The notes under the pieces are model-generated. The model saw nothing but the letters and a program-made list of their open reading frames with translations. It was not told the DNA's origin and searched no databases. A stretch of DNA of 63,181 bases, the filler included, from Reticulomyxa filosa (taxonomy: Eukaryota; Protista; Foraminifera): the NCBI GenBank assembly GCA_000512085.1. It is 18 parts of 18 records of this genome, joined end to end, with 100 filler letters (N's around TTAATTAATTAA, not from the genome) between each part and the next. Parts side by side here need not be neighbours in the genome. Positions count along the whole stretch, not along the records: positions 33,123 to 37,461 come from ASPP01028387.1; positions 37,562 to 39,316 come from ASPP01001107.1; 16 more parts are not named here. One strand, 5' to 3'. Positions 1 to 63,181 of the stretch are shown one piece after another. Numbering within the stretch: position 1 is the stretch's first letter; each line of letters opens with the position of its first letter. The position numbers and the translations under genes were made by a program.

Positions 1-792
1 AATTATACAAAACGATTATATACTGAAATAATTTAATGTTGATTGAAAAGTTCGCAAATTTATTGTTTGCATATGTTGGCAAATTTTATTACTTTTTTTT
101 GTTATTTTGTTTTTTAACGCATTAAAAAAAAATTGATGTACATGAAAGAACACAAAATGTCAAATTAATATTAAATTTTTGGAAAATGAATTACTTTATG
201 CTGAATAATTTTTGAAAAATTACGAAAGATGCGGTCTTTTTTGGAAAATTTAATGTTTTATATCACTAATGGAAATTGCATGTTATAAGTAGCTATTTTT
301 TATAAAAAAAGAATTTTATATTAAATGATATTTTTGCTTTTCTCAAAGTGTGAGAAAAATGAAAGGGTAAGTTGATTCTGAATAAAATAAAACCTCAAAT
401 TTTGAACAAACACTTTTTTCTTTATAATTGTCGCGATACTACTTAAATTTTCAAATTCGATGCCATACTTTATTTGGCAATTATTATCATGACATCATTC
501 TATTTAACAGATGCAATAATTTACAAAATTAAAATTAAAAACACTATAAATCTGTGTGTACAAATCATAACACAACGAGCAAAGACCTGGAAAGGTTGCG
601 CTGAAATAGTTTTCAGTCCCTTGTGTTTTAGTTCAATTTGATTATCTCCAAGTCCTTTCACCCTCGACACAATTGTGTGGATTTGCAGGGTTCTTGCAAT
701 CAAAAAAGTAAAGGCAGTGGACATCTTTGTGAAAATTTTTTTGAAACAAAAGTATTTTAGTATTTTCGAAATTTCGTAGTTGAAAAGAAATC

Positions 793-2188
793 ATGGCAAG
801 ACAAGCAAAAAACCCCATTTCAAAGAAGAGAAAAGTTAGAAAGGACAATTTTTTCTTTTTTTTATTACCAAGTGAGGATAACCACTGCCGAACGATTTTT
901 TTGATTGTGAATAGTTTGTTAAAGACGGAATATTTTATGCCGAATTGAACGATTTTTTGAGCAAAGAATTAGGTGAATGCGGCTATGCCGGATGTGAGGT
1001 CCGTGTCACCCCAAAGGTCACTGAAGTCATTATTCGTGCTACCAAAACAATGGGTGTGGTCGGAGAAAAAGGCCAAAAAATTCGTGAACTCACAGCTTTA
1101 ATCACTAAACGATTCAATTTTAAAACAGGATCTCTCCAATTGGTTGCGGAAAAAGTTGTGTAATCCTTTGTTTTGTTGACCACAGTTTTAACGCATAGTT
1201 TTTTCTTCCATTTGCGAGATAATAAAAAGATTTGTGTCATAAATTAACAAATTTTGTAACAGGTAAAAAATCGTGGTTTATCATCACTTGCCCAAGCCGA
1301 GGCCGTACGTTATCGATTGATGGAAGGTTTGAGCGTTCGACGTGCTTGCTACAGTGTCCTTAAATTTATTAAAGAAAGAGGAGCTAAAGGTTGTGAGGTT
1401 GTGATCTCAGGAAAACTTAGGTGTGTTTTTTTTAAAAAAATCCATTAAGAAAAATCGCATAAAAAAATTTGTGTATGTGTCAAATGTATTCTTCAGAGGT
1501 CAAAGAGCCAAGTCAATGAAATTCCGTGAGGGTTACATGTTACACGCTGGTGATGCAGTGAATTATTACATTGACGAGGCAGTGAAACATTTGCATTTGA
1601 AACAGGGAGTGTTAGGAATTAAAGTCAAAATCATGTTGCCTTATGATCCATCCGGTAAAACAGGAGTACCAAGAGAATTGCCTGATGTGGTTGTTGTCCG
1701 TGATCCTAAGGAAGAACCTACGGGCCAATCGGTATGTTTTGACAAAGTATGTTTAAAATAAGAGTTACTAGCGCTACCTGACTTGTTTTCATGTGCAAAG
1801 GATCGAGCAGATCAAGCGGCCATTTTACAAGATGTCGTAAACGAATCTTTACGAAAAGAATATCCAAGAGATCAACAAGCTGATTCTGGTGCAGATTCTA
1901 GATATGGTCAATCCGAAAGAAGAGGTGGTTTTGGAGGAGGTTATCCAAGTTACGCGACTCCTTCAAATGGAGATTTTCTCAATTTTTTTGCTTTTAGACA
2001 TCGAACAATGCAATAGCCATTACGTGAAATGGATGTGTTACATAGGAGGAGGCAGATACCAACAACCCCCCCAAAACTATCAAGAATTTAGCCAAGGAGC
2101 AGGCCAACCAGCTCAAGGTGACCCTCAATTCCAACAAGAACAAGACCCATCCTATCAAGAACAAAGCGGCTTTCCTTCTTACCAATAA
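793..2188 (+). CDS. RPS3: 40S ribosomal protein S3 (uS3), 6 exons, with long low-complexity C-terminal extension
   Basis: Spliced translation [14 protein letters not shown]|[33 protein letters not shown]...|[19 protein letters not shown]...[14 protein letters not shown]|[18 protein letters not shown]...[18 protein letters not shown]. Exons ~793-834, 915-1154, 1263-1420, 1497-1731, 1801-~1939, 2046-2188 with GT-AG introns; the last donor is uncertain. Confidence 0.96.
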
Positions 2189-2760
2189 TTTCAATAAATG
2201 ATGATTTTTGGTGTGCTTGTAAGAAAGGAGAAACATAGTTGTTCAAAAGACTTAAGGCGTGTCAACAGCAAAATTCTCGTTGTGTTATTTGCAAGGTTGG
2301 CAATTTTTTTTGTTCAACCAAAAACTTGCTTAGTTGACACACTAACCTTTAAAAAACTGACCAGAACCTCTCAAAATTGCAAAACTTTAAATATTTCATA
2401 TTCTTTCAAAGCGCAATTTCGAACAAAAAATTTTCACACATTTTTGCGAATTATTGATTAGACTTAGGCTTACAAAAAATATAATAAATGTGACAATAAA
2501 TTAACGAAAATAAAATGCCACTTTGAACAGATTATCAACACTAACCGAGCACAAGTTAGTTGTTCATCGTTTGGCAACCGCAATAGCAAATTGTCCAAAC
2601 ATTTTCCCTTATTTTCTACCAAAAAAAAAATTTATAATAAATGTACTCTTGCATTCCCTCTTTCACAATCAAAACAAAAGAAGGGATGAGAAAAATTTAT
2701 GCGTTTATTCACCGCAAAATGAACAAACAAGATTCCAGAGTTGTGGTAAAGTTATAAATT

Positions 2761-3792
2761 TCATGATTCCAAATCGGATAATTGTTCTTCTTCATGTTCT
2801 TCTTCTTCTTCTTCCGCTTCTCCCTCATTGTCACCATCATTTACATCGTTTGCCTTATCTTTTCCTATCAATTTGTATTTATCGTTGCTATCACCAGCGC
2901 TTTCTTGAGTATCGTCATTTTCTTCATTTTCATCTTCTGGAATTGTCTGTTCAGAGAGTTTTGGTTTTAATTCACCATTTGATTTTTTGGTTTGAATTGT
3001 AGAATAAGCCAGCCCATTATTCATCAAAAAATCTGGTATATCGTGATATTCAGATTGGTGTTGTCCCTTGTTTATATTTTTGCTATTGTTGTTTGATGGT
3101 CAAAAAAAGAAAAGAAAAAGCAAACAGTTGTTAGGGTTGGTTCAGGTTTATTGCCAATCACAGAAATCCATTGTCCTTTAGGAATTTGGTCAGGTCGTCG
3201 CATAGGGGACGCATAATAAATATGCTTCCGTTCCATATCGCTAATAACCCAACAAGCGATGACATCACTCGGCCAACGAAACGACAATTTTTCATTGGAC
3301 TTCAATTGATTGTATACGTCGGCAACAGGAACATTACCATCAATTACGAACGGCTCTGCATCATCGAATTTTACCCATTTTTTGTCGTGCAAAAACCAGC
3401 GGTATTCTCCATTGCTTTTCGCATGTCCACTTCCGCTGACTTCTATTGATTCTATTTTCGAGTCCTTTTTTTTTGTTTATTTGTAAGTTGCTGTATCATG
3501 CAAAGTCTTGACCTTGCAAACAAAAAAAAAGAAAACATACCAGAAAATTTTCTTCATCCAATTGATCATTATTACTTTGCTTGTTGGCTTCACTAAAAAA
3601 TGTCTTTTGTTCCATTTTTTTGTTTTGAGCTTCAACATAGCTCTCTTCGCTTGAATCGCTTTTTCTTCTTTCATGCTTTAGTGGTGCATAAGACGCTTTG
3701 TCCTTTGCTGTTTCTTCTTTTATGGTGTGGTTTGAATTATCCGATGTCAGCAAGGCTGCATTTTTTTCCTTTTTTTCCTTTTTTTTTTCCAT
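2761..3792 (-). CDS. Hypothetical multi-exon protein with acidic termini and a central W/G/P-rich beta domain
   Basis: Three same-strand ORF pieces (3496-3792, ~3123-3475, 2761-3070) separated by T-rich introns. Central motif IEVSGSG..NGEYRW...CWVI...YY...P...W....G..PEP. Confidence 0.65.
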
Positions 3793-4585
3793 TGTTAGTC
3801 GTTGTTTGTTATATTACAAGTTATTTTTTTGTTTTGTGTTTTAACAGGCAAAAGGGTTCGTTCGTCGTCTCGAGGCATAACACCTCCACGACGGCAACAA
3901 AAAAAATTTCCCATTAATTTTCACTAAGTCGAAAAGAATTGTGTTTGCTTGTTTATTTATTTAAGTTGATATTATTATTTTTGATCACTTCTCATTTAAA
4001 AAGGGCGCAAACAAAGAAGAAAAGCCCGAGTGCAGTTTTCTAACCAAAGCAATAAAAAATAAACACCGCCAATTACTACAAGTTTAATTATTAAATGGCA
4101 AAATTTAATAAAAAATATATTTCTTTTTGTAATAAGATTAATTGAGAAACTAGTTGCATATTTATACATTCATTAAGTTCAAAATGAACTTTATTCCCTA
4201 GAAAAAATTGACCATATCTCTAAGAATCGCACTGGGTATCTCCAGCTTTTTTCTTGCTGTTGTAATGTTTTAAATATTTGAAGCGCAATTATTACAATTA
4301 ACGCCAAAAAAAGAGAATTAAGAAAAACAGTTTTTTGCAAGCACAACGACTTACACCTTATCTTGAGCGTTTCTATCAGAACTGTGGCCTATTTAGTAGT
4401 TTTGGATCTTGTTAAAAGATTATATTGTTTTTTATTAAAAGATTTTAATGTTTTCTCCTACAAACAGCATTGACAATGGATCCAAACATACAAAAGCTTG
4501 TCACAACTGCCTTTTTCAGTTTCTAACGACAGGGTCGTTTTCTTTTCTCTAAAAAATTTTTTGGAATACCATAATCCATCGCGAA

Positions 4586-5647
4586 ATGATTGCAACACCT
4601 TTAAGGCATTGGGCAAAAAAACAAAAGTCTGTGGGGACTTCGGCTTGCTCGCTGTTGAACGGGCTGAAGCATACAAGCATATCCAAACGAAGTTACGTGT
4701 TCAAAGGTGTATATCTATTCCCTGGCCCTGGAGAAATCGACTTGGACGACGGTGCCACGAAACCTGCCGGAGTTCCAGAAACGTGGACCACACTTGACAT
4801 TGGTTGGCCAAACAGTGACTTTGGTTACTTTGACGAGGACACATTTCCTCCAGCCAAAGTTATGTGATTGTATTATGTCTTTTTTGCAACCTTTTTTGTT
4901 TTCGGAGTTTTTTTTTTACGCAAAATCCAACGTTACATGAAATGTATGTATAATTTGGTTCAAAGTGGATCAATGAATGCACAAATCATGTGTAAATACA
5001 TAAACTAAAGGAAGGTGAGACACTTGAGGAGTACTGCCGTCGTGTTCCAAACATATGGAGTCCATGCAGCAAAAGTACAGATGTGGTCGACTGCATGGCA
5101 TACATGGACTTGTGGGCCGCAAATGACCCGGGGCCATCTGTTTTGGGCATGGCGGAAAGACCTCTGATTAAACAACCCCCATTTGTGTCTAATTGGCATG
5201 TTCAATATGTTCCTGACTACGAAGCAATGGTAAGCAGGATAAAGTGAAAGTGACACATGGGTATTGCATATATTGCAATGAAAAATTTTTATTATGTTGC
5301 CTTTGACGAAAGACTATAATTAAACGGCAAGGGGCAACAAAAAAAAAAGAATTTTCTTTTTTGTTCAGTTTGAGTTGTGTACCTTTGGAAAAAAAAAGTT
5401 ACGTGAAATGATGTTCCGTACCAGACCATTTCCAATCAAAGTGAAAGAAGACGAATTTAAAACCATGTTGGCAGAGTTTGAGCGTGGCATCAAGGAAAAA
5501 GGAATCGCTCATCACTTCAAAGCAAGATCGTTCCACGATTTTTGGGAAGAGTTGACTGGAAAACCATTGAAAGCAATTGCTGATGTTCCCACCTGGGAAG
5601 AAGAGATTGACAAGAGAATTGCTCAAGCAAAAGAAAACGCTAAATAA
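4586..5647 (+). CDS. Hypothetical protein with probable mitochondrial presequence, 3 exons
   Basis: Exons 4586-4858, 5011-5229 and ~5399-5647 join in frame through GT..AG. The N-terminus is basic, Ser/Thr-rich, has no acidic residues and ends KRSY. Confidence 0.7.
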
Positions 5648-6061
5648 AACCCAATAATTTCATGTTGCTGGTTATCTTTTTTTTTATGTGGGAAAAAAGG
5701 GAAACTATGATGCATCAAATTTATTCCACCCCTTATGTGTGATAGATTGAAGAAACTTTATGTCATCAATTTCTTCACTCCTTTTCTCTTTTGTTAATTT
5801 GAAAAAAAACAAAAGACATTCTTCGTAGACAGAAAAATAGTCTCCAGCTCTTTGTCAAGCGTAACCAGCGACTTGTTTTTGCAATAACTCTTACCTAAAA
5901 ATTGTTAAACATATATTTGCAACTCTGTACTGATGTAATACGTAATAACTCAGTGTACTTGTGCGATGAGCGGGTGTAAGTGTTGAACTTTTTTTCGTTT
6001 GCCTTGAACGTTCAGAATTCAAGGAGGAAAAAAAGGGAAACAGAAAAATTTGCAATCAATC

Positions 6062-6532
6062 ATGACACAAAAACCTTCTTCCGAAAAGGTATCTCTTCTT
6101 GCATCTTTGTTTTTACATTCTCTTGTGACGTGATAATTCTCCGTTGAATATGTTGATAAGCAGACACCTGACGGAATTCCCCAACGCGAAGAGTTTCAAA
6201 AATATCTGGAGAAAGCCGGGGTCATCGATCAATTAACACGCTTGCTGCTAAGTCTGTATGAAAATCCTGAGAAACCAGACAACGCATTGGAGTATATCAA
6301 GACATTCTTGGGTGCTAGCCCTGCAGATGGAGTTTAAAATACTTCAATAAAAATGAACTTTGTTAACCCCAAAAAACTTTTCAAAACGTTGTGTGTGATG
6401 TAGGACAACGAATTAAGTAAATTACAAGAACAAAATACTCAGCTACAAAAAGCATTACAAGAAAAAGAAAAGGAAATAGAGCTTCTGAAAGCCGAGATTA
6501 AACAATTGCAAAATTCTGCTGCAGCTAGCTAA
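6062..6532 (+). CDS. MYCBP: c-Myc-binding protein / AMY-1 (MYCBP) homolog, 3 exons; absent from the ORF track
   Basis: MTQKPSSEK|TPDGIPQREEFQKYLEKAGVIDQLTRLLLSLYENPEKPDNALEYIKTFLGASPADG|DNELSKLQEQNTQLQKAL... matches the MYCBP pattern KREEFRxYLEKxGVxDxLTKVLVxLYEEPEKP..ALxF. Exons 6062-6088, ~6164-6331, 6404-6532. Confidence 0.9.
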
Positions 6533-6879
6533 TTCTTAAGGGGAAAAAGAGGAAGATAAAAATACTATACGTTCACACTTACATTTTTTTTGTTATTTGT
6601 TGTCGGCCTCTTGTTCAGCATTATCGATATTTGGCCTTTTCCATTGATTGCAATTTGTCAGGAAGGCTTAGAAGGCAATAAGGCGACGCGTCAAAAAAGC
6701 TCTTCTTTCTTTTTTTGTGATCTTAAACGTATATAATTACTCCTCAACAAAAATCGTGCAAAACAATTACAATTAAAATTTTGAAAGTGGTTCTTTCAGA
6801 TCAGTCATTTTTTCGTTATTTTTATCGATCGGCATACTGTTATTTTAAATTAAAAATTTGGAAAGAGTAATACTTGGTT

Positions 6880-7330
6880 CATTCTTCTAATGGATACGGG
6901 AGCTGACAGTTGTTTGTGACATAGAATAAATGCAACAGTCAATATTTTACGACATGTCAGTTGACTTTCAACAACCAGCAACAGAGAGGCAGAGGATAAT
7001 CAATTTCTGTTTGTGATATGGTGATAAACAGTGACTTAGTGTAATTACGGCAACAAGTGCATAGTATTACGTATACATACGTAATAATATATGGAAACGT
7101 CTAACATAGTCTGGAATTTGTTTGTGAATTGTATTGTGTATCAGTATATATGAACAAAGAAATCGATAATGTGAAAATAGGTAATAAATAATTGCAACAA
7201 CAAAGGTTTGGAATTGATTATCAAAAATATATTTTAAATCGATATACTTAGTGAACAAATATTATATGGTCATTAAATTAAATATATGCAATTGCTTTGA
7301 TTTAAGGTTTTCATAACTTGCACAATATCA
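6880..7330 (-). pseudogene. Highly decayed WD40-repeat-like remnant
   Basis: Fragments such as IDLKYIFDNQF and FSHYRFLCS..IHNTIH resemble the WD40 family seen elsewhere in the window; many stops. Confidence 0.35.
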
Positions 7331-9486
7331 ACATCAATTACTAAATATTACATAATGAACAATATGATTATATTAATATGCAACATTAATATTTTGATAA
7401 AAAATTGCATGAATAAGATAATGATTTAAGTAATTATTAAAATATTTTATGTTTATATGACATTTTTGATAGTTACTGTCATTAAATTAACTATGAAATA
7501 AGATAATATTGTTCGAAAATGTAATTTAAAAATATACAATCTAAAAAAAGATCATACTAAAATGAATACATATAAATATTTATTTAAAATTCTTTTTTTA
7601 AATAATATATACACATCATGGAATACAAATGTATTTTGTTAATAAAAGTGTAGAAAATGTAGTGAATTGACTATTAACAATTTGATTTATTAGAAATCAC
7701 TATTGAATTTTGTAATTGTGTAAAGAAACCATTTAACATATGTTGATTAGCAAAAGCTTTGATTTAAAAAATTGATATCTTTGTTATATTTCAAACATTC
7801 TTCTAATAAAAAAAAGACAAAAAAATTGTAAATAAATAAAATTAAAATTTTATAAGTGAGCTAAAAATTTAGTCACACTAATAATCATTTTCAACTTTGG
7901 TAAAGAAGTTTTTTTAAATTGAACTGAAGTTGCCGCAGTTGGACATCTTTCAAGATAAAGGATTGAATTTTTATTTGATATTTGTTTGAAGAAATTTATT
8001 GGAAAAAAGGACCAACAAGTAGAGAAAAGGTCGTTAACATTGCAACATCATTTGGTTTTTAAACTTTTACAAAAAATTTTTGGTTTATATACATATAAAC
8101 TACATGTCATTTTTTTATTGATGTCGAGTAAAATTGATTTTCGAATATATAGTTTGGAAATTTCAGTACGAAGAAATGAAAATCATAAAAAAATATATAT
8201 CAAGTCAGTAGTCAATTGATGAAATCACAAAATTCAATATTAAAGATTTTTGTAAAAAATAGGAAAAAATTGGCAGCACAGACTAAAGTAAACACGTTTT
8301 TATCAGCTTGGGATAACAGTGTTTATGTACTTTCAAGGATTAGTGAATATAGATAATTTGAAGATGTATCAAACAATTCAATAAAATATATGAACCAAAT
8401 GAAGAAAAGATGATATATATTTCATTCTAGCTATATTCAAACAGAAACAAATACTAGAACAAAAAATACATAATCAAGAAGTAAACTAGGTTATTTTGAT
8501 GAAGAATGTTAATATTCTTGAAACAGAACAAGATATATTGTGAACACTTCATAAATGGTAGTGTGAATAAAGTATAAAGACTCAATATGTTACCAATTGT
8601 GAAAGTATATTTGTAAATACAAATGATTCAAAACGAGCATTAGAAGAACAGACAATTCAAGTTGGTTTCAATTTGTTTAAATATGAATACTTTGACAAGT
8701 TTCGGAATAGTTCAAGATCACATTTTCATCAATGTAGGAATTACTTTAGATTAAATTATATTGCAAAAGTACAAATATTGTGATAGAAACAATCATATTT
8801 TGGATAATTGTACAAAAAGAACACGAAAAGACAAATATGTATATTATGCAAAGGCAATCATGCAATACTTCGATTGTTTGTCACATCATTCAAAAAAAGG
8901 CAAAGTTAAACAACAAGAAGAAAGAACATAAAAGTATTCCTCAACATCCAATACAAAGACAAAATTGACAAAAAAATTAGACTGATATTAATGCACTTCG
9001 CTCGAAAGTAGAAAAAATTGTTACAATTGACACTGATTCATTCAAGCTGACAAATTTTCCAGTCAAATAAAACAAATGAAATAAAATTTGATTTTTTCCA
9101 AAACAACATCAACTACTTTTATTCAAAAGCACAATAACTGAAGCAAGTTTTCAAATACATTTCTTTCAAAAATGTTCTGTAAGATAAACGTCAGCACATT
9201 TGTAGCAATCGTAATTCCTTTTGCATTATAATAATCTGCGTTTCATCTTCTTGGATAAAATATTTCATCTCAAAATTCGTCAATAGATGTTCTTATCATA
9301 ACAGTGTTTTTAACATTTGAATATATTTTTAGATAGTTTATATATTGTACAGCAAATGATATTTATTTCATGTTGAAGCAAATTCGTAGCTAAAATTGTA
9401 CTAATTGAATACAAAATAAATATTTAACATTTCCTATATTGACTGTTGTGTTGATTTATATTGCTCTTCTATCAATTGAAAAAAAA

Positions 9487-9586
9487 NNNNNNNNNNNNNN
9501 NNNNNNNNNNNNNNNNNNNNNNNNNNNNNNTTAATTAATTAANNNNNNNNNNNNNNNNNNNNNNNNNNNNNNNNNNNNNNNNNNNN
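9487..9586. other. Artificial contig linker N44-TTAATTAATTAA-N44 (first of 17; others start near 11152, 18358, 19682, 22102, 25912, 28661, 31910, 33023, 37462, 39317, 40781, 42796, 45624, 48138, 51182, 54532)
   Basis: Identical 100-nt block with stop codons in all six frames, repeated between unrelated sequences. Confidence 0.99.
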
Positions 9587-11251
9587 GTAGAGATATTTCA
9601 TGAAGATCACTTGCATTCATTTTGTTCAAAACAAAAGAAAGAATAAAATGTTAAAATAAAGAATTTTAAAAAGTGTAGTTCATGTGCTTATTTTCGAACT
9701 TAGTACATTTTATATATTTTATGGTTTTTTTGTAAGCGCAACACTTTAATATGTACCTGAATATTAAAAAAAGCTTATGTAATGATAAAATATTTTAAAT
9801 AAAGGATTTGTTTATTGCAATATGTATAATTCAACAAAATTATTGCGTGCTTTCAGTTGACTTCTTACTTATGTTCATTTCATATAACAAATGGTACAAA
9901 TATGTATTAGTGACATGTAACAATTTAGTTGTTGCATTGTCTCAATAAGTTACTTTCCTCTTTTTGATATAGTGTTTGTGTTTGAATAATTATGTAGATG
10001 ATTAGCATAAATGGATAAACAATGAAAGCTATTTGTAGAAAAAATTGAACATTTCTATATGAATAATTTTACATATTATCATCACTTTCTTTGGGAAAAA
10101 AAGTATTCGGACATTGATAAAATATTATAAAGATAAAAAAAGCTTTGTGCGTATGTTGTGCTTTGCATTGTCAGCATTTTTTTGTTGGCTGGTATTATTG
10201 GTATCAGTTTACGTTATTTTCAAAAGCCTTTGATTCTTTGCAATATATATCTTTCTGAACGACTCCTTAAAGGTACACATTTTCGGCGATAATAATGTAA
10301 TGACAATTAAAAGAATTAATATCAATGATGTTTCATTTAAAAATCCGAAGATGAATAAATCTGTTTTCTTAGATAATGTATTGTGCTCTCTTTCTTTTTG
10401 CAATCAAATGTTATCATGTTGGAGCAGATTCATTGTTAACAATTGGAGTCGTCATTACTAATAATGCCATCTTTTACTCTTTGAATTAAAGCTAGAAAAT
10501 ACAATAATTTTGAAAAAATTCGATAACTATACAATTCTTTTTAAAAATTTGACATATGAGCTGCAATTGCAAGAATATGAAGATAAATGAAGTTATTGAC
10601 TTAATGGATTGCATGATGCTAAAAAAAGAATTGAAACAATTTATAAATCGAAAAACAGTAACCACAATAGTATTCAGATTCTCTTTGCCTTTTTCCATAC
10701 ATCTCTCTCTTTCTCCACACTGTTGTTCCTGCAACACTAAGACCTTTTGTGTCTCCCATTTTTATGCTGAAATGCCCACACAAGCTCCTTTAGTTTGTTG
10801 CTTCGTTGGGTTCTGTTTTGATTATCTATCCTTTGTTTGTTTATTTCTCGATTACAATGACATAAAGATATTTGCCAATCATTAGTCGTTTGACCAATGA
10901 TTTTAACTTTCACATCATTTATTTTCCTATCTTCTTATTTTTTATCTTTCTCTTTGATTGCAGGAGCTTGAGCATGACAGTTAATCAAATAAATTAATTC
11001 AAGCCCTGACAAAATTTTTCGTCGTATTATTTGTCAACACTCAAATTCAAAAATTAAACATTTCATCATCAATAAGACAATTAACTAAACTTCCAACTAC
11101 ACAATAATTTAAATAAATTAACACTACAAAAAAAAGATTTGATGTTTCATANNNNNNNNNNNNNNNNNNNNNNNNNNNNNNNNNNNNNNNNNNNNTTAAT
11201 TAATTAANNNNNNNNNNNNNNNNNNNNNNNNNNNNNNNNNNNNNNNNNNNN

Positions 11252-14200
11252 GCCAGTGACAAACGTGCCAGTGACAACTGAAATAAAAAAAAATCAAGCA
11301 AGCGAACCAGCAAAGGACAAGAAAGAAGCAAACTCAAATGCGTTGAGTGGACTGTCGGAAGAAGAAAGGAAAGAGCACGAATTGTGCCAATTGTTGCTTG
11401 ACTTGCTTGCAAAAAAGTATAACCACAAAGACTACAAAGTATTTGATGTCAGTCTTTATACCAATTCACCAAGTTCGTCCGAAATCATGTTACAATCTTT
11501 TTCCTCCGAAAAAAGTCATTCAGCCCAGAGATATCTCCATGTCACTGTTGACAAATGTTCAAAGACTATTGAAACACGTGTTTCGTACATTTTTTTTTTT
11601 ACTTATTTATTTAAAAAAATAAAAAGGGCATAGATTACATTTTATTCGTTTGCTTAAAAAAAAAAAAGGAAAATTTCATCTCCAATGCCACCATTGCCAG
11701 AGGTTGTTTATTGTGCAAAGAACAAATTAGTGAAACAAATACAACAAGAAGAAGAGATAGAATGGAAGAAGGCGCATCAAAAGCCAAGAGTGCAAGCAAC
11801 AGACGAGAAACAAATCGAAAAGAGAGAAGAGGAAAAAGTGGCCACGTCCGAACTCGATGAAAAGGAAGACGAAGACAGGAAAAAGGCAGCACAAAAGCTG
11901 ACACAAAATCTGTTTCGAGTAATGGACATTGAATGCAATGGAAATCTGAGTTGGACTGAATTTGAAAAAGGGATTGGTTTGATTGACTTGAATTGCGCAC
12001 AAATCTTCAAAGAGATTGAGGTCAAAAAAGTGTTGCTGCTGCAAAAGATCGATCTTCAAGCTGGTGACAAGCCAAAAACGCATTGGGCAATGAATTGCAA
12101 CGCAAAGTGTTGGAAAATCATTTGAAAAAGACACAAAAATCTCAAAACAATACCGAAAGTGTTGCTCCATTACCAGGACTGCCATTACCAGGACAACCAT
12201 TACCAAGATTAGCACCATTGCCAGGGCAGGCACCGTTAGCAAGTCAAGCGCCATTACCACCATTACCACCATTACCAGGACAAGCACCATTACCAGGACA
12301 AGCACCATTACCTGGACAGCACCATTACCTGGACAGGTACCATTGCCAGGACAAGCGCCATTGCCAGGACAAGCACCATTACCAGGACAAGCACCGTTAC
12401 CTGGACAAATACCATTACCTGGACAAGTACCATTACCTGGACAAGTACCATTACCAGTGCCATTAGGAGCCCCATTGCCTTCCTCACTTGTTCCTCCACC
12501 ATTGCCCTCTCAAATCGTTGGGAAACAGGCGGAAGAGCCACCCCCCAATCCACAAGAGATTGAAAAAAGGCGAATGACGGAATTGACAACGGAGTGGAGT
12601 AAATACCCAATCGACCCACGCGAGCAAATCAAATATCTGTTTTGCGGTATCGTGCACATCCCATACCCAAGACCAGTAACAGCAACAGCAACAGCAGCTC
12701 CCAGCAATGGCCAACAACAGGACCCAAATGCAGCAGCAAAAGCAAAAGAGCAGGAAGAGGCAGTGTTGAACCAAACTTTTATGACGCCACAGCATTTTGA
12801 GTCGTTTTTATTATCGAAGCAGTTGGATGACATTGCATTGAAGATGTTCCGCAATCGCTTGCGTACGCACTGGATATTGAAATCTATGCAAGACGGATTG
12901 TGGCAAGGCTGGTGGTCTGAAGGCGTTCCGACGACTACCGTGATCACGAATCTGACCAAGTACATATCGAAACTGGAGTCCCAATCACCCTTGTATTTTA
13001 CATTGGCCGGGCACGAATCTACGCACGTGGCGTTGAAAGAAAACCTGTTCATTGAACTTGATGTGGATCAATTGCTCGCCGAAAACACCAAAAAGCATGA
13101 AATCAACTGCGAGCTGCAGTTTTCTCACTGTCGCATCCGTGGATCGGGACGAGACACAGTCGGAGCCTTTTCCATTCAAGGCGGCTTCAAGCGAGAAAAG
13201 ACACAAACCACGACGAGTCCATTTGTCGTGTTCAGCGAAATAATCCGCAAAAAGAAAAAGAAACCCCAAAAATGGCTCGTCGCTGGCTATTCCGACAGCG
13301 CATTTTTGGAACAAATTGCAGCGGAACTGGAAGGAATCGATGCTCATTTCTTGGAATTCGAGTTTGACCAAATGTATCTGGGCAAATATAATGTCAAGTG
13401 CATCGGCGTCGTCGCATCCGATGGCTCGTTGATTGGGTGTCACCACAACGCATCGACGAACAATGGCGGGTTTTTTAAACTGAAACCACTGCCCGTTCTC
13501 AAAATCAGCTTTCTCAATTTGCGTGGACACGGACCGCTCCTGCTCAATCCCCACGTCAACTCCTACAGCTACACCGTGGAGCTGTCCAATTCCACTTTTG
13601 CGCAGATCTTTGAAACGTCCAGCTATCTCTTGTCCGTCGTGGCTCGATCTGCGTCCGCGGAAGAACAGAGGCGCGCCATCTACGGGCTGAAGGTCATTCT
13701 CAAAATGTTAAAGTATCACCTGGAAGCGTTTGAAGTTATGTACCAAGAGCAAGCGCTATGGCCCAAAGATAAGGAGTTGCAACAATGTGATCACATGACC
13801 GTTGAGCAAATGCATCAATGGGTCAAACAAGAAATTGAAAAAGTCGAGGCCAAAAAAAGAGAGGCCGAACAAAACCAATCAGCCGCATCTGGCTCTAGCT
13901 CTGTTCCTGTCTCTGAAAAGAAACAATCTCCTATCGTTTTATCGTTTCCACTCATGGACCAAGTTCGTTCGCTTTTATCCAAAATCATTTCGCTGGAGGT
14001 GTTGGAACTACCACAAGGCGATGAGAAAAATGTGGAGCAAGAAAATGAAGCCAAAGTCGATACCACGCAGACCGCGGCAAGTCTCAAATGGGAAGACACG
14101 TTTGGTGCAATTGAGTTGGTGTCCACAAGCGATAGTTATCAAGGCGCGTATGGAGTTGATGCGCTTCGCGAAGATGCAACCACCGTGTTGGTAGGTGCAT

Positions 14201-27850: not shown

Positions 27851-28200
27851 TTGATTTACACTCTTTATAAGTTAATTTATAACAAACGCAAGTTCTGGAT
27901 ATCCTTGACTCCTGCCGCGAAGGTGATCTTGCTTGTCCATCACCTGTTGGAAGAGAATTCAGAGGATATATCACTAACGAACGAAAGTGTGATGACAAAT
28001 TTGCACATAGCATGTAGTTGTGGCAAGATGGAAGCGGTGAGACAAATATTGGAGCACTATTCAAGTGAAAATTTAAAAATGTGATAGAAGACAAAGAAAA
28101 CGGCTAAAACAGTTCGTATCACAATGTACAAAGGATCTTGTAGTGATGAATGAACTATTCGTAACTCGATGTTGTTGGCACATATATGATATGACACATC
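27851..28200 (+). pseudogene. Decayed ankyrin-repeat gene
   Basis: LHIACSCGKMEAVRQILE and ILDSCREGDLA in different frames, with stops. Confidence 0.55.
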
Positions 28201-28760
28201 GCCCTCATTTTCGCAAATCCTCCATACGAAGAATAAAGTTTTACTCGATATTAATTGAGATTTCAAAAGATACACCAAAACATAATTTTGTAAAACTCGA
28301 CTAGTACTATCAAGCCCGCGCAATCGCGACTCAATAACTACTTTCCATTTGCGAGAAAAGTCAATTATATGTCAGTTTTGAAAAGCTAAAAAAAGCAAAG
28401 GAAGACAAAAGCAAAAAGAGATTTAACCAAATCGTAATTTTCATTAAAATAATCTTACCACAAAAAAAACAAAAGTTTTATTTTGGATTAGACAAAAAAA
28501 AAAGTAAAAAACCAACAATAAGTAAAAACAGTAGTCAAAAATAATCATACTTTCACAATGTACAAATTTTGAAAAAAATTTAAATTTTGCAAAAAAAAAA
28601 AATTTTAGTTAACAAAAAGTTGAGTTTTCTCAAAAACTACGCAACGTAGAAGACTAATCTNNNNNNNNNNNNNNNNNNNNNNNNNNNNNNNNNNNNNNNN
28701 NNNNTTAATTAATTAANNNNNNNNNNNNNNNNNNNNNNNNNNNNNNNNNNNNNNNNNNNN

Positions 28761-30930
28761 AATTTCTTCAAGTAAATCTATGGATATATCACAACAATGC
28801 CATTTATATTTTGAAATCCATCAATCGAACATTGAACAGTAATATCCAATTATCTTTCATTCCATTTCTGTGAAAGTGTTACAAATAATTGTACACATGA
28901 CTTCCAAACACTCTTGTCACTATCTTTTAATTCATTTGCCAAAGATTTAAAAGCATCATCGAAATGTTTTCCATTTAGATTCACTGCAATTGTTCCAAGT
29001 AATTCTGAGCACCTCTTACGCAAATATTCATCTTCGTTTTTTTCGTTAAATTTGCCTATTAAGAATTCAAAGTATCATTTAATTACCTTTCATCCACTTT
29101 CACTGCAATTGTCCCAAGCAATTCTGCACATTCTTTGCGCACATCTGTATTAGCATTTCCATCATTAAATATATCCATTGAAGAGTTAAAAACTTTATCA
29201 ATTGTTGTTCACTGCATTTTTTTGCAATTTCTTTAATTAATTGAGTGCACTTGATACGAATATTTTGATGTTCATTTTTATCATTTAACTTATCCATAAA
29301 ACAATTCAATGCAATGTTTATTTGTTTTTCATCCAATTTCTGTGCAATTCCTTTAAGTAGATAAGCGTATTTATCAAATTTGTATACTGTTCACAATTTA
29401 ATTTATTAATTAAATAATTAAAAGTATTATCAAATTGTTTCTTAGACCATTTCATTGAGAGTTTTCCAATAATTTTGTGCAGGTTTCGCGATTATATTAA
29501 TCTTCCTTTTTATCGTATAATCAATTAATCAAACATTTGAAGAGATCATCTAATTGTTCTTCTTTCAATTCCATTATAAATTTTGAGTCTATCATAACAC
29601 CAATTATAAAATATAAATAACACATTGAAATGTATTATCTAACTTTTTCCTTCCAATTGTGATGAAATCGTTGCAAGTACGTGCGCACAGTAATCACAAA
29701 TTGTGATTTTTTCATCATCAGAAATACAAACATTTGATAATACACATCTAAATGAATATCTTTACCTTTGTCACCAAGTATCCATGAACAATTCAATAAC
29801 ATCATCCAATTGCTGTTCACTTAATTTCGCTATATCACACAAAGCAATTGTGCACACGGCCAAATATATTCCTTAAAACTTTGTTTGTAATATTGGACGA
29901 CAACATCTAAAGTTTCTGTTGAATACACAAATAATATAATAAATACAATCGATATCTTATTAAACCTTATTATCAAGTGTATTGAATTGTGTTTAAATTA
30001 TCTTAATTTGATTAATGGTACACAAGTGGATATCTGGATGATGCAAAGGATATTGAAAATTGAGTAAATGCCATTCCATCATTTTATTCAAAGGATCTCT
30101 AGTAAACATTAAGCCAATTCTTTCCAAAGCATAACTTTGTCTTATCAAAATGGATACAAGTAATGATCCATGGTTCAACAAGTGATTCGAGGTTGTGATG
30201 AAAGAAATGAACTATTTGTGTCTAGTCTGCAAGCATCCAAGCAATGCACAAACGGCATCATTTATGAATTGGAACAATTTGAGGTTGTGATGAATGCAAC
30301 AATTTCCAAAAATACAATATACCTGATCCTGATGGATCTTTCTTGGAAATGATATTATTATACAATATTCCATTTCCATTTCAAATATATTAAATATTTT
30401 GTCATCATTTAATCTTTTGTTTATTCCATTTAACTTCACCATATTCCATTTCATATAACTTTTCAACAATATCTCATACAATTGTGAAAGAGTCATTCCA
30501 TCCTATTTATCATTATCCGATGAAGATAATTTATTTTGTCTGATAAATAACAAAATAATCTCAAATACAATGGCGTATGACTCAATAATTTCAAACTTCG
30601 ATTATTGTTCAATTTTTTCATCAGCCATGCTTTTAAGTTTCTGTTTTTTTCAATTTCATTTGCAATTTCATCAAATCCATTTAATAATAATAACAATCCA
30701 TTCATTGAATTAATAATGCATTTGACATCACTCAAATTCCATAATCATTGGCCATAAGTATTCAATATCACTGTTACTTTCATCTTTCTTTTGATCATCA
30801 CCATTATCATTAATATGATGGAAAACATTGACAATTTTTCTCAAAGGAACATGAAATAGACATTGAAACTGGTGATTCCACATTTGATGATTTCCCCACA
30901 AATATACAATTCTTTGAGGTTTTTTTCCCT
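28761..30930 (-). pseudogene. NACHT (STAND) NTPase plus HEAT-like repeat pseudogene
   Basis: QRIVYLWGNHQMWNHQFQCLFHVPLRKI, Walker-B-like LLLLNGFDEIA, LLSHTPLYLRLFCY, then repeats such as MDEKQINIALNCFMDKLNDK; many stops and frameshifts. Confidence 0.8.
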
Positions 30931-32009
30931 GTGATTGCATGATTTAACTTTTTCCACTTAACCGTTATGAAAAAACTAGGAGGAAGAGACGCTTTAAGTT
31001 CTATAGAGAGTTTTTTTTTGTATTTTTTTAGAGTTTTTTGGATGTTTTTTAGAGTTTTTTAAAACTAAAATTTTTTCAGTTTGGATATTGAATTTTATTA
31101 TTTTTGAGTTGATTAATATCGAGCTAATTTTACCTCTTTCAAACAACAGAATGTAGAAGAAAAATATGTAAAAAATGTTGAGGTCATGTTTTTGTAGATT
31201 AAAGTGGAATTGGACGTTCCCTTAATTTTTAAATTACAAGTAAAATACTTCTATTTGTCATGCCTTTTGAGACAAAGGAAAAGTTTCATTTTGTATCGAA
31301 GTACAGTTTTATTTCAAAGGTCGTGCTCCTTGCTGGAAAAAAAATACTTTTTATTCAATTTGAGACCTGTCTGTTTACTTGAAAAATTCGATTTGATATT
31401 TGCGCCTTTTTTTTGTGGCTGAGGTCTGAAACGAGACTTATACCAAGAGTGTATAGGATTAGAGACTTGCAAGAGAGAATCAGTTGCTTGAATGGAATGA
31501 AGTAACAATTGATTAAGTAATTTTTCTTTTTTTAAAAAAGGGGACAATTTTTTTGTTGAATTTTGAAATAATATATCATAGCAATCAACATAAAAAAACT
31601 GAGCATTTGCTTGTATAAAATGCATGCAATTATTTTTCATTATATCCAATGCAAAATCCAATTGTTATAGAACAACACCATTCATTCTTCTTTTCCTTTT
31701 TATTTTCAGTCATATCTTTGCTCTATTTCAGATTTGAGTATAGATCAGGAAACTGTATGTCACTGGCTGATAAAATGACGCATTCTTTTAGTGTTGATTT
31801 CATGTTTTTTCAATCATCGTTGTTACTCATAACTAATTATTTTTTGTCGCTGTTATCTTCGTCCATGAACTTTTCCCAATCAATCTTGCATGAGGTCCCC
31901 TTTTTTATTNNNNNNNNNNNNNNNNNNNNNNNNNNNNNNNNNNNNNNNNNNNNTTAATTAATTAANNNNNNNNNNNNNNNNNNNNNNNNNNNNNNNNNNN
32001 NNNNNNNNN

Positions 32010-32041
<32 letters not shown>

Positions 32042-32729
32042 GCTGTTATTATTATTATTACTATTATTGTTATTACTATTACCGCTATTCAACAAATCGC
32101 CTATCTCATCGTATGTATAGATATTTTCATTTTCACTATCTCGTAATCGTAAGTGACTTATGTATTCACATATTTCCTCTTCTGTGCTCTGTCCCAGTTA
32201 AAACCCAGTCAAAAATCTAATCACATTATATTTCTTTTTTTTTGCCCATAAGTTGAAAGAAAATGTAGGGGTTTTTCAAAAAAAAAAAGGGACCAAAAAA
32301 TACGTACACCTTACCTGCCGAGTGACAAAGGGCATTGTATTATAAAAAAAAGAATACATTTGCGAAGGTATTTGAACGTTGTTGTAGCCTCCAGAACCAC
32401 TCCGCGGTTTGCTATGGTTTGGAGTGATGCTATAAGTTGATCCATTTTGAGGAAGCTTGTCAATAATGTGTGGAGACAACCGAATTATTTCAGGACGTGA
32501 CACGGTTGCCATTTGTAAACTGTTTACCTTGTTTTTTTATTTTTCTCCAAAATATTTTCTTCTTGTTCTTTTAAGGTTGTTTTGTTACTGCTCGCTTATT
32601 TATTGTAATTTTTTTTGTCAAACTGAGTTTTGATAATTATCAGTGACGAAAGAAAATAAGTTTTTAATTTTTTCCTCTAGAAATTTTTTAGGAAAAAAAC
32701 AAATAAATTGTTTTGCCTCTTTATTTAAA

Positions 32730-33022
32730 TGTTTCTCCAGATGGAAAGTGTATCGTGTCAGGTTCGAGAGATAATACAGTAATATTGTTAGATGAGATTC
32801 CGAAATAGAAATGAAACAATTTTTTGTACATTCAAAAGATGTATTAAGTACACAATTTTCATCAGATGGTAAAATGATTTTATCATCATCAAGTGATAAA
32901 ACAATCAATTTATGGAATGTAGAATCAGGTAAAATATTAAAACAATTCAAAGGACATTTTAATATTGTAGCATCTCCAATGGTAAATTTATTGTATCATG
33001 TTCATTGGATAATACAATTCGA
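32730..33022 (+). pseudogene. WD40-repeat pseudogene fragment
   Basis: SPDGKCIVSGSRDNTV..., QFSSDGKMILSSSSDKTINLWNVESGKILKQFKGH, with a stop and a frameshift. Confidence 0.8.
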
Positions 33023-33122
33023 NNNNNNNNNNNNNNNNNNNNNNNNNNNNNNNNNNNNNNNNNNNNTTAATTAATTAANNNNNNNNNNNNNNNNNNNNNN
33101 NNNNNNNNNNNNNNNNNNNNNN

Positions 33123-34066
33123 TCTTTGCTTCTGTCTTTTCATCTTCACTGCTTTGCGAATCAGAATGAGGTGGATCTAATACAATTGACGGTTTTTGAG
33201 TGTTTGGTCCACGCGTAGGAACTACTGGTCCGATTGTTCCATTATGTGTACCTTTTTTTTTGAGTTCTTGTTAGATGATTCTATTAATGAATATTTCATG
33301 GATGGAGACAACAGAAAATATCACATACTTTATTATTATTTATTTAATTTTGTTGTATTTATGATTATAATGGAAATCACACAATCAAATAATAAAATAT
33401 ACCTTTGGATTCTTTCTTCTCACTGTTGTCCTCATTACTGGAAAAAGAAGAAGAGGAAGGACATGAGTAGTATCCTTTCTCTTCTTTATCATCCTCGCGC
33501 TGGGTTAGCATAAAATTCTCAAGCGCAGAAGAAAGCGTTTTTTCTCTTTCCCAAACATATTCATTCTTGAATCCCCATTCCGAACGAACTCTTCGTTCTA
33601 TTCGTGATTTGATTGTATCCCAATGTATAAATGCGAAGCATAAATCCAATTGATACGATTGATACAAGCCTTCACATCTCTTAAGTATTTGATCCATTGT
33701 CAGAGACAGTTGTTTATTTTTCAAATTATAAAAACATTGTTCAACAAGTGCTTTCGCTACCACATCCGGTTTGTCAGCTTTAACTACACTTTCATCTTTT
33801 GCAAGACGATTTGCCAAAAGGAAAACATCATTGGCATTTACTTTGCCGTTCCTCTTCTCTTTTGCTTCTATTGTTTTCGTTATATTGTGGCTTATGATGT
33901 TGTCATCCTAAAAAAAAACGTCTAACAAAAAAAAAAGGAGTGAACCAGAAGAACTCAAAATAAATTCGATAAATTGAGTTATTTTTCCATTGTTAACAAT
34001 CTCTAATGAACCTCCACATGCATCAGATAGATCTGTCCAATGCCTGAATTCCTTTTCCACGCTTCC
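33123..34066 (-). CDS. Hypothetical multi-exon coding region directly downstream of the OAS-like ORF (separate gene or continuation)
   Basis: Exon-like pieces SVEKEFRHWTDLSDACGGSLEI... and DDNIISHNITK...NRLAKDESVVKADKPDVVAKALVEQCFYNL...EWGFKNEYVWEREK, with TAG acceptors and T-rich introns. Confidence 0.55.
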
Positions 34067-34352
34067 TATAATATAGATACATACACTCCAGAATTCTTTT
34101 TTTTTGTTAACTCCTCATGGAGTCTTTTTTTTACTCTTCCTCCCCCTTACTCTTCTCATATCAGTAACGTATAGTAGCACTGTCCAAAGCTCTAGCATTG
34201 TCGAGATGATTTTTCAGCGTGTAATTGGAAGTATCAAAACACCCTTGTTTCGTTTTAAATTGATCGTGTGTATCGCCCGTATTGATTTGAAGACACTTGT
34301 CCTTTGTTCCATTCATAGGCAACGAACAGCTCTTCAATTTTTGCATTTGATA

Positions 34353-35210
34353 TCATTCGACAATTTTTTGAAATAATGGAGTATTGGTTTGTTGATATTG
34401 CTCTTTTAATTGATAGGATAAACCAATACAAATGAATTCCAAAGAATTGTTTGAAAGGTGGGATTTACGTTTCATTGCAATGTATTGCCATACTTTTAAA
34501 AACATTATTGCCAACTGTACGTTTTTATCCACTCTTTCTCTTATGTGGTACGCGCAGAGTAAAGACAAAGACGCATACATATTACATTTTAAAAATTTTT
34601 TCCACGGCTTACTTATTTTATCTACTTTTTCGATATGTCTTTGATGTATCGATGCTTCATCAGACAAATCATTGGCAGCAACTTTCAATTCCTCTGAAGA
34701 AAATGAATAAACGTGGACATTATTTTGAGTGTAATGAAATTGACAATACTGTCTTTTCGAAAAAGTCCAAGCTACTACAATATGATATTCCAACCCTTTC
34801 CAATTGATTTTTAATGATGATTTCGAATGTTTCAATATTTTTATTTTATTTGTGCAACGTTCTTTTCTTATTTTGTCGATGATTTGATTAATCCATTTGA
34901 GAATGTCATTGTGTTTTTTTTGGAGTGAATCAATATTATTATAATCCAAGTGTCTTTCTTTTAAATGATGTAAGAATACCAAATATCCACAAGATACATT
35001 AGGAATGGCAAGTTGTTTTTGTACACATCCAGATAATGTCACTCCATAAACACATGAAAATGGCCTTTTTTTATCGTAATATGCCGTTTCTCTGTGTTTG
35101 TCCAGTAGATTATTCACAAGGTCGTTGCCAAGCTCATAATACGATCCAGTGACTGTTAGATCTTTGAGTTTTCCTTCCAAGAAGGTTTGATAAGTCAAAT
35201 TGTCTGTCAT
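34353..35210 (-). CDS. 2'-5'-oligoadenylate synthetase (OAS)-like nucleotidyltransferase-fold protein, predicted catalytically inactive
   Basis: Motifs match OAS in order: [23 protein letters not shown] ~ [42 protein letters not shown] ~ RALSF...[39 protein letters not shown] ~ [40 protein letters not shown] ~ LPPQYALELLTV. Recognised by eye, not by search. Confidence 0.68.
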   Translation of the reverse strand: [285 protein letters not shown]

Positions 35211-35575
35211 ATTAAAAAAGAATACGAAATTTTTAAGAATTTTTTGTTTTGTTAAAAAGTTGATACACGTTTACAGCCAGCGTTTAATAAATTAATTCTA
35301 GTTGAGCACAATGCGAAGGACTTTCTTTTTTTGTGTTACTGTTTTTCTCAAAAAAGAAGTAAAACAAAAAATGATTAATTAAAAATAATCAATCGCGTAT
35401 TGCGGTAACAAGGAAAAATGGCTAATCAAAAGTAATATTGAAAACAAGCGAAACAAACCAAAATGCTGAATAATGACATCTTTCGAAATCATAAAGATTT
35501 GCAAAATCAATTATCAAGTATTCAATCGAAAATTTGGATAGTCTTTCTTAAAGAGCGTGACCATTGTAGCGTTAA

Positions 35576-35922
35576 TTTTATTTCGCTCTTTGTGTGTGGG
35601 AAAAATGAGTAAAACTAAGTGTAGTATGAAAGAACTTTAGTTCCGAAAATAAGTTTCAGTAAGAAGAAGCTAAATTAATACTGTAGAATAAGGCCATATT
35701 ATGCCTTTTAAGTGCTAAGGGAATGAGAGAGCCCCCAGCGGGTTAAAATCTTCTTCACAACACAACTCACTTTTGTCTTGTTTCTTTTACTCTTTTCTTT
35801 ATTTTGTTGCAATTATTGTTGTCCAATTTATTTCCTCTTTGCTGAAATCGATTTTTGGAACTAAGTCCCTTTCGTATTACACTTAGTCTAGCTCACTATC
35901 CCTACAAAACAAAGAAAATAAA
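35576..35922. repeat. Long imperfect inverted repeat A/A' (core arms 35595-35676 and 35825-35906)
   Basis: Manual alignment of A with the reverse complement of A' is ungapped over 82 nt with 59 identities, e.g. ACTAAGTGTAGTATGAAAG / CTTTCGTATTACACTTAGT. Confidence 0.93.
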
Positions 35923-35966
35923 GAGAAAGCAGTTATGTTTGTGAAGGAGATTTGGCCCACTGGGGG
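35732..35966. repeat. Second imperfect inverted repeat B/B' (arms 35732-~35790 and ~35911-35966), interleaved with A/A'
   Basis: CCCCCAGCGGGTTAAAATCTTCTTCACAACACAACT pairs with AGTTATGTTTGTGAAGGAGATTTGGCCCACTGGGGG. Confidence 0.92.
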
Positions 35967-38794
35967 ATCGCAAGATTGCTTTGTAGAAAAAGTTAATTTT
36001 TTTTTACAAAAAAAAATCAAAGTTTTTCATTGTCTTAACTTTAAAACTTTTAATTAAGTATTTGTCGAGCGATTACAGTGAGCTATTTTTATTAAAGCAG
36101 AAAAGATACTGTAGTGAGACTACTTACGTCACAATGGAGTCAGTATGACTCCAAATATACAAAGTTGTTTTCGTTTTTAATTTAAGTTCCAAAAACGCCT
36201 TCTTGCTTTCTTAAAACGTGCTTTTCCGCTCCAGGTCCCTACAATACTAAAGAAATTTTTAAAAACAGCAAACTTTTTTTCACTTGCGCCAAGGATTGTG
36301 ATTGATGATCACCGACACAAGTCGGTGACTCGTCAAAGTCACATAGTATTCTTTCTGCAATTAAATAGTTTCCAAACACAATTTGAGATATTTTTGAAAA
36401 CGAAAAAATTTTTTACTCAGTCTGTGTTCTTACTTGAACTTTGTGTGCCCTGGTTTTAGTTAGTTGGTAACTCTCGCTTCCTACTTGCAGTGTTTTTGCC
36501 TGAAATTGATGCTAATGTTTGTCCAGTTTCTGACTATCACTGTCCAATAAAAATTTCTTGTATTTTGCACACCTTTTTCTGTGTTGCTCACTTGACGTGC
36601 AAATACTTTTAATCATAACTTCCTTCTTGTTGCTGCAACAATCTTGTAAGCTCTTTCACGATTTTGATTCATTTTTCAGATGGCCTTCTTTTATCACATA
36701 TGATAATTTTCTCATATCCCATTTTTAAAAATTTCTTTCTGAAATTATATCAATTGCATTTATATGCCCACTATATAGGTAGTGACAAAAGTCTTGACAC
36801 CAAAATTGTGCTTTATGAATATTGTTGATTTTCTAAGTCAAAAATAAAAAAAAATTCAAACTTCATTATCAATATAAAATTTACACGGAAAGTTGTTTAT
36901 TGAAGGGATATGTAATAATGCTAACTAGATACTTCAACATCTATTAGTTTTGAAGTTTATTTTAAGTTTTTTAGTTTGAAATTGTTGAAAGAATTTTCAT
37001 TGGAAGAAAACCAAAGTTTGTGGACCCATTGGAAAAATGAAACAAAGTCCACAATTTATGATCAAAATGAAGACATCATCGAATGACAAAATGCGAAAAC
37101 AAGCAAATGACAAAAATTCAACTAATTTGACCAATTTATAGAATGTTTCGTTATCAAGTCAATTGCTGGCACAATGTAAGGACAAGTCTAAACAATATAA
37201 GATGACAGTACTACCAGAACTGGAAAAGAAAAATATTTAGAAGTAGATTCAGTAGATTCAGAAATACTTGATCGACAAGGAAAAAATTCTATGGTAGAAA
37301 ATATCAACGATATTCACGATATCATGAAAATCAAGATAAGATAACAATGCAGCACAAACGACATAATCATTATTGCAATGAAGAAGCAGAAAGTGAAAAA
37401 AAAGCAAGAAAATATAGATACAGTATGTTGCAAGAAAACTGAACGCCTAAAACGATATCTTNNNNNNNNNNNNNNNNNNNNNNNNNNNNNNNNNNNNNNN
37501 NNNNNTTAATTAATTAANNNNNNNNNNNNNNNNNNNNNNNNNNNNNNNNNNNNNNNNNNNNCAATATTCAATTATATTTTATTTTTTTGATTTGTGTATT
37601 TTTTTTCATCTTTTTGAATTTGACTGTTTTTAAAATTATATTTAATTGATTAATTTTAATAATTTTATTCAAGTCTGGCATTATTATCTTCACAAATTAT
37701 TCATTCACACATGTTGCTGTTGGCTTTTTCCACAATTATGATCTACTAAATTATACTAAATTTAACAGTACATGCTGACAACAACATTTTGTGCAGTAAA
37801 GTATATAAACAATTATATTATCATTCACCAGGCCAATCTTTGTTATCCCTTATTGTCTTTGAAAAATGTTATTCAAATATATAATTTAAAAAAACAAAAT
37901 ACAAAACATATATGTCTACACATATAATTTACGACGCTTTCGTAACTTAATACCACACATGAAAAAGTAAGTATGCTATTTGCATGCACAACTTAATAAC
38001 TATATGTGCTTTGTGCGTGGAGACAGAGTGTGTCCATTTGGCAAACTGTTAAAGATAGACCGGAGAAGTCGTAAAAAAAAAGAGTGGGGGAGACGCACGT
38101 TCATCACGCTCAAACATGTGATATATTGCAAAGTAGTCAAACTATTGGCATAAAATGTCATATGTGTTATGGTGAATTGATGTTACATGACCAATTCTCT
38201 TTGTTTGGTAACACTTCCATAATTACATACAAAAGTTAAATGTATTTTGAATAGTAAGAGTGCTTTCCATTCGATTCCGGAACAGTGATTGAACATTCAT
38301 TGAACGAAGTGATCACTTATTGCTTAATTTATCAAACATACAATCTTTTTTTTTACACGATGATTGTAAAGAGAATGTTGATGCGTGCTGCAGAACAAGT
38401 AGACAGTCCATTTTCCCATTCACTATGGTATTGTGGTTGATGCTACCGCAATGGCGAATGTTCAGCTTTCTTGTCACTTTGTTTTTGTTTTGATTAGACT
38501 CAATTTGTAGTTCTATTTCTTTATTACATTTTTCATGATCACAGCATTCTTCTCTTTTTCACAAAGTAAAAAATTTAATTATATTTTTATTGATAATATA
38601 CATGTATTATACATATATTTCTTGATTCCAGACTATTTTGTTAATATACTTCAAAACAGATGTTATTTTGATATTACGGTAATTAAGACGAGATAAGATA
38701 GTTGTATCGGGCGGAAAACTATCAGTGATCTTCTTCACGTAAAGAAAAAAAGGAGTTGACCCAAGAAAAAAATCAACAAAACTTTGTCATAAAA

Positions 38795-39278
38795 ATGGCA
38801 AATATTATTTTTACCACAGGTCAAGAAGGAGAAGCATCAGAGGAAGGTTCCTCTTCAATTGGCGCAAATGTGAATTTGCAATCGTTACAAAGTCGATATA
38901 ACTTGGACCCAAAAGACAGAGAACTACTAGCAAAATTTGTGGAAGAATATGAGTCACTAAAAGCCCAAATGAAACCGCCACAGCCATCGAAGCCAGTGGT
39001 AATAACAGTGGAAGAGCATGAAAAAATGGAGGAAATGGAAAACGTGACAAAACAGCTAGACCGACAAAAAGAAGAGGTAAAAAAACGACAGAAGAAATCG
39101 GAGTGAACGCGGAGCAGTGTTTACGTGCAATCGATGCTTCAATCCATGAACTAATTAAACTGATTAACCATCGAAAACAAATATTGATTGAGCAAGTCAA
39201 ACAAATTGAACATCAAAAGACTACTTACTGCAAAGATCAAATTGACCAGATCCAAGCTTTGCAAACAAATATTCAAAA

Positions 39279-39280
<2 letters not shown>
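38795..39280 (+). CDS. 5' part of a coiled-coil protein (TRIM/B-box-associated coiled-coil-like), frameshifted near 39085
   Basis: MANIIFTTGQ...; NAEQCLRAIDASIHELIKLINHRKQILIEQVKQIEHQK heptads; truncated at contig end. Confidence 0.55.
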
Positions 39281-39316
<36 letters not shown>

Positions 39317-39416
39317 NNNNNNNNNNNNNNNNNNNNNNNNNNNNNNNNNNNNNNNNNNNNTTAATTAATTAANNNNNNNNNNNNNNNNNNNNNNNNNNNN
39401 NNNNNNNNNNNNNNNN

Positions 39417-40780
39417 TATGGCGGCAACCGTCACGGCTTCCTCGCCTTCTCGGAAATCCACCCCGACTACTATCAAATCCCCGTCGCCGACCGCGAACGG
39501 CTGATCGCCGAGCAGCAGCGGCTGCACGCCGAGGCCGAGGAAGAAGAACCGAGGCGGAGCAACCGCGTCGACCGCACCGACATCGAGGAAGCCTGCGCCG
39601 ACGCTGCCGAGGCGGCTTCCGTCCCGGACGAAGCGGCTCCTGCCGAATTTTCCAGCGATGCTCCCGCGAGCGAGCCGGTCACCGGAGCGCCCGACACCGA
39701 AGCGCCTGCCGCCGAAGCCCCCGCCTCCGGAGCAGAGGCCGTTGCGGTCGAAGCCACTCCGGCTGAAGCACCAGCCCCCGACGAAGCGCCCGCCGCTCCC
39801 ATCGTCCTCGAGACGGTGCCGGCGGACGAGCCCGAGCCGCAGGCCCAGCCCGCGGAGATTCCGGTCGAGCGTCTCGACGGTCCGGTTCATGTGGAGACGG
39901 CGGAAGCCTCGGCCGAAGTTGCCGCTGAAGGCGCCGAGCCGTCAGCCGAGCAGACCGCCGAACCCGACGATGAGTCTTCCTCGTCCGAAACAACCGATCC
40001 GGCCGACGCCCCGCAGCCCGACGTCACGGTCGAGACGCTGGGCGGCGACGAGGTGGTGGTCGAAGAGCGCGAGACGCGCGAGCGCCGCCGCCGCAACCCG
40101 ATTCGCCAGTACAAGATCCAGGAAGTCATCAAGCGCCGGCAGATCCTGCTGGTGCAGGTCGTCAAGGAAGAGCGCGGCAACAAGGGCGCCGCCCTCACCA
40201 CATACCTGTCGCTGGCCGGCCGCTACTGCGTCCTGATGCCCAATGCCGGTCGTGGCGGCGGCATCTCGCGCAAGATCTCCAATCCCTCCGATCGCAAGCG
40301 GATGAAGGAGATCCTGAGCGACCTCGACGTGCCGCAGGGCATGGGCGTGATCCTGCGCACCGCAGGGCTCGAGCGTTCCAACATCGACATCAAGCGCGAC
40401 TACGAATACCTGTCGCGCCTCTGGGATTCGATCCGCGAGATCACCATGCGCTCGACCGCGCCGGCGCTGATCTACGAGGAAGGCGATCTCATCAAGCGTT
40501 CGCTGCGCGACATCTACGATACGGACATTGCACAGGTCCTCGTCGAGGGTGAGGCGGGCTTCCAGGGCGCCGCGGAGTTCATGCGCCAGCTGGTGCCGCA
40601 CCAGGCAAACAAGGTCGAGCTCTACAAGGAACCGATTCCCCTCTTCCATCGCTACCAGGTGGAATCGCAGTTCGACGCCATGCACTCGCCGACGGTGCAG
40701 CTCCGCTCCGGCGGCTACATCGTGATCAATCCGACCGAGGCGCTGGTCGCCATCGACGTCAATTCGGGCCGTTCCACCAA
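39417..40780 (+). CDS. rne: Bacterial ribonuclease E, internal fragment (alphaproteobacterial type); whole contig is bacterial
   Basis: YGGNRHGFLAFSEIHPDYYQIP, acidic insertion, YKIQEVIKRRQILLVQVVKEERGNKGAALTTYLSLAGRYCVLMPN, LRSGGYIVINPTEALVAIDVNSGRST. Strongly GC-rich, intronless, open end to end. Confidence 0.97.
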
Positions 40781-40880
40781 NNNNNNNNNNNNNNNNNNNN
40801 NNNNNNNNNNNNNNNNNNNNNNNNTTAATTAATTAANNNNNNNNNNNNNNNNNNNNNNNNNNNNNNNNNNNNNNNNNNNN

Positions 40881-42350
40881 ATTCAGCTCGATTCCAATGT
40901 TTTCGTTTCCATCGGTTTCGACCGTGCCAAGATATAGCGGTTCCCACCTGACCTCCAAACAATTCCACTCGATCATTGATTCGCAATCTGGCAATTATTC
41001 GTTTCAACAGCTCGTTTTTTCCTGCGGTTGATAGCCTTCTTGGTTTGTGGATCACGACGTCATCGTCAACCCCATCGTCTTCGTCGATTGTCTTCATTTG
41101 GTCGTTGTCATTGTGAGGTCATCATTGGGATGGCCCACTGGAGTTCCATTTCCAAGTCTTCCGGAATGGTCTCTTCCTCTTCCTCGATTTACAATTCGCG
41201 CGATTCCACATAGTTGGCACGAGCAAAGTAGCCATGGTCATATTTGTAATCAAAATATCTCTTGTTGTTGTTTTTGTTTCATCCCATTCCACCACCCCCT
41301 TTCTTCTATCAGTCTTATCAATGTTACCAACATTCACTATCTCCCATTTCGACAAGAAAGAAGACAACACAAGTTCGTTTTGGCCTACTTTTCGCCTCAA
41401 AGCGTCCATCGCTGCCATGTTCGATGGGATCATCAAGTTCCAATCCGACCAGTATGGCATTTACCATTGGCGTCTTGACGATATATTTCACAACGCTGTT
41501 TAGTTTTGTTAATTGTTATTTGTTTTTCTTCAAGTCATTACAATGTCTCCTTCTTTTAATTTGCATGTGTGTTTGTCCAATGGATACGGCCAAGCAAAGA
41601 AAGACATTGTCAAACCTCTCAATTGGATGCAGTAGGAGGGAGAGTTTACCAATTTTAAAAAAATACCTTTTTTTTATCTTTAAGCATAATGCGATCACCA
41701 ATGTCAAAGAAGGAATCTTCAGTCCGATTTTTTCCAAGTCTTGATGATCATTTCTTTTGCCATGGTTATTTTTGCAATCAAAATAAGCTTGTCCGCCGAC
41801 TGTCCATTATATCTTTGGCCTGGCTTCGTCAGCTCAATGCCATATCTGACATCTTTGGCAAGTGGACTTTTCCAATTTATTTGATCACACATATTATAGA
41901 CATATATACATAGACATTTAAAAAAACTTATCAAAAAAAAACCTTTTTGATTTTCAATCATTTCCACTCGGTCATCAACGACATAATTCCCCGTTTCAAT
42001 CTTGTTTTGTCCCTTGTTCTTGTTAACTCCTCGCCGTGTTGTTTTTTTTCTCTCCACAACCTCATGGAGGGCTCTTTCCTGTGATGGCGACTGGAAGGAT
42101 GCTGCGACTGGTCCTCGGCGCTGCTTTCTCTCAGTGGGCCCTCGTCGTCGTCCAAGCGCGGCTGCATTGGACTTGTTTCGTTCAGTGTAGTGCCGGTGAT
42201 GACGCTTCTTGCAAAAATGTGATAGTGTCTTTCTGTAATGATAAGATTAAATCAAATACTTGCGAAAAGTCACATATGAACAGTAGATCATGGATAGATT
42301 AAGTTGTGTGGACCTACCGGAGATTTCGCTCCATAGTTTCATCCATGAAT
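40881..42350 (-). CDS. Multi-CAP-Gly-domain protein, multi-exon with frameshifts, 3'-truncated
   Basis: Three CAP-Gly-like units: VDDRVEMIENQKG..VRYGIELTKPG, ILVGLELDDPIEHGSDG, RINDRVELFGGQVG. Confidence 0.7.
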
Positions 42351-43739
42351 GATCTGTCATCTTGATGATGTACAAAAAAAACCAAAGCTCAGATCTACCC
42401 TTTAGCTTCCGGCAATTTTTTTTTAGAGATTAGTGCATGAAAAGAAAGTTATAGTGATGATCATTCTCTCAATAAAGAATAACATTTAAACATATTTTTT
42501 TATCTCAAAAATATGTATAAATGTTGTAATTTTTAAATATACAAAATTTGTAAATATTTAAAAAATAATTAAGGTTAAATGTTTATGACAGTTTACTGAA
42601 GAAGTGCTATTGCCATACATTTCAAAAAATTTAACAAAGTATCAATCGATATTGCTTTTGATATGAGCTAATTGCGATCTGATGCAACAATTGAAGCACA
42701 GATTTCAACGTCCAAGCAAACTGATAGTATTGATATCCACTGACACAACAAATGTTTAATTATAACTTTTAAAAGAAAAAATTTTAATTTTTTTTNNNNN
42801 NNNNNNNNNNNNNNNNNNNNNNNNNNNNNNNNNNNNNNNTTAATTAATTAANNNNNNNNNNNNNNNNNNNNNNNNNNNNNNNNNNNNNNNNNNNNTTTTT
42901 TTTGGTGAGATTGAATAATTGATGGATAAAAATAATTTTATTAAATGTATTTCATCTAAGGAATGAACTTGATTTGATACACTTATATTTAGTTGCATGT
43001 TTTCAATAAATGGTTTAAATATGAATCAAAATAAAGGACTGTTAAAAGGATGTGTTAAAAATGTAATCAAATTAAAGACAGTAGTTGTAAAGAAAGTATG
43101 AAACATTTATATTGCATTGATAATAAATCATGTCTTTTTTTTTTGTGAGGGAAATATGTTACTGATTGTAAAGCATTGTCCATGTCATCCAATTCAAAGA
43201 AATGTACAATGTGTGGAAGCACAAACAAAGTATAGGTGATAGTTAATCAAATGCATTGAATGAATAATCACCACATATTCGCAATCACTCAGAATTGATG
43301 AACTTACTCTCGAAATTTCCAAAACTTATTAAAGATTTCAAAGAAGTTGTTAATACCACAAACACCATTAGCGTGCCCATTAAATATTTGCAATTGTTTA
43401 TTGTGCCTAAAATCCCAAAAACAAATTATTTTATCATATAATACAATATTTTTTTTTTTGTTCAATTTTATTTAAGTTTGTTTTTAATTTTAGTTGCATT
43501 TTAGTAATAATAGTTGAAAATTGTAGTTTATTATTTATTTATTTATTTTAACGTTTGCACGTTTTTGAATAACTGATGCAATTTGCGTTTTTTTGTAGTA
43601 ATAGAGCGTATTTTATATTTTTACTAATTAAAAACTTAGGATAATTTGTTGTAGTTGATGATACTTTTTTGTATATAGTATTTTTTATTACTTATGATTT
43701 TGTTTAATTTGGTGTCTGTGGTTTACTTGGTATTATCTG

Positions 43740-45623
43740 AAGCGGATGGCTGAAGAGAATTTGTTTATAGACCATACCGATCGAACAAATAAGTGACTAT
43801 GATTATCTACATTTGCTTTTGTTGATAGAATATCAATAATAGTGGTAGCAATATCAATAAAAAGAATGTAATTTGGTATGCTATAGACCTTGTTAATATT
43901 GTCCGAAGGGCAAAGATCTTGGCACAGCCATAGCAGAGATAAAGACAAAACACATTGAAGACAGTTGTTACCAGATGGACATGCTGTCTGTATTTATGAC
44001 ATTCACGATTTTCTGTCAAATTAATAACAAAAAAAAGTTGAAAGATGGTGATTTTACTAGCTTTCATAATCATCATTGAATTGTTGATCCAAAACACAAT
44101 CATCTCTGCCAGCGGCAAAAACAAATGATTTTCGTGAATGTTATGTAACAAGGAGAGAAAAACATTGATTCACTATTCTCAAACAAACACAAGTTCAAGA
44201 TAACGCTCAGATCAGTCACTGCTTCCAAAGTTACTTAATGTTTGACCTGCTATCTCAAAAGCAAGATGACAAGTAGAAACTATTCAAATTTTTTTGTATT
44301 TTGTTGGTGTAAATAATGTGCGGTCTGCTGCGACAAAAGAGTGATTTGAGCAGATATGAGTGGATGGGCACGCATAGATCGCAGATTGTGATTTTTTTGG
44401 GAATGATGTGTCCCATCCAAAGTGATTGTCACATTGAGCGATTGGTCTGGCTTCAACACTCGCTTGTAATCCAAGTCACGAAGTTGCCCGAAATGGTTTC
44501 CAATACATTACACACGAGAGACTGGAGCTATTGCACATCTTGCGATACCAATAAACAAAAGTAATACTGTTGGCATCAGTTGATATCTCTAATATGTAAA
44601 GGCAGGACTTTCATTGTTGAGTTTGGAAACGGATGTTCGCAAATACTAAGTCAGAAAATCCGTGATTGCTTGTCACAACGTTTCTATAGCCTCTGGAGAC
44701 GTGGGGCCTGGAGATTATCCTTTGATCAATGCAAAAAGCATATGTGCAAATTCGGCTGGAGAAACGCTGATAACAATTGTTTGGAAATGGGAAATTGTGA
44801 TTTTTAAGAAGAGAAAGGATTATCTCAGTGTTGATTTCGCTGGGCCTATTCAAAATCAAATCGCTAATGTCCTTTATAACTTTAGAATATTGATATCTTT
44901 CACTTGTTTTTAAATCGCTGCAATTTCCAATTCAATGACTCTTTTTTGGTTGAGATTGCCTTCAGCTTCTTTGCTCACATCTTCATCCTTTTTCCGTTCC
45001 AAATTGGAGTCGTTTCCACCTTTGGCAATTTTTACCAACTCTTGGGACGAAATCTCGAGCTCTTGACTTATACGTTTCATCGCTTCAATGACTTCGTCTT
45101 TGCGAGTTTCTTAATTTTATTTGATTTTATTATTTTTTTTCAGATTTTCTTCTACAAAAAAATATAATTACTGCCTTGAATTTTGTCTAATCATGTCGAA
45201 AGACAATTGCACCCAGTATGACATGAACGCATTGTGGACACAATCTTGTATCTTTGTGTCGCCGGCATTGCAGCAATACGTTGAGAAAATGCAGACGTCT
45301 TTGCGGAGTGGCACATACCAACTAACCATATACACAAACATATGTGCATACACTTATCCACATACATAACAGTGGCAATATAGTTTGAGACTGCAAGATA
45401 AGCAAAGCGGCCTGGAGTGAATGTTTGCGGGGCTGCCTTTACAGAGCACATCTGCAGAGAAGATGAAGATCTGTTCCAAGGCCAGTCGAAAGTTGCCCAA
45501 AGTGCGAGATGTTAAAAAAAATCAACAAATAATCATCTGAAAACAAACAACACAAAAAAAAACTTTGATTTGTCTGGAATGATCATGCTCAATGGATTGC
45601 ATAATAAATTGGCAAACTGCAAT
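43740..45623 (-). CDS. Fragmented hypothetical protein (multi-exon or disrupted)
   Basis: Higher-GC, coding-like stretches on the - strand (e.g. ETRKDEVIEAMKRISQELE..., DISDLILNRPSEINTEIILSLL) with intron-like breaks; no family recognised. Confidence 0.45.
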
Positions 45624-47499
45624 NNNNNNNNNNNNNNNNNNNNNNNNNNNNNNNNNNNNNNNNNNNNTTAATTAATTAANNNNNNNNNNNNNNNNNNNNN
45701 NNNNNNNNNNNNNNNNNNNNNNNGATATGTTTTAGGCGTTCAGTTTTCTTTGCAACATACTGTACAATATATTTGCATAACATAGAAAATATTGAATATA
45801 TATTTCAAAGTTCATATATCGTCAACAAAAATATATTGCAATACTTGTAATATCGGCCAAAATACAAGTTCGAAAAAGGATTAATGACTGTGCAAATAAA
45901 TGTGTTATCATTTGTCTGTCAAATGTGTTGCGTTAAATGAATTGATGAACAAATTGTTGTATTTGTTTCAAAATTTCCATAGTTACAGTAATGCCATGTC
46001 ACCAACATCATATAATGTATATATCATGAAGTGCAAGTGCACGTGATTTTCACAATAACCCTTTTCGCAATTCATCCATGCAAATGAGTTAGTAATAAAC
46101 AAACATGTAATGTGTGGATAGTAACTATTCAAGCAAGCGAATATTGGTCTCAAAAACTGCAATCTAACGTTCAAGTTGTTCGACGAACGTTGAAAATACA
46201 GTTTTTTTGTTTTTCAAATAAAACAAGTTAAACATTTTACAAGAAATACATTCACGTTTTGTTGATCAGCGTCAAAGTGAGAAAACTTGAACCTTTGTCT
46301 CTACTTTTCCTTTTTACTTTCAACAAAAGTTTTTTTGTGTTGATAATTATTTTCTTATTTATTCGTTTTCATTTTATTGAAAACTTATTTTAATAACAAT
46401 TACTTTCATATTGCACTTAAGTCGCACTCAATCTTTTTACAATTTTATATCAATTTTACAGTCAATATGCTAAAAATCGAACAGTGTTTGTATAGAAGGA
46501 ATGTTACTACTGATTATTTGCTTGAAATTTCAGATATGTAATAAGCGAGATCCATAAAAGTGCAACAACTTTAATAAGATTGTAAACAAAGGCTTGACAT
46601 CATACCTCCGTTTCAAAAGACAGCGATGTGAAAATGTCAAAAAATTGATAAAGTTTTTTCACTCACATTCCTTAAAATTACAATGTTCAATTGCTTTCTG
46701 TTGCTTTCAAACTTATTTCCTCATTTCAAGCAATTCACACTGGGAGGAAAAAAGAACCCCAAGCCAACAAACACACCAAAAAAAAGCCCTGGCAATTTGC
46801 TCACAAAACGAAAACAAAGGGGAAAAAAGAAAAAAGGAAGGTTCGTTGACTAAACTCGTGTCACTTTCAAGAGGCAACAAAACAGGCCCAAAAAAGACTC
46901 AATCACCCACAAACAGTCCAAAGTTTCACACAAAAAGTTCAACACTCCAATGGAAAAGTATTCCACACACATACACACTTTTTATGCTTATCCGCAAGTT
47001 ACGCACTAGCATTTGCGCATTGCTTGCACTCACACATAACTAACAAAAACATACAAAAAAAAAAAAAAACAAAAATAAAATAAAATGAAAAAACTGAGAA
47101 AATAAAATAAGGAAATTTTTAATAAAAAAAGCACACCAAATCCTGCACATGTTAAAAAAAAGGTTGCACCATCACATAGAGATTATAACAAGGCCGATTG
47201 GTCCGTCAAATAATGGCGTGTTTCCAGGTAATGTTTGCATAAAACAACATATAATAGATTGAAAAAAGACACAACACAGACCAACAAAAGAAAGAGCCTC
47301 ACAAACGATCTTTTTGATTGATTTGTTTTTTCATCTTTTCATCTGTTTGCCTTGTTTTTTTTTAAAAAAAAAAGAGAAGCCACATACCAATAAAAAAAAA
47401 ATAACAAACAACGACGACAAAAAAAAAAACACTACATAAACATAATACCGCGAATCAAGTTATTCCATTGTTGCTTTTAATGATTTAAAAAAAAAAAAA

Positions 47500-48137
47500 T
47501 TAAGATTGCTCAGAAAATGAGTCTTGACTGGTCTGCCTAGCAATGACATCGGGGATGTTGAAGTCATCCCCGCACCGATTTTCTTCAGTGCCAAAGTGGT
47601 GAACCAACAAGTTTGTTTGTGATTTGACTGGTGCAGTTAGAATCAAGTCTAAAGTGGATGACTCGTTCTCAAACTGGTCTGCACAGTCGTTGCGAGCGAC
47701 TCTTTCAAAATCGTGCATTGGATCGTCGAGGTAGCTGTTGTCTTCTCGAATTACAGAGTCTGTTGCATTGAAGCATTCGAACACAATTAAAACAAATGAC
47801 ATCAAAGACTCCAAAAAAAAAAAAAGTTAAAGTAAACTAATTAAATAAATTATATATATGTATACATATATATAATTTATTTAATTAGTTTAGTTTGTGA
47901 TTTGTAAATACAAAAAGTGAAAAGACCTTGAGAGCATGGTGTATCGCTACGCTCCTCTTCATCGATAGGAATAGGCTTTTGGCAACTTCCAAACGACCAG
48001 GGGAACCTTGGTGAGGCATTTTCTCCGTGATGATGATGATGATGATGATTTTCGGAGGCATTATTGACTTCATTCGTCTTGCCACAATATCCTTTAGCTT
48101 TACTTTTCACGTCCATATTCCTTGGATTCCTCACGTC
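47500..48137 (-). CDS. 3' end of a low-complexity hypothetical protein (poly-His)
   Basis: Two ORF pieces separated by an AT-rich intron; ENHHHHHHHGE. Confidence 0.5.
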
Positions 48138-48237
48138 NNNNNNNNNNNNNNNNNNNNNNNNNNNNNNNNNNNNNNNNNNNNTTAATTAATTAANNNNNNN
48201 NNNNNNNNNNNNNNNNNNNNNNNNNNNNNNNNNNNNN

Positions 48238-48704
48238 TAGATTATCGTCTGGGTCGTACTCGCATACCTTATTGTGGCTTGGCGAAGTATTTGTATTCTC
48301 CAATAAAAAATGCTCATGGTGTTGAGTCCAATGCCCAAGCAGAACAACATCAATCGTTTCAATTTCTTATTGATTAACAGTAGGTTTTGTCGTTGTTTTG
48401 TTGTTGGTTTTGTTGTTGTTTTGTTGTTGTTTTGTCTACATTTTGTTTATATTTGGAAGTGTTTATTGCCAAAGTTTTCATTATCTTCAAAAAATCTCAA
48501 AATCATCAAACAAATTTCTTTATGCTGGGTATACAAAAGTCTAATTAAATGCTGGTCTCTGGTTTGAAGGCCGATGTCGCAAAAGCTAGAATTTATGGTA
48601 ATTTGAGAAAAATAATCTTGGTTTGATGAAGACAAGTTATTCAAACTATTAAATAACAATCCGCTTGACTCAATTTCTTTTGTGTTCCGTGGAATGAACG
48701 ACAT
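48238..48704 (-). CDS. 5' part of a hypothetical protein divergent from QCR6
   Basis: ATG at 48704, MSFIPRNTKEIESSGLLFNSL...; continues in broken frames to the contig end. Confidence 0.4.
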
Positions 48705-48960
48705 GAATTTTGAATTTTTTATTGTTCTGTTAATATTATGTATGGAACGATAAGAGGATTAAGTTGTTAATAATCCAGCCAAATTTTATTGCAGATTTAT
48801 GTTTGGTTAAGCAGAAGCTATTCAAATAGTAAACAAATAAAATTTTACCCGTAGTAAGGGCGTAAACTGAGATTTCAAAAGTTCCAAAGGAATTTATCTT
48901 GGTAATTGTTATTCTTTTGATTTTTATCTTTGGCGTTGTTCGCAACTAGATCCAACAGTA

Positions 48961-49376
48961 ATGTCGGAAGAGCCAGTCGATCACAGATGGGAGGTATGAA
49001 TTTCTGTGGCAAGAATTCGCACTGGAAAAAACGAAATTTTTTTTAAATAGATATGGGAAAAGTCAAAAAAACTCCATTGTAAAGAGGTTGAGAAACAATA
49101 CGAGCAATGCAAAGAACGCTATAAAAAAAGAGCACCAGACCAAGACGAGGCCACATGCAAGCAGTGGTATTTTGATTTGGCGACATGTTTTACTAAGCAT
49201 GTTAGCTCTTGTTCCATCTCTTTTTCTTTTGTATTTGAGGCAAGGGACATTACACAGTACAAGCCTCTTCTCAAAAAAGTTTTAAAAGATGATATAATTC
49301 CTACAAACACAAGTGCTCCTTGTTTTTCATGTTCGTTTAATAGGCAACCCACGAGATTTTTCATCACTTAAAATAA
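48961..49376 (+). CDS. QCR6: Cytochrome bc1 complex hinge protein (QCR6/UQCRH), 3 exons; absent from the ORF track
   Basis: Exons 48961-48993, 49051-49200, 49344-49376 give MSEEPVDHRWEIWEKSKKLHCKEVEKQYEQCKERYKKRAPDQDEATCKQWYFDLATCFTKHATHEIFHHLK*. This matches the plant-type hinge pattern VDP....C...Y..C..R......C..QYFD...C.......LF..LK. Confidence 0.88.
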
Positions 49377-49783
49377 AAGGGAAAACTCGGATGAAACATT
49401 CAAAAGTTGGAGATTGTTTTTTTCCCTTTTTTTTTGAATCTCAAGATGTTTACTTCAGAAATTAATGTCCATCATCCTTTGTGGTACTTTTTTTTAACAA
49501 TTGTACCTTTGTTTGAAAAGGACTTCTTGAAAGAAAAAGCGTTAATTCCAACTTTGGGCCTATTTCTCACACATTTTCGTCTGCATTAATCGATCAACCT
49601 TGAATTTTGTCCAACGTTTTGAATCATCATTTTATTTTCACCAAAAAAATTGCACCTAATTACCCAATACGAGTTCTTTAGAATTAAAAAACTATTGTTG
49701 GCCAGTAAATATTGTGTAATTTCAGCCACTAAAACAAATTGAAAACCTGTTTTAGAATTTTTGGTAAAAACTAATAATTAAAA

Positions 49784-51181
49784 ATGACTTGGCAAATATT
49801 ACTATATTTTCTGTTATCAGCTGTTTGTTTAGGTGCAATCCCATTAAAGTTTCCACATGTGCCAGAACAACTTCGTGATACCTTTGCCAAAGACTCAATG
49901 TCTTTTAAAAGAGGAGTTCGAGAAGCGTTTGGCAAAAAACTGAGTCAATGGACAGAGGAAATGACCGTGAATGAATATACAATCAATGAATTTCTGTCAG
50001 AAGGAATGCACGACAAATTGATCGAGTATTTGTTGTATGATTTTCTGGCCAATGACTGCGAATGGGTGGATAAAGTGTGGGGTGCAAACGTTGGCGACTG
50101 GAAGGTTTCAAACTTCAAACAAAAGGAAAAAAAAAAGGGAAATTTTAAAAACGCTAGCCCCGCAAATGTTTTTTTTTTTTAAAAAGGGGGGGGGGAAATC
50201 CACAGAGATACGTAACTCCATCAGGACCTTTCCTTACATATACATGTATATACACGCACATAAATGCATATGCTCACATATACATACCTATGTATATGTA
50301 TATGAATATGTAATTGTTGAAACAGTACGTGGAAAAAAACCAAGTCTCACTGATGAGTGAGAAAGTGAGCAATTTGTGGGCGCAAGTGGAGTTTGAATGG
50401 AAGCAATGGCAGAGCGACGACAAGACGGGGGGAGGGATATTGTTATCGGACGAGATGTTGGCGAAAAAGAAGGTGTTGGGACAGCAAATACTGCAATTGA
50501 AAAAGCTGGACAAGTTGGAGCAAAAGAGTGGAATGAGAAGCAGGGAGTTTACAGCAGAGCGTGCGCAAAGCAAAGAGACCTGCAGAATGGTGGATCCAGT
50601 GACAGTGTTTGGCGATGATTTGTTTTATTACCAGACCACGTTGTTGCAGCAGACATTGTCCGACAAAAGCGACAAGTGGGAGTTGTTGGAAGAATCGATT
50701 TCAGTGAAGCGAAGCGACGTGGAAGAAGACAAAGAAGAAGTGATTGAAAGCACAGAAGACGTATCCTCTTCGGAAGACCCCTACGAGGAATCGGACGACA
50801 GTAGTGGTTCATTGGAATGGAGCGAATTGGACTCAGCGGAGTCCACTGCTGTTTCCGATGACTCGGTGTCTGTTTCGAGCGAGGAATGGGAAGTTCTGGA
50901 AGAGGGAGAGGAGACCACTGATCAACCTGAAGAAAGCACTGTCGATGCAACTTCTGACGATTCGGTATCAGATAGCAACAGTGATAGCAACAGTGATAGC
51001 AACAGTGATAGCAATAGTAATAGCAACAGTAATTCCGTGGAGTGGGCTGTGGAAGATTATCAGACCACAGAGTTGTACGATTCTGACTACGAGTGGAGTG
51101 AAGATCTTAGTTTCGAGACTACACAAGACGCAATGGATACAACCGAACAAACAGAAGCAGAAGAAGAAGAAGAAGAAGAAG
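49784..51181 (+). CDS. Secreted protein with a very acidic Ser/Asp/Glu-rich C-terminal region (3'-truncated)
   Basis: Signal peptide MTWQILLYFLLSAVCLG; intron ~50105-50325; (SDSN)n and poly-E tracts. Confidence 0.75.
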
Positions 51182-51492
51182 NNNNNNNNNNNNNNNNNNN
51201 NNNNNNNNNNNNNNNNNNNNNNNNNTTAATTAATTAANNNNNNNNNNNNNNNNNNNNNNNNNNNNNNNNNNNNNNNNNNNNATGTATGTGTGTATGCTTA
51301 TCTGCAGAACGTAGTCAATTACATTGAGACACAGCACCTATTCATCCCACAGTTGTGCGAAAATCATTTGTGTCATTTCTATTTGCTGTTGTCGCACAAG
51401 TGGATGTATACGCACTTGCACGATCTGCGTGCCAAAGGCGACTTGCAAACAAAGTATTATCGCATTAATGCACCCTTCGATATCGCAATTCG

Positions 51493-51660
51493 TTTCACTT
51501 GGCTCTCGCATTTCATTTTACTTAACTATCGCGTTTTATCTCATTTGGCCATTGCACTTTGTTTCACTTGACTCTCGCATTTTATTTCACTTTGCTCTCG
51601 CGTTTCATTTTACTTGACTCTTGTATTTCATTTTACTCGCTTGGCTCTAGCATTTTACTT
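51493..51660. repeat. 23-nt tandem repeat (TTTCACTTGRCTCTCGCATTTYA), about 7 degenerate copies
   Basis: Visible directly in the sequence. Confidence 0.85.
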
Positions 51661-51836
51661 TATTTTTTTGCGTTTATATCGTTTTTCCAAAATAAACCAA
51701 AAATAAAATTATTTTATACTTTTTCATTATATAAAAATAGTAAAAACTAAATGTCTACATCAAGTGAATTTTTTTGTTAAAAAAAAATTGAAGTCATTTC
51801 AAAATTTTTGTCATTTATGATTGAATACTAAAAAAA

Positions 51837-53300
51837 TGAGCAATATTGAAGAAAAAATCACTATTTGAGTTTTTGTTTAACAATAATGTGAAAAATGCCG
51901 ACGATGTATTGAACAAACTTTCGGCGTTGGACGTGACTTCGAATAATTTGATGGACTATCGTGAAAAAGAAATTGAGTTTTGTTTTTGTTTATTTAAAAA
52001 AAAAAAAAAAATTACAATAAAAAAAACAGAGAACTTTGTGGAGAAGCATCAATAAGTATACTAAGCAAAATTTCGTTGTGTAGCGCATTAAGAAAAGCAA
52101 ATGGAAGTCGATGTCATATTGACTTAAATAATGAAAAATCAATATCAACAGTGATATTACTGCAAAATGAAAATTTTCAATTGAATAGAATATTCGAAGA
52201 ACATAAAAAATTTCAAGAAAAAATGAAAAAATTACAAAAAGAAAAGGATGCAATTGAAGAAAAAGCTATACATGAAAAAAAAAAAGTGAATAAAACGTTT
52301 GATGAAATTATTTTAAAAATAACTCAACATAAAGAAAGATCTTAAATGAACTAAATTTCTTTTCTAACCAAAAATTGACAGAAGTTGATGGAATGGGATT
52401 GCAAATTAGTCAATGGAATTTTAAATTCAATATGGTAGCTGCGGATACCGGTATTGACACAAGCGAAAGAAAAAGACAAATATTACATTTGATCCAAGAA
52501 ATATACCCTCATTTGGATCAGTACGATTCGATATTTGTTGAGGCTCAATCTGATTTTAATGTTGAGCTAAATTATGATATAGCGCTCCAAGTTAATAAAT
52601 TGTTTTTTTGAAAAATAAATAGAAAAAAGTTATTTTTAAATAGGCACTTTGTGAAAATATTCGATTGAATATTGTCCAACATAAATTAAATGACTCTAAT
52701 CGACAAAACGAGTCTCAAGTGCGAATCGAAAATCGAAATCGTCAAAGTGATCAGGACAGTATACCAAATGAAAATCAAAATCGTCAAAGTGATCAGGACA
52801 GCATACCAAGTGAAAATCAAAATCGTCAAAGTGGTCAAGACATCATACCAAGTGAAAATCAACAAAGGAAAAATGAATTACAAGTTGCAATTGCAAATAG
52901 CAGTTAAATAAAAAAAAATCTAAAAATTATTTTTAGTAAACAATTAAAATTTAAAAAAAACATAAAAAGTGAAAGAAATCGTCAATGATACATTCAAATG
53001 TGATTATTGTGGCAAGAATTTATCTTCAAAACAAAACTTAACAAGACACAGACTAATACACTCTGGTTACTTGCTTTGTTTTGCTTTTTGGTGATATGAC
53101 TGACAAAAGGTCAAATAATACACAATAGGATCTAAGCCCTACGTTTGTGCTTATTGCAATAAATGTTACAGGCAAAAAAAAGATCTGGATCTTCATTCTA
53201 AAGTTAAGTTTTTTTTATACAAATACTTTCTTCAATAAAATCAAATTTCATTAAAATGTATAGAGCCACCATGCGAATGTAGAGAATGCCAATCAATAGG
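51837..53300 (+). CDS. Multi-exon protein with coiled coil, 13-aa repeat and two C2H2 zinc fingers (apparent frameshifts)
   Basis: FKCDYCGKNLSSKQNLTRHRLIHSG|SKPYVCAYCNKCYRQKKDLDLH near 52990-53200; upstream coiled-coil exons. Confidence 0.72.
52727..52862 (+). repeat. 39-nt coding tandem repeat encoding ENQNRQSDQDSIP (about 3.3 copies)
   Basis: GAAAATCAAAATCGTCAAAGTGATCAGGACAG.ATACCA repeated. Confidence 0.9.
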
Positions 53301-53379
53301 AGCAATAATTTTTTCAAATTTTTTTTTTTAAATTTGTATTATTCAATTTTTTTTCATCTTTCTTCAAGCATACAATCAA

Positions 53380-53904
53380 TTCACCGCTGTCACAGGTCCA
53401 TTGATAAGAACTATTAGTTATTTTTGTTGTTTGTTTCTGTAGTGGCTTCGCAAAAACGAGACAAAAAAATTTACTCATTAATCTAGGTTCACCAAAAAAA
53501 AAGGGTGGCTTTTTGTGGGAAAAAAAAAAGTGTAACTGTACCACATCCGCAAAAATCATCCCTTGGCAATAATGAACGTAATTCAACCACTGGCCTTGCC
53601 CACCGCAAACGGCAAATACGAGCGCTATCAACAATAGCGTCAATGCCGTCCCATGGTAGAACGTGACTACCCAAATCCACCCGATCAACTCTTTCATCAC
53701 AATGATCTCGTGTGCTTGGTGGCTATGCACATGCTCTTCGATCAACATATTCCCCAAATGCTCCAGAAAGTCTTTCCAATCCTCTGGACTGCTGCTTGTT
53801 GCTATATTGTTACGCAGCCGTGCTGCTTGGATCTGCGCTTCCACGTTGTCTTTCGTCTTCAACTCTCGCCATAACCTCTCGTCTTTGAAAAATGCTTTTA
53901 TCAT
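53380..53904 (-). CDS. Hypothetical protein with a hydrophobic C-terminal segment
   Basis: Coding-like ORF ending in an intron-like T-rich stretch; start uncertain. Confidence 0.45.
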
Positions 53905-54802
53905 TCCTACACCACTTTTTATGGTTGAAAGCTTTTTTTTTTTAACTTTTATTGTCAGTTTCTTTCTTCAAGTGAGAAATTTAAAATTTAGGTTTCTTGA
54001 CCAATTTATTTTTGGGGGAACTTTTACTCATTGATTAAATTTAAAAAAAATTATAATTAAAAAAAAAGCAAAACTAGAGGAAATGCAGATCAATAGCGAA
54101 ACTTACGAACAAATCAGTGTGTTTTCACAATGGCAAAAAAATTATTTTTTCCAGTTTCTTCATGTTGTTGTTAAAATTCAATGTCTGGATACCTCTTATT
54201 GTTACATATATGCTTGTTGATCCCAAAGAGAATGCAATGAAACAACTTCCAGTAATATGGCAACACAGCCCCTTTTTCAAAAGGTAATAAGTCCAATCAA
54301 ACAAAAAGACTTTCTCCCTTCACTATTTGTACGTAAATCAATTAAACACCATGTCAACACAAATTATCGATTCGCAAAAAAGAATGCTGTCGTCGGAAGC
54401 TAGAGAATTCGAACAGTTGGGAAAAACACAAAATGACGTTCTTTGGGACAAACCGTTATTCATCAATAAACTAACCAAAGCTTCAGAAAAAGTGAGTTTA
54501 AAAACAATAACAAATTTCTTTTTTTTTTTTTNNNNNNNNNNNNNNNNNNNNNNNNNNNNNNNNNNNNNNNNNNNNTTAATTAATTAANNNNNNNNNNNNN
54601 NNNNNNNNNNNNNNNNNNNNNNNNNNNNNNNTTTTTTTTTTTATTCTTGGCAAATTTATTGATCAAAAGTAACTAAAAACAACTAAAATTCAATTGCAAA
54701 TTTAATTTCAAAAATTTTTCTGGAAAACGCTTTGCTTCAGAAGTTTGGCCAAAGAAAAAACTCAAGGGACCTCTTCGCGCGAAAGGTAAAAAACGACCAA
54801 GA

Positions 54803-55185
54803 ATGTGCTATCAAAATACATGCAGTACTTGCGGTCTAACAACTTGGGTTGGTTGTGGAAAACACATTGAGTCAGCAATGGAGGGTGTTTCATGGTCTGC
54901 CCGTTGCAAGTGCAAGTCAACAGTTAAGAGTACTTCATGCACTTAAAAAAAAAAGGAAGATTCATGAAAACTTGGCAAACTCTAGTTAATTTGAATTTAT
55001 GTTTTAATACTTACTGGAAACTGCAGAATACTGACATCTACCAAGGGTATTGTGGTGGGTGTAAAGCACACATGCAAGCAACCTCGAAAGCGCACTTGCA
55101 GGAATTATTCTCTGTCCATCAAGCACAATCCCCAAAGTGTAAGTCAACTACAATGACCTTGGAAACAGATCCAGGCAAGTCTTAA
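54803..55185 (+). CDS. Small cysteine-rich protein (MC...TC..CG..TW.GCGxH...RC.C type) with a second putative metal-binding exon; the first exon is absent from the ORF track
   Basis: MCYQNTCSTCGLTTWVGCGKHIESAMEGVSWSARCKCKST|NTDIYQGYCGGCKAHMQ...HQAQSPKC...; phase-0 intron GTTAAG..CTGCAG (~54923-55026). Confidence 0.8.
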
Positions 55186-55370
55186 ATTTTTTTGCAGCTG
55201 AGGCACTTGAAAAATGTATCAACTTGAAATCCATTGTTACTTAGGTTCAGAAAAGATTAAAGTTTTATTTTTAACTTTGTAACTTTACTTGAAAAAGACA
55301 ACAACTGCACTTTCAGTACCTAAGAAGAAGGGAAGTAGCAAAATATTTTGAATCAAAAAAAAAAAAAAAA

Positions 55371-57320
55371 TTGCGTTGCTATCTGGGTGTACTTTTGCTG
55401 TTGTTTTCAGCAGCGATATTGCAATTATGTTCTTGCAAAGATGTCACTTCACTAGAAGATTTCCTTGCACTGAGACTTGATACAGTTGATGCGTTGTTCA
55501 ACTTGGTGTCTGCGCACAAGCGCGTGCTAGTGAACTTTTATAACGCCAGCGATCTATATTCAAGACTGGCCGACTTTGAGTTTTGTCGAGCGGCACAAGT
55601 GGTTCATGCGAACCCAAAGTACACAACAAAGCTGGCAGTGTTTGATTTGACTAACAAGAGCAACAATGCAGACGTGGTTTCATTGGCAAAAGAGTACGAG
55701 ATAAAAGCGGGCGATTATCCGCATTTGCGTTATTTCGTGGATCATGATTTGCACAAGGCACGGAGATACGACGGGAGCCGACATGAGAACGGGATGATAA
55801 AATGGGTGCAATTGCAAGAAGAGACGCCAGTATTCGCAATATCGAATGTGGACATTTGGAGACAGTTTATCAAGGCCCACGACCACACATTGATTGCGTA
55901 TATCCCACCCAATGGAAAACAAGAAGAGCAATACAAAGAATTTTTAGCGACGTTTGAGCGCGTAGCCCAAGCGCATCGCAAATGGAACGACACGCCTATT
56001 GGATTTGGAGTAGTCTATCAAAGTGATCGAATCGTTCCGATGCAGTTCCCGCAGGAATACAAATACCGACGCAATAGGGACGACGAGTGGTTGTCATTGG
56101 ACAATTGCAACGAAGAAGAGGAATTGGACCACATTGCACAAAATGATCCCTACGTATACACACGCACATCCTTACAGCTGCAAATGTTTTTCAAGCCAAG
56201 GGTAATCCTGTATCAAAAGATGGTCAATCCATATCACATCCGATATCACAAAGATATTAAAGAAACGGAATTTGTGTCGCAGCGGTCGTTGCAAGATAAA
56301 AGACTGTTTGACGACTTGATGGGCTTCATTGAGCAAGAGACTCTGCCATTGGTGGAAGAGATCAATGGTATCAATTATCAACGTTACATGAAATATCACA
56401 ATCCCGAAGTATATCAACGCAACTATTCCAACTACAAAACCATGGTGTGGATCGCCTTGGAAGACATGAGTGATCCCAATGAATTGCCATATATCCAAGA
56501 TGCTGTCTCCTTTTATTATGACCTGGCCCAACGATACAAGCATCGTGGACTGCTGTTTGCAATGATCGATTTCCGTCGCTTCCCTGAACACATTCGCATG
56601 CTGGGCATCCCATTTGTTCCTGGACTTTTGATCGTTCATGGACCAAACAAGTTTTTATATCCTCCCCAACAATCCATCATTTCTGCTCCCCACGTTCATG
56701 ACTTTTTTTCTCTTTTTTTCCGTGATATGCTCCCTGTTCATCGCATTGTCCCCGATACTACTCATGACGGAAAAACCACTTTTGGAAATGAAGCTATCAA
56801 ACCTGTCCGTGCGTCGGTTGAGGTACCTTTGCCTGTCTTTTTCGGCTTTGATGGCACTTTGGAGTTTCGATATGGAGTCTATGTGGTCAATGGACGCAAC
56901 GTGGATAAGGCTTTGATTGCGTGGAATGCACATGCTCATATCCTTATGTGCTACTACTTGGAGAGTGATCGCACTTCTCGCCAATTCTTGTTGGAGTTGC
57001 AGAAAATTGCCAAACACTTGTCCCAAGAAGATTGGCTCAAAGAAACCAATCACTCGACGCCGACTATTGCAATGCAAATTAATTGCGAATATAGTGACTG
57101 TCCTGAGATTATCGAAACGTTTCCACATATCCGTTTTTATGCAAAAAATTCTATTCACTCTTTCATTGGAGGGATTGGGGCTTCTTTTCAAGTCAATCAT
57201 GACAATGCCAATGATATTCGTTTTTATAAGGGAGGCGCTGGCTTACACTACTCTGGTGTCTTAAATGCCTTCGATGTTATTGACTCTTTGAAAAATGATT
57301 TGCTACAGAGAAATCTTTGA
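55371..57320 (+). CDS. PDI-family multi-thioredoxin-fold ER protein lacking CxxC
   Basis: Signal peptide; VLVNFYNASDLYSR in place of LVEFYAPWCGHCK; YPHLRYF...RYDGSRH..GMIKW; ETLPLVEEI; FPHIRFY; ends QRNL. ATG not seen (poly-A then TTG). Confidence 0.8.
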   Translation: MRCYLGVLLLLFSAAILQLCSCKDVTSLEDFLALRLDTVDALFNLVSAHKRVLVNFYNASDLYSRLADFEFCRAAQVVHANPKYTTKLAVFDLTNKSNNADVVSLAKEYEIKAGDYPHLRYFVDHDLHKARRYDGSRHENGMIKWVQLQEETPVFAISNVDIWRQFIKAHDHTLIAYIPPNGKQEEQYKEFLATFERVAQAHRKWNDTPIGFGVVYQSDRIVPMQFPQEYKYRRNRDDEWLSLDNCNEEEELDHIAQNDPYVYTRTSLQLQMFFKPRVILYQKMVNPYHIRYHKDIKETEFVSQRSLQDKRLFDDLMGFIEQETLPLVEEINGINYQRYMKYHNPEVYQRNYSNYKTMVWIALEDMSDPNELPYIQDAVSFYYDLAQRYKHRGLLFAMIDFRRFPEHIRMLGIPFVPGLLIVHGPNKFLYPPQQSIISAPHVHDFFSLFFRDMLPVHRIVPDTTHDGKTTFGNEAIKPVRASVEVPLPVFFGFDGTLEFRYGVYVVNGRNVDKALIAWNAHAHILMCYYLESDRTSRQFLLELQKIAKHLSQEDWLKETNHSTPTIAMQINCEYSDCPEIIETFPHIRFYAKNSIHSFIGGIGASFQVNHDNANDIRFYKGGAGLHYSGVLNAFDVIDSLKNDLLQRNL

Positions 57321-58639
57321 GATACTATCACATTGTCGTCAATTTAGGAGGTGTTATCTGAAAGAACAACATTCCTTTTTTTTTTTTTTTTTTTTACCTA
57401 TTGGACGAGTTTTTGTTTGGTGATAAGGTTTTTTATGTTTGCTTTCTAGTTTTAATATGAATAAAAGTAGACGTGTTATTTTTATTTTATTTTCTCATTT
57501 CTTGTGTTGATTTGCTTTTTCAACATTATCGTTAGACTCTTTTTCAATTCGTTTTCGCCGATATTGATAACACGTGGATATTTTTGGTTTTATTCAATCC
57601 GGCTTTGTAAAAACACTACTTTTCTTGCTTTTTCATTTTCTAAAAATACTTAGTAAATTTTAAGATCTCAATTTATTCTATGATTGTTTCATTCTCCTCT
57701 GCTTGGATCATCTGGGCGAGGCATAGACTATTTTACTATGCGAATCAATTTTTGCTTGAATGTGTCAATCAGACATACGTAGAAATCATACAATTGAACT
57801 TGTTCTTCGATTGCCAACTCAAAAGCATAATTTGCTGCTCCTTTATTCACTTGAGGAATGTGTGACCAATCGATCAATTTTTCATTCATGATACATACAC
57901 ACAATACTATACAATAAAGTTTACACTTATGTGACAGGGCAAAGATTAGATTTTAAGAGATAGATATGTGTTACAAACATTGTAAATAATATAATTTTCT
58001 TAACTTTCACTTTTCCATTGTAACGTGATGTATTTGTTCACGTTAAAGTCCAAACAATATTTCCTTCAGAAAGTATTTTTGTAAAGTTTGGAATCTAAAA
58101 GTCGGATTGAGCAAAGTAATTTTGAAAGGGGTTTATGATTGATAGAAGCAAGACTAACTAACATGCAAGCTAAGGCGAGGAAACATTAGTGACAAGAACA
58201 AAGTCAATAATTTAAGACATGATTAAGGAACCTTCTTTTTTCACTCAAGTACAAGAGTAAGTGTAACTTCTTCTCCTTTTCGAACTTTTCAGACATCAAT
58301 CATTAATCTTTTGGTACTCGCAGAGCTCTCTGTGTGTATCTTAAGCACATGTGCTAATGCATTACCACAGCAAACTAATTTTGCTTTGCGTCTTGCTCAT
58401 AATATGTACATGAAGAAACCAAAATTCGCTTCGAGACTTTGGCTATAAGAAAATTTTATTTGTTTTTTTGGTCTCAATCACGAAAGGCATCTAACTTTCG
58501 GCAAATCAAAGAAGACAAAATGAAAGCTTTGAAGTTGATTTCATATTTTTCTTTATGTTTTCATTGTTTATATGTATGTACAAATATAAATGAAAAGAAG
58601 ATAACACCATTCTTTTTCATATTAAAAATAAAGATAATG

Positions 58640-59340
58640 ATTGGTAATGCCATCATTTCGCTACGCTCTCCATTGTAATAAACTGGATATATCATATAGA
58701 TGCAGCACTTGGTATATTTACTATTTATTCTCAAAATTAAAAAGACAATATATTAAGTAGATATAATATTCTTAATTATCTCATTTGATCATATACAATT
58801 CATTTTTATTTGATCGAATATCCCAAAAACGAATTATATTGTCATATGATCCAGAACATATCACATTTGAATTACCAACTTCAACAGCATAAACAGTATT
58901 TGTATATCATTTGAACAATTAAATTTGTTGACAAGATCGAATATACAACAAACGAACACTTTTATCTTTTGATCCAGATAATATTGTAATTCGTTTGATC
59001 CATATTTCAAACTATGCAAAATACTTATATGTCATTTGAATGCATTCAGTTGTTTAGTTGTTTCAATATCCATATTCGAATGATTTCATCAAATGATCCA
59101 GAACAAATTAGTTGAGTGAATGTACTAATTAATTTAGATATGTTAAATATGAAGACAATAGATACATATGTTAAATAAACAGTGAATATTTTAATTTTAA
59201 AAAAAGAACAAATGAGCTAACATAATTGACAACAAATTTGTCAAAATTTTTGATCTATCCTAGTTTAATGTTCGAACCCAATGATGAATAATGATTTGGA
59301 TATATTCTTCATTTGACTTCTTCAATCATAAAGCAAAATG
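58640..59340 (-). pseudogene. WD40-repeat pseudogene
   Basis: ICSGSFDEIIRIWDIETTKQL, SGSKDKSVRL, CSGSYDNIIRFWDIRSNK in broken frames, with stops. Confidence 0.8.
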
Positions 59341-60446
59341 TTAAAAACAATAATAATAAAAATCTAAACAGCTTAAACGAAACTTTCATTAATAAGCTAA
59401 AGTAAATCACTACTTTTACTTTTCATAATCACCAACATCTCCGGAACGTTTTTCTTTTAAAATGTAATTCAGTAAAGAAAATGTTCTGCTATGTTTCTTA
59501 CCTTTCTTTGTCAGTCAACGTGTGAAAGAAACTAATTTTTGATTTGAATTATTGAAAATTAGTTTGGTTCTGAATAAAATAATCAAGGAATTATTACTTA
59601 GTGCAATCAAGTTGACTTTTATTATTTGTTGCTTTAATCAATCCTTTTTATTCCAAGTTTTTCAAATCAAAAACAGAAGAATGAATTAATGTTACAAACA
59701 AATTCCCTCCAATTTAGAAAATTGTCTGCAAATGGATGGCCATTTTTTTCTGTTCCAATTTTATCCTTTTTTAACAAAAGTCCACTCTAGAAAAAACTAG
59801 ATGAAAAATTGGATTAATATTTACTCTTCTAAGTACAAATAATTTGTAGTTTCTATTTTAAAAATAATAAAACTTAATCTTAATTTAATTTTAAAAAGCA
59901 GTACACAACTTTATTAAACTATTTCAAATTAATTGATGAAAAAGTATAATTTATTTAATTTATGCAATTACATAGCATTCGATGAAACGTTTGAAAAATT
60001 TCTTTTAAAAAAATTTCTTGTTTTCATTGAAAAAGAAATCACATGTGTTGTTAAACTTCATATAACCATTTTAATATTTTAAGTATTTTGTGCTCGTAGC
60101 ATTAACTCAGAACAAGATAATAACAAAAACACTTTGGAAGGTTTGCCACAGAGAGATTAAATTGACAGAAGTGTAAGCAAAAAAGGATGAACAAAAATAC
60201 AACTTTCTTAACACATATATGTTTGCAAACAAGTACCGAATATTGACGATTTGTGACAAAGAAGATATCGAAGGGGCTTTTTCCGCTTTAGATAGTTTAA
60301 GTTTGTACAATGCCCTTCAATAAAACTTTATGTTTTTGTTTTCTTAGTCAAACTTTTCTTGAAAGAGCGTGGTCCGTTAAGAGTTTTTCTACCAGTTTTC
60401 AACATAAAAAAAACTTTGGGGCATAACCATAATAGTTAGTCGAATA

Positions 60447-62202
60447 ATGGCAAGTTCTGAAGTAATTGTATTCGATTGCTTAAATGAATATCGAATGAAG
60501 ACGATTGAACAAGAGGTAGTGAAACGGAGCAAGGATAGTGTAAAAACGTTGGAGGTAAATTTTTGTTACATAAACTCAGAGATCATACAGTTATTAACGC
60601 AATTGTTAACAAAACATTCCAATTCGATCAAGAACCTTTTTTTGAGTTATATTTTCTACCTTTGCGACAGTTTCTTTTCTTTTAGGGCAAATGGAAGATT
60701 ATCCAAAAAAAAAAAGGACTAAAATGCACCGTAGTATCAAGAGAGGATTTGTTAAACTTATACTCTGCAATTGACAAATTGAAAGCCTCACTTTGTGCAT
60801 TTGAGTTGATTGTAGATGGAGGAGAGTTATACCCTCAAGATTATTGTGGAATCATGTTTGTTAAAATGATGCCCCATTTTACAAATTTGCAAATGCTGCA
60901 ATTGCATTTGACGGATGCAATGCTAAATAGTTTGACCACTGGTTTAATCAAATACTATAAATTTATATTCCAATGTATCACCTCCTTGCACTCCTTGCAT
61001 ACCATCCGACTTTGTGTGGAGTTGCACAATCGCATGAACAGCGAAGCACCGTTATTCGTTGATCAATTGTATCAAGCCGTTATTGCCAATCCAAACATTC
61101 ATCACGTATATTTACATGAAATAGTCACGTTAAAAAAATGTTTTTATTTTTTTCTTTTTGAAAAATAAAAAAAAAATTGAACATATAAATAATATGCGCA
61201 AAAAGATCGAGACTCAGTTTCGAAATGACAGAGTGTCATAAACACTATGAAAAAAGAGTGAATGAAATTATATTGAAAAATGTGGGATTGGAAACATTGG
61301 ATTTGTCATCGCAAATGACAACAGAAATAGACAATATTTCATTTATAAAGTCGTTGTTGTCATGTAATCGTTGTGTGGAACATTTGAGGCTTCATTATGG
61401 CTGGATCAAATATTTGTTGGATAATAACAGCAGTTATTTGGAATCACCACAGACAATTCTCCAGCATTTGAACAGTTTAATGTACTTGGCAACGTATATT
61501 GAGAAAACTGGAGTTGATTATTTAAAGGGATTAATTCTGAGTTTTGAAGATACCTTTCAACCATCGATCAAGTCAAAATTCAAACAATATTACCAAGTGA
61601 TACTCGAACATTTTATTCCACCATTGTTGCGGGCCATTTCAAAGTGCAACTGTTTGCAAAAAATTGAGCTGGTGCAATTCTTACAAGTTTTACCAGTTGT
61701 TACAGCTGATAAATCTGATCTAAATCAATTTATTTTGAAATCTATATTTTGGTTCGATATATTTCAATTTAATCTATTTTATATATGTATATGTAAATAT
61801 ATATAGTTTATTTGCTTTTTTTTATTGAATTGTCAATCATTTGTTTAACTTTATCAATAAAGCAACAAATTGGGAATGGACACGATCTGTGTATCTTCAT
61901 ATTCGAGAGAAATGGACTTTGTTTGGATGGAATGTGTGGAGAATTACTTTGAAAATTACTTCAAATGCAAAGATTTCATTCAAAAATCCTACTTGAACGA
62001 TATCAAAGATATTGCTGATGAGGTGTTTGGGTTTTTGCCAAATCATTTGAATTTTATTTTAGACGTTCCTTTGGGTTATCTTCATCGAGCTGATCTAAAA
62101 TCACAAGCAGAAGAACTCATGCTTAAATTAAACAATAAATTTGATAGATACCATCTAGTAACTATCAACGTGCAAGAAAATTTTCAAAGATTCCAACTTT
62201 AA
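60447..62202 (+). CDS. Hypothetical RNI/LRR-like protein, about 4-5 exons
   Basis: Successive + ORFs separated by short introns; LxxLxL patterns (SIKNLFL, NLQMLQLHL, SLHTIRL, GLETLDLS, CLQKIEL). Confidence 0.6.
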
Positions 62203-62339
62203 ACTTTTGATTCATATTTTTTTAATTTTGTTACTGCAAAGAATATGTTAATAAAATCAAAATTTATAACTATCAGTATTACATTTGGAACAAAAACATT
62301 TAATCCTGTTTTAAAAATTTTAAGAACGCGACAATATCA

Positions 62340-63150
62340 AATAATGCAATGGCAATTAATTAATCCATATGCTTTTTCTAAAATAAAACAAATCAGAAAC
62401 CTGCGAAAACTTTAAACAAAAGAAATAAGCAACTTGAAATTTCAATTAAAATGTTTTTATAACTGTTAGACCACATGGCCGCGTCAAAAGTAATATAAGG
62501 TTAGTTTGAAGTTTTCACTCCAATCGGAGTAGAATAAACATGATTCTATTTTTTAGTAAGTTTCTTTCATAAAAATACAAATAACTAACTTCTGTTTATT
62601 ATGAAAGAAGATAATACATTTCTCAGAGTCTCTGTTTCAAACTGTAAAAGGATTATCTATAGCTCAGGATTAAAATATAGATTGAAAAACAAGAAACCTT
62701 ACATCAAGAAACTTCATCGTCAGAGCGTTTAGCATTGCTAAAACTTATTCTGTGTAGACTATTGATCAATGGAAGAAGTATTGTGGTCTGATTAGAGTAA
62801 ATGTAATGCTTTTGGTACATATGGTTGTAAGTACTGCGTAGAAGAATTTTGAAAGCACTTAAAGACCAAAATGTGCAATCTACAGTAAAGCATGTCTGTT
62901 GATATATCATAGTTTGGGGCTGTATGGCATGACAAGGCGTTTGTTTTCTGTGCAAAATAGAAGGTAATTTGGATTCTTCATTGCACCCGGACATTCTAGA
63001 CGAATTGATGCAAACTTTGAATTGGTATGGCCTATCAAATTCTGATGTAATCTTTCAACATGACGACGATCCAAAACATATATCTAATTCAACTAAATAA
63101 TAGATACAGTAAATTGCAAAAAAAACTGACATACCTAAATGTCACTATAT
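62340..63150 (+). mobile_element. Tc1/mariner (DD34E) transposase pseudogene
   Basis: Broken frames give SVSTVKR..SGLKYRLKNKKPY, WSD*SK, STVKH...IIVWGCMA, KIEGNLDS, DVIFQHDDDPKHIS. Confidence 0.88.
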
Positions 63151-63181
63151 TAAGAGAATCGATTTTCTACATGAAAATAAA

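Follow-up and report, generated by a model that had tools for sequence, protein, structure and literature searches.

Features of the OAS-like locus

The window, a 63,181-nucleotide stretch of Reticulomyxa filosa DNA, includes a 4.3-kb contig that carries an OAS-like open reading frame (ORF) and, head-to-head with it, a region capable of forming a long hairpin (Table 1). The ORF is uninterrupted from its ATG at 35210 (34353-35210 with the stop codon) and spans the N-lobe and most of the helical C-lobe of an OAS-type protein.

Table 1. Features of the OAS-like locus and its upstream region, in window coordinates.
Feature	Position	Strand	Remarks
Homology downstream of the ORF	33380..34069	(-)	to residues 328-547 of P0018 (553 aa); different frame, one in-frame stop
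C-lobe continuation past the premature stop	34161..34352	(-)	same frame; homologous to P0002 residues ~360-415
Inverted segment, 44 bp	34335..34378		flipped relative to paralogs; contains TGA 34353-34355
OAS-like ORF	34356..35210	(-)	285 codons; OAS-like nucleotidyltransferase fold
Spacer between ATG and hairpin	35211..35576		94% identical to contig L009
Left hairpin arm, antisense partial copy (e1) of element E	35577..35676	(+)	75% identical to sense 35922 to 35825
Sense copy of element E	35682..35922	(-)	gene's strand; homologues upstream of P0012 (L006) and P0020 (L002)
20-nt block ACTAAnTGTAATACGAnAGG	35868..35887	(-)	invariant in the window, L009, L002 and L006
Second antisense partial copy (e3) of element E	35904..35969	(+)	83% identical to sense 35807 to 35729; forms the shorter helix
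Stretch of ~143 nt	36103..36245		missing from the otherwise collinear L009 (indel)
Small 20-bp hairpin	36296..36341		edge of the region given in the earlier note; inner stem disrupted in L009

Similarity to full-length relatives extends downstream of the ORF as far as 33380. The segment around the stop codon is flipped relative to the paralogs. The family motif FDIIRQFFEIM lies on the opposite (+) strand within it (tblastn match on that strand), blastn returns plus/plus matches to two paralog contigs (L001 and L002), and in a breakpoint scan re-inversion raises the alignment score from 161 to 210, gap-free. Because this 44-bp inversion creates the TGA, the ORF ends prematurely and lacks the last ~65 residues of the C-lobe. 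The most distal homologous block covers the end of the OAS domain and a C-terminal domain of ~100 aa, the fold of which was not recognised. This block was probably joined to the ORF by one or more introns in an intact gene. The gene copy here is cut at codon 286 by the inversion and is therefore probably a recent pseudogene or truncated allele. An assembly error could also account for the inversion, and the OAS-like gene would then be intact. The earlier note had described an intronless OAS-fold ORF starting at 35210; its open frame and fold stand, whereas the gene cannot be taken as complete, given that the stop lies inside the inversion.

Fold, active site and range of the family

An AF2 model of the ORF built from a 31-sequence alignment is of high confidence (pLDDT 92.2, pTM 0.89). 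With 13 close paralogs only, the model was unusable (pLDDT 46); divergent members found with HMMER raised the confidence. The model has a two-lobed Pol-beta-type fold with an OAS-type helical C-lobe, and OAS1 is its top match both in Foldseek (4rwn, E 1.5e-5) and in VIA (Z 15.4, 235 residues aligned, rmsd 4.2). ESM Atlas features of the ORF point to OAS1_C clusters (0.95). For the relative P0022 the features give 0.96 and the structure has a TM of 0.60-0.67 to OAS1, and for both proteins the features also indicate DZF clusters. There were no Pfam matches for the ORF or 22 relatives, including to OAS1_C (PF10421) and NTP_transf_2 (PF01909), direct PDB sequence searches with the ORF returned nothing, and a profile of close paralogs gave no usable match. 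A profile of the family had human OAS2 as its sole match (E 0.017), which falls on the catalytic (GS..DxD) and C-lobe (LxKxW/LELL) motifs. We place the gene family in the OAS branch of the CD-NTase/Pol-beta nucleotidyltransferases. It shares with OAS1 (4rwn, 4ig8), its best structural match, the order of the lobes and the LxKxW and (L)ELL motifs of the C-lobe, but the window ORF is only ~11-14% identical to OAS1 and differs from it at the active site.

Cysteine (C62) occupies the position of the triphosphate-binding GS serine in the window ORF, and C74, Y76 and H143 those of the OAS Asp triad. H143, at the third catalytic position, was placed by aligning motifs across the family and against CD-NTase alignments from the literature. 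The ORF belongs to a subfamily of at least 16 sequences in which SGC / SCGY / YH are invariant, and all three catalytic carboxylates are therefore gone; the combination of G[GS] and three metal-binding carboxylates ([DE]x[DE] and a third D) is not present in the window ORF. Three relatives (P0022, P0025 and P0027) retain GGS / [D/E]xD / FD. Values of dN/dS are 0.12-0.40 in 21 pairs, which indicates that the remainder of the protein is under purifying selection. Because the catalytic replacements are invariant and purifying selection persists while the fold is kept, we conclude that the SGC/SCGY/YH subfamily is a conserved pseudoenzyme. The OAS-like fold and the "catalytically dead" active site proposed in the earlier note are both borne out, and the residue replacements predict a window protein without 2'-5' oligoadenylate synthesis.

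Also among the top VIA matches (Z 12.1-13.6) are OASL (4xq7), OAS3 domain I (4s3n), OAS2 domain I (9h1z) and the DZF proteins NF45/NF90-ILF2/ILF3 (4at7, 9gtz), which, like the window ORF, keep the OAS/NTase fold and have lost the active site. Unlike OASL, the window family lacks ubiquitin-like domains; unlike OAS2 and OAS3, it lacks tandem OAS units; and unlike DZF proteins, it lacks a DZF_N/DZF_C Pfam signature (ORF and 22 relatives). It is distinguished from all these inactive proteins by the invariant Cys/Cys/Tyr/His of the window subfamily and by the different C-terminal domain of the full-length relatives. By analogy with OASL, the inactive OAS2/OAS3 domains and DZF proteins, the pseudoenzyme subfamily may act by binding (of RNA, a ligand or an active paralog) rather than by synthesis.

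The multigene family is found almost only in Reticulomyxa filosa. All close matches of the window ORF are R. filosa RFI_* proteins, and the family profile retrieved only 26 representatives with E < 1e-3 among 1.84 billion. Ten of the 26 were looked up, and all are from R. filosa except P0035 (ENA metagenome). A metagenome scan for protein relatives found none. One of the paralog contigs (L001) carries a reverse-transcriptase gene. The eukaryotic CD-NTase data set of Culbertson & Levin 2023 (PMC10732462) includes five R. filosa sequences, one of which is P0022 (EP00480_P025644), a protein that matches the profile of the window family at E 3e-54. None of the mappable SGC/SCGY/YH accessions is among these five, and that paper does not appear to describe the degenerate expansion.

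The hairpin and the upstream element E

The arms of the hairpin (35577-35676 and 35825-35922) are 72% complementary over 101 nt and are separated by a spacer of 148 nt. The fold is exceptionally stable, with an MFE z-score of -5.6 when 431 nt are folded and of -9.1 when 776 nt are, and no shuffled sequence folds as well. A second helix of ~66 nt, in which 35729-35807 pairs with 35904-35969 (83% identity, 66 positions aligned), crosses the first one, and full formation of either therefore precludes that of the other. With arms of ~100 nt, this shorter helix and a z-score of -5.6, the region is capable of forming double-stranded RNA head-to-head with the gene, as the earlier note had claimed, and the distance of ~360 nt it gave from the ATG agrees with the 366 nt measured to the hairpin base.

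Both helices are formed by copies of one element, here termed E. The 5' part of the sense copy (35825-35922) is the right arm of the hairpin and the remainder is the loop. The 20-nt block ACTAAnTGTAATACGAnAGG has a degenerate inverted copy at 35614-35633 (+). The first 43-330 nt of the spacer between the ATG and the hairpin are common to the closest paralogs (L004, L005 and L010). An assembly artefact was rejected as the source of the hairpin, because a separate contig, L009, also carries it, at 6-11% divergence. This contig is ~90% identical to the window over 34537-37422, and its arms are 80% complementary. Rfam searches with the piece and three paralog loci found nothing at E <= 1, and a tRNA scan and a tandem-repeat search found nothing relevant.

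Copies of E were also identified outside the window. They lie 317-512 nt before P0012 (L006 1947-2142), 338-542 nt before P0020 (L002 2035-1831) and 304 nt before an ATG at a contig end (L002 9096-9301). The ~80 kb of contigs that were sampled contain at least five copies, all of them located upstream of a start codon beside OAS-like genes, and the sequences flanking E cannot be aligned between distant paralogs (dS > 1). RNAalifold on four copies gave -6 kcal/mol and no common structure. E was rejected as a coding exon, because its copies have no ORF in common and differ by indels of lengths not divisible by three. In a metagenome scan with a 20-mer of E, none of the seven matches extended past a 20-24 nt block, which is the level expected by chance. 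E could be a repeat dispersed in the genome, and its association with OAS-like genes would then be a product of how the contigs were sampled.

Among ~14 paralogs examined on 12 other contigs, the hairpin is present on L009 only; at least 11 paralog loci lack it. Two further paralogs have a single copy of E and no hairpin, and the remaining paralogs examined have neither. The hairpin is retained in two copies with its long helices intact, as selection would likewise predict.

Changes in the stems between the window and L009 keep pairing in 7/13, 8/19, 6/15 and 8/16 cases (~45%), counted on the single-sequence structures of the two contigs, with 0-1 compensatory double changes, a comparison of two sequences that has little power to detect covariation. 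A count of 0 broken pairs based on alifold was rejected as circular, because a consensus structure leaves out broken columns. Identity between the two sequences is 89% and 94% in the arms, 91.5% in the loop and 94% in the spacer, so that in this pair conservation of the arms does not exceed that of the flanking sequence, and divergence is uniform at 7-8% across 34700-36102. Given that pairing is kept in only ~45% of stem changes and that compensatory pairs number 0-1, we conclude that the stems evolve neutrally. Neither the compensatory pairs nor the conservation of stems above flanks expected of a functional RNA is observed.

Origin of the hairpin and significance of the family

The earlier note had proposed a protein-RNA system, a decoy/ligand pair or a mobile cassette. 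In its protein-RNA form, a bidirectional promoter drives the hairpin, or the hairpin is part of a leader; its double-stranded RNA serves the inactive OAS-like protein as ligand, decoy or regulatory partner, and RNA and protein make up one functional unit. OAS-fold proteins, inactive ones included, bind double-stranded RNA, and the top structural matches of the ORF include complexes with it (4ig8 and 4s3n). The hairpin is also real, thermodynamically exceptional and kept on a second contig, and it occupies a divergent intergenic region with its base 366 nt from the ATG. Yet it is common only to the near-identical duplicate L009 and missing from other paralogs, its stems are neutral, it matches no Rfam family and the gene copy beside it is truncated. 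We therefore regard such a partnership as highly improbable; the mobile cassette is likewise unsupported.

Alternatively, the inverted pair of E copies may constitute a hairpin-RNA locus, the small RNAs of which act in trans on E-bearing paralogs, or a structured 5' leader that controls translation of its own gene. The long, partly near-perfect helices and the presence of their sequence in the upstream regions of other members are what such a locus would have, and upstream divergence is 7% compared with 16.5% at third codon positions. However, the low divergence continues evenly into the gene, across the 5' half of its coding sequence, a pattern that points to a conversion tract rather than constraint on the hairpin. 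Mismatches build up neutrally in the stems and, if E is a promoter, only one arm would be transcribed. We consider this very unlikely.

More speculative, and to us the least probable of the readings considered, is one in which Cys62, Cys74 and His143 (with or without Tyr76) form, in place of the former Mg-binding triad, a new metal or ligand site that converts the OAS scaffold into a non-enzymatic sensor, and small RNAs from the hairpin tune the E-bearing paralogs in trans. If true, this foraminifer would have an expanded, innate-immune-like gene family that regulates itself.

E may instead be mobile, as a short non-autonomous element of the MITE or SINE type, and the hairpin would then be a nested insertion, one copy having entered another, with adjacency to the gene incidental or due to an insertion preference. 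The antisense copies e1 and e3 are split precisely around the near-complete sense copy, and an antisense copy split around a sense copy is the classic picture of nested insertion. As in MITE-like foldbacks and hairpin-RNA loci, two opposed copies of a unit form a ~100-bp helix with a spacer. The number of copies in the ~80 kb sampled and the reverse-transcriptase gene on L001 are also consistent with mobility. Against this, at three independent loci E has the same orientation and lies ~320-540 nt from an OAS-like start codon, an arrangement not expected of independent insertions, and no copy was found elsewhere in the ~80 kb. By eye, there is no clear target-site duplication at 35576/35577 or 35922/35969 and there are no clean terminal repeats; no tRNA-like part was found. 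Its position and orientation, fixed upstream of paralogous genes, set E apart from MITE-like foldbacks and hairpin-RNA loci. We judge a mobile origin unlikely.

We thus favor, as probable, the interpretation that this is a pseudo-OAS paralog beside a hairpin that arose by inverted duplication of the family's own upstream element, with no RNA partner. E (~240 nt) would normally be present as one sense copy ~320-540 nt upstream of some family members, and most likely serves there as a promoter or 5'-leader module with a putative regulatory role. The common ancestor of the window contig and L009 would have gained a second, inverted copy, now split around the sense copy to give the ~100-bp palindrome and the ~66-nt helix, both of which have since decayed neutrally. 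The hairpin would then be a DNA-level rearrangement without a demonstrable RNA partner. Because it derives from an element that also precedes other paralogs, its adjacency to the gene is not due to chance, a possibility the earlier note had left open.

Among eukaryotic CD-NTases, OAS-like proteins are considered the most widespread and, to our knowledge, hardly anything is known of those from organisms other than animals. The points of remaining interest at this locus are the conserved pseudo-OAS expansion and the conserved upstream element. In repeat-rich protist genomes, long hairpins adjacent to genes can stem from inverted duplication of a gene's flank rather than represent RNA partners. 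The occurrence of a few active-looking members beside an inactive subfamily of at least 16 provides a natural comparison for the role of inactive OAS-fold proteins in a protist. R. filosa promoters are uncharacterised, and element E offers a first route into the regulation of these genes.

Distribution and fold of the OAS-like family

The window locus occupies a single AT-rich contig of 4,339 bp (33123-37461) with an ORF of 285 codons at 34353-35210 (-). The 16 relatives found at E <= 1e-55 all come from the freshwater foraminifer Reticulomyxa filosa and are annotated as hypothetical proteins. Searched exhaustively with HMMER, 1.84 billion representatives yielded only 26 proteins that matched the family profile at E < 1e-3, and the ten that were looked up are from R. 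filosa in all cases but one (P0035, from an ENA metagenome). A scan of JGI metagenomes found no protein relatives. This distribution marks the family as a lineage-restricted expansion. P0035, the sole looked-up member without an R. filosa label, has 675 aa, GGS / NGD / FD motifs and a long C-terminal extension. It is encoded on a contig of 18,962 nt and may derive from another foraminifer.

Three paralogs occur on the 9.7-kb contig L002 (table), and thus the family is partly arranged in local clusters. Two of them, P0020 and P0006, are head-to-head and have one copy of the upstream element E (below) in common. Sequence downstream of the OAS-like ORF is also duplicated: window 33123-33221 is 89% identical to L005 46-144, and 33123-35141 is 71% identical to L001 6509-8530 over 2.1 kb. 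As downstream genes were duplicated along with the ORF, the unit of duplication extends beyond the gene. Contig L001 also encodes a reverse transcriptase (RVT_1; 1-694, +) about 5 kb upstream of its paralog, P0002.

Sequence methods alone are insufficient to show that the window ORF is OAS-like, but other evidence does so. There was no match in Pfam for the ORF and 22 relatives or in the PDB by phmmer with the ORF, and a profile of close paralogs matched nothing relevant. When divergent members were included (alignment A3), the profile had a single relevant PDB match, human OAS2 (9h1z, E 0.017). The parts that align are the strand-loop with GS...DxD and the C-lobe helices with LxKxW / (L)ELL. 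In the ESM Atlas, the window ORF scored 0.95 to OAS1_C families (190/256 features shared). The divergent member P0022 scored 0.96, with structure TM values of 0.60-0.67 to OAS1 clusters. An AF2 model of the window ORF built on 13 close paralogs had a pLDDT of 46 and could not be used; one from 31 sequences (alignment A4) reached pLDDT 92.2 and pTM 0.89. With this model, Foldseek ranked porcine OAS1 first (4rwn, E 1.5e-5), followed by OAS2, NF90/NF45, human OAS1 and OASL. VIA-align gave Z 15.4 for OAS1 (235 residues, rmsd 4.2), followed by ILF2/ILF3 (13.6), OAS3 domain I (13.3), and CD-NTases and poly(A) polymerases (~12-13). Independent support for OAS/CD-NTase kinship comes from published eukaryotic CD-NTase alignments and trees, which include five R. 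filosa sequences (Culbertson & Levin, 2023; PMC10732462 supplement). One of these, EP00480_P025644, is P0022 by accession match. The earlier note thus assigned the fold correctly.

A conserved pseudoenzyme and a truncated gene

The description of the gene as catalytically dead in the earlier note is borne out by alignments A3 and A4. Members P0022, P0025 and P0027 keep LGGS, [D/E]-x-D and (F/Y)D, and in the OAS2 alignment the family e-g-d lies opposite the catalytic D-A-D. In the window subfamily, the corresponding motifs are LSGC / SCGY / (E)YH in 16/16 sequences, with two outliers having H or N variants. Thus, the GS-motif serine and all three carboxylates are replaced, by C62, C74, Y76 and H143. 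Pairwise dN/dS is 0.12-0.40 inside the subfamily; for the window against L009, a second contig with the hairpin, it is 0.30. As the replaced residues are invariant, the subfamily is a conserved pseudoenzyme rather than a decaying one. By analogy with OASL, inactive OAS2/OAS3 domains and DZF proteins, it may have a binding role.

The window ORF is only part of a gene; relatives at full length have 327-553 aa. The family motif FDIIRQFFEIM was found by tblastn on the opposite strand at 34328-34381, and a blastn alignment that elsewhere runs in minus orientation likewise contains this short match as plus/plus. In a breakpoint scan, re-inverting 44 bp (34335-34378) made the locus collinear and gap-free with the paralog on L001 and raised the alignment score from 161 to 210. 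The TGA that ends the ORF (34353-34355) lies inside this segment. A micro-inversion thus truncates this copy, unless the inverted segment is an assembly error. Past the TGA, the same frame runs on to 34161, and residues 328-547 of P0018, a paralog of 553 aa, have their counterpart in 34069-33380 (690 nt). Full-length relatives have a C-terminal domain of ~100 aa (motif ..EHCF...W..I..) after the OAS-like core, at residues ~430-520 in P0018 and also in P0024, P0025, P0035 and P0036. It has no Pfam match; its window counterpart lies downstream (33377-33817, -).

The hairpin and the upstream element E

The hairpin is real and far beyond chance. Its arms (35577-35676 and 35825-35922), located by repeat search and blastn, are 72% complementary over 101 nt. 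The fold of 35560-35990 has -123 kcal/mol (z = -5.6), and that of the 776-nt region has z = -9.1 (+ strand) and -5.7 (- strand). An intron-containing neighbour gene (~36823-37461, +), homologous to L009 137-942 (-; 192 aa there), is divergent from the OAS-like gene, placing the hairpin within a head-to-head intergenic region of ~1.6 kb.

Part of the hairpin (35672-35894) has homologues, at 65-67% over ~220 nt, ahead of two other paralogs: P0012 on L006 (317-512 nt upstream) and P0020 on L002 (327-538 nt upstream). Both are oriented alike with respect to the gene. The four-way alignment of this ~240-nt element, E (window, L009, L002 and L006), has an invariant 20-nt block, ACTAAnTGTAATACGAnAGG, and several shorter blocks. 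An nhmmer profile recovered these four copies (E values 1e-46 to 1e-57), a fifth at L002 9096-9301 (4.5e-8), which precedes an ATG at the end of the contig by 304 nt, and extra antisense pieces in the window and L009, the former resolved by explicit alignment (table).

Copies of element E in the window and OAS-like paralogs on contig L002
Feature	Sequence	Position	Strand	Remarks
Antisense E piece	window	35577-35676	+	first ~98 nt of E, 75% identity
Near-complete sense E copy	window	35922 to 35682	-	between the two antisense pieces
Antisense E piece	window	35904-35969	+	E positions ~116-194, 83% identity
P0020	L002 (ASPP01004733.1)	27-1493	-	
P0006	L002 (ASPP01004733.1)	2517-3583	+	
P0016	L002 (ASPP01004733.1)	6323-7543	-	

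Because antisense pieces flank the sense copy, the hairpin is a second, inverted copy of E whose two parts stand on either side of the first copy; it could have formed by nested insertion or by a template-switch type inverted duplication. This arrangement also explains the shorter second helix of the earlier note, which crosses the first so that the two cannot fully coexist.

The earlier note proposed that the gene and hairpin form a protein-RNA system. Its observation is confirmed and sharpened; this interpretation is not supported. Adjacency is real and is explained by the origin of the hairpin from the family's own upstream element. Among 12 contigs carrying ~14 paralogs, the hairpin was found only in L009 (ASPP01032913.1; arms 80% complementary, z = -9.1), and so there is no general co-occurrence. 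Contigs L004, L005 and L010 (77-83% protein identity) have the first 43-330 nt upstream in common with the window, without the hairpin; it is also absent from L008 and L011, each with >1 kb of upstream sequence.

L009 is collinear with window 34537-37422 (87-89% identity), save a 143-nt indel at 36103-36245; this insertion or deletion, missing in L009, holds a small perfect stem (GGAGTCA...TGACTCC). When the structure predicted from one copy was scored on the other, pairing survived 7/13, 8/19, 6/15 and 8/16 of the stem substitutions, and double compensatory changes numbered 0-1. Transitions alone would give at most 50%, and thus retention of pairing is at the neutral expectation. An earlier pair count on the alifold consensus looked better and was discarded as circular. 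Identity to L009 is 89% in the left arm, 94% in the right arm, 91.5% in the loop and 94% in the spacer. Divergence stays uniform at 7-8% throughout 34700-36102 and increases on either side, a pattern that resembles a tract of shared duplication or conversion rather than hairpin-specific constraint. Across 34537-34700, where the coding region common to both reaches its 3' end, it jumps from ~7-8% to 17-32%, which suggests a gene-conversion or recombination boundary.

Copies of E have no secondary structure in common, an Rfam search found no match, and the 20-mer had only chance-level, non-extending matches in metagenomes. E is kept between paralogs with saturated synonymous sites (dS > 1) and unalignable flanks, which argues for primary-sequence constraint. 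Most simply, E would be a promoter or 5'-leader module. This conserved element, the conserved pseudo-OAS subfamily with its invariant Cys/Cys/Tyr/His centre, and the truncating 44-bp inversion are the three most useful results.
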